64,000 bases of DNA from Candidatus Iainarchaeum sp. (lineage in GTDB: Archaea; Iainarchaeota; Iainarchaeia; Iainarchaeales; GCA-2688035), in NCBI GenBank assembly GCA_017610205.1, contig JAFCCL010000005.1, forward strand, positions 30,106-94,105, written 5' to 3'. This document shows, piece after piece, positions 1 to 64,000 of the stretch. The notes under the pieces are model-generated. The model made no database searches. It saw only the letters and a program-made list of their open reading frames with translations, and was not told the origin of the DNA. Every line of letters starts with the position of its first letter. The first letter of the stretch is position 1. The position numbers and the translations under genes were made by a program.

Positions 1-12
1 TTATTCCTTTCC

Positions 13-435
13 TCATGCTTTCCACACCCTTACTCCAAGGTCAACAGTACTTCCAATCAAATCATCCATAAATGCTTTCCTTTTTATTTCGACAAAATCC
101 TCGTTACCCAAAATGCTTTCACCTGCAAGAGTCAACTGGTCTATATTATACTTATATCCTGAATCCGTCAAAAAACCAGTTATTTTTGTAAAATCAGCGC
201 CTGTATCAACACAGTTCATCAAATGCCCGCCTAGACCATCACTGCATGTTGTTTCATTGCTTGAAACAATAAGGTTTGCTGCAATTTTTGCAACGTTTCT
301 CATTTCGTTGTACATTCTTTCCTCTTTCATATTGTAGGTGTTAAATTCTGTTGCCTGAATCAATAAACCTACGGCTGCCATTATTACAACCATTGAAATC
401 AGAAAATCCAGTGAAAATATTTGTCCTTTTTTCAT
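13..435 (-). CDS. class III signal peptide (pilin-like) protein
   Basis: N-terminus MKKGQ-IFSLDF followed by a hydrophobic helix. Confidence 0.75.
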   Translation of the reverse strand: MKKGQIFSLDFLISMVVIMAAVGLLIQATEFNTYNMKEERMYNEMRNVAKIAANLIVSSNETTCSDGLGGHLMNCVDTGADFTKITGFLTDSGYKYNIDQLTLAGESILGNEDFVEIKRKAFMDDLIGSTVDLGVRVWKA

Positions 436-440
436 TCAAA

Positions 441-872
441 TCACGTTTTTGTTATTGCAAGCCTTTCGCCGCATTCAATTTCAGTTGGAACCTTCATTAA
501 AGGCGGAACAACATATTGCTTTGTAACATTTACCTGAGTGCTTGTTCCTGTTTCAAGGTCAAAAATGTTGTAAAACAAGGTAATAGTTCCTGTCGTGTCA
601 TCTATTGCAATTGTACATGGTTGTGGTGTTTCCTCTCCTGGCACCAAAAGGAACGGGACATCAAAGTAAATGCTTGCTGTTGCAGAATCGTTGAGCACTG
701 CGGAATTTGAGATAACTGCTGACAAGCCGTTTCCTATGTTATTCAACTGCTGCCTTATGCTTGCCTGCGATTGCATTTCTCCTATTTGTGTATTAACTGC
801 AATAACTCCTCCTATTGCAAAAAATCCTATTGTTATTGCAAGAATTAAATCCAGTGAAATTTGCCCGCGCAT
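441..872 (-). CDS. class III signal peptide (pilin-like) protein
   Basis: MRGQ-ISLDL followed by a hydrophobic helix. Confidence 0.75.
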   Translation of the reverse strand: MRGQISLDLILAITIGFFAIGGVIAVNTQIGEMQSQASIRQQLNNIGNGLSAVISNSAVLNDSATASIYFDVPFLLVPGEETPQPCTIAIDDTTGTITLFYNIFDLETGTSTQVNVTKQYVVPPLMKVPTEIECGERLAITKT

Positions 873-905
873 TCATTCTATTATAAGTTTAGTGATATTT
901 AAAGA

Positions 906-2420
906 TTAGTATTGCAAAAGGCTTTTTCCAGTCATTTCTTTGGGCTTTTTAATATTCATTATTTTTAAAACAGTTGGGGCAATGTCTTTTAGCCCTCCGT
1001 TTTTCTTAAGTTTGCAGTTTCTAATCTTTTTGTCTGCTGAAACAATTATGAGTGGAACCTTGTTTATTGTATGAGACGTAGCCCATTTGGGGCTTTGGTC
1101 TTCAAGGTTTCCGTGGTCTGCAAACACAAGCAAAGTGTAATCTTTTTCAAGCCCTGCCTTAACTATTTTTCCAAGGCATTTGTCAACTGTTTCAGCAGCT
1201 TTTACACAGGCTTTCCAGATTCCTGTGTGTCCCACGAGATCTCCGTTGACAAGGTTTACAACAATGAATCCAAATTTTCTTTTGTTTATTTCTGCAACAA
1301 GCTTTTCAGTAACCTTGAAAGCACTCATCTCTGGCTTAAGGTCGTAAGTTGCAACTTTTGGAGAATTGATAAGAATCCTTTCTTCTCCCTTTTCTGGTTT
1401 TTCCTTTTGGCCGTTGAAGAAAAATGTCACGTGTGCATATTTTTCTGTTTCAGAAATTCTCAGCTGGCTTACTCCTTTTCTGCTCAGCACCTGCCCCAAA
1501 AGCTTTTCATGCACTATTCCTTCAAATGCAACTTCTGCATTCATTGGCTTGTAATATGATGTCATTGCAACAAACAGGGCATGCAACGGCTTCCTTTTCC
1601 AGCCTTCAAATTTATTTTCAACAATTGCTTTGGTTAACTGCCTTGTCCTATCAGTTCTAAAGTTGAAGAAAACAACACTGTCCTTGTTCTTTATTCCTTC
1701 ATAGCCTTTTCTTTTCTCGGGTTTTATGAACTCGTCTGTTTCTCCTTTTTTATAGCATTCAAGCAGTGCATTTTCAGGATTTTCAAATTCACATTCAGAT
1801 TTTCCAAGGACAATGCAATCATATGCCTTTTTTGTCCTGTTCCATCTTTTATCCCTATCCATTGCATAATATCTTCCGGAAATTGTTGCAATTTTTCCGG
1901 TTCCAATCTCTTTAATTTTGCGCCTAAGTTTTTTCAAATGCACGATTCCGTTTTTAGGAGGCGCGTCTCTTCCATCTATTATTGCATGAACAAGCACTTT
2001 TTTGAGTCCTTTTCTTTTGCAGAGTTTAAGCAATGCATACAAATGATTTTCGTGTGAATGAACGCCTTCGCTTTGAAGCAATCCCATCAAGTGCATTGTG
2101 CTCTTGTTCTTTTTGCAGTTTTTAACTGCCTTTAGAAATGCCTTGTTTTTGAAAAATTCTCCCGATTCAATTGCCTTGTTTATTCTAATCATCGGCTGTA
2201 AAATTATTCTTCCGCTTCCAATTGTTAAATGTCCAACCTCGCTGTTTCCCTGAAATCCTTTTGGAAGGCCAACAGCTTGCCCTGAAGTATTTAACAGAGT
2301 GTGCGAGTATTTTCTTGTAAGCATGTCAGTATTTTTTGTGTCGGCTGCCTTAATTGCATTCTTTTCTTTTTTTTGGTTAAATCCCCATCCATCCCTTATT
2401 ACCAGAATAACTTTTTTCAT
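906..2420 (-). CDS. gpmI: 2,3-bisphosphoglycerate-independent phosphoglycerate mutase
   Basis: DGWG, GNSEVGH, GRYYAMDRD, ETEKYAHVTFF, DLVGHTG and ADHGN motifs; 504 aa. Confidence 0.97.
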   Translation of the reverse strand: MKKVILVIRDGWGFNQKKEKNAIKAADTKNTDMLTRKYSHTLLNTSGQAVGLPKGFQGNSEVGHLTIGSGRIILQPMIRINKAIESGEFFKNKAFLKAVKNCKKNKSTMHLMGLLQSEGVHSHENHLYALLKLCKRKGLKKVLVHAIIDGRDAPPKNGIVHLKKLRRKIKEIGTGKIATISGRYYAMDRDKRWNRTKKAYDCIVLGKSECEFENPENALLECYKKGETDEFIKPEKRKGYEGIKNKDSVVFFNFRTDRTRQLTKAIVENKFEGWKRKPLHALFVAMTSYYKPMNAEVAFEGIVHEKLLGQVLSRKGVSQLRISETEKYAHVTFFFNGQKEKPEKGEERILINSPKVATYDLKPEMSAFKVTEKLVAEINKRKFGFIVVNLVNGDLVGHTGIWKACVKAAETVDKCLGKIVKAGLEKDYTLLVFADHGNLEDQSPKWATSHTINKVPLIIVSADKKIRNCKLKKNGGLKDIAPTVLKIMNIKKPKEMTGKSLLQY

Positions 2421-2458
2421 TCAATCACTTTTCCTGTTTCCAACTTCCTGTTTCTCAT
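2417..2458 (-). CDS. 13-aa mini-ORF MRNRKLETGKVIE formed by junction duplication
   Basis: ATGA overlaps with the JAMM stop and the gpmI start; CATTCAATCACTTT repeated at 2418 and 2456. Confidence 0.4.
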   Translation of the reverse strand: MRNRKLETGKVIE

Positions 2459-2823
2459 TCAATCACTTTCATTTCAATTTCTTTGCCTGTTTTGTTAAAT
2501 GCCTTAAAGGAATCAAAATTAAATGGGCTGGCAATAATTAAATGAATTTCACCCATTGCCCGAAAAGCCCTTAAGTCAGCTCTGCTTGGCATTGCCCTGC
2601 CTATTGGGTGTGAGTGTACGCTTCCTACAATGTTGTTGTCGTATGGAACCAAATCAAGCCTTATGGTGCTGAATGTTTTTCCATAAATTGCCGGAAGCAA
2701 AACATATTCATCAATTACACCGTTTTTTTTCTTGCTTGAAAGCAATGCCAAAAATTCGTCAGGAAAAGTATTTTTTGCCGCAAGTGAGATTGCTTCAAGT
2801 GTTCTGCTTTTAATAGATGCCAT
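2455..2823 (-). CDS. JAMM/MPN+ (Mov34) metalloprotease
   Basis: E...HSHP-x(7)-D JAMM motif (HSHPIGRAMPSRAD). Confidence 0.9.
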   Translation of the reverse strand: MASIKSRTLEAISLAAKNTFPDEFLALLSSKKKNGVIDEYVLLPAIYGKTFSTIRLDLVPYDNNIVGSVHSHPIGRAMPSRADLRAFRAMGEIHLIIASPFNFDSFKAFNKTGKEIEMKVIE

Positions 2824-2877
2824 TGTATGCCTTAAGACAAAACTCTTATTTTAACCTATTTGTTGCCTAAACCTTTT

Positions 2878-4074
2878 TCACCAAAATGGCAGATAACGTA
2901 TTATTGTTGGAACCATTAGGAAAGCCATTGAGTTTGACCTTTTAATTCCCAAATTTGCAGCAGCCAATCCTGTCAATGCTGCAACAGAGTAAAAGGCAAT
3001 TCCAAGCAATCCTGAAAAGAAAAAAACAAGCGCTGTAACAAAGCACAGTATTGCAAGGTTTGCTTTTCTGTAATTGATTAGTTGCATTAGCTTTAATGCC
3101 TTTGATGCAACAAGGTTTGTTGCAATTGCGCCAAAGCCAAGTGCCAAAAGGCAGGCGCTTGCCACAAGGCCTAATTCCGTTGCTCCAAATGAAGAAACCT
3201 GACTTATTGCCACAGCGCTTCCTGTTCTTGCCTTTCCCAATGCAAACAGTACAAAAAATGAAAAAATCATTGTTGCAGTATTAACTCCGCCTAAAAGAAT
3301 GAGATATTCTTCCTGTTTGATTTTTCCAATTGCTTTTCTTGCAATAAATGCAGCCTGGCTTGCTCCAATTCCCGGAAGTATTGAAACAAGGCTTCCTCCT
3401 GCAAGTGCAAGAAGAGATCCTTTGAACACCCTGCTTTTTTTGATTGAAATTTTTTCACTAACCTGCTCTGCAATTGCAGGCTTTTTGATAATACTGTCAA
3501 TCAATGTGCTTGCTCCGAAAAATCCTGTTGCAAGGCAAAACAAAGGTTCTTTTAGTGGAAGCGCACTGTTTAATGCAATCAATCCAAGCAATCCGCTTGC
3601 AGTAACAATTGTTGCTGTCCAAATAATTTTTCTGCTTTTTTCTGCCAAAATCATTGAGGCAAGAATTGCAATAAGTACAAACGGAATGGCTGTTGAAATA
3701 ATTTCGTATCCGTTGTTTGCTATTGCAACAAAGAAAGGTGAAATTGCAAGAGCGGCAATTCCTGTAAAAAGCCCGCCTGCAACAGTGAGCTTTACTGCTG
3801 TAAGGCCTTTTCCCTGCAAAAGCATTCTGTGTCCTGGAAGTACTCCCAAAAAGGTGTCTGAATCAGGTGCACCAAACAAAATGCTTGGAATAAAATCCAC
3901 AAAAGTGTGCACTACACTCATGCATGCAATGAACACAATAAAAAACTGGTTGTTCAATCCAGGGATTGTAAGTGCAACAAGCGAAATTGTATTTACATGC
4001 AGTCCTGGTACAAGCCCTGTTGCAATTCCGGCAAAGCAGCCGCCTACTGCTGCCAAAAGCACCCCTATTTCCAT
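2878..4074 (-). CDS. TctA-like (DUF112) tripartite tricarboxylate transporter family membrane protein
   Basis: GLVPGLHVN, FIPSILFGAP, LPGHRML and LPGIG motifs; polytopic. Confidence 0.85.
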   Translation of the reverse strand: MEIGVLLAAVGGCFAGIATGLVPGLHVNTISLVALTIPGLNNQFFIVFIACMSVVHTFVDFIPSILFGAPDSDTFLGVLPGHRMLLQGKGLTAVKLTVAGGLFTGIAALAISPFFVAIANNGYEIISTAIPFVLIAILASMILAEKSRKIIWTATIVTASGLLGLIALNSALPLKEPLFCLATGFFGASTLIDSIIKKPAIAEQVSEKISIKKSRVFKGSLLALAGGSLVSILPGIGASQAAFIARKAIGKIKQEEYLILLGGVNTATMIFSFFVLFALGKARTGSAVAISQVSSFGATELGLVASACLLALGFGAIATNLVASKALKLMQLINYRKANLAILCFVTALVFFFSGLLGIAFYSVAALTGLAAANLGIKRSNSMAFLMVPTIIRYLPFW

Positions 4075-4158
4075 TCATTCACCTTTTTCCACCTCTGCCT
4101 TATTTCCATTCATTCACCTTTTCCAGCCTTTGCCTTATTTCCATTCACTCACCTTTTC
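4066..4158. repeat. 35-bp tandem repeat (~2.7 copies) of the OB-fold/TctA stop-start junction
   Basis: TATTTCCATTCA(T/C)TCACCTTTT at 4066, 4101 and 4136. Confidence 0.9.
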
Positions 4159-4488
4159 AACAACAAGTTCGAGTTCTCCTTTGTAAATTTGAATTTTTCC
4201 TTCAAGGATTGCAATCATTCCTTTTTCAAGCTGGGGGAATTTTTCAGCTTCAAACGAAATTGCCTTTATTTTTCCTGTTCCGTCATAAAGCTGCATAAAT
4301 GCAATGCCCTGCCTTTGGCTAAATGATTCAATTCTTGCCTTTACCTTTACATACAAGCCTTGGTCCTCTGCCTTTATTTCCAAAATTTTCAGCTCTTTTG
4401 GTTCAATTGTTTCAGAGGTTGCAAAAAGAAGTGCAATTCCAATAATTGAAGCAAGCAATGCAATAAGCGCAATTCTTTCCTGCTTCAT
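4135..4488 (-). CDS. membrane-anchored OB-fold nucleic acid-binding protein
   Basis: N-terminal TM helix; LYDGTGKIKAI...GKIQIYKGELEL OB-fold pattern. Confidence 0.75.
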   Translation of the reverse strand: MKQERIALIALLASIIGIALLFATSETIEPKELKILEIKAEDQGLYVKVKARIESFSQRQGIAFMQLYDGTGKIKAISFEAEKFPQLEKGMIAILEGKIQIYKGELELVVEKVSEWK

Positions 4489-4550
4489 AATTTAGGCTTG
4501 TCCTTGCCTGTGCTTAAAAAAAGTTTTGTTTTTTCGCTTTTCAACGAAAG

Positions 4551-4919
4551 CTAGCTGCAGTTAGCTGAATTATTTTGTACTATGCTTACAGTGTCTGGTT
4601 CATAACCTGTTGTGTTTTCCACAATCTCTTCTATGGCGTCAGTGTCAAGGATATTGTCTACCGGGTCAAGCATTATGCAAAAGCATATTACTTCTGTTCC
4701 TCCAGCACAACTTGTTTCTGCTTTGTATCCTATTTCTTCTATAAAATATTGGTAGTTGGTTGCGTCAAGCTGTTTCAGTGTTTCAACTTCTATTATTTCC
4801 AAAGCCATTGTAGGGCTCATTATTCTTGTGTAGTATCCTAAAACGCTTATGCTCATCATTATGATAATGCTTGCAAGAAGCAGTGTTTCAATGCTTACCT
4901 GTCCTTTTTCTTTTTTCAT
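4551..4919 (-). CDS. class III signal peptide (pilin-like) protein
   Basis: KGQVSIE motif plus hydrophobic helix. Confidence 0.8.
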   Translation of the reverse strand: MKKEKGQVSIETLLLASIIIMMSISVLGYYTRIMSPTMALEIIEVETLKQLDATNYQYFIEEIGYKAETSCAGGTEVICFCIMLDPVDNILDTDAIEEIVENTTGYEPDTVSIVQNNSANCS

Positions 4920-4925
4920 TGGCTT

Positions 4926-5432
4926 TCAGCTCACTGTAACTCCTGCCAGCCCTCCTTTTTCTACCACAAAATTTTTGAATATTGGTCCTGTGATGTTGAA
5001 TGTGGTGCCTGCTCCGGAAATAAGGCTTATGGTGGAAGTGCATTTGTAACAGGTAGCCGCACCATTTGGGCATTCTCCTGCTGCAATTATCTCAGTACAG
5101 TTTATTTCGTCAGGATTGCCTCCTCCTGCGTCAACATAGGCAATTAATGAAATTTCATCTACTCCTGCAGTGCCGGAAATTTCTGCACCAAATGGTAATA
5201 AAACTCTTATAGTTTTTTTCATGTAGCCGCTTGAAGATTCTGCTTCGTTCAAGGCGTTTGCAAGTTTCATTGCCGAAATCTTTGTGTCTGAAATGTCTTT
5301 GACATCTTCTGCTGCATTTGTTGAATCAAGAACAATTGGCCATACAACGCTTGTTATGTAAAACAATGCAATGGTTATAATTAGTATAAATTCAATGCTT
5401 ACCTGTCCTTTTCTGCTTAAAGCCAAAACCAA
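4926..5432 (-). CDS. class III signal peptide (pilin-like) protein
   Basis: RKGQVSIEF motif. Confidence 0.8.
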   Translation of the reverse strand: MVLALSRKGQVSIEFILIITIALFYITSVVWPIVLDSTNAAEDVKDISDTKISAMKLANALNEAESSSGYMKKTIRVLLPFGAEISGTAGVDEISLIAYVDAGGGNPDEINCTEIIAAGECPNGAATCYKCTSTISLISGAGTTFNITGPIFKNFVVEKGGLAGVTVS

Positions 5433-6535
5433 ATCACGTCTCCTACTATGTTTAATGCAATGTATGCAATCAAAACTGCTGGAACAAAGGGCGCGCTTTC
5501 TTTTACAAGCAACCTGTCAGGAATCCTTTTTTCTTCTGCAAGTTTTTTGAGCCTGCTTATTTGCTTTTCTGTAAGTCCTGCGGCAGATTTGCTTGAAACT
5601 ATTTCTTTTCCCTTTGGTTTCATCAGTTCAATTGCTTTGCCAAACCTATTTGATGCAAAGTACTTAATTAATTTTTTTATTCCCATTTCCTGCACTATTT
5701 TGACCTTTTTTCCATTTTGCACAATGGTTTGTCCAGAAATCATTCCTTCCTCCAATTCTTTAATTTTCACTGGCTTTCTCATCAAAATTTTTGAAAGTGA
5801 GTAAAGCTTTAGCAAAAACCATGTTCCAAGAAGGAAGCAGAACAGGATTGCAAACTCTTCAGCTGCAGTTTTTGCATTAATTGACAGCGCGGCAATTAAT
5901 ACAATGCCTGCCAATGCTGCCCTTGGCTTTTCTGGAACAAACACTGAAGCAAAAAGCAGTGGGAGCACAAGCAATGGTGTTATTTCAAAGAATGAGAGAG
6001 TGGAACCAAAGCCTATTGCAAGGGCTGCAAGTTCAATAATTTCAATTAATCTTTTTTTGAAATCCTGTGCAAATTTTTCTTTTTCAATTTTGTTCTTCAA
6101 AAGCCTTGTTGCTGCAAGAATTGCTCCATATGGAAGCATTGCAAAAAGGCTGAACATAAAAAGCGTTAATGGAAACACTGGAGTGCTTATTGGTGCAAAG
6201 GCTGGGAGGGAAACCATTCCCAGCCTTGAAAGAATTGCAGGATTTACCGGATTTAATGCTGCAAGCCCTGCAAAAAGTTTTACGTCTCCGCCTGCCCAGA
6301 CTCCCATTCTGTAAAGCCAGTATGCTGCTGCAAAAGTTATTGCGGTTACTGCAATTGCCCACGCCAGTATTGTCCAGTCGCCTGCAGCAAATGCAATAAC
6401 CGCGTGGCCTGCAATTCCTATAACTATCATTCCATAGGTTATTTTGTTGCTTATCATTCTTTCCTTAAAATCGGTGTAGGTGCCGTAGCCAAGCCCTGCA
6501 ATTGAAATAAAAAAGAAAAAAAGATAAGGGATCAT
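5417..6535 (-). CDS. A24 prepilin peptidase (EppA-like, extended)
   Basis: YTD and GGDVK aspartates; LEEGMI and PFVPAVLIAY C-terminal motifs. Confidence 0.9.
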   Translation of the reverse strand: MIPYLFFFFISIAGLGYGTYTDFKERMISNKITYGMIVIGIAGHAVIAFAAGDWTILAWAIAVTAITFAAAYWLYRMGVWAGGDVKLFAGLAALNPVNPAILSRLGMVSLPAFAPISTPVFPLTLFMFSLFAMLPYGAILAATRLLKNKIEKEKFAQDFKKRLIEIIELAALAIGFGSTLSFFEITPLLVLPLLFASVFVPEKPRAALAGIVLIAALSINAKTAAEEFAILFCFLLGTWFLLKLYSLSKILMRKPVKIKELEEGMISGQTIVQNGKKVKIVQEMGIKKLIKYFASNRFGKAIELMKPKGKEIVSSKSAAGLTEKQISRLKKLAEEKRIPDRLLVKESAPFVPAVLIAYIALNIVGDVIWFWL

Positions 6536-6549
6536 TTTTTAGGCCCCTG

Positions 6550-6723
6550 TCAGCTTCTCAGCATGGAAGCAATTGTCTGGCTTCTGTACTCAAGGATTCT
6601 TCCCTGTGCTGTCTGTGCAACTGCGCTGATTCCGTCAATAAGCATTGCTGCAACCATTGCAAGCGTTATTCCAAACAACGCCAGTAACAAATACTCTATT
6701 GAAACCTGCGCCTTATTGTCCAT
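6550..6723 (-). CDS. small class III signal peptide pilin
   Basis: MDNKAQVSIEY; start re-assigned to 6723. Confidence 0.75.
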   Translation of the reverse strand: MDNKAQVSIEYLLLALFGITLAMVAAMLIDGISAVAQTAQGRILEYRSQTIASMLRS

Positions 6724-6748
6724 AGAAAAACACTTTGTTACTATGTTG

Positions 6749-7033
6749 TTAATCAACCTCTGCAGCACAACTTGCCATATCTGCTTGACCTGTTGCATCA
6801 GTTAAGCCATCTATCTGTTTTGCAACACAGTTCCAGGTTTCAGAACCGCTTGTAAATCCTGTGTCGGCATTACATACTGCGAACTGGCTGTGGGTTGCGC
6901 ATCGTACGTTTGCCCCTGGATCTGGTGTTGTTCCTGGTATCCCTGTTACAAGTGCTATCACAATTGCTGCTACTAGTACTGCGCCTCCGATTAGGAGAAG
7001 GTATTCCAATGCGCCTTGACCTTTTATATTCAT
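6749..7033 (-). CDS. class III signal peptide pilin (candidate major pilin)
   Basis: KGQGALEYLLLIGGAVLVA; GGAGG RBS upstream. Confidence 0.85.
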   Translation of the reverse strand: MNIKGQGALEYLLLIGGAVLVAAIVIALVTGIPGTTPDPGANVRCATHSQFAVCNADTGFTSGSETWNCVAKQIDGLTDATGQADMASCAAEVD

Positions 7034-7103
7034 TTCATTTTACCTCCTTGAGTTTTGTTTTAATTGTATTTTATTTAATTTTTGTAATTTATAAACGTTT
7101 CTT

Positions 7104-7268
7104 TTAAGGTGTTGCTGCTTCTCCTGCCTTGATGTTTGCCTGGTTTGCTGCTTCTGCCGCTGCATTTTTTAGAAGCACTCCTACAATGCTTACAAGTACT
7201 ATTGCGCCTGCGATTAGTACAAGCATTTCAATGCTTCCCTGAGCCTTTTTCTCTTTTAAAAAACCCAT
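7104..7268 (-). CDS. small class III signal peptide pilin
   Basis: MGFLKEKKAQGSIE; GGTGA RBS. Confidence 0.75.
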   Translation of the reverse strand: MGFLKEKKAQGSIEMLVLIAGAIVLVSIVGVLLKNAAAEAANQANIKAGEAATP

Positions 7269-7284
7269 TTTTTTCACCTTATTA

Positions 7285-8220
7285 TTATACTCCGCCAATC
7301 ATAAGCCCTGATGCAAATGCTGCAATATAGTAGCATATGAATGCTATTAACAAGAGGACTGGGATATATATAAGACTTTTGCTTATTTTTCCCTCTCTTG
7401 TAAGTGCAATCATTGCGCCTGATGCAACAACTTCTATTACTATGTAAATTTGTATTAGTATTACTATAATGTCTTTTGTTGCAACTGCCTGTACGATTTC
7501 AAATTTGCTTTTTACTATTCCTGCAGATGTTGCAATTAGTAATTCTATGACTGTTGTAATCATTCCCATTATGATTGGTGCAACAATTGAGCCTGCTGCA
7601 ACAATGAAAATTACTTGCAGCATTGTTCCGGCAATTCTTTCTCTTCCAATTCTGTGAAGTGCTCTTACGTCATCGGCTATTTCGTCAAGCACGTCAGCCA
7701 GTCCTGCTCCTGCTTTTATTGCGTCGTTTATTATTGCAACTGTTCTTCTTACAAGTACTGAGTCAACGTTTTCGGCAAAACTTGCAAGGCCGTCCTCCAT
7801 GTTTTCCCCTTCTTCCATTTTTCTCAAAACATTTTCCATTTCAAAACTTAGCGGTCCGTATTCTGCAGTTGAAATTTCTCTCAATCCATATTCATAGGTT
7901 CCGCCCGCTTTTAGTGTGTCAGCCAATTGCTTTAATGCATCTGGCAATGCTTCTTCTATGGAATTTATTCTTCGCATTGCAAGTATGTAGGGATACCCAA
8001 GCATGACATCTAGTACAACCAGAAAAATAACAAATGCAACAAGTGGTGAAATTGGCAGACTGAACAAGGCAATTATTCCAAAGACTGCTATTGCTGCTAC
8101 AATTGCGCTTATTGTTGACGCAACCATCCAGGCTACTGCAGGAATTTTGAATTTCACGTCTTTTAGCATGCTTTTGTAATTTTGAAAAAATGCAAATCCC
8201 TCAATTTTTTTCTCGTTCAT
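7285..8220 (-). CDS. type II/IV secretion system F family (TadC-like) platform protein
   Basis: IEEALPDALKQLADTLKAG, YGPLSFE motifs. Confidence 0.9.
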   Translation of the reverse strand: MNEKKIEGFAFFQNYKSMLKDVKFKIPAVAWMVASTISAIVAAIAVFGIIALFSLPISPLVAFVIFLVVLDVMLGYPYILAMRRINSIEEALPDALKQLADTLKAGGTYEYGLREISTAEYGPLSFEMENVLRKMEEGENMEDGLASFAENVDSVLVRRTVAIINDAIKAGAGLADVLDEIADDVRALHRIGRERIAGTMLQVIFIVAAGSIVAPIIMGMITTVIELLIATSAGIVKSKFEIVQAVATKDIIVILIQIYIVIEVVASGAMIALTREGKISKSLIYIPVLLLIAFICYYIAAFASGLMIGGV

Positions 8221-8222
8221 GT

Positions 8223-9392
8223 TTATACCTTTGGTTGTGAGCTTTTTATATAAAATAAAAATATTATTAAAATAAATGGCATTATTACTAAAAAGAATGC
8301 TGCCATTATTGGTATGCCTAGTGGCAGCATTTCAAAGCTTGGCATGCTTGCTTTTATTGGGCTGTTTCTAATGCTTCCAAGTATTGCAACCATTACTGGC
8401 ATTACAATTGCTCCAAATATAAAAACAACTCCGAAAAAGTTCATTCTTTGTCCAAACTCGCTTACTGCAAGCCTTAGGTTGAATGAAACATCTTCAGCTA
8501 TGTCGTTCATACTTTCGCTTAATCTTCCGCCTGTTTTTAATGCTCTTACTATGTGAACAATTGCGCTTCTGAGTGACTTGCTTTGTGTTCTTAATGCAAG
8601 GTGCCTTAGTGCTTCTTGCGTATCAGTTCCTTCTTCTACTTCTGTTATAACTCTTGCAAATTCTTCACTTAATTCTCCATAGTCTGCCATTCCAATTGCC
8701 TGTATTGTTCTGTAAAGTCCTATTCCTGCTCTTATTTCTGTTGCCATGTGCCTTAGTGCAAATGGAAGTTCTAGGCTTACTGCGTTTCCTCTTGCAACTG
8801 CTTTTTGTTTTGGAACAATGAGTATTATTATTGCTGTTATAATGAATGACAGTACTGCGATAAGAATTACTGCAAGTACTCTTGTTACTATTTGAATGTC
8901 CAGAATTGTCATCACTGCTGCTGAAATAAGCAGGCTAATAATGAATACAATTGCTGATGCTGCAACTGTTAGTGCAACATATTGCTTACTGCTGTAATGC
9001 ATATTTGCGCTGTAAAGATAAAAGGTAACCATTTCAAATTCGGGAAATTTTAGTATTACTTTTGCAACCGGTTTCAAAATTCCGCCAAGTTTTAGGTAAA
9101 TTCCCGCCAGCAATTTTACCATTTTGCTTTTGACTTCTCTGAGCTCTTCAATGGTTTGTATTTCAATTTTTGCTCCCATGCCTTCTGCTATAAGGCCTCT
9201 TAGTTCTCTGAGGTTTCCTCCAACCTCTTCAAATTCAACTCCTTCTGCTCTGTATTTTTCACGCATTCTTTTTACAATTTTTTCAACCTTTTCCATGTCA
9301 ACTTCTATTGGTTCGTTTGAACCAGTAGCTCCTTTTTTTCCCTTGGCTTTTTTTTGTGAAATATTGCTTTTCAGTTCGTCAAGTTTTGCCAT
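8223..9392 (-). CDS. type II/IV secretion system F family (TadB-like) platform protein
   Basis: ELPFALRHMATEIRAG, DYGELSEEF motifs. Confidence 0.9.
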   Translation of the reverse strand: MAKLDELKSNISQKKAKGKKGATGSNEPIEVDMEKVEKIVKRMREKYRAEGVEFEEVGGNLRELRGLIAEGMGAKIEIQTIEELREVKSKMVKLLAGIYLKLGGILKPVAKVILKFPEFEMVTFYLYSANMHYSSKQYVALTVAASAIVFIISLLISAAVMTILDIQIVTRVLAVILIAVLSFIITAIIILIVPKQKAVARGNAVSLELPFALRHMATEIRAGIGLYRTIQAIGMADYGELSEEFARVITEVEEGTDTQEALRHLALRTQSKSLRSAIVHIVRALKTGGRLSESMNDIAEDVSFNLRLAVSEFGQRMNFFGVVFIFGAIVMPVMVAILGSIRNSPIKASMPSFEMLPLGIPIMAAFFLVIMPFILIIFLFYIKSSQPKV

Positions 9393-12300
9393 TTATTTTC
9401 CCCTGTATACAAATTCGCTTGTTTTTTTCTTAACCTCTTCCATTCCCCTTACTCCTTCTTTGCATATTCTTTCAAGGAAAACCTGTCTTTGATTCAAATT
9501 ATCTTTAACTGCCTGCCTGCTTAATCCTGTAAAGTCTTGCAGTATTTTCAGAAACTTTATTGGAATATCTGTTTTTTCAAGCTTGTCTTTAACCGGGTCT
9601 CTTGCAAAAATTGTTTGGGTTTGCGCATGCTTTAAGAGAACGCCGCTTAATTCTGCAATTTCTGTAATTCTTCTTATTGTTCCTTTTCTTTTGTCGTGAA
9701 TTTTGTGTTCAATAATTATAATGTCAAGACCTGAGAGCATTACCTCCGGAACGTTCATTGGCGGTGAGGTTACTCTAACAATTGTTTCCTGTGGAGAATT
9801 TGCATGGATTGTTCCCAAACAGTTTGAAACAATTATTCCGTTTGCGATATAATTATGGTTTCCTTCTACTGTTAAATCATAAACATCGCCTTCAAATTCT
9901 TCTTCTTTAATTGAAACAATTTCTTCAAATCTTGTATCTGATTGTTCCATAATTTTTAACTGTTTTGAAGTTTCGTTTTGCAGCAAATCGCATATTTTTG
10001 CAAGCTGTTTTCTTGAAGGTCTCCTGGCACTTGTTTCATATGACCTGATATTGCTGCCTGTTGTTGCTCCAAGCAAGGCTCCCAATTCATCCTGTGTAAA
10101 TCCTGCTTCAAGCCTTGCATTTTTGAGTGTTCTTTCCATATTTGGAAACAAATCAAGGCTGTTTTTTGATTTTTTGACAAGTACTTCTAATTTTTCTTTT
10201 TTCTTTTTGTGTACAAATCCGATTTTTTCTTCAAACTTTTCAAGATTGTCTTTTCCATAGATTGATATTCTATAATAGGGTCTAATGTTTCCTTTACCGT
10301 CTTTTTCCTGGGCATATGTTGACGAGGTTATACCAAATCTCATCAAAATTATTGGAAGTTTTCTTGCAAGGTCTTTGTTTGCTGTGCTGAACTGGATGCA
10401 GTTTGCAAACAGGTTTACGTGGGCTTCACAGTCATATAATCCTTGTAAAAGCAAGGCTATTCCGCTGTCTTTTGCCGTAAGTGTTTTTTCAGTCATTTTG
10501 AAGATTTTTGTTTTGTTTCCAATTGGCATTTCATATTCTTTATTTATTTTTTTAATCAGTTTTTTATCGCAAATCTGCACTCTTGAAAATCCCTCATAAT
10601 CAAATCTGCTTATTTTGTTTTCAGTCAATGGCAAAATTTCTTCTTTAAATTTTTTGATTAATGATTCTTCTTTGTTGACAAATTGAATTGCTTCTATGCC
10701 AAGGTGTCCATCGCCATAAATCAAACCTGTGAGATAGGGCTGTAGTAGCTTTTTTTCAGCTTCAATTTCTATTCCTGTTGGAATAGCAATAAAATTTCCT
10801 GTTTTTGCCTCGCATGCATTGATTTCCTGCAATCCATTACTGATTTTGTAAATCGGGTGGTCTTTTGTAAGTAAAAGTTCTTTTCCGCTCTTAAGCCTGA
10901 TTTTACACAACTTTTCTTTTGTGCGTTTTCTCCAGACATGTGTTACTTTTTTGTTTTCAATTTTTAGGGTTTGTTTGTTTAACGATGGCACCATAATTTT
11001 TTTGCCTGTTTCAACAAATTCAAAGTTACCTTCTTTCACAGGGTCTTTTTCTTCAAATTCTTTTTCTACAAGGTTTGCTATTTCGGAAATATTTCCATCG
11101 GAAAGTTGTATTAATGTGTTTCCAATTACCGCTCCATCGTGACCTGTATTTAGTGCTGTAAATAATGTGAATGCTTCATCGTGCCTTACTTCTCCGACAA
11201 TTATTCTGTCTGGCCTCATTCTCAAACTGTTTTTTGTCAAAACGTCAAGTGTTAATTCGCCTTTTCCTTCAAGTCCTGGTGGCCTTGCTTCCAGTCTTAC
11301 CCAATGCTTTAACGGCAAAGCAAGTTCTGCAGTGTCTTCTATTGTAACAATTCTTTCAGTATCCGGAATGAATGCTGCAAGGCAGTTTAATGTTGTTGTT
11401 TTTCCTGACCCAGTTCCTCCTGATATCAGGATGTTTGCCGGTTTTGCTCCAAGTCCGTCAACGCACAACCATAGGAAGGCTGCTGCTTCTGCTGAAATTG
11501 TTCCGTTTTTTATAAGGTCTACTATAGTGTAAGGGTCTTTTCTAAATTTTCTGATTGTAAGAGTTGCGCCTTCAACAGAGGCTGGTGGAATTGTTGCATT
11601 TACTCTGCTTCCATCAGGCATTCTTGCATCAAGCAATGGCGAGCTTATGTCAACACGTCTTCCGACATTTCTTGCAATTCTGTTAATCAAATCAATTATT
11701 TCTTTGTCTGAATAAAATTCAATATTGCTTGACATCATTTCATATTTTCTGTGAAAAAGGTAAACTGGTTTTTTTGCTCCAATAACCATAATTTCTTCAA
11801 GGTTGTCGTCTACTACAAGTGGGTCTATAATTCCGTAGCCAACCATTTCTCTTATAACTGATTCTGCATAAAATGGAAACCTTCTTTCAGGAATGTGGAG
11901 TTCCGGGCTGTTTCTTAGAATTTCAAGAACACGCTGTCTGTAAACATTTCTTCGCTGTTCAATATCCCGTACTTTGTATGGGGTGATTGCAATTAGTCTT
12001 GTGGCAGCCTCTTTTATTGTGTTGATTACTGCTTTTTCCTGCTTGGTTGGTCTTGCCACTGGCACAACATAGTATGGCAGTGATTTTCCTGGCACACTGT
12101 AAATTTTTACGTTTGAATATTTTTCAATAAGTTTTTTTTCAGGTGCTGTTTCAAGTTCTTTTTCAACTGTACTTTTCTTTTTTTCGTCAGTTTCTTCAAC
12201 AATTTCTTCTTCTGGAGGAAGTTCTGGAACTTTTTCCCGAATCGGTTTTGCTTCAGGTTCTGTTTTTACAATCGGTTTTGTTGCAGGTTCTGTAGCAGGT

Positions 12301-12476
12301 TCTGTTTTTGGCTTTGTTTCCGGTTTTGGAACGTGGCCTTTCTTTATTTGTTCAATTTCTTTTGGAACTTTTGCTCCCTGCTCTGCCTTTTTTGGGGCTT
12401 TTTCAGTTTCCAGTTCTTCTTTTTTAGCCAGCTTTACCTTTTTTATAAGGTCTGCCAAATAGTCTTCTTCTGCCAT
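9393..12476 (-). CDS. pilus assembly ATPase (CpaF/TadA/KlbA family) with intein
   Basis: GGTGSGKTT, IEDTAEL, LRMRPDRIIVGEVR and NTGHDG...GTIHANS motifs, the last split by an insertion; P/T/E/K-rich N-terminus. Confidence 0.93.
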   Translation of the reverse strand: MAEEDYLADLIKKVKLAKKEELETEKAPKKAEQGAKVPKEIEQIKKGHVPKPETKPKTEPATEPATKPIVKTEPEAKPIREKVPELPPEEEIVEETDEKKKSTVEKELETAPEKKLIEKYSNVKIYSVPGKSLPYYVVPVARPTKQEKAVINTIKEAATRLIAITPYKVRDIEQRRNVYRQRVLEILRNSPELHIPERRFPFYAESVIREMVGYGIIDPLVVDDNLEEIMVIGAKKPVYLFHRKYEMMSSNIEFYSDKEIIDLINRIARNVGRRVDISSPLLDARMPDGSRVNATIPPASVEGATLTIRKFRKDPYTIVDLIKNGTISAEAAAFLWLCVDGLGAKPANILISGGTGSGKTTTLNCLAAFIPDTERIVTIEDTAELALPLKHWVRLEARPPGLEGKGELTLDVLTKNSLRMRPDRIIVGEVRHDEAFTLFTALNTGHDGAVIGNTLIQLSDGNISEIANLVEKEFEEKDPVKEGNFEFVETGKKIMVPSLNKQTLKIENKKVTHVWRKRTKEKLCKIRLKSGKELLLTKDHPIYKISNGLQEINACEAKTGNFIAIPTGIEIEAEKKLLQPYLTGLIYGDGHLGIEAIQFVNKEESLIKKFKEEILPLTENKISRFDYEGFSRVQICDKKLIKKINKEYEMPIGNKTKIFKMTEKTLTAKDSGIALLLQGLYDCEAHVNLFANCIQFSTANKDLARKLPIILMRFGITSSTYAQEKDGKGNIRPYYRISIYGKDNLEKFEEKIGFVHKKKKEKLEVLVKKSKNSLDLFPNMERTLKNARLEAGFTQDELGALLGATTGSNIRSYETSARRPSRKQLAKICDLLQNETSKQLKIMEQSDTRFEEIVSIKEEEFEGDVYDLTVEGNHNYIANGIIVSNCLGTIHANSPQETIVRVTSPPMNVPEVMLSGLDIIIIEHKIHDKRKGTIRRITEIAELSGVLLKHAQTQTIFARDPVKDKLEKTDIPIKFLKILQDFTGLSRQAVKDNLNQRQVFLERICKEGVRGMEEVKKKTSEFVYRGK
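9822..11132 (-). mobile_element. KlbA-type (Ala1) intein, 437 aa, with LAGLIDADG endonuclease and XRE-like HTH
   Basis: GHDG|AVIGNT...TKDHP...GLIYGDG...GLYDCEA...VYDLTVEGNHNYIANGIIVSN|C. Confidence 0.92.
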
Positions 12477-12536
12477 ACCATTAACAAAAAGACATTCTAT
12501 TATATAAACTTTAATAGTGACCTTGTTTTGCTGTGG

Positions 12537-14261
12537 CTATTTTCTTTCCTTTATTTCTTCATACATTTTTTTTGTAAATTTGTCTGTTTTTATTTCGCCT
12601 GTTACCTTTCCATTTCTGGTCCTTACAGTAACAGTTCCGTCTTTTTGTTCCCTGTCTCCTGCAACCAAAATATAGGGTATTTTTTTCAGTTGTGCGTCTC
12701 TTACTTTTGCTGAAACGCTTTCCTGCCTTGAATCAACCAAAACCCTAAGTCCTTTTTCTTCCAGTTCTTTTTTTACTTTTTCAGCATATTTTACATGTCT
12801 GTCGGCAATTGGAATTAAGGAAACCTGTGTTGGAGCAAGCCAAAGCGGGAATGCTCCGCCATAATGTTCAATCAATATTCCAAAAAATCTTTCAAGCGAA
12901 CCATAAATAACCCTGTGAAGCATTACCGGCCTGTGTTGTTTGTCGTCTTTTCCAACATAGCTTAAGTCGAATTTTTCAGGCATGCTGAAGTCAAGTTGGA
13001 TTGTGGCACACTGCCATGTTCTTCCCAAACTGTCCTTTATGTGAAAATCAATCTTTGGACCGTAGAATGCACCGTCTCCATAGTTTATTTTAAACTTCAT
13101 TTTCTTTTTTTGCAATGCTTTTTGCAATGAATTTTCTGCAACCTCCCACATTTTTTTGCTTCCCATTGCGTTTGCAGGCTTTGTACTTAATTCCACATGG
13201 TAACTAAATCCAAACACTTTGTAAAACCTGTCAATCAGGTCAATGATGTTTATTATCTCCTGTTCTAGCTGCTCTTCTGTACAGTAGATATGAGCATCAT
13301 CTTGCGTAAACTTCCTTACCCTAAACAGCCCGTTAAGCACTCCGCTTAGCTCATGCCTGTGCACTGTGCCAAGCTCTGCCACCCTCATCGGAAGTTCCCT
13401 GTAACTTCTCCTTTTTGTTTTGTAAACAAGCATTCCTCCTGGGCAGTTCATTGGCTTTACTGCAAATTCTTCTCCGTCAATTTGCGTAAAGTACATGTTT
13501 TCCTTGTAGTGATCCCAGTGGCCTGATTGTTCCCAAAGCTCTTTCTTCAAAATCATTGGCGTACTAATTTCTTGATAGTCTGCCTTCAAATGCTCTTCTC
13601 TCCAAAATTTAACCAATTCATTTAACACAACCATTCCCTTTGAGTGAATGAAGGCAGTGCCTGGAGCCTCTGCATGCATGCTAAACAAGTCCAAAGCCTT
13701 TCCAAGCTTTAAGTGGTTTCTTTTCTCTGCCTCTTCCTTCAAGTGCAGCCATTGCCTCAGCATTTTTTTGTCAGGAAAGCTTATGCCGTAAATCCTTTGA
13801 AGCATTTTGTTTTTTTCGCTTCCTTTCCAGTATGCCCCTGAAACGCGCAAAAGCTTTACTGCTCCTATCTTCCCTGTGCTTTCAATGTGCGGGCCTTTGC
13901 ACAAATCGGCAAATTTTCCGCTTGTGTAAGTTGAAACTTTCTTTCCTGGCAATTCTTTAATGAGTTCAATTTTGTATGGCTCGCTTTTGAACTGCTTTAA
14001 TGCCTCTGCCTTTTCAATGTCTTTTTTTACAAACTTTTTGTTTGCTTTAATTATTTCAAGCATTTTTTTTTCTATTTTTTTCAAATTCTCTGGCTTGAAT
14101 GGCTTGGTGTCAAAATCGTAATAAAAGCCGTTTTCAATTGCAGGCCCAATCCCAAGCTTGGCTTTTGGATAAAGCTCTTTTACTGCCTCGGCCAAAACAT
14201 GGCTTGTGCTGTGCCAGAAGCGTTTTCTGTCATCTGCCTTTTTCCAGTCAACTTTTGCCAT
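12537..14261 (-). CDS. thrS: threonine--tRNA ligase, bacterial type
   Basis: HSTSH, DLCKGPH, KPMNCP, GLFRVRKFTQDDAH and GAFYGPKID motifs; start re-assigned to MAKVDW. Confidence 0.97.
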   Translation of the reverse strand: MAKVDWKKADDRKRFWHSTSHVLAEAVKELYPKAKLGIGPAIENGFYYDFDTKPFKPENLKKIEKKMLEIIKANKKFVKKDIEKAEALKQFKSEPYKIELIKELPGKKVSTYTSGKFADLCKGPHIESTGKIGAVKLLRVSGAYWKGSEKNKMLQRIYGISFPDKKMLRQWLHLKEEAEKRNHLKLGKALDLFSMHAEAPGTAFIHSKGMVVLNELVKFWREEHLKADYQEISTPMILKKELWEQSGHWDHYKENMYFTQIDGEEFAVKPMNCPGGMLVYKTKRRSYRELPMRVAELGTVHRHELSGVLNGLFRVRKFTQDDAHIYCTEEQLEQEIINIIDLIDRFYKVFGFSYHVELSTKPANAMGSKKMWEVAENSLQKALQKKKMKFKINYGDGAFYGPKIDFHIKDSLGRTWQCATIQLDFSMPEKFDLSYVGKDDKQHRPVMLHRVIYGSLERFFGILIEHYGGAFPLWLAPTQVSLIPIADRHVKYAEKVKKELEEKGLRVLVDSRQESVSAKVRDAQLKKIPYILVAGDREQKDGTVTVRTRNGKVTGEIKTDKFTKKMYEEIKERK

Positions 14262-14364
14262 ATTCAAAAATAAGCCCCTAACCTTATTTAAAATTGTGGT
14301 AATTTGCCTTTGCAGCCTTATTTCCACAGATACAATAAAATACTACTTCATCGGCATTTATAGT

Positions 14365-15153
14365 ATGGCAAGATTCCGTAAAAGAAAAACCCCTGCTCTT
14401 TTGCTTGAAAGAAGGGCAGCTGGAAGAGATGACATAAGGGAAAGAAATTGGAGCGAAAACCCTTTGGGAGAAGCCTTTACCAAAGAACAACTACATGAGA
14501 AAACAAAACGCCTTAAGTTCTATGAGTCTATGGAGGAAGCAGGCAACCCAAAGCAGTACAGGCAGCACAAGATACTTCAGGGAAGGATAGCGCGTTTTAT
14601 TAAAGCAAGGCCAAGTAGGCACTTGGGTATGGAAATTGTAAAAGGCCAAAAGCACGGCTATTACTACGTTAAAATAAAGAGTATTTCAACAGACCAGCCA
14701 ATATTTATCAGGCTAGATAGGCCACACTTTAAGGAAGCGGTCAGCTTCCTGGAAAAAGGAAAGTCTACTGGAGAAATCCCTGAAATTTTGCGTGAAAGAA
14801 GACCGATTCGTGAAATGGATGACGTAACAAAAAGAGATTGGAGCAAAAACCGCTTGGGAAAAGTCTTTACCAAAGAACCAAAGAACCTAAAATTGTGTAG
14901 GTTTTATGCAACTCAAGAACAATTAGGTAATCCAGAGCTGTACAAGCAGCACAAACTGTTTGAGAAAAAAATAAGGTATTTAATTAGCGCCAGGCCAATT
15001 AGGGATAGCAGCATGACCATTCTGAAAGGCCGGTTTGGCAAATACTATGTTCGAATAAGCAGCAATCGAACAGACAGCTCTATATTAATCAGAATAGACG
15101 AGCCAGTCTTTAAAAAGGCAGTCAAGTTCCTGGAAAAAAGTGGAAAAGCCTAG
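14365..15153 (+). CDS. hypothetical basic protein with two tandem ~120-aa repeats
   Basis: start MARFRKRK; internal repeat (WSENPLGEAFTKE / WSKNRLGKVFTKE). Confidence 0.7.
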   Translation: MARFRKRKTPALLLERRAAGRDDIRERNWSENPLGEAFTKEQLHEKTKRLKFYESMEEAGNPKQYRQHKILQGRIARFIKARPSRHLGMEIVKGQKHGYYYVKIKSISTDQPIFIRLDRPHFKEAVSFLEKGKSTGEIPEILRERRPIREMDDVTKRDWSKNRLGKVFTKEPKNLKLCRFYATQEQLGNPELYKQHKLFEKKIRYLISARPIRDSSMTILKGRFGKYYVRISSNRTDSSILIRIDEPVFKKAVKFLEKSGKA

Positions 15154-16019
15154 GCGCCTTCCCTGTAAATTTTAACAATCATTACAACTGAAGCAAGTTC
15201 AATCCAGATTCCTAAAACAATCCCAATTATTGCTGTTGGGTCAACCATTTGTACCATTACAACAAGGCCGCCAACAATTCCCATTAAGAGCAGTGCTCCA
15301 AAATTTCTTAAATAATTTGCTTTTCCTGCTTCGTATCCTTTTCTAACACTTTCCAAAGCTGGTTTTTTTCCAAACACTGCTGTTGGAAACCATAGGAAAA
15401 CTAGTGGGTTTACAAAAAGCATTATTGTTGCCATAACCGAAAATGCCAAACCAAGTACAACAAATACAGGTATTAGCCCATTAATTAATACTTCTGTAGA
15501 GTTTGATGCAAGTGCATTTGTAACAATATCCACTGGCAGTATATTTGTGCCAATTATGAATGACATTGCCGGAACTATTATCAAAAGCATTATGATTGCA
15601 CTTACAAGCATTTCAAGCAGGGAAACGCCAACAAGCGTTTGCCATTTTCCAAAAGCAAATCTTAAGTTTTCTTCAATTGAAACCTTTTTTTCTTTAATGT
15701 ATTGGCCAAGGCTTTTGTAATAAAAACCGTTGATAATTGACAATGCCACAACAAACAATACAAGTAATACAAACACCCCAATTACTACGACTGCAATTAA
15801 CGGCGCAATAGTTCCTATTGCGGCAAATCCTGCGCCTATTACAATAAATGGCAGTGAAACAATTCCAATTGCAATCATTGCAATTATTCCAAAAACAATT
15901 GCCATTAGCGGAACTACAAAAATGTTCAAGTCAAAGGTTGTTTTGATTGACTCTGAAAAAAGCTCTACTGCTCCGGCTGTTTTTTTCACAGCTTTTTTCG
16001 CAGTCTTTTTCCTTGGCAT
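15150..16019 (-). CDS. polytopic membrane protein (DUF7847/GDPD membrane domain-like)
   Basis: multiple TM helices; ALESVRKGY pattern. Confidence 0.7.
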   Translation of the reverse strand: MPRKKTAKKAVKKTAGAVELFSESIKTTFDLNIFVVPLMAIVFGIIAMIAIGIVSLPFIVIGAGFAAIGTIAPLIAVVVIGVFVLLVLFVVALSIINGFYYKSLGQYIKEKKVSIEENLRFAFGKWQTLVGVSLLEMLVSAIIMLLIIVPAMSFIIGTNILPVDIVTNALASNSTEVLINGLIPVFVVLGLAFSVMATIMLFVNPLVFLWFPTAVFGKKPALESVRKGYEAGKANYLRNFGALLLMGIVGGLVVMVQMVDPTAIIGIVLGIWIELASVVMIVKIYREGA

Positions 16020-16128
16020 AATGCATTATTACCGTGTTTCCTGAATAAATAACTTTCCATTCACCGGAAACCTGCTCACTGCTTACTATTTTAATTCATT
16101 AATTAAAGAAATAATATAGTGGTAAAGA

Positions 16129-17358
16129 TTGATTTCGCCAAAGCTTTGTATACGCTGCAAGGGCAAGCTTTTATGCGGGCTAAGCTATTGTCCAATTCTT
16201 AAAAAGAACAGTGCAAGACACAAGTCTGTTTCAAACATTAAGGGAAACGAATTTGTTGGAAGCAGTCCTCCCTCGCTTTTTGTTTCCTGGACAAACTATC
16301 CAAAAGTACAAATTGCGCCACTAAGCCCAACTGAAGTGTTTGACACTGCCAAATTTGACATTCCAGAGCAATGGTTTGGATTGCCTTCTGAGGAAATAAT
16401 TTCTTTCAGGGAACAGCTTTTGCGCGGCAACAAGCCAATTGACATTAAAGCCGCTGCAAATCCTTCCTACGAGCTTGTTGAAATGCAGGAGCTTGCAATG
16501 TCAACAAAGCCAACAGCTATTGATGTAAAGCTTAAGTCAACTCCAAAATCCAGTGTTTCGTTTAGTGAAAGGGTTGCCCCAATGGGGCCAAGTGCTCCAT
16601 TGCTCAAAATGAAGCTTGATGAAAATCCAAGCATCCCAAAAAAGATTGATTACGCTGTTTCAGATACAGACCTCAAATCAACAGATGCAGTAATTTCCCT
16701 GTACAATTCGGGTTTTCACATCAGCCGCCTCCACAAGCTTTTAAGTGCAGGAACTCTGGGCATTGGAAAAAACAGAAAGTTTGTGCCTACAAGATATTCA
16801 ATAACTGCTGTCGATTCAAATGTTTCAAAAAATCTGATTGAAGAAAAGGTAAAGTACTTTCAGCAAATTGGAGAATTTCAGTTATTCCATTCAAATTATC
16901 TGGACAACGATTTTTGGATTCTTCTCATTCCTAGCTCTTGGGCGTTTGAGCAATTGGAGTCCTGGTTTCCTGGAAGCGATTGGGCTGGCGATGCAAAGGA
17001 ACCAATCATTGCCCAAGACCATGAGTTCTATGGCGGAAGAAAAACCTACGCTTCAAATATTACTGGAGCGTACTATTCTGCAAGGCTTGCTGTTGCAGAA
17101 TTTTTAAGTATAAAGAAAAGGCAGGCAGCAGCAATCGTCTTCAGAGAAATTGGAGCAGGATATGCCATGCCGTTAGGCGTCTGGCAGACGCGAGAGAATT
17201 CCAGAAATGCTTTAAGGCAAAAGCCACTAACTTTTTCAAGTCTTGAGTTGGCTCTTGCATTTCTTTCAAGAAAACTCAAGATTCCAATGGTTAAGTATAA
17301 GCAGGAAAGTAAGTTGTTGGATTTCTTGCAACACCAAAAGAGGCTTTTTGACTTCTAA
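16129..17358 (+). CDS. nreA: DNA repair protein NreA
   Basis: CIRCKG-LLCGLSYCP, GSSPPS, VPTRYSITAVD, GVWQTRE; C-terminal PIP box QKRLFDF. Confidence 0.92.
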   Translation: MISPKLCIRCKGKLLCGLSYCPILKKNSARHKSVSNIKGNEFVGSSPPSLFVSWTNYPKVQIAPLSPTEVFDTAKFDIPEQWFGLPSEEIISFREQLLRGNKPIDIKAAANPSYELVEMQELAMSTKPTAIDVKLKSTPKSSVSFSERVAPMGPSAPLLKMKLDENPSIPKKIDYAVSDTDLKSTDAVISLYNSGFHISRLHKLLSAGTLGIGKNRKFVPTRYSITAVDSNVSKNLIEEKVKYFQQIGEFQLFHSNYLDNDFWILLIPSSWAFEQLESWFPGSDWAGDAKEPIIAQDHEFYGGRKTYASNITGAYYSARLAVAEFLSIKKRQAAAIVFREIGAGYAMPLGVWQTRENSRNALRQKPLTFSSLELALAFLSRKLKIPMVKYKQESKLLDFLQHQKRLFDF

Positions 17359-17394
17359 GATTTGCTTTTAAACAATTCTGAACACATTTTTATC

Positions 17395-18153
17395 ATGCAG
17401 GAAAAGCTTTCATTCAAAAACAGCAAGGGAGACAAGCTTTCAGCTGTTCTCTCTAATCCAAGTGGCAACAAGGAAAACCTGATTGTTGTTATGTGCCATG
17501 GCTTTGATTCAAGCAAGGAAAGTCAAACCTACTTTAAACTTGAAAAGGCTTTGAATAAGAAAAGAATTGCTTCCTTTCGCTTTGACTTCTTTGGACATGG
17601 TGAAAGTGAGGGCAAGTTTGAGGACATTACGATTTCAGAAGCTGTTGATGATACAATACAGGCAATCTCTTTTCTGAGGCAGCATGGTTTCAAAAAAATT
17701 GCATTGTTTGGCTCAAGCTTTGGCGGCATGGCTGCACTACTTGCTGCTTCCAAGCTGCCTGATTTGAATTGCCTTGTCTTAAAGTCCCCTGTCTCAGACT
17801 ACCTTGGAAAAATTTCTGCAAAAGAAGATAAAGTGGATGTTGAGCAGTGGAAGAAGGATGGTTTTATCTGGCACGAGACCAAAAGAGGCAAACTAAGGCT
17901 GAATTACTCTTTTTTTGAGGACGCGGAAAAGTTTAGCGGCTTTGAGGCTGCAGAGAAAATCAATGTTCCAACACTAATTGTTCACGGTTCATGGGATAAG
18001 GTTGTGCCAGTTGAACAATCAAAGAAAACTGCTTTCCTTATTCCAAATTGCAGGCTTGAAATAGTTGAGGGGGCAAACCACAAGTATTCAAACCCAGAGG
18101 AATTTGAGAAAATGCTAAAACTTGTTTCAGAATTTGTTGAAGGGAATTCCTAA
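17395..18153 (+). CDS. alpha/beta hydrolase
   Basis: HGF, GHGES, GSSFGG nucleophile elbow, D and H catalytic residues. Confidence 0.9.
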   Translation: MQEKLSFKNSKGDKLSAVLSNPSGNKENLIVVMCHGFDSSKESQTYFKLEKALNKKRIASFRFDFFGHGESEGKFEDITISEAVDDTIQAISFLRQHGFKKIALFGSSFGGMAALLAASKLPDLNCLVLKSPVSDYLGKISAKEDKVDVEQWKKDGFIWHETKRGKLRLNYSFFEDAEKFSGFEAAEKINVPTLIVHGSWDKVVPVEQSKKTAFLIPNCRLEIVEGANHKYSNPEEFEKMLKLVSEFVEGNS

Positions 18154-18671
18154 ATTTTTTTTCCCGTTGGTCCATATCTTTCAATTGCTTCCCTGGTATC
18201 TCGCCATTTCAAATAGTCTGCTCTTGTCAGGTTTTTGGCATATTCCTTGCTAAATATGGTACTCTGCATTATAAACCAGGTTTCAATTATTGACATCTCT
18301 TTTCTAAGTTCACGATTCTGCTGTTTAACTGCTTTTAAATGGCCGCCCATAGGAAATTTTGGGTCATAGTTTTTCCACTCAACTAATTCGTGTCTTGCAA
18401 CATCTTGTCTTCCTGCTTTACTTAACAAATCGGATACCAGGATTAATGGCTGGTTTAAATCAAGTACATATGTAGACCCTCTTTTTCTAACAAGTTCTTC
18501 ATTGGAAAGCTTATAGGGAATATTTTCTGGCAAGTATTCAACTCTTTCACTTTTACGCCATATTTCAAATATTTGCTTGGTTTTCCAATCAAGTCTTTTA
18601 GCTTTTTTTAAAATAAGCGGTGTTAAAAGTTCGCCCGGTGTTTTCTGTTTTGTTCGAGCTTTTCGCCTCAT
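18150..18671 (-). CDS. hypothetical protein with basic N-terminus and HExxE..H motif
   Basis: ATGA-coupled to rfcS; RHELVEW...GHLKAV. Confidence 0.6.
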
Positions 18672-21529
18672 TCTCCAAACCTTGCAAACTGCGCCAGCAT
18701 TGCTTCAAGTTGAACCCTTTCATTCGCACCTTCAACAAGCCTAAAATCATATTCTCCTATTACATCAACCAAGCCAATCTTTGCCTTTGAGGGAATGTCT
18801 TTTTCTTCCGAGTTCATTACTTCTCTGTAAACCTGGCTTATTACGTCTTCGCCTGACATTCCGTGTTCGTACATTAGCTTGTCCAGAAGATTTCTTGCGT
18901 CCATAAACTTTCCTTCTAATGCTGTTGCAATCATTTCTTTTACTTCCTGTGGTTTTGCCCTGCTGCTTACATTAAAGACTGTTTTTTCGTCAACTTTTTT
19001 GTTAAGTGCTGAGGAAGCCTGTAAAACATTTACTGCTTTTCTTAAATCTCCCATGCTTACATAAACAATTGCATCAAGTGCTTTTTTGTTAACTTCAATT
19101 CCTTCGTTTTTTGCAATTTTTTGAATCCTTTCCTCAATTTCTTTTGCCTGAAGTGGTCTGAATCTGAATACAATGCATCTGCTTTGAAGTGGTTCAATAA
19201 TTCTGCTTGAGTAATTGCAATTGTGACTTACTATGCCATTTGCTAAAAAATTGTGGTTTTTTGTACAGGTTATGTCCCTTACATCACTACATTCAATTTC
19301 TTTAATTTCTATTACTTTGTTGAAAACAAAGTTATCTCCTGCACTGGATTCTTTTTTCCATTGCCTGAAATTTGGAAAGTCTCTTGGCAAATGAACGGCC
19401 TTTCCCTTGAATTGATTCGCTACAAAATCAGCACTGCAATCGTATCTTATTGCAAGAGCTCTCTTACTTAAATTACCTGCATCTTCTAAAATCTTTATAG
19501 CTTTCTGTTTTTGTTGTTCTAAATAGTATAATTTGCATCTGAGATACTCGGCAGCAAGCCTTGATTTGCCAATTTTTTCTTTTTCAAATGCGTATCCTAC
19601 CCTGCTAAAGAACCTAAACAAGTTTTTGTTATTGCTGTTAAGTAACAGTTCATAGGAATCAGTAATATTTCCGTCTTTTCTTTTTGTTCCAAGTTTTCTT
19701 ATTTTTATATATGATTTTACTTCAAATTCTTCTAAGAGCGTTTTTATTTGTTCATAGAATTCTATCATATTCTGTTTTAATTTCCTGCTTTTATGCATTC
19801 TCAAAGTTACTGCCTCAAAGTTTTTGTGTTTTATTTTTGGTGAATACCCTTCGCATCCGTAAAGGCTTCTCAAAAACTCTCTTTTTACAAACTTTGTGCC
19901 GTACATCACCCAATTTGGTATTTTGTAGGGAGTAACCACTTTATCTCCCACAGGTGTGCCCAAAAACCTTAATTGGGTTACAAGATATTGTGAATCTAGA
20001 TAAAATGAGGTTGTTTTTCCTACGAATTGTCTGCCCTTGATTGTATTAGTCAGTGTTTTTGTTTGAATGTCAGAGGCTCTAAAGCCTAAAATTGCCAAAT
20101 CCTTTTTAATTTCTAAAAGAGCTTGTTTATTACCTGTGAAAATAAGTCTTACGCCGTTCTTTACTACGTGTCCATCTCCAAACAGGAAACTATATATTCT
20201 TGTGAACGCGCCAATTCTTTTGTCATTGTAGCCTATTCCAAGCAACCCTTTTTCATTCAATTTTTCAAGACTTGTTTCAAAACCTCCCTGTATTTTTATT
20301 GTTTTTTCCAAGTGCTTTTTAATGCCTCCATAAGATATATTTATTCTAAATTCTTTTTCAAGGATGTTTCGTATATCCATTTTATTGCGCAGTTGCAAAG
20401 GGTTTTTTCCTATTATTTTAAAAGAATGTATTTTTGGGTTTTTTTCGGCAATTCTTTTTAGGTAGCCTTTCTTTTCAATTTGCTTCAGCATTTGTACAGT
20501 TCTTATCCTTGATAGTCTTAAATTGTCTTGTATCTGTTTTCTTGTCATCTCGCCTTTTTGTTTTAACATTTCATAGATTTGGTTTTCTCTTACTGTAAGG
20601 CCTTTGTTATTTTTGATTATCTCAAACAGTTCCTTTGCCCTGTTAATTATTTTTCGTTTCTCTGAAGAAATTAATTCTCTAAACACTTTTGCTTCTTCAA
20701 GGCTTTTATAACCTTTTTCTTTTTGTTCTTTCAATAAAAATTCTTTGAACAGGTTCAAATTAACTATTGTTCTGTTGTCCTCTTCAAAACCTGTTCCCTC
20801 TAAATTTGGAAAAACAATTAGCTTGTCATCAATATCTAACGCGCCTACTTTTTTCCAGCCTGCCTTTGTTAAAAGCAGATGATCCGCGGTTGCTTTTATT
20901 TTTCTTCCAGAGTTTGTTGTCAACTCAAAAACTTTTTTCTTACTCTTTTTTGGATTCTGCTGAATGCAACAAATAACTTGGTCTTTTTCCAGGTTTCCGC
21001 TGTTTTGATTCTTTGTTAAAACAACATTTTCTTTTTTTTCTTCAAACCGTTTCATAAACTCTTCAATGCTTATTTCAACCTCTTCAGGCAAAACAATTTT
21101 TGTATCTGGAGTTACGCAGCTTAAAATAAAACGGCATGTTTTTGTGTACTTTTCCATTGTTCTTCGCAGTGCATGTTGTGCGTCGCTTGTAAGGGCGTCT
21201 GATTCGTCCAAAAAGATTATTTTAAAGTCTGCGTTGAATGCAAGGGTTCTTGCAAAATCTTTTATCTGTCCTCTTACAACGTCAATTCCTCTTGAGTCAG
21301 ATGCATTCAATTCCAAAAAATTGCGTCCAAATTCGTTGCCGTAGAGTTCTTTTGCAAGTGCTACTGCTGCTGAGGTTTTGCCAATTCCTGCCGGGCCGCT
21401 AAACATCATATTCGGGGCATTGTGGTTTGCAACATAGCTTTGTAGCCTGCTAATTGCTTGCTTTTGCCCTACAACATCTGCTAATGCAACAGGCCTATAT
21501 TTTTCAATCCAAGGCAATTCTATTTCCAT
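18668..21529 (-). CDS. rfcS: replication factor C small subunit with intein
   Basis: [31 protein letters not shown] and QSRC motifs; start MEIELPW (alternative 21553). Confidence 0.96.
19220..21118 (-). mobile_element. intein (633 aa) in RFC-S at the FILS|C site, with LAGLIDADG domain and extra winged-HTH
   Basis: C1-VTPDT...TADH...FLFGDG...SLYGCEG...[19 protein letters not shown]|C. Confidence 0.93.
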
Positions 21530-21617
21530 TGCTTCCCCAACTCCTTTAATCATATCTTTGCCATGAAAACAGTTTTAAACTTATTACCCTTTAGTTATCT
21601 TAATTAAGTGATTAAAA

Positions 21618-22163
21618 ATGGGTGAAAAAGAAGAGCAGAATTCAAATTCCGGGAAAGAACCAAGTTCTGGGAAAAAGCAGGCTTCTAATATAAAGCCTCT
21701 TTCAACAAACAAGCTTATTGTAGCAGGCGTTATCTGCGTAATGGCCTATGTTGTAATTATGTTTTTGGGCGTTGCAAGAGCACAACTTTCAGAAATTCCT
21801 TTAATTGGCGATTTTTTGACTCTTCCAGGTTTTGAAAGCCCGATGTTTTTGGTAATGCCATTTTTTGCATTTTTTGCATTGTTTTTCTTAATTGACTGGG
21901 TAAGAAACGGTTTTGAGCTAAAGCTTTCTTTTGGAATGCTTTGCCTTATAGTTCTTGTAATATTTGTTTTGCTTTCTCTTGCAGCTTACTATGTTGCCCT
22001 CTACTGGTACATTTCAAATTTTGCTCTGTTGCAGGGGATTGAAATGAACCCTGACCAGGTTGACCTTTGGGGCAAGCTAACAAACAGCGCCTTTATGCTC
22101 TTCATCTGGGGCGGAATGTTTGGCGTACTTGGAAGATACCTTGTTGAAAAAATCAATTTGTAA
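21618..22163 (+). CDS. hypothetical membrane protein
   Basis: about 4 TM helices; GTGA RBS. Confidence 0.7.
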   Translation: MGEKEEQNSNSGKEPSSGKKQASNIKPLSTNKLIVAGVICVMAYVVIMFLGVARAQLSEIPLIGDFLTLPGFESPMFLVMPFFAFFALFFLIDWVRNGFELKLSFGMLCLIVLVIFVLLSLAAYYVALYWYISNFALLQGIEMNPDQVDLWGKLTNSAFMLFIWGGMFGVLGRYLVEKINL

Positions 22164-22230
22164 AACGAATTCAACGCCTACTGGGGCACCATTACTTTCT
22201 TTTTAATTTCTTTCCCACAATTTCTTTTTT

Positions 22231-23481
22231 ATGAAAGCGTTTGTAGAAGGCAGTGGCTGCAGCCTGAATAAGAGTGATACTGAACAAATAAGAGGCTTTT
22301 TGCTGCAGAACAATTTCGAGCTCGTAAGCAAGCCGGAAAGCGCTGATTTGCTTTTGCTCAATGCCTGTGCTGTAAAAGAGCAGACCGAAACCAAGATGCT
22401 TAGGAGAATAGTGCAGTTGAATTCAATTTCCAAAAAGCAAAAAAGCACTCTTGTTGTTTTTGGATGCTTTCCAAAAATAAACCCGCTGGCAATTTCTTCC
22501 ATTTCCAAAAAAATTGTGCAAATAGGCCCATGCCTTGAAAAGCTTGCTTCCTTTCTTGAATTGCCTGAACAAAATTTTTCCCCCGACCTGAACGAAAAAA
22601 AGACAAGCAATTTAATTTCAATTATTCCAATTTGCCGGGGCTGCCTTGGAAACTGTGCCTATTGCGCAGTGCGCAATGCAAGAGGCAAACTGAAAAGCTA
22701 TTCCATTGCACAGCTGAACAAAAAGTTTAAGCAAGGGCTTGAGCAAGGCTGTAGTGAATTCTGGCTTACGGCCCAGGACTGCGGCTGTTACGGTTTTGAC
22801 ATTGGAACAAACATTGTTGCTTTGCTCAAAACACTGCTGCGCAACAAAGGCAATTTTAGGATAAGGGTTGGAATGGCAAACCCTGCGCATTTGAAAAAGT
22901 TTTTGCCAGAATACCTTGCCTTGTTTGAACACAAAAGACTTTTTCGCTTTTTTCATTTGCCGGTGCAATCCGGCAGCAATGCCGTGCTTGAAAAAATGAA
23001 CCGAGGTTATAAGAAAGAGGATTTTTTGCTTATTGTTAAAAAAATTCGCAAACGGTTTCCTAACGCAAGCATTTCCCTTGATTTAATTGTTGGCTTTCCA
23101 GGAGAAACAGAGCAGCAGTTTGAAGAAACACTTTTCCTTGTTGAAAAAGTTAAGCCAGATGTTGTAAACATTAGCAGGTTTGGTGCAAGACCAAATACGC
23201 TTGCGGCTCTAATGCCTGGGCAGCTTCATGGAAGGGAAAAAAAGGAAAGAAGCAGAAAGCTTACTGTTTTATGCAAAAGAATTTTGCTTGAAAGAAACAA
23301 GGGCTTTATTGGTTCAAAGCAGTTAATTCTTGTTGACAAAAAGGGATTGAAGGGAAATTTTGTCGGCAGAAACCAAAATTACAAACCAATTGTGGTAAAA
23401 AAGCCAGTTCTTGGAAGTTTTGTTTCGGTTAAGGTAAAAAAAGTTTTTTCAAATTATCTTGAAGCATCTGTGGCAAAATAA
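22231..23481 (+). CDS. mtaB: tRNA methylthiotransferase (MiaB/MtaB family radical SAM)
   Basis: N-terminal GC..N, NAC and GC cysteines; CLGNCAYC; HLPVQSGS; C-terminal TRAM. Confidence 0.88.
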   Translation: MKAFVEGSGCSLNKSDTEQIRGFLLQNNFELVSKPESADLLLLNACAVKEQTETKMLRRIVQLNSISKKQKSTLVVFGCFPKINPLAISSISKKIVQIGPCLEKLASFLELPEQNFSPDLNEKKTSNLISIIPICRGCLGNCAYCAVRNARGKLKSYSIAQLNKKFKQGLEQGCSEFWLTAQDCGCYGFDIGTNIVALLKTLLRNKGNFRIRVGMANPAHLKKFLPEYLALFEHKRLFRFFHLPVQSGSNAVLEKMNRGYKKEDFLLIVKKIRKRFPNASISLDLIVGFPGETEQQFEETLFLVEKVKPDVVNISRFGARPNTLAALMPGQLHGREKKERSRKLTVLCKRILLERNKGFIGSKQLILVDKKGLKGNFVGRNQNYKPIVVKKPVLGSFVSVKVKKVFSNYLEASVAK

Positions 23482-23549
23482 ATCAAAAAAGAACCGCCTG
23501 TGAAAAATAAATCAAAAAAAGAATTAGTTTTTTTTGCAAAAAAATTGGC

Positions 23550-23624
23550 TTATTCTTCTGTTGGTTTTTCAGTTTCTTCACTACTGTCGTCGTCTCCGCA
23601 CCAGCATCCGTGCAAAAATTTCAT
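23550..23624 (-). CDS. 24-aa small protein MKFLHGCWCGDDDSSEETEKPTEE
   Basis: open frame followed by T/A-rich tract; its GGTGA RBS is displaced by the 300-bp element. Confidence 0.45.
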   Translation of the reverse strand: MKFLHGCWCGDDDSSEETEKPTEE

Positions 23625-23625
23625 A

Positions 23626-23762
23626 GTGAACTACCATAACCTAACACCTTTGGCGTCGAGGTTATAGCTTCCTGTTTCATTGATAAGGCTTGCTTTGGGC
23701 TTATACCGCCAGTAGAGGCTTCATCTCTTTCAGGCTTGCATTCGGACAGTTCCTGCCCTATC
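23626..23762 (-). ncRNA. TnpB omegaRNA/reRNA-like scaffold
   Basis: GGGCAGGAACTGTCCGAA..AAGCCTG..GAGA...CAAG...ATGAAACAGGAAGC-hairpin-GTAGTTCAC resembles tnpB 3' ends. Confidence 0.7.
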
Positions 23763-23925
23763 TTACTTTCGTAAGCATTATGTTTATTGTTTTGGTTATC
23801 TGCCAGCACTTTCAGCCTTACAGACAACTTATGTGTATAGGGTTCTTTCTTCTTTATAAGTGTTTTGTTCGCCAATTCATCCACAACCTAACATAGTTCA
23901 GGTTGTGGACTTCTTGGCAATAAGG
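23626..23925 (-). mobile_element. non-autonomous IS200/IS605-family element (PATE-like)
   Basis: left-end hairpin TCCACAACCT..AGGTTGTGGA in CCAAGAAG...GATGAATTGG context; right-end hairpin ending GTAGTTCAC; preceded by TTTAA; no target duplication. Confidence 0.8.
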
Positions 23926-24031
23926 TTAAATCACCTTAATTTCCTTTGTTTTACCTTTTTAAAAACCTTTCTTAAAGCCAAAGTAGGTTTTTTAACAACT
24001 TATGCAGCGATTACTATTAGGGGTTGTTTGA

Positions 24032-24823
24032 TTGCTTTTCCAAAATTCCATTGAGCAATATAAGGCAAATTTCAAAACTGCGTTAGTTTTTGCCCTTCTT
24101 TTGGTGTTTGTGCCTGTTTTTGCCTTTTTTCACAATATTTACATAAGCAGCGGCTCGATTTTTATTGACTACAACATTGCCCTTGCAGACCCGCTTATTC
24201 TTCTTGCTGAAACAGGCTTAATTGCCCTTTTTCTTCTTTTTTATTCCTTTTTTGTTTCGGTAATAATTTTTTCTGTGCGAAAAAATCTAAGCCCTTTAAA
24301 ACTGCAATTTTATTTGCATGAAATGATTCAAAAGTTTGCACTTCGCCTGTTTTCCTTCTTTGCCATCTATTGCTTTTTCTTTTTCCTGCTAATGTCAGGC
24401 CTTGTTGCTTTTGGCATTCCGTTGCTTTTGGCAAACATTATTCTGCTTGTGATTTCGCTTTTGTTAATGTTTGTTCCGCAGGCAGTTGTTGTAGAGGAAG
24501 AAGGCTTAATGCATGCGCTTTCAAGCAATTTCGAGTTTCTTTTCAAGACTCCAAAGTCTTTTGCAACCATTGCAATAATTGGAGCAGTGTTCCTTTCACT
24601 CCTGCAGCTTTTTGAATTTGTCCTGGCACAGTTTACAATGTTTGCACCATACATTTCACTACTACTAGCTCTTGTTTTCATTTTTCCTTTTCTTGAAATA
24701 ATGAAAACCTATTTGTATATGATGAAGTTTGACCTCATAAAACACCATGAGATTGCAAAAAGACAAAAGCCAAAACAGCCAAGGCCAGAGCCTGAGTCAA
24801 TTGCAGATGCAGTAAAAAAATAG
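24032..24823 (+). CDS. polytopic membrane protein
   Basis: 6 or more TM helices. Confidence 0.7.
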   Translation: MLFQNSIEQYKANFKTALVFALLLVFVPVFAFFHNIYISSGSIFIDYNIALADPLILLAETGLIALFLLFYSFFVSVIIFSVRKNLSPLKLQFYLHEMIQKFALRLFSFFAIYCFFFFLLMSGLVAFGIPLLLANIILLVISLLLMFVPQAVVVEEEGLMHALSSNFEFLFKTPKSFATIAIIGAVFLSLLQLFEFVLAQFTMFAPYISLLLALVFIFPFLEIMKTYLYMMKFDLIKHHEIAKRQKPKQPRPEPESIADAVKK

Positions 24824-24859
24824 TTTCCTTCAGGAACTTTGCCCATTAATCTATTCATT

Positions 24860-24920
24860 CTTTTTCTTCAAATTCAATAATTCAAAGCCTATTTGCCTTT
24901 TTCTTCAAATTCAATAATTC
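24860..24920. repeat. 24-bp direct repeat at gene 3' end
   Basis: CTTTTTCTTCAAATTCAATAATTC at 24860 and 24897. Confidence 0.85.
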
Positions 24921-26520
24921 TAACATTTGAGTCAATCAATTCGTTTAATTCTTTTCTGTTTTCGGCTTTTGCTGCAAAGCTGTAATTTTTGCAAATGATT
25001 TTGCTTTTCCAGATTCTTTTTTCTTCAACTATTTTTTCAGGCTTCCTAAACGCTTTTTTATTTTTTGCTTCAAACCTTTTCCTTGCCTGAACGTTTTTCA
25101 ATTCTGTTACAACAAAGTTTTCTGGCAAATGATTTTTCAGTTCAGTTAATATCTTTTCAGCAAACGAAATTGCCTCGTTTGCTTTTTCTGTTCCAACTGC
25201 AGTTTTGCCTATTTCCCCAAGGTTGTCCAATGCAATTGCAGAGGAAAGTTCTTCAATTTCAATTCCTTGTTTTTTGATATAGTTTTTTTGCAAAAGCTCC
25301 CTTCTTTTAATTTTGTCTAATTCAACAACAGCCCTTGCCTTTTTTCCAAGTTCTTCAAAGAACGATGTTTCATTTCCTTTGCAGCCAAGAGCTATTGATG
25401 TAAGATTGATTGCTGAAAAATTGCATAATCCTTTTCCTTCAAATGCAATTCCGTTTACCAGGGCAAATTCTGCATTTCGGCAGTTTAACACTGTTTTTGG
25501 AGTATGCTTATGCAATAGCTTGAGTTTATATTTTGTGTCAACTGCTATTGCATTTTCAAATACTGGTGCAGGGCCTTCACTTCCTGATTTTAGCAAGCTG
25601 TTTGCAGCCGCAGCAATGCTTTCTCTTTCAATTCCTTTGTCAAAAGATTCTGGTTCAAACAATGCCAGCGTGTTAAATGCAGGCACTGCTTTTCTGTTAA
25701 GAAAAATTGCTTTGGAAGCTCTTGCAAAAAGAATTGCTGCATCCTTTGCGGTTTTCTTTCCAACATTTGAAGCAATTGCTACGTTTACTGCAAAAAAGTT
25801 AGGGCGCCAGCTGTAAAACCTGCTTGCTTTGTTTGCTTTTTCAAGAATGTTGAATATCTTATCTTTTGGATTTTCTCCAGCTTTTGGTACAATGTTAACG
25901 GCGATGGGCTTTGTTGAAAAATCCTGAAGTTCTCCAATAAATATTTCTCCTGACAAATGCATTCTTCCAAGTTTTGAAGGAATGATTCTGAGTAAATTGT
26001 ACTCGGCCATTATTGCTGTGCTGCCATAAGGTCCTTCACTTGCTTTTTTTCCTGCTTCAAAAACAGGCAATCCCAATCTTGTATACTGGTTTCTGATATT
26101 TTCGTGCCCGTATTCTAAAAGCTTTACATTAACCATTTCCCTAATTAAAGAAGTGCTAATGTTTTCGATTTCCAAATCTTTTATTTTTTCTTCAACTTCA
26201 TGTCCTATCTTTTCGGCAACACCTCTTGGTACATTGGTTTCCATCAAAAGGCTTTTGATTATGTTGCCTCTGTCAAAGCCTTCAATAAGCTGCGAGCTTG
26301 TTCTGACCTGCATGCTTTGAAATGAAGCATAAATTGCTGCGGCCTTTGGATCAAGCTTTTGCAGCATTTCAACGGCTTTTTTTCTCATTGCTTTAATGCC
26401 CTTGCTTTCTTCTGCTGAAAGCTCTTTGACAATCTTTGTAATTGTCCACTTGTCAGCATTTGCTTCCTCGCATTCTTTGGCAATTTTTTCAATAAGTGCC
26501 TCAATTGGCTTTTCTTCCAT
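24889..26520 (-). CDS. ATP-cone protein with degenerate NrdD-like (class III RNR) body
   Basis: QVRTS...FDRGNIIKSLLMET...ISTSLIREMVNVKLLEYG...YTRLGLPV; MHLSGEIFI; start MEEKP. Confidence 0.7.
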   Translation of the reverse strand: MEEKPIEALIEKIAKECEEANADKWTITKIVKELSAEESKGIKAMRKKAVEMLQKLDPKAAAIYASFQSMQVRTSSQLIEGFDRGNIIKSLLMETNVPRGVAEKIGHEVEEKIKDLEIENISTSLIREMVNVKLLEYGHENIRNQYTRLGLPVFEAGKKASEGPYGSTAIMAEYNLLRIIPSKLGRMHLSGEIFIGELQDFSTKPIAVNIVPKAGENPKDKIFNILEKANKASRFYSWRPNFFAVNVAIASNVGKKTAKDAAILFARASKAIFLNRKAVPAFNTLALFEPESFDKGIERESIAAAANSLLKSGSEGPAPVFENAIAVDTKYKLKLLHKHTPKTVLNCRNAEFALVNGIAFEGKGLCNFSAINLTSIALGCKGNETSFFEELGKKARAVVELDKIKRRELLQKNYIKKQGIEIEELSSAIALDNLGEIGKTAVGTEKANEAISFAEKILTELKNHLPENFVVTELKNVQARKRFEAKNKKAFRKPEKIVEEKRIWKSKIICKNYSFAAKAENRKELNELIDSNVRIIEFEEKGK

Positions 26521-26627
26521 GATTAAAAGCAATGCTACGAAATTTTTAACTGCTTGTCCCTCCTCTTCGAAAAGCAAACTTTTTAATAAAGTTTTATTTG
26601 AATTATTAATGTGATGGGGGGGATTTT

Positions 26628-27101
26628 TTGGCAGTGAGCCTTGACAAAGTTGATTTGGTAATAATAAAAAACCTTTTGAAGGATGGCCGTTCAAGTTTTA
26701 GTGGAATTGCAAAGCAGATTGGTCTTACTGATGTTGCAATAAAGAAAAGGATTGAAAGCCTTAAAAGAAAAGGCGTTTTAAGCAGCATTACTGCAAATCT
26801 CAATCTAAAAATTTTGGGATTTGAAAATCCAATTTATATTCAGATAAGGAGTGAAATTGGAAAAAACAAGGACCTGTTCAAGAAACTGAATGACTTTGAC
26901 TGCCTTGTTGAATTGTACCAAGTTTTAGGCGAATACAACCTGCTTGCAAAACTTGTTGTAAAAGATTTAGGTGAGGCAGAAAAGGTTATTGCAAAGCTTG
27001 GTTTGCTTGACGGAATAATTGACCTGAAAACACTTGTTGTTTTATCTGAATTAAAACATGGTCCAATACTTCCAAGCGGAGCATTGCAGAAAAAATTATA
27101 G
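26628..27101 (+). CDS. Lrp/AsnC transcriptional regulator
   Basis: LDKVDLVII..DGR HTH; GEYNLL RAM domain. Confidence 0.9.
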   Translation: MAVSLDKVDLVIIKNLLKDGRSSFSGIAKQIGLTDVAIKKRIESLKRKGVLSSITANLNLKILGFENPIYIQIRSEIGKNKDLFKKLNDFDCLVELYQVLGEYNLLAKLVVKDLGEAEKVIAKLGLLDGIIDLKTLVVLSELKHGPILPSGALQKKL

Positions 27102-27229
27102 CCATCACGCCCGGCAGCCGCCACTGCCGGCTGGTCAGAGTGTCATCTTCGTTTGGATTCGATGACACGCCCTAGCTGGTCCGGATCCGATTGCCTATAG
27201 TAGCAATCCAACAGCTCGCTTGGGCTAGC
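27099..27229. ncRNA. unidentified GC-rich structured RNA candidate
   Basis: three perfect stems of 6-8 bp plus a possible closing stem, in an AT-rich convergent intergenic region. Confidence 0.5.
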
Positions 27230-27237
27230 AAAAGTTA

Positions 27238-28458
27238 TTAACCAACGGCTGTTGCCTTTTGCTTAGTTTCTCTTTCTACTTTCTTTTCAAGCCTTTGTTC
27301 GTTGATTGTTTTTGGCTTTTTGGCAAAGCTAAATGCAACCATTGAAATAAACACGCTTATGATTATTGCAATGTATACAATTTTCAGTATTATTTCACTT
27401 CCTGTTATTCCATATGCTACAAACAATGGTGCCATTGCTGCTGGTGCAATTCCCTTTGGTGAAATAAGCCCCAGTTTTATTCTCTGCATTATGTTTAGGT
27501 CGCTTTTGTAGGAAATGAGCATTACTGAAACCATTCTTGCAATAAGCAAGGCAACCGCAATAACAACTATTTCATATCTGTTTATTCCTAAAGAAGCTAA
27601 TTCTGCAAAAGTAAATTGCATTCCAAGCATTATGAAAACAAATATTGTGAAAAGGAAAGCAAGCTGTTCTGTGAAATTTCCAAGAAAATGGGTTTCCTTT
27701 TTTGCTGTACTGCTTAGTAAAAGGGAGGTAATTGCAACAGCAACAATTCCTGAACCAAAAAAGTTTTCAGCAATTACAAAAACTCCTATTGCAATCATCA
27801 AGCCGATTATTTCCTCATGTCTGTGTTTGCTTGCCTGCAATATTTTTTGTCCCCAGAATGCCCCCCCAAGTCCGACTACACCGCCTATTATTATCATTCC
27901 AAAAAATTTTGGTACATTAATCCATGCAAGTTCTGGTTTTATAAGATAGTCGAGAATAATTAACGGCAGGATTAATGTAAGCGGCTGGTTGAAAATTGAT
28001 TCTGAAAGCAACACTGTTTTTATTCTGCTTTTTCCACTTGTTTCGGCAGAAGAAATTGCTGCGCTGTCACTTCCGCTTAAAAGCGCTCCTAAAACAATGG
28101 CGCTAAGTAAAGGAATGCTTAGCAAAGCAAAAGTTATTCCGCTTATTATAAACAACGTTAGGAAAACTCCGAGTGTTGCAAGACTCAGTATAAGTTTGCT
28201 GTCTGCTTGCACTTCTTTGAGTTTTAGGTGGAACCCAGCACTGAATACTATTATTATCAATGCAAGTATTCTGATAAGGCCAGGCATGCTGCCAAGCAAT
28301 TCAAGGTTAAGAATTCCAATGGATGCAAAAATTGTGCCAAAGATTATAAGCAACACAACAAATGGTATTTTGCTTTTGTTGCTAATAGCTTTTGCGATTA
28401 TTCCAATGGCTAGGATTATCCCAAACTGTGTAAGCAGGGCAAGCGTGTCTATTGGCAT
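27238..28458 (-). CDS. cation:proton antiporter (NhaP/CPA1-like)
   Basis: GALLSGSDSAA, LSESIFN and SPKGI motifs; ~12 TM; alternative start 28482. Confidence 0.85.
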   Translation of the reverse strand: MPIDTLALLTQFGIILAIGIIAKAISNKSKIPFVVLLIIFGTIFASIGILNLELLGSMPGLIRILALIIIVFSAGFHLKLKEVQADSKLILSLATLGVFLTLFIISGITFALLSIPLLSAIVLGALLSGSDSAAISSAETSGKSRIKTVLLSESIFNQPLTLILPLIILDYLIKPELAWINVPKFFGMIIIGGVVGLGGAFWGQKILQASKHRHEEIIGLMIAIGVFVIAENFFGSGIVAVAITSLLLSSTAKKETHFLGNFTEQLAFLFTIFVFIMLGMQFTFAELASLGINRYEIVVIAVALLIARMVSVMLISYKSDLNIMQRIKLGLISPKGIAPAAMAPLFVAYGITGSEIILKIVYIAIIISVFISMVAFSFAKKPKTINEQRLEKKVERETKQKATAVG

Positions 28459-28556
28459 CACAATAAATCCTTCAACTGGCATATTATAGCAGAAAGTGGT
28501 TCTTTGTTTTTATAGTTTTTGTTGCAAAAGATATTTGGAAATTTTAGGTATTTTAA

Positions 28557-30629
28557 ATGATTCTAATTATTGCCGAAAAAGCCATTGCTGGCAGAAGGAT
28601 TGCAGCAATTCTTGCAGGAAAGCAATTGCCTGGAACAAGGCGGGGTTATGCTATAAGATTTGATTTTGAAAAAGACGGAAAAAAATATGTTGTTGTTCCA
28701 TTAAGTGGTCACATTGTTGATATTGATTTTCCGCTAATGTACAAACAATGGCTTGGCACCGACCTCAAAAAGCTTGTTAAAGCCGATGTAAATTATAACG
28801 AAACAGAGAAATCCATTTCAGGTCTTATCAAAGAAGTTGCTCCTGAAATTAAAGAGGTTATAATTGCAACAGATGCTGACAGGGAAGGTGAAGCAATTGG
28901 GCTTGAAGCCCTTAACATTTTAAAGGAAGTAAATTCAACTGTTAAAATTAAAAGGGCGATTTTTTCAGCCATTACAGAAAAAGACATAACTGATGCTTTT
29001 GCAAATCTTTCAAAGCTTGATTTTAATTTGGCTGAAAGTGCAAATTCAAGAAGGGAAATAGATCTTATTTGGGGAGCTGTCCTTACAAGATTTCTTTCCC
29101 TGATTTCCGGAAGACTGGGAAAGGAATTTCTTTCAACAGGCCGTGTTCAGGGTCCAACTCTTGCATTAATTGTTAGCAGAGAAAAAGAAAGGCTTGCCTT
29201 TGTTGTAAAAAAATACTGGCAGATTCAGGCTGTTTTTGAAAAAGACAAAGCGCAATTTTCGGCATTGCACAAGGAAGCCAAATTTTGGGACCAGAAAAAG
29301 GCAGAAAAGGCAATGAAATGCACAACGCCACCGAAAGGAATTGTAACCGATATCAAAAAAAGGAAAAAGGTGCTTGCAAGACCTGTTCCATTCAACACAA
29401 CTTCTTTCCTAAGGGCTGCTACCCCCATAGGCTTTACTGCAGGGCGAGCTATGCAGATTGCTGAATCACTTTACCAAAGCGGTTTTCTTTCATACCCCCG
29501 AACAGACAATTCTGTTTATCCAAAAACACTTGACTTAAAGGCAACATTGAAAGAATTGGCAAAAGTAAAAGATTTTGAAAAACTTGCCAATGAACTGCTT
29601 GCATTTCCAAAGCTTGATGCAAGTTCTGGCAAACTTGCAAAAGACCATCCTCCAATTCACCCTGTTACTGCTGTACAAAAAGAAAAGCTTGATCCGCAGA
29701 TGTGGAAAATTTACGAGCTTGTATGCAGAAGATTTATGGCAACACTTGCAAAAGATGCTTTGACAGAAAATCTTTCAGTTTCCATTGACTTAAACAAAGA
29801 GCCTTTTGTTGCAACAGGCCAAATCTATGTTGAAAAAGGGTGGAAGCATTTCTATCCCTACAGCAAGGCAACCGAAGTACTTCTTCCAAAGCTTGAAAAA
29901 GGCAACGAAGTAAAGCTTTTGAAACTTGACAACCTTGCAAAGGAAACAATGCCTCCTGCAAGATACAGTCAGGGTGCTTTAATTAAGGCAATGTCTGATT
30001 TAAATCTTGGAACAAAGAGCACCAGAGCTGAAACAATCCAAAAGCTTTACAGGCGCAATTACATTGAAGGACAAAAATCAATTGCTCCAACCAAAATTGC
30101 CATTGCTGTTATTAACGGTCTTGAAAAGCACAATAGTGTGGTTGTAAAACCTGAGATGACCTCAAATTTGGAAAAAGAAATGGATCTTGTTGCTTCAGGA
30201 AAAAAAAGCAAGGATGATGTTGTTGGCGACAGCAGAGAATTCCTTTTGAAAGCACTTCTGCTTTTACTGGAGCACAAAAATGAAATAGGAAGCGAAATAA
30301 GAAACGCTGCAAGGTCTGATTCAATAATAGGCTCTTGCACAGACAAAAATTGCGGAGGACAGCTTTTGATTAGAAAAGGACGGACAGGAAAGCGTTTCCT
30401 TGGCTGCAGCAATTATCCAAAGTGCACAGTTACATGGCCATTGCCTCAAAAGGGGCTGCTTTCCGTTGTGCCAGGGGCGTGTGAACACTGTGGAACACCC
30501 CTAATAAAAATTGTCGGAAAACGTTACCATTACCAAATGTGCATTAATCCCAAATGCAAAAGCAAGGCTGACTGGGGCAAGAAAAAAGAGGAAAAGGAAA
30601 TAACCAAAAAACCTGTTTCAAAGAATTAG
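28557..30629 (+). CDS. topA: DNA topoisomerase IA
   Basis: IIAEK, ATDADREGE, GRVQ, SYPRTD, HPPIHP, GTKSTR; C-terminal zinc ribbons. Confidence 0.96.
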   Translation: MILIIAEKAIAGRRIAAILAGKQLPGTRRGYAIRFDFEKDGKKYVVVPLSGHIVDIDFPLMYKQWLGTDLKKLVKADVNYNETEKSISGLIKEVAPEIKEVIIATDADREGEAIGLEALNILKEVNSTVKIKRAIFSAITEKDITDAFANLSKLDFNLAESANSRREIDLIWGAVLTRFLSLISGRLGKEFLSTGRVQGPTLALIVSREKERLAFVVKKYWQIQAVFEKDKAQFSALHKEAKFWDQKKAEKAMKCTTPPKGIVTDIKKRKKVLARPVPFNTTSFLRAATPIGFTAGRAMQIAESLYQSGFLSYPRTDNSVYPKTLDLKATLKELAKVKDFEKLANELLAFPKLDASSGKLAKDHPPIHPVTAVQKEKLDPQMWKIYELVCRRFMATLAKDALTENLSVSIDLNKEPFVATGQIYVEKGWKHFYPYSKATEVLLPKLEKGNEVKLLKLDNLAKETMPPARYSQGALIKAMSDLNLGTKSTRAETIQKLYRRNYIEGQKSIAPTKIAIAVINGLEKHNSVVVKPEMTSNLEKEMDLVASGKKSKDDVVGDSREFLLKALLLLLEHKNEIGSEIRNAARSDSIIGSCTDKNCGGQLLIRKGRTGKRFLGCSNYPKCTVTWPLPQKGLLSVVPGACEHCGTPLIKIVGKRYHYQMCINPKCKSKADWGKKKEEKEITKKPVSKN

Positions 30630-30633
30630 GGTA

Positions 30634-30700
30634 TTGGGGGCAGCAAAAACTTTTTTTGAGAGCCAGTTTGAGCCTGGTGAGCCTTTTTTTCTACCCCCAA
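30634..30700. repeat. 16-bp imperfect inverted repeat downstream of topA
   Basis: TTGGGGGCAGCAAAAA ... TTTTTTCTACCCCCAA (14/16). Confidence 0.6.
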
Positions 30701-30883
30701 CATTTTTCCAAATTAATTTTTTTGTGTCACGAGTTCTGATTGACCCCTCCTATTTTTCGCATACACTTATACTCTTTTATTCTATATATCAAATCCCCTG
30801 TTTTAACTGCTCTCATTAATACAGTTAAGCTTTTAACAATGTTACAATATATACATATTTGGTATTTTGTTGTGTCAAATCAG

Positions 30884-31408
30884 ATGAAGATAACTGACAG
30901 TACAAGAATTGGTTTGCTTGAAGCACTTTTAAAAAAAAACTCTGTCCTGCCAAACATTCGGCAGATTCAAAAACACACTGACTTCCATAAGGCAACAATT
31001 AAGGGAAGCCTTGCATTTCTTGAAAAGAATGGAATTCTCAAAGGTTTTGGCCCAAAGCTTGATTTCAGAAAGCTTGGTCACAATTTGGAGGTCTTAACAC
31101 TTCTTCAGGTTGATATGAGCAAGCAAAAGGCTTTTGAAAAGTTTATTGATGCCTTGGAAAAAGACCCCCATATCTACTGGGTGAGTTCGATAATCGGCCC
31201 TGGTAACTGGAATGTAATGTGCAGGCACATTTACAAGGATGTTGAATCATATCACAATGACATGCGAAACCGTTATATGCAAATTCAGGGATATCATGAC
31301 CTTATAAAAAACATGCAGAGCTTTTTTTCAGTAGAGCCTGTTTTTAAAAACCAAAGCAGGACTGAATCAATAATAGAGCTTGTAAAAAGTGAACCTGTCA
31401 AAAAGTAA
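30884..31408 (+). CDS. Lrp/AsnC-like transcriptional regulator
   Basis: HTH, GILKGF..LDFRKLG linker, RAM domain; start MKITD. Confidence 0.8.
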   Translation: MKITDSTRIGLLEALLKKNSVLPNIRQIQKHTDFHKATIKGSLAFLEKNGILKGFGPKLDFRKLGHNLEVLTLLQVDMSKQKAFEKFIDALEKDPHIYWVSSIIGPGNWNVMCRHIYKDVESYHNDMRNRYMQIQGYHDLIKNMQSFFSVEPVFKNQSRTESIIELVKSEPVKK

Positions 31409-31455
31409 TCAAACATTACAAAAGTTATTTAATCATTTAATGTGTAATTATTTTT

Positions 31456-31893
31456 ATGTCACCAGTACCTAAACCACCAAAGCCAATTAGAAGAAGGGCA
31501 AGAACACCTGCTAAGGAAACGCAAATTGAAAAAAGAATTGATCTGCTATCAAAGAACGTTCAGTATAAAGTCCTTGAAATAGACGGGCTCCCTGAATCAA
31601 GTCGCCTTTTGCATAAAAAAACTTTACGTGACGTTCTTGCTGAAAGGGAACAAAATAGCCCTGAAAAACATTTGGCTTTGAAAGCCTTTTTGGAAAACAA
31701 AGGAATGGGAAAAGAATGGCGTACTAAACTTAATGAACAACAGCTAGAAATGACTGCGCCTATCTTGCTTGAACTTCTTGCTAACGTTCCAAGACCAGAA
31801 GCAATACATAGAGGTGATCACGCACGAATTATTAAAAAAATGAGAAGATTTTTAGCAGCAATTGAAGAAGCCAAAAGAGCAGGTATTACCTAA
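31456..31893 (+). CDS. hypothetical protein with Pro/Arg-rich basic N-terminus
   Basis: 145-aa ORF following an AT-rich promoter-like region. Confidence 0.6.
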   Translation: MSPVPKPPKPIRRRARTPAKETQIEKRIDLLSKNVQYKVLEIDGLPESSRLLHKKTLRDVLAEREQNSPEKHLALKAFLENKGMGKEWRTKLNEQQLEMTAPILLELLANVPRPEAIHRGDHARIIKKMRRFLAAIEEAKRAGIT

Positions 31894-31912
31894 CCAATTT
31901 GAAGGTTTTCTT

Positions 31913-32713
31913 ATGGACATTGAATTAGATTTTGAAAAAAGTTTGGAGGAAAATGCTTCTTCTTATTTTGAGAAAAGCAAGGCTGCAAAGAAAAAACTCT
32001 CCGGATTGAAGAAAGCAATGATTGACCTTGAAAAAAAGGCTTCAAAAGTAAAAGAAAAACCAAAAGCAAAGCCCCTTGCAGTTAAAAGGAAAAGGCAGTG
32101 GTTTGAAGCATTTCACTGGTTTACCTCAAGCCAGGGCTTTCTTGTAATTGGTGGAAGGGATGCAAAAAGCAACGAAGCAGTTGTCAAAAAGCATTTGGAC
32201 AAAGAAGACATGTTTCTTCACGCAGACATTCAGGGCGGAAGTGCATGCGTTGTTAAATCTGAAGGGAAAAAAATTCCGGAACAAAGCCTTAAAGAAGCAG
32301 CAGAGTTTGCAGCTGTCTGGAGCAAGGCATGGCAGCAAAAGCTTGCAAGCGTTGACGTTTATGCCGCTTCCAAAGAACAGGTTTCCAAAAAAGCTCCAAG
32401 CGGAGAAGCCATTTCAACAGGAGGTTTTATGATTTACGGAAAAAGGCAATGGTTTAGAAAAACCACCCTGCAATTCGCAGTTGGCTTGCTTAAAGAGGGC
32501 GATGCCTTTACTGCAATGGGTGGACCGCCTGAGGCTGTAAAAAAGAATTGCATTGCTTTTGTTAAAATAGTGCAGGGAAAGGAAAAGAAAAGTGGAATTG
32601 CAAAGAAAGTGTTGCAGCGTTTTGAGAAAAAAACAGGAAAAACAACTGTTTCATTAAATGACCTGATTTCGCTTTTGCCAGGTGACCTGCTTGAAATAAG
32701 GGAAGAGTTTTAA
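31913..32713 (+). CDS. NFACT RNA-binding (DUF814) protein, short Rqc2-like
   Basis: ENASSYFEKSK, WFEAFHWF, GGRDAKSNE, LHADIQG, GGFMIYGKR. Confidence 0.85.
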   Translation: MDIELDFEKSLEENASSYFEKSKAAKKKLSGLKKAMIDLEKKASKVKEKPKAKPLAVKRKRQWFEAFHWFTSSQGFLVIGGRDAKSNEAVVKKHLDKEDMFLHADIQGGSACVVKSEGKKIPEQSLKEAAEFAAVWSKAWQQKLASVDVYAASKEQVSKKAPSGEAISTGGFMIYGKRQWFRKTTLQFAVGLLKEGDAFTAMGGPPEAVKKNCIAFVKIVQGKEKKSGIAKKVLQRFEKKTGKTTVSLNDLISLLPGDLLEIREEF

Positions 32714-32756
32714 TATTGTTTCAGACAAAATATGTTATTTATAGGGAGTTAAAAAA

Positions 32757-34946
32757 ATGCCTGAAAAAACCATTGATTTGAAGGTAGCAGACCCTGACCC
32801 AACACACGTTGGGCGAAACATAGTTACTCTTGACAGGGAAACCAAAAGGCATTTGGGCATTACAAGTGGTGACATTGTTGAAATAGATGGCCCAAAAAGA
32901 AAAACTGCTGCAATTGTCTGGCCTGCAAGGGCGGAAGATGAAGGGCGTCTTTTGATTAGGATGGACAATTTGATAAGGCTCAATGCTGGAGTAGGTCTTG
33001 GAGAAAAGGTTACCGTAAAAAAGGGAAATCCAAAAGAAGCCAAAAAGGTTGTTATGGCTCCAACTCAGGATATAAGAATTATTGCTTCAGGTTATGACCG
33101 GATTCTCAAAAAAACTTTTTTGGGAAGACCTTTAACTCTTGGAGACAGTGTTTGGATAAGCGTTTTTGGAACAGGTTTTGTTTACAAAATTGTTGACACT
33201 GTTCCAAGGGGCTGTGTTAAGGTAACAGACTTTACCCAGATTGTGCTCAAGGAAAAGCCTGTTAAGGGCGAGCTTGAAACAGTTCCAAGAATTTCTTATG
33301 ATGATATTGGCGGTCTTGACGAGCCAATGCGAAAAGTTAGGGAAATGATTGAGTTGCCTATGAGGCATCCTGAAATTTTCAGAAAGCTTGGCATTGTACC
33401 TCCAAAAGGTGTTTTGCTTTATGGTCCGCCTGGAACCGGAAAAACTTTGCTTGCAAAGGCAGTTGCCCACGAAACCCAGGCTCATTTCAAATCAGTTAAT
33501 GCTCCTGAAATTATGAGCAAATTTGTTGGAGAGGCTGAGGAAAGAATCAGAAAAATTTTTAAAGAAGCAGAAGAAAATGCCCCAAGCATTATTTTTATTG
33601 ACGAAATTGATTCAATTGCTCCAAAAAGAGAAACGGTTGTTGGAGAAGTTGAAAGGCGTGTTGTTGCCCAGATTCTTGCATTAATGGACGGGCTTGAAGC
33701 ACGAGGCAATGTGATTGTTATTGCTGCAACCAACAGGGTAAATAGTTTGGATGAAGCTTTAAGGAGACCTGGAAGGTTTGACAGGGAAATTGAATTCCCT
33801 GTTCCAAACAAAAAGGCAAGAAAGGAAATTTTACAGATTCATACAAGGGGAATGCCTCTTGCAGAAGATGGTACAAACAAAGTTGACCTTGATCATTTTG
33901 CTTCAATAACACATGGCTTTGTTGGCGCAGATCTTGCTGCTTTGGGAAAAGAGGCTGCAATGAAGGCATTAAGACGTTATTTGCCAAAAATTGATTTGGA
34001 AGCCGAATCAATTCCGCAGGAAATTCTTGAAGAGCTTGAAGTAAACAAAAAAGACTTCATAAATGGTTTGAAGGATGTGCAGCCAAGTGCATTGAGAGAA
34101 GTTGCAATTGAAATTCCAAATGTTAAATGGTCAGACATCGGTGACCTTGATTATGCAAAAGAAGAATTGAAGCAGGCAATTGAATGGCCTTTGAAGCATC
34201 CTGATTCATTCAAGAAAATGGGAATAAAGCCGCCTGCAGGCGTGCTCTTGCATGGTCCGCCTGGTTGTGGAAAAACACTTCTTGCAAAAGCAGTTGCAAG
34301 CGAAAGCGAATCCAATTTTATTTCAATTAAGGGCCCGGAACTTTTAAGCATGTGGGTCGGAGAATCGGAAAAAGGCATCCGGCAGGTTTTTAGAAAGGCA
34401 AGGCAGGTTTCTCCCTGCATTGTTTTCTTTGATGAAATTGACAGCATTGCAAGCAAGCGTGGAATGGATGCAGGCTCTCATGTTACTGAAAGGGTTGTAA
34501 ACCAGCTTCTTACAGAGCTTGATGGAATTGAGCAAAACAGGGGAGTTGTTTTTATGGCTGCAACCAACAGGCCTGATTTGCTTGATCCTGGAATTATGAG
34601 GCCTGGGAGAATTGACAAGTTTATCAAGATTGATGCCCCTGACAAAAAGGGCAGAACGGCAATTTTCAAAGTTCACACAAAGAATGTAAAGCTTGACAAG
34701 GACATTTCTTTGAAAGAGCTTGTTGAAAAAACAGATGGCTTTTCAGGTGCTGACATTGAAGGTCTTATTAGGGCTGCTGCTTTGATTGCTTTGAAAAACA
34801 GCAAGATGAAACCTGTGCCTGTAACCAAAAAAGATTTTGAAGAAGCGCTTGCAAAAACAAAACCAAGTATTACCCCAAAGGTTGAAGAGGCCTACGAGGA
34901 AATTGAAGAGCACTTGGGTGAATTCAAGCCAAGCTATGTTGGCTAG
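32757..34946 (+). CDS. cdc48: CDC48/VAT AAA+ ATPase
   Basis: N-domain plus two AAA modules (GPPGTGKT, GPPGCGKT). Confidence 0.96.
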   Translation: MPEKTIDLKVADPDPTHVGRNIVTLDRETKRHLGITSGDIVEIDGPKRKTAAIVWPARAEDEGRLLIRMDNLIRLNAGVGLGEKVTVKKGNPKEAKKVVMAPTQDIRIIASGYDRILKKTFLGRPLTLGDSVWISVFGTGFVYKIVDTVPRGCVKVTDFTQIVLKEKPVKGELETVPRISYDDIGGLDEPMRKVREMIELPMRHPEIFRKLGIVPPKGVLLYGPPGTGKTLLAKAVAHETQAHFKSVNAPEIMSKFVGEAEERIRKIFKEAEENAPSIIFIDEIDSIAPKRETVVGEVERRVVAQILALMDGLEARGNVIVIAATNRVNSLDEALRRPGRFDREIEFPVPNKKARKEILQIHTRGMPLAEDGTNKVDLDHFASITHGFVGADLAALGKEAAMKALRRYLPKIDLEAESIPQEILEELEVNKKDFINGLKDVQPSALREVAIEIPNVKWSDIGDLDYAKEELKQAIEWPLKHPDSFKKMGIKPPAGVLLHGPPGCGKTLLAKAVASESESNFISIKGPELLSMWVGESEKGIRQVFRKARQVSPCIVFFDEIDSIASKRGMDAGSHVTERVVNQLLTELDGIEQNRGVVFMAATNRPDLLDPGIMRPGRIDKFIKIDAPDKKGRTAIFKVHTKNVKLDKDISLKELVEKTDGFSGADIEGLIRAAALIALKNSKMKPVPVTKKDFEEALAKTKPSITPKVEEAYEEIEEHLGEFKPSYVG

Positions 34947-34965
34947 CAAAATTCACTGTGTTGCA

Positions 34966-35547
34966 TTAGGATAAGAACACAAAGAAAATCAGCAAAACAA
35001 ACAACACTGCCCATATCTTTGGATTCCATATAAAAACCTTTTTCCCATCCAATGGGCCAATTGGCAGCATGTTAAATAATCCCAGCCAGAAATTAATAAT
35101 TGCCCCATATCCTACAATAAGTCCAATTGTTGTGTCTGAAATAATAAAACTTAGAAGCAAAAAGCAGATTCCTGTCACAAAGTTTATCAGCGGCCCGGCA
35201 ATCGAAACTAATCCATTCTGTCTTCTGGTTAAGTGCCCGCTAATATAAACCGCTCCAGGAGCTGCAAAAATTATCTTGAATACAAAAGCTGAAATCAATG
35301 CAAATATGAGTCCAAAACTCCACATTCTAAACTCTGCGTGTGCACCAAAATGCTGTGCGACCATTCTGTGTCCCATTTCATGCATTATAAATCCTGTTCC
35401 GGTTCCGATTGCTGAAACAATGAACGCGTTTACGAAATTGTTTGGAAACAAAAAATACGACGATAAGTAAAAATGAAGAAGCCATGTAAATGCTATGCTG
35501 ATTGTAAGCCAGCTTATCAAAAGGTCTCTTATTTCATTGCGGTTCAT
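34966..35547 (-). CDS. M50 (site-2) family membrane metalloprotease
   Basis: HEMGH, AGP and FNMLPIGPLDG motifs. Confidence 0.9.
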   Translation of the reverse strand: MNRNEIRDLLISWLTISIAFTWLLHFYLSSYFLFPNNFVNAFIVSAIGTGTGFIMHEMGHRMVAQHFGAHAEFRMWSFGLIFALISAFVFKIIFAAPGAVYISGHLTRRQNGLVSIAGPLINFVTGICFLLLSFIISDTTIGLIVGYGAIINFWLGLFNMLPIGPLDGKKVFIWNPKIWAVLFVLLIFFVFLS

Positions 35548-35652
35548 TATAATTGCTAAATATAGAAAAACTATTTAAAGTAATTCAAACAGGGTTCGTT
35601 TTTTGCCGAATTCTTGCAGTTCTTTTTATTCTTTGCCCAAGGCCATTTTTTT

Positions 35653-35832
35653 ATGGTTAAAGATTTTTTGGGGCAAAAAGCCCAGATTTCTGTGGAATTG
35701 ATTATAGTGCTTGCAGCAGTTGTTGCCCTTGTGCTATTGCTTGTTTCCCAATTGCAGCAGACAAGCGAGGAAGGAGCAAAAGTAATTGAGGAAAAAAGCA
35801 AGAAGATTTTCCAGGAAATTGACAACATTTAG
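35653..35832 (+). CDS. small class III signal peptide pilin
   Basis: QKAQISVEL plus hydrophobic helix. Confidence 0.75.
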   Translation: MVKDFLGQKAQISVELIIVLAAVVALVLLLVSQLQQTSEEGAKVIEEKSKKIFQEIDNI

Positions 35833-35842
35833 CTGGTTCAAA

Positions 35843-36256
35843 ATGCGTTGCAATGGACAGCTTAGCTTGGAATATTTACTGCTGCTGCTTGCAGTACTTT
35901 CCATTTTTGCAGTGCTTTTGCCATTGCTTGATCAAACTTTTCAGGCAAGCCTTTTTGGACTTGATTCAGTAAACGCAAAGAGTTTTTCAGATTCCCTGCA
36001 GCATTCTGTTAACGAAATGGATTTTCAGGCAGATGGAAGCAAAACAATTTTGGAAACAAGGCCTTTGGGACAATGGGTTGTTTTATCTTCAGGCAAAACC
36101 TTTTCAATAAAAGTACAGGGTCCTGAAACTGAAAAAACTTTTGAGGTTTTTTTCCCAAATGAACTGGATTTGAAGCAGCAAACTCTTTCATCCAACGCAT
36201 TTTTTTCGCTTTCAAAGGATTCAGGAAAAATCGTTTTTGAATACTACAATCCTTAG
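35843..36256 (+). CDS. class III signal peptide protein
   Basis: MRCNGQLSLEY. Confidence 0.7.
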   Translation: MRCNGQLSLEYLLLLLAVLSIFAVLLPLLDQTFQASLFGLDSVNAKSFSDSLQHSVNEMDFQADGSKTILETRPLGQWVVLSSGKTFSIKVQGPETEKTFEVFFPNELDLKQQTLSSNAFFSLSKDSGKIVFEYYNP

Positions 36257-36574
36257 TTCATGTTTTTGCATTTGCCTGAAGAAAATTACTTTGGAGGAAA
36301 TCGCCTTTTCTGTTGGTTCTCCAATTGCAATTTTTTCAGCGTCAAAATAAACCGTTCCTGATTTGTTTGGGAATGCTGTTTCAAAATCTTTTTTCATTTC
36401 CTCCAATTTTACTGTGTTTTTTGTCCAAAGCAAAAGCAAATCGTTTTCTTTTTTAAAAATGTGCAAATTTTCAAGTCCTGGTCTGGTTTCCTGCAAAGGA
36501 ACTGAAAGAAGCAATCCAAGCAAGGCCATTGAAATAATTGCTTCAAAACTAAGCCAAAAGCCATTATTTTTCAC
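36221..36574 (-). CDS. pilin-like protein
   Basis: GTG start, KNNGFWLSFEA plus hydrophobic helix. Confidence 0.6.
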   Translation of the reverse strand: MKNNGFWLSFEAIISMALLGLLLSVPLQETRPGLENLHIFKKENDLLLLWTKNTVKLEEMKKDFETAFPNKSGTVYFDAEKIAIGEPTEKAISSKVIFFRQMQKHELRIVVFKNDFS

Positions 36575-37058
36575 AGACAACTGCCTCCAGCATTTCTTTT
36601 TTTTCATTTGCCAAAACAATTCTGTCAACTGAAATGCATTTTTCTCCCTGTTCTTCAAACAATTTTTCAATTTCTCCAATTGAAACACTGCTTACAAAAA
36701 AATTTTCAAACACAACAGGCTCTGCGTTTTCAAAAAGAATTGAATCAATTTCGTTTGATAGCACGCGGTGTTTTTCCGCGTTATACTTTGCCATGCCAAG
36801 CAATGGTTGTTTCTCGTCCCTGTTTTTTGCCATTGAGTCAATTACAAAAATTGCATTTCGCTGCAATTCAATTCTTTCAATATCTGCAATTTCCCTGTTT
36901 TTTAAAATTTCAAGCTGTGAAAGCATTAGTGAAAGCATTAGCAGCATTGCAATAACTGCTATTGCAAGGTCTAGAGAGAATACAAACCCTCTGCTGTTCT
37001 GATTCTGCTTGTTTCGTTTACAATTGCTGTTCCAACCTCGTTTATCTGTAATGCTCAT
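36564..37058 (-). CDS. pilin-like protein
   Basis: SRGFVFSLD plus hydrophobic helix. Confidence 0.7.
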   Translation of the reverse strand: MSITDKRGWNSNCKRNKQNQNSRGFVFSLDLAIAVIAMLLMLSLMLSQLEILKNREIADIERIELQRNAIFVIDSMAKNRDEKQPLLGMAKYNAEKHRVLSNEIDSILFENAEPVVFENFFVSSVSIGEIEKLFEEQGEKCISVDRIVLANEKKEMLEAVVCEK

Positions 37059-37410
37059 TTAGGGTTATCTCCAAAACGCTTTTTTCGCCTTTTTGCACAA
37101 GTCTTATTTCTTTTGCAATGCTTTCACATCCTTTTATTTTTCCAGAAATTTCGCTTTCTGCAGTGTTTCCTTTTGAAGTGCAATGCATTTCTGCCAAAAA
37201 TTCTGAAAGTCCTGAAGCATAAATTGTGTCGGCTACAATGCAGCACAGTTCTGCTTCAGCTTTTGCATTAAGTGAATGAAGTGAATTTTCTGAGTACTCT
37301 CCTGCTGTTCCAATAGCTGAAAGAAACAACCCCAATACTGCTAAAAAAACGGCAAAGCATACTGCTGCCTCAAGTTGCAATTGGCCTTTGTTGTTTTTCA
37401 AAAATTTCAT
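37042..37410 (-). CDS. class III signal peptide protein
   Basis: NKGQLQLE. Confidence 0.7.
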   Translation of the reverse strand: MKFLKNNKGQLQLEAAVCFAVFLAVLGLFLSAIGTAGEYSENSLHSLNAKAEAELCCIVADTIYASGLSEFLAEMHCTSKGNTAESEISGKIKGCESIAKEIRLVQKGEKSVLEITLNEHYR

Positions 37411-37940
37411 CCGGCAACACTTGTGTTTATTGAATATCCTGCAGGGAGTTCAAATTCAAGCAAGGCTTTTTTGCCTTTTATTTTTGCATAAACTTTTTTG
37501 TTTTTCAAAATACCGCCAGTAAAATAATATGTTGCTTTGACTGTTTTTTTGTCAATTGCTTCTATTGCAACAGTGCTGTTTTCGTTCAAAAATTCCAAAT
37601 TCTTGCTTTCGGTTTCAAATTCGATAACTATTCCATCCCAATTTGCTTTTTCAATTTCGGAAAAAAGCACAACAAGTTTGGCATTTACAAAATTTTTTGT
37701 TTCTTCCTGTCCAAAGTTTAACAAAAGCACCTGATGCAATGCTTCTTTGATGGCAAGGTCAACATTGTCTTCAGTAACTTCTCTTGCAAGCCATGCCTTT
37801 TCTGCTTCGAATCCAAGTTCTTCAGCCAGTTCTATTTTGTTTGATGCGTTTGTTGCTTCTGCTAAAAACCTTGCTTCAATTGCAAAGAATGCCAGCAGAA
37901 GTACAAAGCAAAAAATGCCATTTTTATTCATTTGCTTCAA
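37407..37940 (-). CDS. pilin-like/secreted protein
   Basis: NKNGIF plus hydrophobic helix; coupled to the next gene. Confidence 0.6.
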   Translation of the reverse strand: MKQMNKNGIFCFVLLLAFFAIEARFLAEATNASNKIELAEELGFEAEKAWLAREVTEDNVDLAIKEALHQVLLLNFGQEETKNFVNAKLVVLFSEIEKANWDGIVIEFETESKNLEFLNENSTVAIEAIDKKTVKATYYFTGGILKNKKVYAKIKGKKALLEFELPAGYSINTSVAG

Positions 37941-38001
37941 AAAAATCCAGTTATGGAAACGCCTTTAAAAGAAAGCCTGCATTGCGTTGTTCAACGAAGG
38001 T

Positions 38002-38256
38002 CTAGTCTCCCACAAGCTCTTTTTTGATTGTTTCTTCAATGGCTTTTTTCAAATCTTTTTGTGTATTGTCTAATACTTTTTCTTCCTGCAAGTTTTTTGA
38101 CTTGCTAAGGTCTCTTGAGATTGCAATAAGTAATACTGTTGCAATGATTACTATCAACAGGTCTTCTAATAATAGCCTGTTGGTGAATGCATTGTATACT
38201 GAGAAAATTGTTCCAGCAACTGTGGCTAATTTAAGTAAATCATATTTTGCACTCAT
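38002..38256 (-). CDS. small membrane protein
   Basis: 2 TM helices plus charged tail. Confidence 0.55.
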   Translation of the reverse strand: MSAKYDLLKLATVAGTIFSVYNAFTNRLLLEDLLIVIIATVLLIAISRDLSKSKNLQEEKVLDNTQKDLKKAIEETIKKELVGD

Positions 38257-38394
38257 ATTACACCCCAGTATCTATTGAACCTAACACATATAAATTCTGT
38301 TTTATAAAAAAGCACTCTTTTTTCTCGTGAAAAGTGTGCATTTTGGCAAAAAATTAAATATATGCATAAACATTATATATCTATGGTGTTTTGA

Positions 38395-39399
38395 GTGGGC
38401 TTAAGTAAAATTGACCTGAAAGTTTTGAATTTTATCTGCTTAAAAGGGGCTCAAATGCCGGAAACAGAAATTGCAAAACAGCTCAGGCTAAAGCCAAGCA
38501 CTGTTTCATATTCTTTAAAAAAAATGTTTAGGGAAAAATCCATTCTTGGTTATAGGTACAGAGTTAATTATGCAAGACTTGGTCTTGTTACCACTGCATG
38601 GGTTTTGCTTAGAATAAGGTCTGCAAATATTGATTCATTTGAACTCTTTGACAAGATGCTTAAATTTCCACAGGTTCACGTTGCTTCATTTATTACCGGT
38701 GAATTTGATATTGCCCTCAAAGTTCTTGAACGTGATGTTTCGTGCGTTGATTCTTTTGTAAGAGAATTATCAAAAACCTTTTCTGAATTTATTGATAGTG
38801 CAGAAGTTCTTTTGGTTACCAAAAATTACAAAAACCACAATATTTTGCCAAAGCACAATTCCTGCCTTAAATCATTTGACAAAACAGATTTTAAAATACT
38901 TTCAAGCAGAATGGATTCTCCAAAAAAAGAGCTTGGTCAGATTGCGTCAGAGCTTAATTTGCACAGGAATACTGTTAGCAAGCGTTGGAAATCATTTTGG
39001 AAAGAAAACGTTCTTGTAAAAAAAACACCGGTTGTAAATCCATTACATTACACAAAGCTAAAACTTTCAACAAAAGCCATTGTACTTATTGATGTAACCC
39101 CTGAGGTTAGTGATTTACTTGCAAAAAAGCTTTTAGAAATGGATGAAGTTCACGAGCTAAACCGGATTTTGGACGGGTTTTCACTAATGGCAATAATAAG
39201 AACAGCTGACATTCCTTCATTTCTTGATTTTCTCAAGTGGGTGTTGTTTGAAAATTTTGGAAAAGCCAAAATCAAAAAAACAGTTTCAACAATAGTGCTT
39301 AAATCAAAACCTCACAAACAAAATTATCTGCCTCAATTGCTTGACAAAAAAATAATCAGGTTTAGAAAAGAAAAACTTGTGTGCAATTACCGTTCCTAA
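38395..39399 (+). CDS. tandem-domain Lrp/AsnC regulator
   Basis: two HTH+RAM units. Confidence 0.85.
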   Translation: MGLSKIDLKVLNFICLKGAQMPETEIAKQLRLKPSTVSYSLKKMFREKSILGYRYRVNYARLGLVTTAWVLLRIRSANIDSFELFDKMLKFPQVHVASFITGEFDIALKVLERDVSCVDSFVRELSKTFSEFIDSAEVLLVTKNYKNHNILPKHNSCLKSFDKTDFKILSSRMDSPKKELGQIASELNLHRNTVSKRWKSFWKENVLVKKTPVVNPLHYTKLKLSTKAIVLIDVTPEVSDLLAKKLLEMDEVHELNRILDGFSLMAIIRTADIPSFLDFLKWVLFENFGKAKIKKTVSTIVLKSKPHKQNYLPQLLDKKIIRFRKEKLVCNYRS

Positions 39400-40023
39400 T
39401 TAGTTTCTTGTTTTTGCAATAAGGTAACCTGCAAGAAGTGCAACTGAAACAATTCCAAAAAGGAGTACTGTCATTTCAAAAGTAAAAGGGGTGCCTGCAT
39501 TAACTGCTGAAGCAACGCCATCATTTACTGCTGCAGGAGCTGCAGTTCCGCTTGCCACTGTTCCTGTAACAATTTGTTCTGCAACAACTTTGGCACTGTC
39601 AACTGCTCCTAAAACAAATCCTCTTTCCCCTGACTCAATAAATGCCTGACCTGCATCTATTCCTGCAAAAGACATTGTTTGCTCTTCAACAATTGAAATA
39701 AATGAATAAAGAAGTCCAACAAGGCCAAACAAACTTATCCCCAAGACAATAAACACATTTATTGGAGTCTGGTGCAAAAAGATATTTTTTCCCTTTTTTG
39801 TAAGGCCGTAATATTTCCATTTTCTGCCTTCGTCTAGTTCCTCTATAAAATCTGCTGTTTTAAGAATGCTAAGGTGCTGTTTTACTGTTGGAGCAGCCAA
39901 CCTGAGCTTTTTGCTCATCTCTGTAAGGGTGTGGTTCCTTCCTCTAAGAAGTTTGATTATCCCTGCCCTTGTCTCAGATGCAAGTGCCTTGAATTCAGGC
40001 CCGGAGAGTTTTATTTCTTCCAT
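39400..40023 (-). CDS. ArsR-type wHTH regulator with C-terminal TM helices
   Basis: FKALASETR...QHLSIL...RKWKYYGLT; 2 TM. Confidence 0.85.
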   Translation of the reverse strand: MEEIKLSGPEFKALASETRAGIIKLLRGRNHTLTEMSKKLRLAAPTVKQHLSILKTADFIEELDEGRKWKYYGLTKKGKNIFLHQTPINVFIVLGISLFGLVGLLYSFISIVEEQTMSFAGIDAGQAFIESGERGFVLGAVDSAKVVAEQIVTGTVASGTAAPAAVNDGVASAVNAGTPFTFEMTVLLFGIVSVALLAGYLIAKTRN

Positions 40024-40127
40024 TATATCAACTAATATATTGTTCAAGCTTATTTAAAAAAATTTCATTTTACTTAGGTTTGTAACTAACCTAATTATTT
40101 ATATATCTTAAACACATTCTTTAACTT

Positions 40128-41063
40128 ATGCAGTTTGATTTAAACAGTATGCAGTTTGATTTAAATGTTTTTTTTTACGAAACAGCAATTCCTGCGGCTG
40201 ATGAAATAATTTCAAAAGCCCTTGGAGGCGATGTAACAACAATTGCCCTTTTGGGAATTGGCATAATAGTTCTTTTTGTTCTGTCTATTTTATTTCTTGA
40301 ACTTGCGGCATGGCTTATAAATCTTGTAAAACGTTTTTTTCTCTTTGTTATAGTTGCAATTTCAATACTGCTTTTCTTTGTTTCATTTCAGCACAAGATT
40401 TTTGTACCGGAACCGGATATAACCTTGGTAATTGCCGGAATAGTTGGGATAGCGTTTGCAGTTATTGCACTCTTAATTTCATTCATTTCGCTTAAAAGGG
40501 AATGGCAAAAGCCAAGGGAGCAAAAGGTTGCCGAATTAAAGTCGGAAATGAAAAAGATTGTTTCAGCTCAGTTTGAAAGAGAGCTTGAAGGAAAAGAGCT
40601 TGAAGAAAAAGCCATAAAAGAGGCAAGACCTGAAATAACACCGACACAGGTTCAGCCAATCTCAATGCTTTCAAGGCAGGCGTTTTCTCCTGCAAAATTG
40701 TTTTCTTCATTCAGTGACAGAAGCCTTCTTGCAGTTTTGAGTTACATGGTTGTAGCAGAATTTGGAGTAATAAGCGGGATAACAATTTCTGCGCCAAATC
40801 CAAGTGTTGGCCTTGTATTCTTTGCAGTATTTCTTGTAGCAGCCCTTCTTTTCATAAAAAACACTTACCACAATTACCTAACTGGATTAAAGCACCTTAT
40901 AGTTGCCCTTGCAGTGGGAGGAGCACTGTCAATAGCCCTAAGCCATATATGGCTCGGAGTCCCTCTTTCAACCCTGTTTTCAATGCAATACTTTGCAACA
41001 AATGCCCTTGTTGCACTTGTAACGGGCTTGGCAGTAAGCCTGTTTATGGGAAGCAAAGGATAA
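40128..41063 (+). CDS. hypothetical polytopic membrane protein
   Basis: about 7 TM with central coiled region; duplicated start MQFDLNS-MQFDLN. Confidence 0.75.
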   Translation: MQFDLNSMQFDLNVFFYETAIPAADEIISKALGGDVTTIALLGIGIIVLFVLSILFLELAAWLINLVKRFFLFVIVAISILLFFVSFQHKIFVPEPDITLVIAGIVGIAFAVIALLISFISLKREWQKPREQKVAELKSEMKKIVSAQFERELEGKELEEKAIKEARPEITPTQVQPISMLSRQAFSPAKLFSSFSDRSLLAVLSYMVVAEFGVISGITISAPNPSVGLVFFAVFLVAALLFIKNTYHNYLTGLKHLIVALAVGGALSIALSHIWLGVPLSTLFSMQYFATNALVALVTGLAVSLFMGSKG

Positions 41064-41143
41064 TAATCTGGTTCAAACTTCTCCCTGGGCTTAAAACAGA
41101 AAGTTCAAATCCAATAGCACAAAAGGCAACTGCTAACAGTTTT

Positions 41144-42124
41144 TCAATTTCTTGGAAAGAGATTGTGTTTCAGCTCTTTAAAGTAATGCAGTGATTCAAA
41201 GTCTTTGATTATGTCAGAAAACTTGTACCTTATTTCATTTAAGAGTTTGTGGTACGCGTCCTCGTTTTCAATGTTTATGTCAAGCTCCAAGTCAGTTACT
41301 CCAATCAGTTCGTTTGTATAGATTATGTAAGGATTGTGGCGGCAGAAGGCAAGCAGGCCATTAAATCTTTCTCTGTCAAATCTCTTAAAGTAAAGGTGAA
41401 GCTTGAAATAAGTGAATCCAATCTTTCTGAGGTTCAGGCTGATTCCAAAGCCCTGGATTATTCCGGCTTCTTTCATCTTTTTTATTTTGTGTGAAACTGA
41501 TTTGGCGGAAACGCAAACCTTTTTTGCAATATCAATGCTCTGTGCCCTTGAATTCGAAGCAAGAATGGAAAGTATTTTGAGATCTTTTTTATCAACTTCG
41601 ATTCTCTTACTCCTGCCACAAGAGAAGGAAGGAATTTCATCCAATACTTTATCCTTTAAAAGAAATAGCTTTGGGAACTGGATATATCTGTCAAAGACCG
41701 AAACCTGTTTGTCATGGATATAATCGCCATACTTCGAAAGCAGGTTTCTCCAGAAGCCTGAAAAATCGCTTATGCTGTCTGCCCAGTAAATAAAATTCAA
41801 GTCCCAGGCTCCGTTAACCGAAACACACCAGCCAACTTTTTCAGCCTTAACAAGGTATTCTTGCAGGGCTTTCTCTTTCTCAGGAGTTACGTTGTAGAGC
41901 CTTATCAGTGTCCTAAATACGAGTATTCCAAGCTTGCAGGTGTCAATCCTCGTAAAGAAGGAAGTGATAACGCCCTCTTCCTGCAATTTCTTTATGCGAT
42001 AGTTTGTTACCTCTTTGCTTAGCCCAACCTTTTTCCCGATTGACTGAAGGCTCTGTCTTGAATCCAAGTCCAATTCAAAGAGAATCTTCCAATTCTTGAT
42101 ATCCAAATCTACCATATTTAACAT
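41144..42124 (-). CDS. tandem-domain Lrp/AsnC regulator
   Basis: two HTH+RAM units; paralog of 43391-44386. Confidence 0.88.
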   Translation of the reverse strand: MLNMVDLDIKNWKILFELDLDSRQSLQSIGKKVGLSKEVTNYRIKKLQEEGVITSFFTRIDTCKLGILVFRTLIRLYNVTPEKEKALQEYLVKAEKVGWCVSVNGAWDLNFIYWADSISDFSGFWRNLLSKYGDYIHDKQVSVFDRYIQFPKLFLLKDKVLDEIPSFSCGRSKRIEVDKKDLKILSILASNSRAQSIDIAKKVCVSAKSVSHKIKKMKEAGIIQGFGISLNLRKIGFTYFKLHLYFKRFDRERFNGLLAFCRHNPYIIYTNELIGVTDLELDINIENEDAYHKLLNEIRYKFSDIIKDFESLHYFKELKHNLFPRN

Positions 42125-42210
42125 ATGGCCTAAATAGTTTATAAATACTACTATTTGATAAAAAATAGTGTTATATGTTTTAATTAAGCGGAAGATAGCC
42201 TAATTTTTAT

Positions 42211-43305
42211 ATGGAAACAAGACCTGAGGAAAGCAAGGCCACAGTAGACAAAGGGCATTATTTCCAAGAAATGAAGGAAACTTGGAAACATACCTTCGAA
42301 TACATGCAGCAAAAGCTTTCGCAAATAGAAACCAAGGATAGGGAAGCTATTCTTGCTTTGCGAGAAAACTATGTTGTAAAGAAAAGAATCTCGGATAAGA
42401 ATCCCAAAGTAAGGCCCTTTTTAATGAGGCTTAGTTTTGAGGTTTGCGGTGGCGGCAACTGGAAAAGGATAATTCCCGCCTGTGCAGCAGTTGAGTTCCT
42501 CAACATTTCAACATATGTTACAAACGCTGTTTTTGACGAAAAAGGAGAGAGCAAAACAAAGAAGGACGTAAACCAGTATATAATTGATGCAATGTTTCTT
42601 AGAGATTTGGCCGCTGAATGCCTTTTGGAAGTCAAAGTCAGTCTCTCTCCGGAAGAAACAAGAGCAGTTGTTGGTAAACTTGCTGAAATCAACAAACTTG
42701 TTTACCTTGGCCAATACGTTGATTTGTACCAGCTAAAGAAAAAGAATCTTAAAAGATTCAACTCATTCGAAGAAATGAAACAGCTTTACGAGAAAAGAAC
42801 AGAATACTTTTGCGGTCACTTTATGAGCAATATAGCATACATTGGAGCAATCCTGGCAAATGCCACCGGAGAACAGATTAAAGTACTAAAAAATTTTGGC
42901 TTAAACTATGGCACAGGCATTCAGATAGCAAACGATTTAGGAGACTTTGTTTTTGGCAAAGCCAAGGACTATGAAAAAAGCTACAAGGACCAGTACTCTG
43001 ACATCAAACAAGGAAAACTGACCTATCCAATAATTCTTGGACTTGAAACAGAAGAAAAAAACAACTTCAAAAAGTTGCTGGGAAAAAAGAACGCAAGCAA
43101 AAGAGAGCTTGTAGCCCTAACAAAATATTTGATTAAATCCGGAATAGTTGACAAAACAAAGGGACTTTCAAAAACCAGATATTACAAGAGTAAAAAAGAA
43201 CTGAAGAAACTTCCAAAGTCAGACACGAGAATAATGCTTTCCTTAATGGCATCTATGTTAAGGTCAAACAAATACTTTGTATTCCTAAGAAACTTTGCAA
43301 AATAA
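42211..43305 (+). CDS. polyprenyl synthetase-fold protein with degenerate Asp-rich motifs
   Basis: KVRP, ACAAVE, GQYVDL, FGLNYGTGIQIANDLGD, SDIKQGKLTYP. Confidence 0.8.
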   Translation: METRPEESKATVDKGHYFQEMKETWKHTFEYMQQKLSQIETKDREAILALRENYVVKKRISDKNPKVRPFLMRLSFEVCGGGNWKRIIPACAAVEFLNISTYVTNAVFDEKGESKTKKDVNQYIIDAMFLRDLAAECLLEVKVSLSPEETRAVVGKLAEINKLVYLGQYVDLYQLKKKNLKRFNSFEEMKQLYEKRTEYFCGHFMSNIAYIGAILANATGEQIKVLKNFGLNYGTGIQIANDLGDFVFGKAKDYEKSYKDQYSDIKQGKLTYPIILGLETEEKNNFKKLLGKKNASKRELVALTKYLIKSGIVDKTKGLSKTRYYKSKKELKKLPKSDTRIMLSLMASMLRSNKYFVFLRNFAK

Positions 43306-43390
43306 TTGAGAACAAGTGTTGTAAATTAAGCTTCTCTTACTAATCTTCTTAGCAGCAAATCAAATTCCGGCATTTCTTTTAACTTCCCGA

Positions 43391-44386
43391 TTATTTTGCA
43401 GAATTTTTGAATGGGAAATAATCCAGTTTGTGTTCTTTATATATTAGAAGTGTGTCGTAGTCTCTTATGACATCTGAGAATTCATTTCTAATCTTCAATA
43501 AGATCTTGTGTAGTCTTTCCTCGTTTTTCACTTCAAATTCCAATTCGATATCCCAACTGCCCAGCAACTTTAAGAATTGCACTCCTTCAGGGTGCTGTTT
43601 TACAAAAGATTTCAGTTCATTTTCTTTTTCCGGAGAGAGTTTCTGCAATCTTAGAATAATTTTGTGCAGTTGATAACCCAGCTTGCTTAAATCGATAATG
43701 GCCCGGTATTGAACTATAACATTGTCTTTTTCCAATTTTTTTAGCCTGTAGTTGATTACATCTCTTGTCAGGTCGGTTTTTTGCATTAAGTTCAAAACAG
43801 AAATTCTTGCATTGGTTGACAGCAATGCCAATATTTTGTTTTCTATTTCATCAAGTTCATAATGCCCTATTTCTCCACCATAAACAAATTCTTCTTTTTC
43901 CTTTTGTTCCGCTAGATATGTTTTTGTAAAAACCGGCGAGGTTTGTGTGATAAGAATATTTTTTTCCAAAACAAACAAGCCATAAGCGTTAATAAAATCT
44001 GTTAGAATATGCCCCAATTTGTTTACATTTTTTGCCAAAATAGAAACAGCTAAGTCCCATCGCCCTCTGCAAGCGGCAACCCAAATAGAATTCTTGTTGC
44101 CAACCCAGTATTCAATAATCTCTTTTTCTTTGTTTGTGTCTATGTTCTGAAACTTGAAGTAAAGCTTATACTGGGTGTAACCGAGTTTGGAGAAATTAAT
44201 TACTGTGTAAAACTCAGATATCACCTTTAAGTTTATTAAATTCCTTAGCCTGTAGTCAACAACCTGCTTACTCAAGCCAACTTTTTTACCCAATTGGGAC
44301 AAAGGCAGCCTGCTGTTAAGATCCAGTTGGAAGAGAAGCTTTCTATCCCTTTTATCCAATTTTACTTGGTTTTCCAGCATATACAA
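43391..44386 (-). CDS. tandem-domain Lrp/AsnC regulator
   Basis: two HTH+RAM units. Confidence 0.88.
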   Translation of the reverse strand: MYMLENQVKLDKRDRKLLFQLDLNSRLPLSQLGKKVGLSKQVVDYRLRNLINLKVISEFYTVINFSKLGYTQYKLYFKFQNIDTNKEKEIIEYWVGNKNSIWVAACRGRWDLAVSILAKNVNKLGHILTDFINAYGLFVLEKNILITQTSPVFTKTYLAEQKEKEEFVYGGEIGHYELDEIENKILALLSTNARISVLNLMQKTDLTRDVINYRLKKLEKDNVIVQYRAIIDLSKLGYQLHKIILRLQKLSPEKENELKSFVKQHPEGVQFLKLLGSWDIELEFEVKNEERLHKILLKIRNEFSDVIRDYDTLLIYKEHKLDYFPFKNSAK

Positions 44387-44507
44387 CTAAATATTACCAT
44401 ATTAGCCACATATATTTAAATCTTACTAATTTGTCAAAATTTTGAATAAAAAGTTTGTTATATGTGCTAAGATGTAATTATTTACATGGCATAACCGGAG
44501 GTTTGAA

Positions 44508-44678
44508 ATGGAACCAGAAAACATATTTAGTACTGTGTCTGCTGAAAAGCTGGAGATGGCTAAGAGATTCAAGGAGCGAATACTGTCATACCCAAACCCG
44601 GTTGAGTTTGTAAACAACATGTATGGCTGCCATCCAGGTGAGGGCGGCACAGACTATTTCAGGGGGATATACGGTTAG
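44508..44678 (+). CDS. putative RiPP precursor peptide (56 aa, two XYG motifs)
   Basis: GGAGG RBS; MEPENIFSTVSAEKLEMAKRFKERILSYPNPVEFVNNMYGCHPGEGGTDYFRGIYG; 28 nt upstream of the rSAM gene. Confidence 0.7.
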   Translation: MEPENIFSTVSAEKLEMAKRFKERILSYPNPVEFVNNMYGCHPGEGGTDYFRGIYG

Positions 44679-44706
44679 ATTCCCAAAAGCACGGGAGCAA
44701 AACAAA

Positions 44707-45831
44707 ATGCCTAGTGAAAGCTTTTTTGAAACCTGGGGAAAAAACATTGAAGACTTGATTGAGAGGCATCCACTTCAAATAATTAGCTGGGAAGCTACAA
44801 GAAGATGCAATCTAAATTGTGTTCACTGCGGTTCACCTGCTGAAAACGCTGTCATAAAAGAAGAGTTAACAACAGGGGAAGTGATTAACGCCTTCAATCA
44901 AATTGCTAAAGATTTTGACATGAGCGAATTCAAACACATAAACATTACTGGCGGAGAACCGACTGTAAGGGAAGACTTACTTACTATCCTAAAAGAGTTA
45001 AGCAAAAAGCCATTCTATAGAAACGTTGACATCCAAACCAACGGCGTGATTATCGCGCACAATCCAAAAATATTAGAGGAGTTTAAAAAATATGGCGTAA
45101 CAGGAATAGGGATTAGCATTGACGGTTTAAGAGAAACAAATGATAAGTTTAGAAAAAAGAAAGGGCACTTTGATGAAGCATTTAAAGCTGCAAAGTTAGC
45201 TGTAGAAAAAGGCTTTGAGGTAACGGTTTCAACGGTTGCACACTCAAAAAACGTTAATGAAATCCCTAAATTATATGAACTCATAAAGAGGGAAATTCAT
45301 CCAAGGATTTTCAGAATAATGACTATAGACTCAATCGGAAGAACTAAAACAAACAGAGAATATTTGTTGTCGCCAGAGCAGACAAGGGAAGTGATAAATT
45401 TCCTGTTTAAAGAATATGTAGAAAATTGTGAAAACTACAAAAACTCAAAGGAAACAATGATTGAACTCGGCTGTGGTGGCTGGCTTGGATGCGAATTAGA
45501 GGGATTAATCAGGCCGTATGTTTTTCACTGTATTGCTGGAGTCAACAACCTGGGAATTTTGCATGACGGAAAACTGGCTGCTTGTTCGAATATTCCTAGG
45601 GAAGAAGGTTTTATGGAAGGAGACTTGCGAACGGAAAGAATCAAGGAAGTCTGGGAAAATAGATACCAAAGATACAGGGGCTTTGAATGGAAAAAAGTTG
45701 GTGAATGTAAAAACTGTTCAGAATGGCGTTATTGCCATGGAGGTCCAATACACAAGAGATTGAGAGATGGGAAAATGCTTGACTGCCTGTACCAAACATA
45801 TTTTCATAAAAAGGATTACAGGAACAACTAA
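44707..45831 (+). CDS. radical SAM/SPASM peptide maturase, splicease (PlpX/TIGR04133)-like
   Basis: WEATRRCNLNCVHCGS, TGGEP, CIAG..LGILHDG..AC, CKNC...CHGG...C; start MPSES after GGGAG. Confidence 0.85.
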   Translation: MPSESFFETWGKNIEDLIERHPLQIISWEATRRCNLNCVHCGSPAENAVIKEELTTGEVINAFNQIAKDFDMSEFKHINITGGEPTVREDLLTILKELSKKPFYRNVDIQTNGVIIAHNPKILEEFKKYGVTGIGISIDGLRETNDKFRKKKGHFDEAFKAAKLAVEKGFEVTVSTVAHSKNVNEIPKLYELIKREIHPRIFRIMTIDSIGRTKTNREYLLSPEQTREVINFLFKEYVENCENYKNSKETMIELGCGGWLGCELEGLIRPYVFHCIAGVNNLGILHDGKLAACSNIPREEGFMEGDLRTERIKEVWENRYQRYRGFEWKKVGECKNCSEWRYCHGGPIHKRLRDGKMLDCLYQTYFHKKDYRNN

Positions 45832-45860
45832 CGCTGAGTTAAACCTGAGCCAATAATCTA

Positions 45861-47037
45861 TTATGCCTCTCGTACGAGCTTCCTTAGCAACAAGTCAAAC
45901 TCTGGCATTTGTTTGAGTTGTTCTATTATTTTGTCGTCTGCTTTTTGTTCGTTCCAGAATGGTTGTTCATCTTGCAGCATTGGGTTGTTTTCTTTTTTGA
46001 GCATGGCAAAGTATTGTTCGATGCATTGTTTGTAGCTTATTTGAGTGTAAACCTTTTCCTGGTCTTTGAAGCCCCAACCAAGCCAGTAGTGCTTTATTGC
46101 ATAGCTCCAGTCAAAGCTCCTGCTGGTAAAAATGTTTCTGAAAAAGTGCAAAGCACACCTTTCCTTCCAGGGGATTCCAGTCTTAGCCTAAGCTGTGTCA
46201 AAGCTTTTCTTTATTGCCGCATAAGTTATTGGCTTCCCGTTAGACTGGCAGAAAAAGAAAGCTTCAGCCCCTGCTCGTTTGTTTGGCGAAAGTTTTGCCC
46301 AATTCTCCTGGTAAGGCTTTGCCAGATAGCTGATAACGGTTCGCGGAACAGTCTTTGACTTTGGAAAACCCACAACCAAATAATTCTTTTCAGGCCTAAC
46401 ATGCTTGTTGCGCATTGAAAGAATTTCGCTGATTCAAGCGCCTGTATCATTAGCCAAAGCCATAATAGCCTGGTTTCTTATGGAAAACTTGTCGCTGGTG
46501 TAAGCACTGATAAGCTCTTTTACTTCCTCTTCCGTTGGCATTCTGCTGCAAAGCTCTGGCCTGGGCTCCTTCGGCATTTCAAGGAAAGCCATCAAATCCA
46601 GCTTTTGGTTGCCATTCAATCCATAAATCCATTTGAGAAATCGCTGGCAGCTCTTGAATTTCTTCTGAAGAGTGCCATGCCTTACCTCTTTTTCTTCGTA
46701 GCGCCTTAATTCTTGCTCCCACCATTCCTTTAATTGCACTTGGGTTACTTTGTTTGCAGGAGTTTGGCCAAAGCCAATATATGGCCAAAACTCAGGCTGA
46801 GCTCAAATTCTTCTCAAAAGTGCATACGCAGAATTCCTGCCTTTTAATCTTGCGGATTATCCAGGCCACATATTCCAACAGCTTTTCTTGGTTGTAGCTG
46901 CAAAGCTTTGTTTCAAAATTAGGGTGATTGTTTGCCTTAATGTTGTTTATTACGCGAATTCTTTGCTTTCCTCTTCTATGCGAGCCAAAGTTGTTTTCAA
47001 AAACGCTTAAATCCAGTTCCTCTAAATTCATGTCCAC
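45861..47037 (-). pseudogene. tyrosine recombinase/integrase pseudogene
   Basis: RNQAIM..DTGA*ISEIL (catalytic Arg position is TGA), KSKT, in-frame TAG at 46188, HFFR, LGW; additional stop at 46792 and frameshift near 46780. Confidence 0.85.
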
Positions 47038-47122
47038 TACCTTCCCTATCCCCTGTGTCAGGAATATTTAAAGCTTTGGACTTGAACTTTCTGCTCTCAT
47101 GCCTCCTGGAGCTACTGGCAAT

Positions 47123-47953
47123 TTACAGTTTCTTCCAGTATTTTTGCATTAACAGTGCATTTCCTTCAATGCTTGGGCTTTCGCAGATTATTCTTCCGGA
47201 AACATTTTTCTTGCGAAGTGCTTTCAAAAACCATTTGTAGTTGAAGGTGTTTTCCTCATCTTCCATATCCAAATGATTTCTTTCACCCTTTGCAGAAAAC
47301 CTTATCCCGGAAGCATGCATGTAAAGAAATTTCCTGTACTTTTTCGGAATTTCTTCAATCGCTTTTTCAAAATCCTTCTCGCTTTTGAACCTTCCGTTAT
47401 CGCGTGCATGCAGGTGTGAAAAGTCAACCATTGGAAGCAGACCCTTAACTTTTTTACACAATGTAATTGTTTCATTCAAAGAACCAAGCTGGCTTGCCTT
47501 CCCGGTTGTTTCAGGAGCCAGTTTTATCTTCCATTCCTTTTCCTCAATTTCTTCAGCCAATTCTTCAATTTTTCCAACAACCTTTTCAAGCACGTCTTTT
47601 TTGTCTTCGCCCTGAAAGTAGGCTGGATGAAATGTTACAATTTTTGCCCCGCACAATTCTCCAATTCTGGCAGAGTCCATTATTCTTTTTTTGCTTGCCT
47701 TAACCTTTTCCTCTTCTTTTGAGTTTAAATTAATGTAATACGGCGCATGAACGCTAAGACTTATCTCTTTTTTTTCACCTGCCTCCTTCACTTTCCTGGC
47801 AGTTTCTTTTCCCATGTTTACTCCTCGGACAAATTCAAGTTCCATTGCTTCAAGTCCAAGTTCTTTAACGCGAGCAATTCCCGAAATACTGTCTCTTTTT
47901 TTTGACGAAATTGGGATTCCTGCTGTTCCAAAAAGCATTTTTTGCTTTGCCAT
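47123..47953 (-). CDS. nfo: endonuclease IV
   Basis: FGTAG, HAPYYINL, FHP, PETTGK, DFSHLHAR, ICESP. Confidence 0.92.
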   Translation of the reverse strand: MAKQKMLFGTAGIPISSKKRDSISGIARVKELGLEAMELEFVRGVNMGKETARKVKEAGEKKEISLSVHAPYYINLNSKEEEKVKASKKRIMDSARIGELCGAKIVTFHPAYFQGEDKKDVLEKVVGKIEELAEEIEEKEWKIKLAPETTGKASQLGSLNETITLCKKVKGLLPMVDFSHLHARDNGRFKSEKDFEKAIEEIPKKYRKFLYMHASGIRFSAKGERNHLDMEDEENTFNYKWFLKALRKKNVSGRIICESPSIEGNALLMQKYWKKL

Positions 47954-48018
47954 GCCATTTTACCTTAAGTCAATAGTTCTTTAATTAATTTGCTGAATTA
48001 CTTTATTATTGTGATTTA

Positions 48019-49146
48019 ATGCCTGGGAACATTTTTGCAAAAAAAGTCCAAGTTCACGAAATTTTTAAGGACGAGCGTTTCCTTTATCCTGAATTTGTGC
48101 CTGAAAGAATGCCTTTTAGGGAACCAGAGGTTGATAGCCTTGTTTTTTCATTACACCCTGTTTTGCAGGGAAAAAAGCCCCAAAATGTTTTTGTGTGCGG
48201 AAAAACAGGAACAGGAAAAACTGCAACAGTAAAATTTGTCCTCAACGAATTGCAGCAATATAGTGACAGGGCAAAAGGCCTTTACATTAATTGCTTCCAG
48301 CTTAACACAAGGCACTCGATTCTTACTCAAATTTCAAACTTTTTGGGAGATGCTACTCCAAGAAGGGGAATTGCAACTGATGAAGCCTTTGCCAAAATGC
48401 TTGAAGCATTAAAGCACACTTCATTCATTCCAATTGTTGTCTTGGACGAAGCCGACCAGTTGCTGCATGACAAAGAAGCAAGTAAATTATTTTATGACCT
48501 TTTGCGGGTTGTTGAATATGGCAAAGGCCGCTTTGGGTTAATTTTCATAAGCAATCTTTCAAATTTTGTTGCTTTGCTTGATGACAGGGTTAAAAGCAGC
48601 CTTTCAGAACAAACAATCAGCTTTGAGTCCTATTCTCCGTCTCAACTTAAAGAAATTTTGAATCAGAGGGCGCAATATGCTTTTCACTCTGGTGCATTGG
48701 GCTCTGAAGCAATAAATATTGCAGCAGCCCATGCTGCAAAGCTTGGTGGCGATGCAAGAATTGCAATTGAATGCCTTTTCCGTGCCGGACGAGAAGCTGA
48801 AAAGGAAAACAGTGAAAAGCTTGAAATAAAACATTTGCAAAAAATCTTTTCAGAGGTTGATTCAAGAGCCTTGCAAAAAGCAATTTCCTATCTGAGCATT
48901 GCCGAGCGCGAAATCTTAGGGTTTGTGCCTGCCACCAAGGCAATTGCTTCAGGAGAACTCTTTAAAGCCTACTCAAAAGCAAGCAAAAAGCCTTTGACTC
49001 AAAGGCGTTTCAGAACATTAATTTCAGAGCTTGAAAAAAAACAGCTTATTACAGCCAAAACAACAGTAAAGCCTCCTCGTGGCAGAACAAGAATGATTTT
49101 ACTGGCTTTTCCAAAAAACAAGCTTGAGTTGACAGACAAAAACTAA
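48019..49146 (+). CDS. cdc6: ORC1/Cdc6 replication initiator
   Basis: GKTGTGKT, YINC, VLDEAD, GDAR; C-terminal wHTH GRTR. Confidence 0.92.
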   Translation: MPGNIFAKKVQVHEIFKDERFLYPEFVPERMPFREPEVDSLVFSLHPVLQGKKPQNVFVCGKTGTGKTATVKFVLNELQQYSDRAKGLYINCFQLNTRHSILTQISNFLGDATPRRGIATDEAFAKMLEALKHTSFIPIVVLDEADQLLHDKEASKLFYDLLRVVEYGKGRFGLIFISNLSNFVALLDDRVKSSLSEQTISFESYSPSQLKEILNQRAQYAFHSGALGSEAINIAAAHAAKLGGDARIAIECLFRAGREAEKENSEKLEIKHLQKIFSEVDSRALQKAISYLSIAEREILGFVPATKAIASGELFKAYSKASKKPLTQRRFRTLISELEKKQLITAKTTVKPPRGRTRMILLAFPKNKLELTDKN

Positions 49147-49154
49147 ACTTGTTG

Positions 49155-50486
49155 TTAACAGCTGTTGTCAGGAGCAGCACACCCGTTATTAACGGTTGCA
49201 GTATTTCCGCTTCCGGAATAGCTACTGCTTACGCAATATATATCTGTTGGATTATCGCATGCCTGGTTGTTGTTTAATGTGTTGTTAGTTGATTCATAAA
49301 ACATAACTCCTGTGGTCAGGCTTTGGTTTGCTTGGTTGTTGCTCAAGATGTTATTATGTGTGTTCTTATACAGCTCGATTCCAGTTCTGTTTCTGTTTGC
49401 ATTGTTGTAATTTAATATGTTGTTGTTTGCGCCTTGGTTCAAGCGAATTCCGCAGCTTGTGCCGCTGCCTGTGTTGTCATTTGTTTCGTTACGATTAAGC
49501 TCATTTCCTGATGAAGGGACTGCTAAAGTGCCCGTGATAAATATTCCTGATGCCGTGTTTTGGTTTGATGTGTTGTCATTTAATATGTTGTTGTTCCCGC
49601 TGAAGATTAATATTCCTCTTCCCTGGTTTTCATTTGATGTGTTGTTACTCAACGTGTTGTTGTTCCCTTTGTAAATTTGTATTCCGCTTCCAACACCGCT
49701 TTCATTTGATGTGTTATTATTCAATGTGTTATTATTTGATTCAAAGATTACAATTCCATCATAATTTTGGCTTGTGTTGTTGCTGCTTAGTGTATTGTTC
49801 AAACCGTCTTGCACTAAAATGCCTTTAGAAAAGATACTTACCCCACAATTTTTTACGGTGACATTTTCTACACTATTTAAATGAATTCCAAATCCTGAAT
49901 AACCGCTGCCTGTGATTGTTCTGTTTTGACAGTTTAGTGTTGCATCATCCGCGTTTATTATAATGCATGTTCCGCTGTATGTTGGCAGGTTGTTTGCAAG
50001 AGCGTAGTTTCCTGATTCGGTTATTGTGTAAGGGCATTCTGTTATTAGTATTGCCGGCGTTGCTTGTGCTATGTTGTTTATTGAAATTATTACAGTTCTT
50101 TCAAGACCAGTACTGTCGGTGTATAAGATTGAGAGTGGTATTGACAAATCTTCTGGCTGAATTTCTGTGCATTCTACTAACATTTCTTCGCCAGGGCCTA
50201 ATATGATTCCACTTGTTTCTCCGTCTATATTGCAATTTCCTCCCAACCCACTTAATTCTGTTATTGTAATTCCGCTGCCTGTAATGTTCTGAAGCTTTAT
50301 TCTGGCTGTTCCGCTTAAATAGTTTCCTCCTTTAATCATAATTTTTGTTGGGTCTGAGGACGAAAAGGAATTGTTTTCTGTCGGGGAAAGCATTAAAACC
50401 ATTACCCCAATAACAGTTGCAACCAGAATCAAAGCCCACCCATAAGTTACCAAGTATTCTAATCCTGCTTGCGCCTTGTTATTCAT
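49155..50486 (-). CDS. class III signal peptide protein with NosD/right-handed beta-helix repeats (adhesin-like)
   Basis: KAQAGLEYLVTYGWA; Asn-rich GI-x-I...NNN-L-NN repeats. Confidence 0.85.
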   Translation of the reverse strand: MNNKAQAGLEYLVTYGWALILVATVIGVMVLMLSPTENNSFSSSDPTKIMIKGGNYLSGTARIKLQNITGSGITITELSGLGGNCNIDGETSGIILGPGEEMLVECTEIQPEDLSIPLSILYTDSTGLERTVIISINNIAQATPAILITECPYTITESGNYALANNLPTYSGTCIIINADDATLNCQNRTITGSGYSGFGIHLNSVENVTVKNCGVSIFSKGILVQDGLNNTLSSNNTSQNYDGIVIFESNNNTLNNNTSNESGVGSGIQIYKGNNNTLSNNTSNENQGRGILIFSGNNNILNDNTSNQNTASGIFITGTLAVPSSGNELNRNETNDNTGSGTSCGIRLNQGANNNILNYNNANRNRTGIELYKNTHNNILSNNQANQSLTTGVMFYESTNNTLNNNQACDNPTDIYCVSSSYSGSGNTATVNNGCAAPDNSC

Positions 50487-50685
50487 TATTTTTAATTAGT
50501 GTCAATCTTATATTTAATTCTATTTCTAATGAATAATCACTGTTTTATCAGTGTCAAAAGTGTAATTGCAATCATGAGTTTTTTCCAATTAAAACGGTTC
50601 TCAATCCAATCGTGCCAAAAGAAACCCTTAAAAAGCATTTGCAAAGCCGTATATATAACGGATTAATTGATAAAAGTGAACTTAT

Positions 50686-51672
50686 ATGGCTGGTAAAAAA
50701 AAGGCAAAAAAAGGGGTTTCAAAAAAAACAGTGAAGAAGCCTGTAAGAAAAGCGGTTGCAAGAAAACCTGCTAAAAATCCTGTCAAAAAACCTGTTTCAA
50801 AAAAGACAAAGCCTGTTCCTAAGTATATGAAAAAGGACATCAAAACTTTAAAGAAGGGGCTTAGGAAGGAAATTACTTTGACAAAAACTGTTTCAAAGAA
50901 AACCAAGGGCCACGATAAAGAGCTTACTCTTTTAAGAAAAGAAATTGAACTTCTCAAAAAGAAAAAGAAAAGAGCTGGTTTGTCAGAATACCGGCGTTTT
51001 ATGAAAATTCGGATTAAAAAAGGACTGAGTTTTAAACAGGCTGCAAAGCTTTGGATGAAGCAAAAAAAGCAGCTTGCAAAAAAGAATAGGAAAAGGACAG
51101 CTTACAATATTTTTATTTCAATGCAATTAAAGCAGGGCAAAACAATGAAGCAGGCAATTGCAGCCTGGAACAGGCTGAAGAATCCGCCAAAAAAGCGAAA
51201 AAAGCCTGTTAAAAAAAAGGTTGTTAGGAAAAAGCCTGTTAAGAAGAAAGTTGTTAGGAAAAAACCTGTTAAGAAAAGGTCTGTGAAGAGAAAGCCTGTT
51301 AGGAAAAGGTCTGTTAAAAGATTTGTTTCAAGGCCTGTGCCGATTGTTAGGCAGAGTTTTCCTGAGGGGCGGCTTGCAGGAATTGTTGAAGCCGCTGTTA
51401 AAAGGGTAAGGTCTGAGGAAGTCAGGCGTTCCAGTGTTTCAAAAGAAACAATTTCAAAGAAAACAATTTCAGGTTCTGCCGCAATTCTTGGAGATGAAGA
51501 GCTTGCTTTGAGAATGCTTGATGTTTATTTTTCAGAGGTTGCAAGACACGGCCTTAAAAGAAGGCTTACTTTGGACGAGGTTGTAAACTCTTACTTTTAT
51601 GCGCTTATGCGTGTTCAAAGAAAGGACGTAGAACTTAGTGCGATAAAGGAAATGATTGGAAGGCGAAATTAA
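50686..51672 (+). CDS. very basic histone H1-like protein with two HMG/YABBY-like helical motifs
   Basis: KKPVKKKVVR repeats; SEYRRFM..W and TAYNIFI..W motifs. Confidence 0.7.
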   Translation: MAGKKKAKKGVSKKTVKKPVRKAVARKPAKNPVKKPVSKKTKPVPKYMKKDIKTLKKGLRKEITLTKTVSKKTKGHDKELTLLRKEIELLKKKKKRAGLSEYRRFMKIRIKKGLSFKQAAKLWMKQKKQLAKKNRKRTAYNIFISMQLKQGKTMKQAIAAWNRLKNPPKKRKKPVKKKVVRKKPVKKKVVRKKPVKKRSVKRKPVRKRSVKRFVSRPVPIVRQSFPEGRLAGIVEAAVKRVRSEEVRRSSVSKETISKKTISGSAAILGDEELALRMLDVYFSEVARHGLKRRLTLDEVVNSYFYALMRVQRKDVELSAIKEMIGRRN

Positions 51673-51957
51673 ATGGCTGAATTAAGCAATGAAGAGGTTT
51701 CTGCAAGAATTTTGCAGATTTACTTTAAGGAAATTGCAAGGCTTGGTTACAAAAGGACACTTACTTTGGATGAAACAATTAATGCATACTATTATGTTCT
51801 TTCAAAGATTGGCAACAAAAAGGTTTTGCTTGAGGAAGTAAAGAAAAAAGTTTTAAGCGACGAAAAAGACCTTGCTTCTGAAACAAAGGGCGAGGCAATT
51901 CCAAGCGTTACGGAAACTTTTACTTCAACAACTGAAACAATAAAGCAAAGAGAATAA
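51673..51957 (+). CDS. small protein paralogous to the C-terminal domain of the upstream basic protein
   Basis: EE..R.L..YF.E.AR.G.KR.LTLDE..N.Y.Y.L shared; genes abut. Confidence 0.8.
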   Translation: MAELSNEEVSARILQIYFKEIARLGYKRTLTLDETINAYYYVLSKIGNKKVLLEEVKKKVLSDEKDLASETKGEAIPSVTETFTSTTETIKQRE

Positions 51958-51958
51958 T

Positions 51959-53155
51959 TCAGGGCTTTTTGAAAATTATTTCAACTGCGTCCCTGTTTTG
52001 AAGCTCGTGTTCTTTTCCAACCATCTGCTTCTTTTTTACATCAATTGCTCTGATAAACCCTTTTCCCATGTCAGTATGCAGTTTGAATGCAAAATCCAAT
52101 GCAGTTGAATCTTTTGGCATAAGAATGCAGTCAGGTAAAACCCTGCCTTCTGAATCCTCAAGCTTTTTGGAACCTGCTGGAAAAACTGCAATGTAACCAA
52201 GAGCTTCAAAAACGGTTTTGTCAAGAACTTCCTGAACCCCTGTGCTTTCAAATTTTTCCAAAACATTTTCTTTAATCATTTCAAGAACCTTTTCTTGCTT
52301 TTCATTCAATTCCTTTAACTTTTTGAATTCTTTTGCGCCTGGTTCGTATTCAATAAAGCCCTGTTTTGCAGCCTTTTTTAATGCAAGTTCTGCAAAGCCA
52401 GAGCAAGCCAAAATTGTTTTGTTGGGAAATTTTTCCTGCATTTTTTTAAAATTCTCTTTGGCAGTTGAAACATCCATTTTGTTTGCAGCAACAACAATTG
52501 GCTTTGAAATTTTTCTCAAAGTAGTTGCAAACAATAGCTTGTCTTCTGCATTCCATTGCTCGAGCTTTTTTTCGCCCAAATTGCTTTTAAGCAAGACTGC
52601 TTCTATATTTTTTTCACTTCCTCCAATTCCGCTTAAACTCTGGGACATTGAGGAAACAAGCTTTGCCCTGCTTTCAAAAGGCACTCTTCCAAGTTTCTGC
52701 CAGTGCTTTTCAATAATTCCCAAAAACCAAAGGTCAATTTCTTTTTCCAAAAATTCAACATCCTTGCAGGGGTCATGCGATCCTGAGGCAACAGGTTCGC
52801 CTTTTTCATTAGTGCTTCCGCTTGCGTCAACAACATGAATTAAAACATCTGCCTGGCTTAAGTCGTTTAAAAAAGCGTTCCCTTTTCCTTTTCCTAAGTG
52901 TGCATCTGGCACCAAACCTGCAACGTCAATTAATTCAACCGGCACAAACCTTGTTCCATTCTTGCAATAGCCGTGTCTTGGGTTGCATTGAACATTAAAT
53001 TCCTTGTCAATACATTCAACTCTTACAAATCCTGTTCCCTTGTTTGGTTCAATTGTGGTAAAAGGGTAATTTGCAATTGCTGCATCAACCATTGTAGCAG
53101 CACTGAAAAAAGTGCTTTTTCCAGATGACGGCTTTCCAACAACTCCTATTTGCAT
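51959..53155 (-). CDS. ychF: redox-regulated ATPase/GTPase YchF (archaeal)
   Basis: GKPSSGKST, NYPFTTIEPN, DVAGLV, ANKMD; C-terminal TGS. Confidence 0.93.
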   Translation of the reverse strand: MQIGVVGKPSSGKSTFFSAATMVDAAIANYPFTTIEPNKGTGFVRVECIDKEFNVQCNPRHGYCKNGTRFVPVELIDVAGLVPDAHLGKGKGNAFLNDLSQADVLIHVVDASGSTNEKGEPVASGSHDPCKDVEFLEKEIDLWFLGIIEKHWQKLGRVPFESRAKLVSSMSQSLSGIGGSEKNIEAVLLKSNLGEKKLEQWNAEDKLLFATTLRKISKPIVVAANKMDVSTAKENFKKMQEKFPNKTILACSGFAELALKKAAKQGFIEYEPGAKEFKKLKELNEKQEKVLEMIKENVLEKFESTGVQEVLDKTVFEALGYIAVFPAGSKKLEDSEGRVLPDCILMPKDSTALDFAFKLHTDMGKGFIRAIDVKKKQMVGKEHELQNRDAVEIIFKKP

Positions 53156-53281
53156 GAATAAAAAGTGTTTCAATTTGTTTTTATTTTAAACTATTCTTAT
53201 TTTGCAAAATAAACAGGCTTCAATAACCTATTTAATAATTAAACACATCATATTAATAGGTTTTAAATGGAGGTTTTTATT

Positions 53282-54304
53282 ATGAAAAAAATATTGTTTG
53301 TTTTAATTGCATTGCTTTTTGCATCGGCGTTTGCTGTAGCCGACGCAGACGGAGCAATTTTGGCAACAGCTATAACTGTTTCTGAATCAGATACTGCTGT
53401 TGGAAACGCACTTGTTGAAGTGGAAGATGAAACAATTGTTGTACAAAGGCCTATTACACGGCTTCACCTTACTGGAAACGGTCTTGCAATAAGCGAGGAT
53501 GATGCCTTTGATTTCATGCATGCAAAAATTACAGTCGGCTCAGTAAAAGTGAACAGAGCAATTGCTGTTACAATAGCTGAGGAAACAGCAGTTGCCGAAG
53601 AATTTGTTGTAACCCGTATTGGCGTGCTAATGCTTGATGACTCAAGATACCATTTGAAGGATGTCGCGGTTGCAGAAGACGAAATTTCTGCCGAAATATA
53701 TAACCCGGTAACAGAATCAAATGCTGTTTCAGAAGCGATTGGTGAAATAACTGTAAAGCTTTTTGAAAAGCCAGGAAGGGACGTTTGGGCAGGAAACATT
53801 GTCTTGAATGGAAAAGCCTACAATGTTTACTTCCTTGGAATGGCAAGGAATTTCAGGCTTGCGGAAGTTACTGAAAAAATAGGCGGTTATTGTGGTGAAA
53901 ATCCTGAAGATTCAAGGTGTATGAATATTATTGCAGAGTGCGCTTCAAATAGGAAAAACTGTTCTGAAGTTGTGGAAAACTATTGTTCTGAAAACACATC
54001 TGATTTGAAATGCCTTCAGCTCAAAAAGCAGTACTGCCTGAAAAACGCTTCTGATGAAAGGTGCAGGGAATACCTCAAAGGTCTGTGTGAAGACAATTCA
54101 AATCTTGTTCACTGCAGGATAAGAACTGTGAATAACAATCAGGTAATAAGCATTAACATGGAACAGGTTTCTTCAGCAACTGCTGAAGCAGGAGAGGATC
54201 AAAACAGTCTTGTGCGAAAAATGGAAAGGGCTACAATTTTGAAAAATGTTAGAACTCCTGTGAATTCGGTTATAATTGAAACTGTTTCAGGAAGAGGAAG
54301 GTGA
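53282..54304 (+). CDS. secreted protein with Cys-rich repeats
   Basis: signal peptide; repeated YC-x-EN-x-SD-x-RC-like units; GGAGG RBS. Confidence 0.75.
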   Translation: MKKILFVLIALLFASAFAVADADGAILATAITVSESDTAVGNALVEVEDETIVVQRPITRLHLTGNGLAISEDDAFDFMHAKITVGSVKVNRAIAVTIAEETAVAEEFVVTRIGVLMLDDSRYHLKDVAVAEDEISAEIYNPVTESNAVSEAIGEITVKLFEKPGRDVWAGNIVLNGKAYNVYFLGMARNFRLAEVTEKIGGYCGENPEDSRCMNIIAECASNRKNCSEVVENYCSENTSDLKCLQLKKQYCLKNASDERCREYLKGLCEDNSNLVHCRIRTVNNNQVISINMEQVSSATAEAGEDQNSLVRKMERATILKNVRTPVNSVIIETVSGRGR

Positions 54305-54314
54305 GGTAGTCTAA

Positions 54315-54638
54315 ATGAATGTAAAACAAACATTTGCAGTTTTGGCTGTTTTAATTTCCTTAATGGCATTGCTTGGCTGCGTTGAAGAAGAAAGGGATTG
54401 TGCAGCAGATGTAATGGAATGCCCTGACGGAACCTTTGTTTCAAGAAACCCTAAAAACAACTGCGAGTTCTATGAATGCCCTGTTGAAACAGGCAGCCAG
54501 GAACCGCAACCAGAAGAGCGGGTTATTGGCCCGGAATACTATAATTCGGAACAGGAAGCCTTTGATGCATTAAGCCAAGAGCTTGAGCAAATGGAAGATC
54601 TTTCAATGCAGGAACTTGAATCAATTCTTGGGGAATAA
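54315..54638 (+). CDS. lipoprotein with Cys-rich CPDG domain
   Basis: lipobox LLGC; CAADVMECPDGTFVSR...CEFYECP. Confidence 0.8.
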   Translation: MNVKQTFAVLAVLISLMALLGCVEEERDCAADVMECPDGTFVSRNPKNNCEFYECPVETGSQEPQPEERVIGPEYYNSEQEAFDALSQELEQMEDLSMQELESILGE

Positions 54639-54739
54639 AATTTCCCAAATTTTTCTTCTTTTTTGATTTTAAATAAAAAGATAATGTACCACTATTTAGT
54701 TATGAAAAATTGCTTGAATCCAAAAAGGGGGCTTTGAAA

Positions 54740-56152
54740 ATGAGCCTGCTTTGGCCTGACAAATTTTTTCCAAAAGACCTTGGTGAATTTATTGGAAACA
54801 AGGACATTGTTGAATCTGTAAGGAACTGGGGTGAGCAATGGGAGGAAGACAAGCAGGGAAAGCCATTGCTTTTCTTTGGCGCAACAGGTTCTGGAAAAAC
54901 ATGCCTTGCCCTTCTTATTGCAGAATATTTTAATTGGCAGCTTTTTGAAATGAATGCTTCTGATAAAAGAACAAAAGACATAATTGAAAAGGTTGCAGGT
55001 GCGGCTGCACAGGGAAGCAGTTTTTCAGGCAAAAAAAGGCTTATTTTGCTTGACGAAGTTGATGGTCTGCATGGAAATTCTGACAGAGGTGGCGTTGCGG
55101 CAATAAACAAGATACTTAAGGCGAGCAAAAATCCGGTTATTCTTACAGCAAACGATGTTTACAGCAATCAAAAAATGCTTCCGTTTAGAAGCAGTTGTCA
55201 AATGATTCAATTCAAAAAAATAAACTATTTGACTATTGCAAAAAAATTAAGGGAACTTTTGGAACAGGAAAAAATTGAATTTGATTCAGAAGCAGTAAAA
55301 GAGCTTGCTCAAAATTGTGCAGGTGATTTTCGTTCAGCATTGCTTGATGCGCAAACTCTTTCCATTTCAGGAAAGATTGACATTGATGCAGTTAAATCTC
55401 TTGGATACAGGGAACGACAACAGGATGTTTTTAAAACAATGGGCGAAATACTCAAAGGAAACAGTGTTGAAGAAATAAGGCAGGTGCGTTTTAAGGCAGA
55501 CATTGATTCAAGAATGCTTTTCAACTGGATTGAGGAAAACATTCCAAGGCATTTTACCAAAGGAAATGATAACGCCGCTGCATTTGAAAGGCTTAGCAAG
55601 GCAGACATTTTCAACGGAAGAATTATGAGACGGCAGCATTATGGCTTTTTGCGTTACTCTTCAGAGATTATGACAAGCGGTGTTGCATTAAGCAGGGAAA
55701 ACGACTACGGTGGCTGGATTCAGTACCAGTTTCCCTCCTTTCTTCGCAAGCTTGGTTCAAGCAAGGGTTTGAGAAATTTGAAGAAAGGGCTTGGCTTGAA
55801 GATAGGCAATGAAATGCATTCAAGTTCAAAAGCCGTAATTTCACAGGACCTTCCTTTTTTTCAGATTGCTTTTCAAAAAAAGGAAAATGCGGTTGCCATG
55901 TCGGCAGGGCTTGACTTAACCCTTGAGGAAATTGCTTTCCTTCTTGGAACTAAACCAACTACAAAAAAGCCAAAAGCTGTTTTTAATGAAGCCCAAGAAC
56001 TTAGGGCAAAAGAGCTTGTTGAAAAAAGAAAACATGGCTTTGATGAAAGGGAACTGGAAACTGTTACCAAACGTAAGGGAGTTGTGCAAGAGCAGGAAGC
56101 CAAAAACAAACCTGTTGGAGAAGAAAATCATCAGCAAACAAGCCTTTTTTAG
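54740..56152 (+). CDS. rfcL: replication factor C large subunit
   Basis: GATGSGKT, EMNASDKR, LDEVDG, WIEENI; PIP box QTSLF. Confidence 0.95.
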   Translation: MSLLWPDKFFPKDLGEFIGNKDIVESVRNWGEQWEEDKQGKPLLFFGATGSGKTCLALLIAEYFNWQLFEMNASDKRTKDIIEKVAGAAAQGSSFSGKKRLILLDEVDGLHGNSDRGGVAAINKILKASKNPVILTANDVYSNQKMLPFRSSCQMIQFKKINYLTIAKKLRELLEQEKIEFDSEAVKELAQNCAGDFRSALLDAQTLSISGKIDIDAVKSLGYRERQQDVFKTMGEILKGNSVEEIRQVRFKADIDSRMLFNWIEENIPRHFTKGNDNAAAFERLSKADIFNGRIMRRQHYGFLRYSSEIMTSGVALSRENDYGGWIQYQFPSFLRKLGSSKGLRNLKKGLGLKIGNEMHSSSKAVISQDLPFFQIAFQKKENAVAMSAGLDLTLEEIAFLLGTKPTTKKPKAVFNEAQELRAKELVEKRKHGFDERELETVTKRKGVVQEQEAKNKPVGEENHQQTSLF

Positions 56153-56186
56153 AAAAGTATTTATTTACAAAAGTCCTTTTTTTATT

Positions 56187-56447
56187 ATGCCTAAGAAAAA
56201 AAAGAAGGCAGTTCGCAGAACAAGTGATTTTTCTGTACAGGCTAGTGCAATTGCAAGAAGGATTAACGGCGCAAAATTTCTTCCAACTTTTGCAAGCTCT
56301 CTTGAACTTGCTTACAGGAAACACAACCTCTCCAAGGCTGTTTTGCGAGCGCTTAGAGCAAAAGTAGCTTCCTCTTCTTTGCCCCAAAATTCAAAAAATG
56401 CAAGATTTAACAGAATTGACAGCTATAAAAATTTAGTGCGCAGTTAA
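56187..56447 (+). CDS. small basic hypothetical protein
   Basis: MPKKKKKAVRR; fills the gap between rfcL and pheT. Confidence 0.5.
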   Translation: MPKKKKKAVRRTSDFSVQASAIARRINGAKFLPTFASSLELAYRKHNLSKAVLRALRAKVASSSLPQNSKNARFNRIDSYKNLVRS

Positions 56448-58090
56448 ATTTCAATTTCAAGCACTACTGTCTGCTGCTCCAACCCAAACTTTTGCAGAAC
56501 ACTTTTTTTAACTTCTCCAAAAAAGCCATTTCTTCCGGCAATGTCCACTGCAGAACTTTTTCCATTTTCCAAAGCAGGTTCTGTGTTTTCCTTCAAGGAA
56601 TACTTTTCGCCCAAATTGTCTGCTACTGCGTCAAGAACGCCTTTGATTACTGTGAACTCTGCTCCTTTTCCGCTTAGTACAATGCAAATTTTGTTTTTTT
56701 CTGAAACTCCTGTTTCACTTGCTTTCTTTAATTCTGTAACCTTTCCTGCTTCGAATATTTTTTGCGGAAAGCTTGCATGCTTGTTTTTTGCCAAAAACTC
56801 CAAGAGTTCGGGGTAAATTCTTTTTCTGAACACAACATAGTTTTCACTTACAGGGTTTGCAATTTCAACAAACTGTTCTTTTTTTTCATCAAGTCCAATC
56901 ATTGCAGCCTGCTTTGCCTTGCTGCTCATTGTAAAGGTTAAAATCCCCTGCAATCCAATTCCTATGCAAATTTCTTCAACTGCCCTTTTCAGTTTTTCTT
57001 CACTTAACTCTTCGCCGACTGTTGCAAGCTTTAAAGGCAGCGGCTTTATTTTGTTGTAGCCATAGCTTATTATTGCATCTTCAATAACATCCACCGGGTG
57101 CAGTATGTCTGGCCTGTAAGAAGGGTATTTGCATTCAAGTTTTTTCCCATTAATCTTTACATCATACCTTGCTTTTTGCAAAAGAACTGTAATCTGTTTT
57201 GTGCTTAATTCAAGCCCGCTTATTTTTTTAAAATCTTCAATTGCCACGTTTATTTTTTTTGGAGAAAAATCAGGCGTGACAATAGTTTTATCCGGGTATT
57301 TTATTTTAACGCTGTAAACTGCAAATCCTCTTTCAGCCATTGCTGAAACAATTACGTTTAATGTTGTGTTAACTATTTCCTGTTTGTATCCTGTTACTTC
57401 CACCAAAAACTCTTTTGTGTCCATTGCAACCTTTCCTGTAATCTGCGAATTAATAATCGGAGGCATGCTTGCAACTGTTCCGATTAAATCTTCAAAAATT
57501 GGGTATTTTGAAAAGCCTTCAAGCAAATGCTTGAATTCTTTTCCTTTTGGATGCTCTAATAAAATTTCTTCCAAATCCATTTCAATTTGGTATTCAAGCG
57601 GAATAAACTTTTTTGCTTTTGGATCATAGGCTCTGTAATGCATTGGCTGCTTTAGCTTGTTCCAGTCATAAATTCCAATGGCTGCCTCTTTTCTTCGCCT
57701 TCCAAATGTTCCGCAAATCTTTTCCTGTGAGTTAATCATTTGAACAAGCATTTCTTCACTTATTTTTACATTTTTAACAACAGCAGCAGCAATGTATGGC
57801 CTTATTTTTGCAACGTTTTTGTCAACAATTACTGAAACATCGCTTTTCTTAATTTTGTATTTTGGAATTCCTTTTTCTATTCCAATCCTTCCTCTTATCT
57901 CCCGTGCAATCCCTTCGGCTGAAAGAAGGTCAGGCCTGTTAGTGTCCTTTTCGTCAATTACAATTTTGTCCCCCTCAGTCAATTCAATTTCGCCTTTTGC
58001 AAACTCTATTGCTTCCTCAAGCTGTTTTGCGTCAAGTTTTCTTCCAATAAGCTTTTGCAAATCTTTTTTGCTGACCTCTACATTGGGCAT
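56444..58090 (-). CDS. pheT: phenylalanine--tRNA ligase beta subunit
   Basis: NRPDLLSAEGIAR, PPIINS, RPDILHPVDVIED. Confidence 0.96.
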   Translation of the reverse strand: MPNVEVSKKDLQKLIGRKLDAKQLEEAIEFAKGEIELTEGDKIVIDEKDTNRPDLLSAEGIAREIRGRIGIEKGIPKYKIKKSDVSVIVDKNVAKIRPYIAAAVVKNVKISEEMLVQMINSQEKICGTFGRRRKEAAIGIYDWNKLKQPMHYRAYDPKAKKFIPLEYQIEMDLEEILLEHPKGKEFKHLLEGFSKYPIFEDLIGTVASMPPIINSQITGKVAMDTKEFLVEVTGYKQEIVNTTLNVIVSAMAERGFAVYSVKIKYPDKTIVTPDFSPKKINVAIEDFKKISGLELSTKQITVLLQKARYDVKINGKKLECKYPSYRPDILHPVDVIEDAIISYGYNKIKPLPLKLATVGEELSEEKLKRAVEEICIGIGLQGILTFTMSSKAKQAAMIGLDEKKEQFVEIANPVSENYVVFRKRIYPELLEFLAKNKHASFPQKIFEAGKVTELKKASETGVSEKNKICIVLSGKGAEFTVIKGVLDAVADNLGEKYSLKENTEPALENGKSSAVDIAGRNGFFGEVKKSVLQKFGLEQQTVVLEIEI

Positions 58091-59559
58091 TATTCCACCA
58101 CCTGCCTTGCATTCCTAAGCCAGGTCAAATCCTGTGAAAAAAGCTTTCTGATGTCTTTTATTCCAAGCGTGAGCATTGCCAGCCTGTCAATTCCAATTCC
58201 CCATGCAAGGACAGTTTCTTTGACATTCAAGGGCAGAGTCAATTCAGGCCTGAAGATTCCGGCTCCTCCCAATTCAATCCAGTCAAGTACAGGGTGCTTT
58301 GCGCTTAACTGTACTGATGGTTCTGTGAAAGGGTAGTAATCCGGAAAAAATTTTACTTCTGTCGCGTTTCCGAATTTAATTGCAAATTCTTTCAGCATTC
58401 CAAGCAGATGCCTGAAGTTTAATTCATTGCCAACAATAATTCCTTCCAGTTGATTAAATTCAATTAAATGTGAAGCGTCAACCACATCAGGCCTGTAGCA
58501 TCTTGCAATTGCAAAATACTTTCCAGGGCTTTCAACGCCGTTAAGCATTTGCCTTGCGCTGTGTGCTGTTCCATGGGCTGCAGGCATTACTTTTTTTGCA
58601 ATTTCTTCACTCCACTTGTATTCCCATCCTTTGCTTTCTGTTTTCCATCCGTTTTCATGTGCTGCTTTTACTTGTTCAACAAACTTTTTTCCCGGCAATT
58701 TTCCTGTTTTAGGGTGTTTTAATTGATAGGTATCAGTCCACTGTCTTGCAGGGTGGCCCTGTGGCTGGAACAATGCGTCAAAATTATAAAATTCCTGTGT
58801 TATCATAGGGCTTTTCATTTCCTTAAAGCCCATTGCAACAAGTTTTGCCCTTGCTTTTTCAAGGAACTGTTCATATGCCTGTTTTTTTCCTACAAGAATT
58901 TTTGGAACTGCTCCGTGAACGTTGTAGGCTCGTTGCTTTACTGTTCCAAGCATTTCAATTGCTTTTTTTCCGTCTGCTGTAAGCCTTGCTTTTTTTTCAA
59001 CGTTCACTGTTTTTTCTGCAAGCCCTCTTTTCAGGGCTTCCTGCAGTGCTTTTTTTTCCTCTTTGTTTAATTCAAGTGCTTCTTTAATTTTTTTCATTGT
59101 CTTTTCAAGCGGGTAATTTCCTTCAATAAAATCTTTTTCAAGTCCTGTAAATTCAAGAATTGTTTCTTTTCCGCCCTGAATGCTAATCCAGGCATTTCTT
59201 TTTGCAAGTCCCATTGCAACATTGAATTCAGGTCTGTTAAGCTGGCTTTTTTTATAAACCTGTTCAAGGCTTCCTTTTCCTTCAAGTGCCTGCAGTGCTT
59301 CAACAAAAAGCCTTTCAGGCAGTGCCTTTCTCAGACTGCTTTTTCCAATTGCGGTTAAAACAATTTGTTCCTGTTTTTCTTCAACTATTTCTGCCAGGTT
59401 CTTTTCTTTTAGCCATTCAATTGCCCGCCTTATGCTGTCAATCGGAAGCCCTGATTTTTTTGCAATTTCGTCCATTTTCTTAAGTTTTTCTGAATAAAGT
59501 GCCTTCAATGCCTTTGATTCTATTGAACTTAGGCTTTTCACTTTTTGCTTTAAATCCAT
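58090..59559 (-). CDS. pheS: phenylalanine--tRNA ligase alpha subunit
   Basis: NFDALFQPQGHPAR, HLIEFNQLEG, YYPFTEPS, WGIGIDRLAM. Confidence 0.97.
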   Translation of the reverse strand: MDLKQKVKSLSSIESKALKALYSEKLKKMDEIAKKSGLPIDSIRRAIEWLKEKNLAEIVEEKQEQIVLTAIGKSSLRKALPERLFVEALQALEGKGSLEQVYKKSQLNRPEFNVAMGLAKRNAWISIQGGKETILEFTGLEKDFIEGNYPLEKTMKKIKEALELNKEEKKALQEALKRGLAEKTVNVEKKARLTADGKKAIEMLGTVKQRAYNVHGAVPKILVGKKQAYEQFLEKARAKLVAMGFKEMKSPMITQEFYNFDALFQPQGHPARQWTDTYQLKHPKTGKLPGKKFVEQVKAAHENGWKTESKGWEYKWSEEIAKKVMPAAHGTAHSARQMLNGVESPGKYFAIARCYRPDVVDASHLIEFNQLEGIIVGNELNFRHLLGMLKEFAIKFGNATEVKFFPDYYPFTEPSVQLSAKHPVLDWIELGGAGIFRPELTLPLNVKETVLAWGIGIDRLAMLTLGIKDIRKLFSQDLTWLRNARQVVE

Positions 59560-59643
59560 TTTACATTCACTTCTAATTTGCGTTCACCTGCAATAATGAG
59601 TAATATAAAAGTCTTTTAATATATAACAGCAACATTTTCATAC

Positions 59644-60138
59644 ATGTTTTACTTAATTGACAGTTCTGCTGTCTTAAACGATTTTGGTTTTGAATTCAGT
59701 CCAAAAAATAAATACATTACAACCAGGCTTGCAGTAAGTGAATTTCGGGATTTGAGAAGCAGGCATTTGATGGAAAATGCATTGCAGCAAAAACTTCTTT
59801 CCATTGAAGAACCAAGCAAAGAAAGCCAACTTAGGGTAAACAAGGCCGTTTCCAAAAAAGGCTTTACTAAATTGAGTAAAACAGACCTTTCAATTCTTGC
59901 CCTTGCCATTGACCTAAAAGAACAAGGCAAAAAATTCATTCTGATAACAGACGATTACAGCATTCAGAATTTTGCAAAAGTTTTTGAAATTCAGTTTGAA
60001 TCTGCAATGCGTGGGGAAATATCAAAAGAAATAAGCTTTTTCCTTTCCTGCCCTTCATGCAGCAAAAAAATGCCTTCAAATTCAAAGGAAAGAAAATGCC
60101 CTGTTTGTGGTTCAAATCTTAAGCGAAAAAAACAGTAA
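59644..60138 (+). CDS. nob1: Nob1-like PIN endonuclease with zinc ribbon
   Basis: IDSSA, LSKTD, TDDYSIQN; CPSC...CPVCG. Confidence 0.9.
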   Translation: MFYLIDSSAVLNDFGFEFSPKNKYITTRLAVSEFRDLRSRHLMENALQQKLLSIEEPSKESQLRVNKAVSKKGFTKLSKTDLSILALAIDLKEQGKKFILITDDYSIQNFAKVFEIQFESAMRGEISKEISFFLSCPSCSKKMPSNSKERKCPVCGSNLKRKKQ

Positions 60139-60250
60139 AAAAAGCCTGCAAATCACTTCAAATACTCCAAAACAACCTAATAATTAACCAATTCACTGCT
60201 TATAGTTACATTTATATATTTCCTTTGCTGTAATTCATATTAGGGAGTAT

Positions 60251-60616
60251 ATGTTTTTCGAATTCCTTGCGGCAGCCATATCTTTGGACTTGAATTGGAT
60301 AGCTGGGCTTGTGTTCAATAACCTGCATTATCTTTTCTTTTTTGCTGCATTTGCGTTTTTTTTCTGGGGTCCTTCTACAAAAAAATGGGCGGTTTCAATA
60401 ATCCTTCTTATTCCTACTATCTGGCTTTGGGTTGATTTTAGTACCTTAAGTGGCTGGGTTATCATGGGTGGAGCGTTTCTTTCAATTTATTATATCACTA
60501 AGATTGTTGTCTTGACTTTTGCAAATGACGTTCCTTTGCTTAAAAATAATTTGATTATTGTAACCGAAGTTCACGGTCTTGCGCTTATAATTGGATATAA
60601 TCTTTTCCTGAGGTAA
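60251..60616 (+). CDS. small membrane protein (paralog A1)
   Basis: hydrophobic; similar to 60799-61161. Confidence 0.7.
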   Translation: MFFEFLAAAISLDLNWIAGLVFNNLHYLFFFAAFAFFFWGPSTKKWAVSIILLIPTIWLWVDFSTLSGWVIMGGAFLSIYYITKIVVLTFANDVPLLKNNLIIVTEVHGLALIIGYNLFLR

Positions 60617-60621
60617 TAAAA

Positions 60622-60792
60622 ATGCACTGGATTAAAAAAACAATTTTTGCAGTGGCAATCGCCTTTTTGCTATTCATATTTATATCATTTGCTGGAGCTT
60701 CTCTTTTTTCAAGTAGTTTTTTGGGTTTGAGTGGTTTAATTCTTTTGCTTTTCATGGTGGTTTTTGAAGTAAATGCAGTAACTTACGGGTGA
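60622..60792 (+). CDS. 56-aa hydrophobic protein (B1)
   Basis: GAGGT RBS; MHWIKKTIFAVAIAFLL...VTYG; below ORF-track cutoff. Confidence 0.6.
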   Translation: MHWIKKTIFAVAIAFLLFIFISFAGASLFSSSFLGLSGLILLLFMVVFEVNAVTYG

Positions 60793-60798
60793 TTAAAA

Positions 60799-61161
60799 TT
60801 GTTGATGGAATTTATTTCACATGCACTGGCTTTTGACCTGGTTTGGATAGCTTCGCTTATTTTTGGGAATTTGCATTGGGTTTTTGCACTTGTTGCATTT
60901 GTTATTATTGCAGAGAAGGGCAAAAGACCTGTTTGGCATTTTTTGGTACTGATTTTTTTCCTTTACGCTTTCCTTGATGTTATGGAATTAGGCGGTTGGA
61001 TTATAGTCCCAATGTTTTTCTTAATGGCTCTTGAGTTTTTTATAGGGCTTTATTTTCCTGAAGGCAGCTGGGTGCAGAGAAATTTTGTAAAGATAGTAAC
61101 TGTCCTTATATTTGCCCTGAGTTTTGTTCACACATTTTATTTTCCAATTCCGATGATTTGA
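60799..61161 (+). CDS. small membrane protein (paralog A2)
   Basis: EF...A...DL.WIA.L.F.NLH shared with A1. Confidence 0.7.
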   Translation: MLMEFISHALAFDLVWIASLIFGNLHWVFALVAFVIIAEKGKRPVWHFLVLIFFLYAFLDVMELGGWIIVPMFFLMALEFFIGLYFPEGSWVQRNFVKIVTVLIFALSFVHTFYFPIPMI

Positions 61162-61162
61162 A

Positions 61163-61333
61163 ATGGGTAATTTGAGAGCAGCATTTGAATCAGTGCCTTA
61201 CGCAATAGCAGTTTTGTGTATTTGCTTATTGGTTGGACTGGTTCTTGATAATATACAGGCATTTGGCAGTCTGTTTTCTTTTTGTGGTCTTATAGCGTTT
61301 GCATTTGTGATATTTGGAATGACTGCTAAGTAG
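61163..61333 (+). CDS. 56-aa hydrophobic protein (B2)
   Basis: MGNLRAAFESVPYAIAVL...MTAK; starts 1 nt after A2. Confidence 0.55.
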   Translation: MGNLRAAFESVPYAIAVLCICLLVGLVLDNIQAFGSLFSFCGLIAFAFVIFGMTAK

Positions 61334-61337
61334 TTTT

Positions 61338-62117
61338 TTATTCCTGTTCTTCTCCACCAAGGTCAGAGTGTTTTATTATGTAGTTTTGTATTTTGTTTCC
61401 TATTGATTTTCTTTTTGCAAGTACGATTATTAAAATAAGTGCTGTTGCTCCTACAAAGATTATAAAGAGTTCGCTTTGCATTAGTTCCTGTAATGCTTCT
61501 TCTAAATCAAATGAAGAAATTTGTTTGAAGACAAGATAATTGAGTTCCAGTTCGTTTCCAAAAACATATCCTGTCCAGACAACTGTGTTGTTGCTTATTA
61601 CTGCATCTGGTTTTACTGGTTTTTCGATTTCAACTCCTCTTGGCAATTGTACAGTTATTGATATTCCTGCCGGGATTACCCACAGTGCTCCGTCAATAAA
61701 GCTTGATAATGCACTTGCCTTAAATTTGTATTCTATTACGCGTGTTGTTTCGTTCTTTTTTTCCATTATTGGGCTTTTAAGAAAATAATTCATTTCAAGA
61801 AAGTCAAGAGAGTCAGGGTTTTCATTGAATGAAATTCCGCTTACCACAATGTCTTTTTCCTGTCCTATTCTTGGATAAATTCTTTTGTCGTAAGCATTCC
61901 ATCCTTCAATGCTTACACCCATTTCGCTTACTGTTTGCCTAAAATCCGCAAGCTGTTGTTCGTTTTGAAAGCTTAAGTAATATTTTTCAATTACATTTGC
62001 ATTTCCTTCAATATCTACATTGATTTCAATTGTGTGGTTTTCAAGAACATAAAATTGCCCAAATGCAAACTGGGCAAGAAAAAGAAACGCAACCAAGGTT
62101 AAAATTTTTTTATTCAT
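61338..62117 (-). CDS. secreted, C-terminally anchored hypothetical protein
   Basis: signal peptide; LPRG..I....P motif; C-terminal TM. Confidence 0.75.
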   Translation of the reverse strand: MNKKILTLVAFLFLAQFAFGQFYVLENHTIEINVDIEGNANVIEKYYLSFQNEQQLADFRQTVSEMGVSIEGWNAYDKRIYPRIGQEKDIVVSGISFNENPDSLDFLEMNYFLKSPIMEKKNETTRVIEYKFKASALSSFIDGALWVIPAGISITVQLPRGVEIEKPVKPDAVISNNTVVWTGYVFGNELELNYLVFKQISSFDLEEALQELMQSELFIIFVGATALILIIVLAKRKSIGNKIQNYIIKHSDLGGEEQE

Positions 62118-62216
62118 CAGATTTCACTTTATATTAATGGTTTTCTCCTTATTATTTTTTCCTAATCCGAGCTAATGCCTTTAAATGCCTGTTCTGCCAA
62201 TATTCTATAGATTTGC

Positions 62217-62906
62217 ATGGTTTCTATTCACTATTTTGGTCACAGTTTTTTTAAGATTGGATTTCCTGAAAGAAATATTTTGATTGACCCCTATGTTTCA
62301 AACAGCCAAAAGGATCCTGCTTTTGCAAGGCTTGTTCCCTGTGCTGCCAAAAATTCCGATTTCAAGGACACTGCACTAATCCTTGTAACACACGAGCACT
62401 TTGACCATTTTGACAAAGAGTTTATTGAAAACATTGCATCAAGGGACAACAGCTGTGTTGTTGCATCAGAATCAATTTTGCAAAAGCTTGACTTAAGCAA
62501 GAGGTTTTTGCATCCTATAAAAATGCACCAAACCATTAATCTTAGGGGTGTTGAAATAATGGCAACTCCTGCTCATCACCCGCAGGCTTTCTACCCTCTT
62601 GGCTTTATGATAACCAATAACGGAAAAAGTGTTTTTCACAGCGGAGACACTGAATTAATTGACAGCTTTTCACAGCTAAAGCCAGACGTTGCCCTTTTGC
62701 CGATTGGTGGAACTTACACAATGGATTGTGTTGACGCAATCCGCGCAGTTAAAACAATGAAGCCAAAATATGCAATTCCAATGCACTACAATACCTTCAA
62801 AATGATTGAACAAGACCCAAAAGAATTTAAGCAAAAGATTGAAAAAAGCATTCTGAAAACAAAGCCGGTAATCTTAAACCCTGGGCAGTCATTTAATTTC
62901 AAGTGA
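62217..62906 (+). CDS. metallo-beta-lactamase fold hydrolase (UPF0173)
   Basis: GHS, THEHFDH, HSGDT, LPIGGTYTM, IPMHYNTF. Confidence 0.92.
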   Translation: MVSIHYFGHSFFKIGFPERNILIDPYVSNSQKDPAFARLVPCAAKNSDFKDTALILVTHEHFDHFDKEFIENIASRDNSCVVASESILQKLDLSKRFLHPIKMHQTINLRGVEIMATPAHHPQAFYPLGFMITNNGKSVFHSGDTELIDSFSQLKPDVALLPIGGTYTMDCVDAIRAVKTMKPKYAIPMHYNTFKMIEQDPKEFKQKIEKSILKTKPVILNPGQSFNFK

Positions 62907-62911
62907 AATAT

Positions 62912-63100
62912 CTACTTTTCCGAATAGTATTTCCAGTTCACAAACCACACAAGCAAGGCAAAAACGTCAAGGGCAATTATAATGCCTGCTCCAACAAGCA
63001 TTACGATTTCCAAAACCCAGTGCATTACAAAATTCAATGCTGCAAAAATTAGTCCTGCTGCAACAGCCATTAGTGCAAAAAACCCTTCAATAAACTTCAT
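62912..63100 (-). CDS. small membrane protein
   Basis: 62 aa, 2 TM. Confidence 0.5.
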   Translation of the reverse strand: MKFIEGFFALMAVAAGLIFAALNFVMHWVLEIVMLVGAGIIIALDVFALLVWFVNWKYYSEK

Positions 63101-63155
63101 AATACAAAATAGCTGAAAACATCTATATTAATCTTTCCAACCAAATGCCATTTTA

Positions 63156-63842
63156 TTAAGTTTTCTCCGCCTTTCGCAGTTCTTCCACTGTTCCAATGTC
63201 AATGCATTTTCCACTGTACAAAACAAATCCTGCTTTGCCTTTTGCAGCCAAAGCATTAATGCTGTCCGTCAGCTCAAATTCGCCTCTTTTGCTTACTTTT
63301 GTTTTCTCAAGTGCTGCAAAAATCTTCTGGCTAAAAAGGTATGCAGCGACATTGACAAGATTGCTTTCCAGTTTTTTTGAGGGCTTTTCAATAATTGCTT
63401 TAATTTTTTTTCCGGAAATAAGTGCAACTCCGTATTTTTCAGGGTGCTTGTCTTCCCTCAATGCAACAACTGCATCAAATCCCTTTTTTGCAGCAAGCTT
63501 TTTCCAAAGTTGCGGCAAAACAATTACATCAGAGCTTCCAACCAAAAAATTTCCCCTAATCTTGCCTTTTGCCTGCAGTACTGCGTGGGCTGTTCCCATT
63601 GCAACCCTTTGTTCAACATAGCTTAGTTTCATTTTTCCAAAAACATTTCCAAATCTTTTCCTAATCATTTCCTTGCCAAAACCAACAACAATAACTGCTT
63701 TTTTAACGCCTGCCTTTTCAAGGCTTTGCAAAACATGCTCAAGCAAGGGTTTTCCCTTAAGTTCAACCAATGCCTTTGGCTTGTCGTTTGTCAAAGGCCT
63801 CATTCTCTTCCCCAATCCAGCTGCCAAAATAATTGCTTTCAT
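63156..63842 (-). CDS. sugar-phosphate nucleotidyltransferase
   Basis: ILAAGLGKRMRPLT..PK, EQ...GTAHA, RGEFELTD. Confidence 0.92.
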   Translation of the reverse strand: MKAIILAAGLGKRMRPLTNDKPKALVELKGKPLLEHVLQSLEKAGVKKAVIVVGFGKEMIRKRFGNVFGKMKLSYVEQRVAMGTAHAVLQAKGKIRGNFLVGSSDVIVLPQLWKKLAAKKGFDAVVALREDKHPEKYGVALISGKKIKAIIEKPSKKLESNLVNVAAYLFSQKIFAALEKTKVSKRGEFELTDSINALAAKGKAGFVLYSGKCIDIGTVEELRKAEKT

Positions 63843-64000
63843 TTAACTCACTTCAGATAATAAGAGTGCCTAAAAATTTAAATAATTGTGTTGTCCTGAA
63901 TTAATGTTCCCTCTATAATCTGGGTTGTCCTTTGTCATTTTAAGCTTTCTCCATGAAGGCTTGTAGAGGGGTTCTTAGTGAGTCGTTTTCGAGGCTCATG

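Follow-up and report, generated by a model that had tools for sequence, protein, structure and literature searches.

The insertion sequence IS608 of Helicobacter pylori moves by single-strand peel-and-paste through its Y1 transposase TnpA, with cleavage some 17-19 nt 5' of the hairpin at the left and a few nucleotides 3' of the hairpin at the right, and a cut-and-copy homing role has been described for the TnpB of IS605 elements. Protein-free elements of this group were defined in Haloquadratum walsbyi as PATEs (palindrome-associated transposable elements) of IS605-type transposons (Dyall-Smith et al. 2011, PMC3119063), in a paper that is older than the omegaRNA concept. PATE-like protein-free elements have also been described in Geobacillus stearothermophilus (Meers et al. 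2023 preprint, PMC10055086), and the part of that preprint that deals with them states that PATEs often encode omegaRNAs that the TnpBs of other IS elements must act on in trans. Neither this type of element nor the idea of use in trans is new to the literature.

Here we present evidence for such an element in the window, by which we mean the whole stretch of 64,000 nt that was analysed. The genome from which the window comes (1.37 Mb in 24 contigs, about 92% complete) is archaeal; TBP gave four domain matches in it and, among 14 control genomes, matched only the four archaea, and an archaeal SSU rRNA model found no match in the assembly. We think it highly probable (about 0.85) that the 300-bp stretch is a PATE-like, non-autonomous deletion derivative of an IS605-type parent of approximately 1.7 kb that carried tnpA and tnpB, and that it retains a structurally complete omegaRNA scaffold; it is probably mostly idle now.

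Boundaries, insertion site and predicted guide

We have found that both ends of the element, which is read on the minus strand, are set to the base by empty sites in two congeners, and the coordinates so obtained are those at which an earlier note, made from the sequence of the window alone, had placed a protein-free IS200/IS605 element with neither tnpA nor tnpB (Table 1). When 1201 nt around the element were searched against 40 related genomes, two contigs from the same genus matched its flanks, G002:C156 (query 2-473 at 83% and 776-896 at 80% identity) and G004:C78 (query 2-475 at 83% and 762-897 at 77% identity); in both the flanks abut with nothing between them, where TTT(A/G)A meets TATG, and no match in any of the 40 other genomes covered the central part of the element (query 531-611). 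The empty-site junction reads GGTGATTTGA followed by TATGAAG in G002 and GGTGATTTAA followed by TATGAAA in G004. When the junctions are aligned, AATTAAGGTGATTTAA adjoins TATGAAATTTTTAT in G004 and AATTAAGGTGATTTGA adjoins TATGAAGTTTTTAT in G002, and in the window the 300 bp lie between GGTGATTTAA and TATGAAATTTTTGC. The empty-site comparison thus shows insertion 3' of TTTAA without target duplication, as is characteristic of IS200/IS605 elements and as had been supposed. Read by eye, TTTAA stands directly before the left end (LE) at 10 of 16 insertion sites of the element group, that of the resident element on contig C19 among them, and TATAA takes its place at two (G000:C3 and G004:C85), the other four (G000:C2, G000:C20, G004:C20a and L059) not being clearly readable; this count supports the earlier proposal of TTTAA as the target motif.

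From TTTAA the element runs through 17 nt, the LE hairpin, the TATA-like CTTATAAA, a segment resembling the 3' end of tnpB, and the right-end (RE) hairpin to TAGTTCAC, which agrees with the order in the earlier note of TTTAA, hairpin, TATA-like box, omegaRNA-like segment, hairpin and TTCAC. The approximately 110 nt between the LE hairpin and the RNA-folding segment show no obvious feature apart from CTTATAAA (23853-23860). The termini, CCTTATT... and ...GTTCAC, are not inverted repeats, and hairpins lie subterminally at both ends, again as in IS200/IS605 elements. On one side the neighbour is a radical-SAM methylthiotransferase-like gene (22231-23481, plus strand; UPF0004, Radical_SAM and TRAM), and on the other an ORF of 263 aa (24032-24823, plus strand), which no Pfam family matches. 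The insertion left a single base between the element and the ATG of a small host ORF. This ORF has no Pfam match, and its versions are MKFLHGCWCGDDDSSEETEKPTEE (window), MKFLYGCCGDDEGGKEETEKPTEE (G002) and MKFLYGCCCGDDDKEETDETKDK (G004); the insertion has split off its ribosome-binding site AAGGTGAT, now 300 bp from the ATG. An AT-rich sequence, GGTTTTTAAAAAGG, lies upstream, 23 nt 5' of the TAM.

The LE can be aligned over 60 nt (five TAM bases and 55 LE bases) with full-length elements, 58 of the 60 positions being identical to G004:C15 and 54 to G016:C28. Its hairpin, CCACAACCT-GAACTATGT-TAGGTTGTGG when spelled out with the loop, folds as single-stranded DNA at -10.3 kcal/mol (z = -4.6), a stability that none of 200 shuffles equalled, and in G016:C28 the stem is preserved through changes on both arms (CTATAACCT / AGGTTATAG). 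The RE hairpin is moderately better than shuffles as single-stranded DNA (z = -2.1, with 8 of 200 equally stable) and its long form is also present in G004:C15 and G016:C28. The AACCT/AGGTT core that had been noticed earlier is indeed common to both hairpins. We also note AGAAGT and GGAAGC 5' of the two hairpins.

In 15 aligned copies from four genomes the shared sequence runs to (G/A)(T/C)AGTTCA(C/T), the end motif being AGTTCAC in 14 and AGTTCAT in one, and all copies diverge straight after it. This divergence sets the RE boundary and the point at which a guide would start, and so places the predicted guide, which begins UAUGAAAUUUUUGCAC..., directly after TTCAC, the position 3' of the RE that the earlier note had assigned to it. 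Among the resident elements, those on C2, C3 and C20 end in TTCAC and that on C19 ends in TTCAT. When the assembly was searched for TTTAA followed by the first 16 guide bases (TATGAAATTTTTGCAC) with up to four mismatches, no site was found and the best match was the element's own RE junction. From its sequence, the guide is predicted to match only the empty site of the element itself.

Table 1. Coordinates of the element, its parts and the adjoining host features (numbered from the first base of the window)
Feature	Position	Strand	Basis
Whole protein-free IS200/IS605 derivative, PATE-like	23626..23925	-	empty sites in two congeners
TTTAA, target/transposon-adjacent motif directly 5' of LE	23926..23930	-	kept at the G004:C78 empty site; TTTGA in G002:C156
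Left end (LE), with homology to the LE of full-length elements that carry tnpA and tnpB	23871..23925	-	60-nt alignment
LE subterminal hairpin, CCACAACCT / AGGTTGTGG	23881..23908	-	ssDNA fold
Weak patch holding CTTATAAA, parent tnpB codons about 68-74	23851..23870	-	blastn E = 0.019
17-nt island AAGGCTGAAAGTGCTGG, mid-tnpB (KAESAG codons)	23803..23819	-	17/17 identical to G004:C15, collinear
Contiguous tnpB 3' end remnant and RE	23626..23789	-	85-86% identical to G004:C15 and G016:C28
omegaRNA scaffold	23626..23775	-	covariance model R1, full-length match
RE subterminal hairpin, terminal stem-loop of the scaffold, CTATAACCT / AGGTTATGG	23634..23667	-	folding
RE tip TAGTTCAC, last five bases TTCAC the end motif	23626..23633	-	divergence of aligned copies
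Predicted guide TATGAAATTTTTGCACGGAT, host DNA directly 3' of RE	23606..23625	-	TnpB/omegaRNA rule
87-aa ORF, remnant frame, not a gene	23621..23884	-	without Pfam match; only the last 39 aa homologous
Small host ORF MKFLHGCWCGDDDSSEETEKPTEE	23550..23624	-	ORF and AAGGTGAT-N5-ATG conserved at the G002 and G004 empty sites

Origin by internal deletion and the retained scaffold

The ends of the element are homologous to those of elements that encode a Y1 (HUH) TnpA together with a TnpB. One of these, G016:C28, extends over 1696 bp from TTTAA and an LE through a 150-aa Y1_Tnp transposase (123 bits) and an overlapping 422-aa TnpB, with the domains HTH_OrfB_IS605, OrfB_IS605 and Cas12f1-like_TNB, to an RE ending GAGTAGTTCAC; another, G004:C15, is 1701 bp long, has the same ends as the window element and has a broken tnpB frame. 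These full-length elements in relatives share the LE start, both hairpins and the TTCAC end, and with them the earlier note's expectation of other copies with the same boundaries is borne out, as is its expectation of an empty allele in relatives by the two congeners. Parts of the parent kept in the window correspond to element positions 1-55 (the LE), 56-75 and 107-123 and to the last 164 nt, and since these parts stand in the same order as in the parent, at least three internal deletions must have occurred. The weak patch at 56-75 matches G016 element positions 603-624 at 20 of 21 aligned positions with one gap. The 17-nt island is conserved in 12 of 12 tnpB copies inspected, which we attribute to the KAESAG protein motif that it encodes; we also considered whether it forms a conserved RNA hairpin and rejected this, as by eye neither a convincing stem nor a complementary stretch of the scaffold could be made out. 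The tnpB 3' end remnant encodes TnpB residues 384-422 in frame.

The element contains no tnpA or tnpB of its own, only the 39-aa TnpB tail being left; it is consequently a non-autonomous derivative and not an IS in the strict sense. The 87-aa ORF had been thought probably spurious. It is indeed not a gene and has no Pfam match, but over its last 39 residues it still reads, in the original frame, the C-terminal tail of TnpB, at 77% identity to the TnpB of G016:C28, and by this homology it is better described as a gene remnant than as wholly spurious. The TATA-like CTTATAAA is likewise present as described, but it lies inside the weak patch, and the same sequence in the parent is coding and not promoter; judged by this homology it is probably a coding leftover of tnpB rather than an inherited promoter.

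Internal deletion is a frequent mode of decay in this element group, with four decayed loci over the own genome and three relatives. Thus, G002:C112 is the ortholog of G004:C63 minus the LE hairpin and the first 242 codons, an instance of decay in situ within the same lineage, and in the own genome C3 holds an in-frame-deleted tnpB of 197 aa beside a tnpA remnant and C14 a 55-nt scaffold fragment. The window element is present as a single copy in its own genome, where several copies with the same deletion would have marked a PATE family mobilised in its short form. A second copy of the LE was not found there by blastn at a word size of 7; an LE-core pattern allowing up to two mismatches gave about 50 matches, among which, by eye, only the window's own was followed by a hairpin. 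A 22-mer across the deletion junction had 0 matches in metagenome_contigs and 0 in genome_contigs, collections from which the records of the own genome may have been left out. Formation in situ is the simplest reading.

We present several lines of evidence that the remaining tnpB 3' end corresponds to an omegaRNA scaffold. A 100-nt core of the element matches five places in its own genome, on C3 (88% over 100 nt), C2 (86% over 97 nt), C20 (81% over 100 nt), C19 (78% over 94 nt) and C14 (85% over 55 nt); the matches on C2, C19 and C20 are the 3' ends of tnpB ORFs, and that on C3 is where the deleted tnpB ends. The resemblance to the 3' ends of tnpB that had been set beforehand as a test is therefore found with four tnpB genes of the own genome at 78-88%. 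Derivation from the 3' end of tnpB together with the RE, stopping at the transposon boundary, is what is expected of an omegaRNA/reRNA. The scaffold segment folds as an RNA of 151 nt at -45 kcal/mol (z = -2.7).

A covariance model, R1 (137 positions, 33 pairs), was built from 12 tnpB 3'-end copies, with the window, G016:C28 and G004:C15 left out. R1 matches the window at 123.3 bits (E = 6e-26) from model position 1 to 137 of 137, so that the covariance search suggested earlier gave an end-to-end match, and cmsearch flags no non-standard pair. The two held-out full-length copies with the long hairpin, G016:C28 and G004:C15, scored 132.0 and 134.3 bits, the 12 training copies 135.5-159.1 bits and a distant copy, G020:C31, 72.4 bits; the window has the lowest score among the 15 close copies. 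The 16-sequence model alignment is fitted to R1, draws 12 of its rows from the training set and consists of related sequences from a region that encodes protein in the full-length copies. Within it, standard pairs make up 96.3% of cells; shuffled alignments gave 89.0 +/- 0.8, with 0 of 500 as high as the real one, and partners slid along the same alignment pair at 29.7-39.0%. Compensatory change on both sides is seen in 10 of the 33 pairs, for example in a GGGCWG/CWGCCC stem (UA 8, AU 7, CG 1). The segment accordingly has a secondary structure with covariation support, as expected of an omegaRNA/reRNA, and, in terms of this model, the scaffold is structurally complete. When the 23 genomes of the taxonomic family were scanned, R1 gave 17 matches in six genomes. 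Rfam 15 gave no match at gathering score over the whole window, and we take the eight weak matches within 23500-24050 (E 0.58-10), which belong to unrelated families, to be chance.

Resident partners and possible roles

The earlier note had suggested a search of the genome for further copies and for cognate tnpB and tnpA genes. In addition to the lack of a second copy, this search yielded three full-length TnpBs at 69-73% identity to the G016 TnpB and no close TnpA. The TnpBs, each with all three Pfam domains, are encoded on C2 (410 aa, 73%), C19 (391 aa, 71%) and C20 (395 aa, 69%), and the RuvC motifs GIDxG, E(N/D)LN and IDRD are present in four of four full-length TnpBs aligned. Residues 2-350 of the C19 TnpB align with the solved chain 8bf8_A (E = 3e-41), which, like 8exa and 8h1j_A, we take to be the ISDra2 TnpB-omegaRNA nuclease; D, E and D fall at chain positions 191, 278 and 361, presumably the catalytic residues of TnpB. 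The own genome has seven Y1_Tnp matches, the best of them only 25-30% identical to the G016-type TnpA, and in this assembly (92% complete) a TnpA close to the cognate one was not found. One of the seven, an IS200-like tnpA, is cut by the end of contig C19; downstream of it come a hairpin and a GGTAGTTCAC tip like that of the element.

The retained parts show how the element arose and suggest how it might act. Insertion 3' of TTTAA, without duplication and one base before the ATG of the small ORF, was followed by at least three deletions that took tnpA and nearly all of tnpB and left the LE and its hairpin, two short stretches of tnpB and a final 164 nt made up of the tnpB tail, scaffold, RE hairpin and TTCAC tip. 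A sense transcript across the element, which might start either in the host promoter region of the small ORF upstream (the AT-rich GGTTTTTAAAAAGG) or at the internal TATA-like box, would carry the scaffold and the guide and, after processing, would give an omegaRNA directed against the empty site of the element itself, TTTAA followed by TATGAAATTTTTGCAC. If a resident TnpB were to bind that RNA, the complex would recognise the vacated site only, which is the cut-and-copy homing role mentioned above. The terminal hairpin, however, exceeds that of the omegaRNAs belonging to the resident TnpBs by approximately 14 nt, and the scaffold is 78-88% identical to theirs, so that cross-loading onto the resident TnpBs is not assured. 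Judged from sequence, use of the element's RNA in trans is plausible; that the element in fact yields such an RNA and that a resident TnpB takes it up we consider less likely than not. A search of sequencing runs listed no RNA run containing the locus, and one DNA run that shared a fraction of 0.05 of its words. We note that with no cognate TnpA and no further copy nothing is known that would excise the element at present, and the element is probably immobile now and mostly idle, a structurally competent relic.

An independent protein-free mini-element of 238 bp with the same hairpins and TTTAA, L060 (identical with L062), occurs in another archaeal assembly. Its three-part layout is similar by eye and it keeps more than the bare RE hairpin; its scaffold is shortened. 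R1 gave no match at E <= 10 on five extra hairpin-core loci that include L060, and the fold of L060 is weak (z = -1.0, with 34 of 200 shuffles as good), and for these reasons we do not count it as carrying a working scaffold.

With regard to what the retained scaffold means, we give somewhat better than an even chance to its being an inert fossil, spared by chance in the deletions, with too little time since then to decay and with its RNA function gone. The four decayed loci of the element group are in line with this, as are the failure to find a mobility partner in the assembly and the rank of the window copy at the bottom of the R1 scores of the 15 close copies. The element differs, however, from the nearest full-length copies by approximately 15% substitutions, and yet every modelled pair is standard; such retained pairing exceeds what free drift would be expected to leave, though recombination between subfamilies could mimic it.

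It is possible, though we would bet against it, that the element is instead an active cassette that is transcribed and supplies a guide in trans, as the earlier note thought it could, its omegaRNA being routinely loaded by a TnpB encoded elsewhere, the locus being protected after excision by TnpA and the scaffold being under selection. The complete scaffold without a non-standard pair would suit such a role, as would the three resident TnpBs with RuvC motifs, the TTTAA that the element shares with that on C19 and the TTCAC tip that it shares with those on C2, C3 and C20. The element is also in sense with, and directly downstream of, the upstream region of the small ORF, the second mini-element likewise keeps more than a bare RE hairpin, and the concept is in print, in the part of the Geobacillus preprint cited above (PMC10055086). 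Nevertheless, with no cognate TnpA found no excision is known from which the locus would need protection, only one copy of the element was found in the genome, L060 has a shortened scaffold with no R1 match and a fold that 34 of 200 shuffles match, and two examples cannot show selection. We consider unlikely a fuller version in which the upstream region of the small ORF would drive an orphan cassette, the omegaRNA would be loaded across subfamilies by the 69-73%-identical TnpBs, and the ATGA overlap at the end of the remnant frame would allow the small ORF, with its ribosome-binding site displaced, to be translated again.

That the insertion now serves the small host ORF as a co-opted 5' leader of 300 nt, with translation by termination-reinitiation at the ATGA overlap, strikes us as very improbable, for although the element separates the conserved ribosome-binding site AAGGTGAT from the ATG, and the remnant frame crosses the RE and stops at CTATGA with its TGA overlapping the ATG of the small ORF, the argument is one of position only, no convincing start context is seen for the remnant ORF, and the small ORF is itself putative and has no Pfam match.

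We return, then, to the reading of the locus as a probably idle, PATE-like deletion derivative. As such it is a base-resolved case of IS605 decay in which the guide-RNA module is kept, and within this archaeal lineage of small genomes the empty site, a full-length type of parent and several stages of decay are all to be seen. It also offers a natural test of omegaRNA sharing among diverged TnpBs, with one orphan scaffold facing three resident nucleases. Were the RNA to be used in trans, a relic with neither TnpA nor TnpB would still have RNA-guided protection of its locus.

Comparison with known systems

Like IS608, the element lies 3' of a short specific motif, without duplication, and has subterminal hairpins, at distances of 17 nt and 8 nt here; it differs from IS608 in its motifs, TTTAA and TTCAC, and in that no TnpA is encoded in the window copy. 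With ISDra2 it shares a guide RNA that would come from the 3' end of tnpB and the RE, with the guide taken from flanking DNA, and the C19 TnpB can be aligned to the ISDra2 chain; unlike ISDra2 it has another scaffold sequence, a TTTAA target motif and no nuclease gene.

The element differs from the Geobacillus elements in that its host is archaeal and it is single-copy with no cognate TnpA found, known here from sequence alone, whereas the part of the preprint concerned with those elements reports a bacterial host, approximately 47 related elements and a demonstrated active TnpA (PMC10055086). In common with them it is a protein-free IS200/IS605 derivative in which LE and RE are conserved (as they are described in the same part of PMC10055086).

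The closest match is with the PATEs. Many of those in H. walsbyi, as they appear in the passages that describe them, are multi-copy (PMC3119063), whereas the window copy is single and its host is a small-genome archaeon. Nevertheless, all four points of the PATE definition as set out in those passages (PMC3119063) are found in the window element, at a length of 300 bp. Like the PATEs described there, it lacks terminal inverted repeats, has palindromes near both termini, shows no target duplication and is too short for a transposase, and like them it arose through internal deletion of an IS605-type transposon (PMC3119063).

A small host reading frame at the insertion site

In the two relatives of the same genus whose site is empty (G002 and G004), a small, Cys- and acid-rich open reading frame is preceded by a ribosome-binding site at perfect spacing (AAGGTGAT-N5-ATG in 2/2), and in the window the element separates this ribosome-binding site from its ATG. 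The Pfam search of the 24-aa product returned no match. We note that an oligo-T tract lies 3' of this frame. The 87-aa remnant frame of the element, whose last 39 aa are a TnpB tail, stays open across the right end until the TGA within CTATGA (window 23621-23626, minus strand), and this TGA overlaps the ATG of the small ORF. Such an ATGA overlap is an arrangement typical of translational coupling; its occurrence here may be due to chance.

Features of the window and of the same genome (G000; C, contig)
Feature	Position	Strand	Basis or remark
Small ORF, 24 aa, MKFLHGCWCGDDDSSEETEKPTEE	window 23550-23624	-	conserved in G002 and G004
Ribosome-binding site of small ORF, AAGGTGAT	window 23931-23938	-	N5 spacing to ATG in G002 and G004
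AAGGCTGAAAGTGCTGG, island retained in the mini-element	window 23803-23819	-	match to tnpB copies
Scaffold-centre fragment, 55 nt	G000:C14:59620-59750		85% identical; outside window
Y1_Tnp gene	G000:C10:42188-42532		weak Pfam score, 43 bits
Y1_Tnp gene	G000:C16:52286-52630		weak Pfam score, 39 bits
IS200-like tnpA	G000:C19:121839-122219		truncated by contig end; outside window

A conserved island and further relics

The 17-nt island AAGGCTGAAAGTGCTGG, which encodes KAESAG, shows almost no nucleotide variation across the tnpB copies inspected (12/12: L003, L004, L005, L030-L033, L036-L039 and L046), including a 38%-identical copy. It resembles AAGCCTGAAAGAG within the scaffold at 11/13 bases, a likeness that might favour repeat-mediated deletion.

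Elsewhere in the genome, the scaffold-centre fragment on C14 scores 34 bits with R1, the covariance model of the omegaRNA scaffold built from 12 other tnpB 3' ends, and the first stem, the right end and a nearby tnpB are all absent there; it is an additional, more decayed relic. The two Y1_Tnp genes share near-identical upstream sequence, including TTTTTTTAACCTT, and are probably part of a separate, two-copy IS200-like element.

Apparent exchange of modules between elements

Downstream of the truncated IS200-like tnpA on C19 lie the hairpin CTGCCC-CTTCA-CGGGCAG and the tip GGTAGTTCAC, with which the tnpB elements also end. A near-identical right-end hairpin (CTGCCGCTTCAGCGGCAG) is present in a distant TnpB element on G020:C31 (38% identity). 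End modules and TnpB/omegaRNA modules appear to have been shuffled between elements. L064, a genome_contigs locus carrying an element of the G004:C15 type (full-length, with tnpA and tnpB), is labelled Chloroflexi bacterium, which disagrees with the placement of its genome in the same genus as our archaeal genome. Another genome_contigs locus, L063 (~1940-2904), has the same left-end hairpin core and TTTAA as the element and a TnpA that is 83% identical, and the adjoining TnpB is merely 34% identical to that of the G016 type, a further sign of exchange between a transposase/end module and a nuclease/guide module.

Follow-up and report, generated by a model that had tools for sequence, protein, structure and literature searches.

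A 56-aa peptide gene and the gene for a radical SAM/SPASM enzyme that follows it form a pair that recurs in many uncultured archaea and bacteria. We consider it very probable that the two are substrate and enzyme, and the enzyme probably modifies a tyrosine of the peptide. By analogy with related systems, our best guess for the reaction is excision of tyramine at a Met-Tyr-Gly (MYG) motif, to which we give slightly less than an even chance. The pair was examined in a window of 64,000 nt (the whole stretch of Candidatus Iainarchaeum sp. DNA analysed here) and in related loci, starting from an original prediction of an archaeal splicease system.

Peptide gene and its conservation

The peptide gene (44508..44678, + strand) reads from an ATG at 44508 to a TAG at 44676-44678, and a GGAGG at 44497-44501 ends 6 nt 5' of its start codon. 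After a spacer of 28 nt, the 374-aa enzyme gene (44707..45831, + strand) begins with the ATG at 44707 and has its stop at 45831. The original prediction had placed the ORF, its GGAGG ribosome-binding site, the gap and the radical SAM/SPASM gene correctly. Its remark that the ORF was missing from the ORF track reflects size alone (the list starts at 60 aa), and the 56-aa product is present in the protein collection. The same collection holds a longer, 402-aa call for the enzyme, which starts at ATG 44623, inside the peptide ORF but in a different frame. The DNA here is rich in A and T (GC 0.38). A supposed integrase remnant at 46188-46739 was dropped, as Pfam gave no match even at E values up to 1 and GC showed no clear island.

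Across 121 nt of intergenic sequence that includes the GGAGG and may hold the promoter (44387..44507), the peptide gene diverges from a gene for a 331-aa tandem two-module Lrp/AsnC-type protein (43391..44386, - strand), recognised from Pfam (two HTH_24 and two HTH_AsnC-type matches plus AsnC_trans_reg). Of the 82 loci, 18 have a homologue of about 320 aa upstream of the peptide gene and transcribed away from it. The divergent Lrp gene is thus a conserved neighbour, and family and synteny suggest that its product regulates the pair.

A profile built from 8 peptides was searched in 82 loci with an enzyme orthologue and found a peptide homologue beside the enzyme in 77 of them. Four of the other five are cut by a contig end at the 5' end of the enzyme gene, and in the fifth a transposase fragment abuts a truncated enzyme. 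The small ORF is therefore a conserved partner of the enzyme, and homologous loci lacking the peptide, which would have spoken against the idea, are confined to these five. The best-conserved part is a 14-residue core at residues 30-43 (NPVEFVNNMYGCHP; 44595..44636, + strand), with a consensus of NPVE[FY]VNNMYGCHP that is nearly invariant at the protein level. Among 65 cores from 64 distinct peptides, the consensus residues occur, in order, as N 63, P 65, V 65, E 64, x, V 64, N 65, N 64, M 62, Y 65, G 63, C 54, H 65 and P 64. The residues of the invariant positions nevertheless use all of their synonymous codons (four each for Pro, Val and Gly, in 62 distinct 42-nt cores), showing that the peptide sequence is under selection.

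Because a homologue is present in 77 of the 82 loci and the core has undergone free synonymous change, the ORF is more than chance. A chance frame, with the true enzyme start at ATG 44623 and a product of 402 aa, would agree with the longer call in the protein collection and with the AT-rich sequence, but alignments with orthologues start at residues 1-10 of the shorter, 374-aa enzyme. We count this explanation as refuted, its probability being practically negligible.

The peptide had been described as carrying two XYG motifs, and both are present, MYG at residues 38-40 (44619-44627, + strand; Tyr39 is the presumed target) and IYG at the C-terminal residues 54-56. MYG is conserved as a motif, the position before the core Tyr being Met, Leu or Ile in all 65 cores and Met in 62. 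Two of the 64 distinct peptides (3 loci) have Ala in place of the Gly, MYA being a natural variant, and 11 of the 65 cores have Ser, Ala or Thr instead of Cys41. Conservation also reaches well past X-Tyr-Gly, since N36, N37, H42 and P43 are invariant or nearly so. In the C-terminal tail (DYFRGIYG; 44652..44675, + strand) the conserved pattern is YF..[VI][FY] and the final IYG is not conserved, which rules it out as a second site. Toward the N-terminus, a leader-like amphipathic segment (approximately residues 10-27, ...KRFKERILS; 44535..44588, + strand) has the family consensus [FY]K.R[ML]L.[WY]; this helix is less well conserved than the core. One locus, L080, encodes two core copies in one peptide, as in multi-core precursors.

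By profile search, the peptide matches no Pfam or NCBIfam family, and the precursor family is new to both, with no model in either. The one homologue that carries a name from its source is annotated 'hypothetical protein', and an ESM Atlas search with the peptide returned unnamed clusters only (best score 0.83). In the literature searched, the sole match to core-motif strings was an unrelated krill paper, and nothing specific was found on the topics of DPANN and RiPPs or of spliceases and lipoproteins. A search of sequencing runs returned two with just 5-6% of the words, and no RNA run was listed.

Enzyme family and genomic neighbourhoods

The enzyme matches Radical_SAM (PF04055; 93 bits, cut-off 29.5) and SPASM (PF13186; 32.7 bits, cut-off 21.5) in Pfam, and the motifs originally quoted for it, ISWEATRRCNLNCVHCGS and HCIAGVNNLGILHDGKLAAC, are present. 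Its CX3CX2C cysteines C34, C38 and C41 (44806-44829, + strand) are invariant in an alignment of 22 sequences, as is the SPASM set of seven further cysteines (C256, C275, C293, C334, C337, C343 and C360; 45472-45786, + strand), which are predicted to bind clusters.

The best NCBIfam model for the enzyme is TIGR04133, matched over model positions 15-347 of 350 at 224.5 bits, below the cut-off of 425. On TIGR04103, which we take to be the PlpX/PcpX enzyme family IPR026482, it scores 105.2 bits (cut-off 725), compared with 853 bits for a true TIGR04103 enzyme from Nostoc. The two enzymes are 26% identical over 344 aa and have in common the patterns WE.T..CNL.C.HCGS and C.AG...G...DG....C. Further full-length models are a GDL-motif maturase (103.5 bits), PqqE (100 bits) and MftC (99.6 bits), the last two with cut-offs of 381.35 and 265 that the enzyme does not reach; the nearest solved structure by sequence is PqqE 6c8v (E 2.9e-12). 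In trees from quick searches, in which sequences were picked for similarity to the query, sampling was limited and one outgroup was used, the query family (7 rows, SH-aLRT 99-100) falls inside a group of 22 rows whose sister is the TIGR04133 group, and the Nostoc TIGR04103 enzyme falls in a separate 13-row clade that excludes the query family. The nearest relatives that are not orthologues are 41-43% identical to the enzyme. The likeness to PlpX and TIGR04133 seen originally thus stands insofar as TIGR04133 is the best curated model and motifs are shared with the Nostoc enzyme, but the scores are below both cut-offs, and membership in the PlpX clade is contradicted by HMM and tree alike. Judged from these profiles and trees, the enzyme is neither a PlpX-family nor a true TIGR04133 member, nor is it an Ahb/NirJ enzyme. 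We found no function for TIGR04133, and likewise nothing on TIGR04103, in the literature searched.

Haem-related models match just the N-terminal part, at 120.1 (NirJ), 118.4 (AhbC) and 112.7 bits (AhbD) where their cut-offs are 500-650, and the grouping with Ahb/NirJ that the original prediction had named as its own undoing was not seen. If the enzyme were a haem or haem-d1 radical SAM protein (AhbC, AhbD or NirJ), the tandem Lrp-like proteins might be AhbA/B-type sirohaem decarboxylases, and the Lrp-like protein does match AhbA (34.7 bits) and AhbB (18 bits) weakly. It scores higher on regulators, however (ChrS 83.8 and LrpA 57.8 bits), the best full-length model for the enzyme is TIGR04133, the universal partner is the peptide, and the 45 binding-protein-type loci described below have no Lrp-like gene. 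We ruled out the Ahb/NirJ reading of the enzyme on HMM scores and coverage and regard this explanation as very improbable.

In the tree, relatives with X-Tyr-Gly partners bracket the query family on both sides. The Nostoc TIGR04103 enzyme adjoins a Nif11 precursor ending ...IALYGLPPELF, and an Agathobacter relative has an unannotated upstream ORF ending ...GPVMYGTGVRM. In two other DPANN genomes, TIGR04133-like enzymes adjoin membrane proteins with tandem PMYG/PMYG/PEYG and SYGPAPP/EYGPAPP. True TIGR04133 enzymes adjoin TIGR04134 lipoproteins, in which YG.P directly follows the lipobox (the Treponema and Parabacteroides partners match TIGR04134 at 43.7 and 207.1 bits). One relative (L121) has no XYG partner in view, and an unannotated Phocaeicola record has no same-strand upstream ORF of at least 60 aa. 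Peptides of the DUF1843 family in Aureibacter, first taken for XY[GA] substrates, are GDL-motif peptides beside a TIGR03913-like enzyme and were not counted. Other radical SAM loci in the source genome and related genomes (L006, L007, L104-L110) belong to other radical SAM classes and have no YG-rich partners.

The surroundings of the pair vary. A Peripla_BP_6 binding-protein gene of a Liv-type ABC importer lies directly upstream of the peptide in 45 of the 82 loci, none of which has an Lrp-like gene, and 24 loci carry permeases. A B12-rSAM gene is near the pair in 22 loci and a methyltransferase gene in 13. No transporter adjoins the pair in the window or in the 18 Lrp-type loci, and ORFs and Pfam matches confirm that no protease or exporter is visible within the 64-kb window. 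The description of a minimal pathway fits the source genome only, the pair being found elsewhere with the B12-rSAM, the methyltransferase or the importer. Nor is the system specific to archaea, since named homologues come from DPANN archaea and also from Patescibacteria, Phycisphaerae, Sedimentisphaerales and a deltaproteobacterium. Enzymes are 57-69% identical across domains, and the 14-residue core is invariant from DPANN archaea to Phycisphaerae. No enzyme orthologue was found in 60 relatives searched, many of them incomplete. With E<=1e-50 as the limit, 215 genomes from the phylum (many incomplete) likewise gave none except in G000 itself. A scan of genome contigs gave one orthologous locus (L001) and an unrelated Tenacibaculum radical SAM gene.

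Predicted docking and possible chemistry

Complex prediction for the peptide with the enzyme gave an ipSAE (the model's own confidence, with our own alignments supplied) of 0.90 in three of three runs, where the best control scored 0.00; the runs shared at least 68% of their contacts, with a partner pLDDT of 72-73. In a benchmark, 58 of 80 solved complexes attained the ipSAE mark, as did 2 of 110 mismatched pairs. The lowest-error contacts join peptide residues 10-26 to enzyme residues 6-10, 237-241 and 265-272, and the N-terminal helix of the peptide is thus predicted to dock on the enzyme. The predicted interface also takes in peptide residues 38-40 (Met-Tyr-Gly) and 51-56 and, on the enzyme side, residues 24-25, 76-77, 108 and 171, which we read as barrel strand ends in the model. 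Conserved adjacency and a predicted interaction are both as in a RiPP precursor and its maturase; the modification itself is proposed by analogy.

The small protein might instead be an accessory or activator subunit of an enzyme whose target is a different peptide or a small molecule, the latter perhaps taken up through the Liv-type importer. The lowest-error contacts do involve the helix rather than the core, Y proteins and leaders activate spliceases (PMC11414181), the binding-protein gene directly precedes the peptide in 45 of 82 loci, and 24 loci carry permeases. However, conservation in the peptide is highest in the core and not in the helix, the core is duplicated in L080, residues 38-40 lie in the predicted interface, and no transporter gene stands beside the pair in the window or in the 18 Lrp-type loci. 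We consider an accessory role quite improbable.

With the peptide as substrate, we propose that two genes make up a module for ribosomal-peptide modification, with the divergent Lrp-type protein as its regulator. The N-terminal helix of the 56-aa product would dock on the radical SAM/SPASM enzyme and fill the leader or activator role played elsewhere by a separate RRE protein. The NPVEFVNNMYGCHP stretch would reach the barrel, where radical chemistry would act on Tyr39. The most likely reaction would be that of a splicease, in which a tyramine equivalent (C8H9NO, -135.06 Da) is cut out at Met-Tyr-Gly to leave an alpha-keto-beta-methionine amide in the backbone. Because the window contains no protease or exporter, the product may stay a small modified protein, and it could inhibit a protease through the ketoamide or have some other conserved function. 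In this scheme the binding and the position of MYG come from the predicted complex, and we infer the chemistry and biological role. The proposal as a whole (the pair, helix docking and splicing as the most likely chemistry) seems to us evenly poised between right and wrong.

Splicing is our best guess because relatives on both sides in the tree have X-Tyr-Gly partners. Against it we counted the failed TIGR04103 and TIGR04133 cut-offs, the position outside the TIGR04103-like clade, the conservation beyond XYG, the Gly to Ala changes and the non-XYG partners. The same pair could carry out other chemistry on the peptide with no excision of tyramine, such as a cross-link that joins Tyr39 through a C-C or C-O bond to Asn, His or a different residue, epimerisation, or formation of a Tyr-derived cofactor as with PqqE and MftC. 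After TIGR04133, the next full-length models score alike (TIGR04103 105, GDL-motif maturase 103.5, PqqE 100 and MftC 99.6 bits), N36, N37, H42 and P43 are as invariant as the Tyr, and Gly is changed to Ala in 2 of 64 distinct peptides. A conserved core is moreover typical of PQQ and mycofactocin precursors. X-Tyr-Gly partners nevertheless recur in neighbouring clades, and the window has no PqqD-type or MftB-type gene; a thioether through Cys41 was rejected as unlikely because the Cys is replaced in 11 of 65 cores. We therefore regard other chemistry as possible if rather unlikely.

An invariant core is unusual for antibiotic-type RiPPs, and we counted this against the proposal. Invariance across two domains, together with the transporter operons, points to a conserved cellular role rather than arms-race diversification. 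A stronger reading, which we consider doubtful, is that the product is a universal, sequence-fixed molecule rather than a variable antibiotic-type RiPP. It draws on the invariance of the core from DPANN archaea to Phycisphaerae, on the identity of the enzymes across domains, and on the frequent linkage to the B12-rSAM, methyltransferase and Liv-type importer genes. Such a molecule could be a new Tyr-derived peptide cofactor, a compound with a redox or signalling function, or a fixed ketoamide that inhibits a single conserved target, and would imply exchange between Archaea and Bacteria and retention even in symbiont-type genomes of about 1.4 Mb. If MYG is spliced, the pair would be an experimentally tractable minimal two-gene splicease system from a DPANN archaeon. 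Its naturally fixed recognition sequence of 11-14 residues would be useful for installing beta-amino-acid or ketoamide groups in proteins, and splicease chemistry would extend into the large TIGR04133-like radiation.

Comparison with known systems

Like PqqE/PqqA and MftC/MftA, the pair would unite a radical SAM/SPASM enzyme with the Tyr of a short peptide that keeps a conserved core from taxon to taxon. The enzyme, however, scores only 100 and 99.6 bits on PqqE and MftC (cut-offs 381.35 and 265), and the window has no PqqD-, MftB-, PqqB/C- or MftD/E/F-like genes. The TIGR04133/TIGR04134 lipoprotein pair of Bacteroidales and Treponema offers the best-scoring full-length model and the sister group in the tree, and its partners carry Tyr-Gly-x-Pro (SCYGMP, CEYGSP), comparable to YGCHP here. 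In contrast to that pair, the enzyme here stays below the TIGR04133 cut-off (224.5 bits, 425 needed), and its 56-aa partner is of cytoplasmic type, lacks a lipobox and does not match TIGR04134.

In type I spliceotide systems (PlpX/PlpY/PlpA and PcpXYA, Pleurocapsa), a radical SAM/SPASM enzyme likewise adjoins an X-Tyr-Gly precursor, as does the enzyme here (MYG, residues 38-40), and the Fe-S cysteine motifs are shared with the Nostoc TIGR04103 enzyme. Unlike in those systems, the enzyme here falls short of the TIGR04103 cut-off (105 bits, 725 needed) and is placed outside the TIGR04103 clade, the peptide lacks a Nif11 or NHLP leader by Pfam and NCBIfam, the window has no PlpY-like gene, and the flanks of XYG are unrelated to the PlpA tags PIRP[ML]YGLPI. 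MYG is itself a native PlpXY and PcpX site (PMC10533398 and PMC11414181). A set of 939 predicted splicease systems, some of them archaeal, is reported to come from Scott et al. 2022 (Chem; as related in PMC10533398 and PMC11626197), and the present family may already be among those predictions.

Similar in layout are the binary type II systems of Rheinheimera (RhaX/RhaA, RcsX/RasX), to which our enzyme is likened from their published descriptions. Their hosts are gammaproteobacteria. Cys pairs flank their cores, which vary in sequence, in contrast to the core here, which shows no such variation between two domains of life. RcsA has an MYG site that is spliced (PMC11414181 and PMC11626197), and the former source describes binary spliceases that dispense with a Y protein and use a leader alpha-helix in its place. 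Two components, with the leader helix modelled onto the enzyme, make up those systems, and the same layout is predicted here.

A conserved small gene beside the enzyme gene

The small ORF of the original prediction was confirmed at 44508-44678 (+), where it encodes 56 aa (MEPENIFSTVSAEKLEMAKRFKERILSYPNPVEFVNNMYGCHPGEGGTDYFRGIYG) behind a GGAGG sequence (44497-44501, +) lying 6 nt 5' of its ATG. Its TAG stop, of which 44678 is the last base, is followed after a 28-nt gap by the ATG of the 374-aa enzyme gene (44707-45831, +), whose product has a Radical_SAM domain (93 bits) and a SPASM domain (32.7 bits). Besides C34/C38/C41 the enzyme has seven more cysteines, all seven unchanged across 22 aligned homologues. 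The peptide is absent from ORF lists because their lower size limit is 60 aa; the protein collection already includes it, together with an alternative 402-aa call for the enzyme that starts at an ATG at 44623 and overlaps the peptide ORF in a different frame.

Seven related peptides were recovered at first, six (57-73 aa) through a word-based search and one from L001, the sole orthologous locus from reference genomes. With the window's own peptide, all eight share NPVEFVNNMYG.HP. We used a profile of the eight to search all reading frames of 82 loci, namely 80 metagenome loci encoding an enzyme orthologue (58-69% identity), L001 and the window. It matched in 77 of the 82 (E 2e-32 to 7e-15), and in four of the five others (L062, L094, L096 and L101) the enzyme is cut at its 5' side by the contig end. 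In the fifth, L085, a transposase-like fragment (2-328) adjoins an enzyme orthologue (383-1387) that lacks its first ~24 residues, there is no peptide gene, and the locus looks disrupted. In most loci the peptide gene immediately precedes the enzyme gene and shares its strand; it is downstream of the enzyme gene in L043, L097 and L099, and in L069 and L074 it is separated from it by ~1.2 kb on the upstream side.

Conservation is centred on the core at residues 30-43. Among 65 cores from 64 distinct peptides, the N-terminal half reads N 63, P 65, V 65, E 64, x, V 64, N 65, N 64, and the C-terminal half M 62 (L 2, I 1), Y 65, G 63 (A 2), C 54 (S 7, A 3, T 1), H 65, P 64. The expectation that homologous loci would carry peptides conserving X-Tyr-Gly is therefore borne out for MYG, whose Tyr never varies, whereas the terminal IYG, also proposed as a motif, is not conserved across the family; the core is followed instead by a spacer, acidic or rich in Gly and differing in length between peptides, and then YF..[VI][FY]. 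For the Pro, Val and Gly of the core every synonymous codon is used (62 distinct 42-nt core sequences) while the residues stay fixed, so selection acts at the protein level. On this comparative evidence the small ORF is a gene. No curated family for the peptide was found in Pfam or NCBIfam release 20.

Two loci differ in form. The single ORF at L080:4715-4976 (+) contains the core twice, as NPVELVNNMYGCHP and NPVEVVNNIYGCHP, with a separate short helix-like segment ahead of each copy, and encodes the sole multi-core peptide among the 77. In L035:3032-4445 (+) no stop codon separates a Peripla_BP_6 binding protein from the peptide, and their shared frame spans 471 aa from stop to stop; this may reflect either a genuine fusion or an error in the sequence.

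Gene neighbourhoods and distribution

Clustering the neighbouring genes of the 82 loci gave two layouts; a further 19 loci lack both markers, and in 17 of these <500 nt is available upstream of the enzyme. In 45 loci the peptide gene is immediately preceded by a gene for a Peripla_BP_6 binding protein; Liv-type permeases (24 loci) and ATPases (11 loci, all layouts counted for both) occur mostly in this layout. In 18 loci, including the window, a divergent tandem Lrp/AsnC gene takes its place, so the divergent Lrp regulator originally predicted is a conserved feature of the archaeal-type loci. A B12-binding rSAM is present in 22 of the 82 loci, a class I methyltransferase in 13, and two unnamed membrane proteins of ~600 and 444 aa in 15 each. 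The window's own genome has no orthologue of the neighbouring B12-rSAM (best match 29% identical). Downstream of the pair, bacterial-type loci carry four Pfam-less families, exemplified by L068:4392-6188 (~600 aa, 15 loci), L066:6145-7476 (444 aa, 15 loci), L051:6433-7563 (377 aa, 8 loci) and L082:6094-7248 (385 aa, 7 loci); from their sequences, the ~600-, 444- and 385-aa families appear to have hydrophobic N-terminal segments.

In the window, the divergent gene upstream of the peptide gene (43391-44386, -) encodes 331 aa with two Lrp/AsnC modules. With its two-module paralogues at 41144-42124 (-) and 38395-39399 (+), three such genes are found inside 6 kb, flanking polyprenyl synthetase (42211-43305) and ArsR-type HTH (39400-40047) genes. 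On the other side, short overlapping ORFs are stacked in differing frames at 46188-46790 (-) and may be a decayed gene; a Pfam search up to E = 1 gave no match, leaving a first impression of an integrase unsupported. An AP_endonuc_2 gene (xylose isomerase-like TIM barrel; 47123-47953, -) adjoins an Orc1/Cdc6-type gene (Cdc6_lid, AAA_22, Cdc6_C; 48019-49146, +), close to which a replication origin may lie.

Searches of 60 related genomes gave no enzyme orthologue, and those of 215 genomes from the phylum gave none outside the window's own. The 120 best homologues are 57-69% identical to the enzyme, save the window's own 402-aa call (100%), and their named sources are Woesearchaeota, Nanoarchaeota, Pacearchaeota, Patescibacteria, Phycisphaerae, Sedimentisphaerales and one deltaproteobacterium. 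This patchy, cross-domain distribution suggests horizontal transfer.

Placement of the enzyme

The best NCBIfam model for the enzyme is TIGR04133 (rSAM_w_lipo), which matches over its full length with 224.5 bits, below the cut-off of 425. TIGR04103, which we take to be the same family as IPR026482, gives 105 bits against a cut-off of 725. A review assigns PlpX to the family IPR026482 (PMC11002830). A grouping with the cofactor-biosynthesis enzymes NirJ, AhbC and AhbD, which would have spoken against a maturase, was not found: their models score 113-120 bits over the N-terminal part only, with cut-offs of 500-650.

In a library clustered at 50% identity, the enzyme orthologues collapse to one full-length representative (P0108, 63% identity), and the next relatives are 41-43% identical. 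TIGR04133 is the best model for 51 of the 60 representatives scanned (60 of 150 listed); three (P0180, P0182 and P0200) exceed its cut-off and a few more distant ones are TIGR04103-like. Two trees, of 106 and 109 rows, were computed by a quick maximum-likelihood method from sequences chosen for similarity to the query, with one outgroup and SH-aLRT support only. In both, members of the query family form a clade (support 99-100) within a 22-row group, whose sister (support 99) is a 64-row group containing the true TIGR04133 enzymes, and the TIGR04103-like enzymes fall outside both groups. Cut-offs and tree placement thus indicate that the enzyme is a member of neither the PlpX family nor true TIGR04133, and its sequence places it in an uncharacterised branch between them, for which Pfam and NCBIfam release 20 hold no curated model. 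The original reading is partly right: the very probable precursor-maturase pair, the lack of a separate RRE and the divergent regulator stand, but the proposed affinity to PlpX and TIGR04133 does not extend to membership of either family.

Predicted complex and candidate chemistry

Structure prediction from the alignments of 22 enzymes and eight peptides gave a complex with ipSAE 0.90 in every one of three runs, whereas the best of three controls scored 0.00; partner pLDDT was 72-73 and at least 68% of contacts agreed between runs. Among solved complexes 58 of 80 attain that mark, as do 2 of 110 mismatched pairs, counts that are rough since our own alignments were used. The contacts predicted with the lowest error lie between residues 10-26 of the peptide and residues 6-10, 237-241 and 265-272 of the enzyme. 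The predicted interface also includes peptide residues 38-40 (the MYG) and 51-56 and enzyme residues 24-25, 76-77, 108 and 171, which in the model would be C-terminal barrel strand ends by the cluster loop and the GGE motif. The leader-like helix is thus predicted to bind the enzyme directly, with no separate RRE in the pair. We consider it very probable that peptide and enzyme are a real precursor-maturase pair. In one study, the binary splicease RhaX/RhaA was modelled with a leader helix replacing the Y protein (PMC11414181); the arrangement predicted here is the same, as a matter of model confidence and not of measurement.

We surveyed the partners of every relative with obtainable gene context. 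A Nostoc plasmid encodes a true TIGR04103 enzyme (853 bits) with a Nif11 precursor ending GGRGSIALYGLPPELF on its upstream side and a 71-aa ORF downstream, a gene order that is the published type I splicease layout. In Agathobacter rectalis (NZ_CP143948.1, plasmid record), an unannotated small ORF ending ...GPVMYGTGVRM (L114:2210-2416) lies ~80 nt upstream of a TIGR04103-like enzyme (234.9 bits) that has no annotation beyond 'radical SAM protein' and is followed by an MFS transporter. In Treponema and Parabacteroides, true TIGR04133 enzymes follow TIGR04134 lipoproteins with SCYGMP and CEYGSP just past the lipobox. Aureibacter is a counter-example, its enzyme going with GDL-motif (DUF1843) peptides, and no same-strand upstream ORF of at least 60 aa was found for a Phocaeicola relative.

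An HMM scan (E<=1e-45) found TIGR04133-like enzymes in 4 of 215 genomes of the window's phylum, including the window's own. In two of the other three, all DPANN, a small membrane protein with tandem X-Tyr-Gly sites is encoded directly upstream of the enzyme; both belong to the window's order, L004:954-1385 carrying IIRPMYGVEPMYGVPMPAPEYGVG (PMYG/PMYG/PEYG tandem) and L119:2581-2841 carrying VSYGPAPPNTMIEYGPAPPK (SYGPAPP/EYGPAPP tandem). From their sequences, these proteins look like membrane-anchored splicease-type substrates. No tandem X-Tyr-Gly partner was seen in the third (L121). The window's genome also has, outside the window (contig C3, ~222100-229500), at least four clustered rSAM/SPASM-like genes matching the TIGR04133 model with 64-127 bits; no YG-rich partner was seen in the stretches inspected.

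Tyr-Gly partners flank the query's branch on both sides, and this is the main argument, one by association, that the pair may share the chemistry of these relatives. Because Tyr-Gly is moreover the fixed centre of the core, tyramine splicing at MYG is our best single guess, held tentatively. Against it, the enzyme fails the tests of PlpX-family membership, core conservation stretches far past X-Tyr-Gly, and MYA variants of the core occur. Among known systems, the tandem sites of L004 are close to the PlpA tag PIRP[ML]YGLPI (PMC10533398). Scott et al. 2022 reportedly predicted 939 splicease systems, some of them archaeal (PMC10533398, PMC11626197), and the peptide-enzyme family described here may already be among them.
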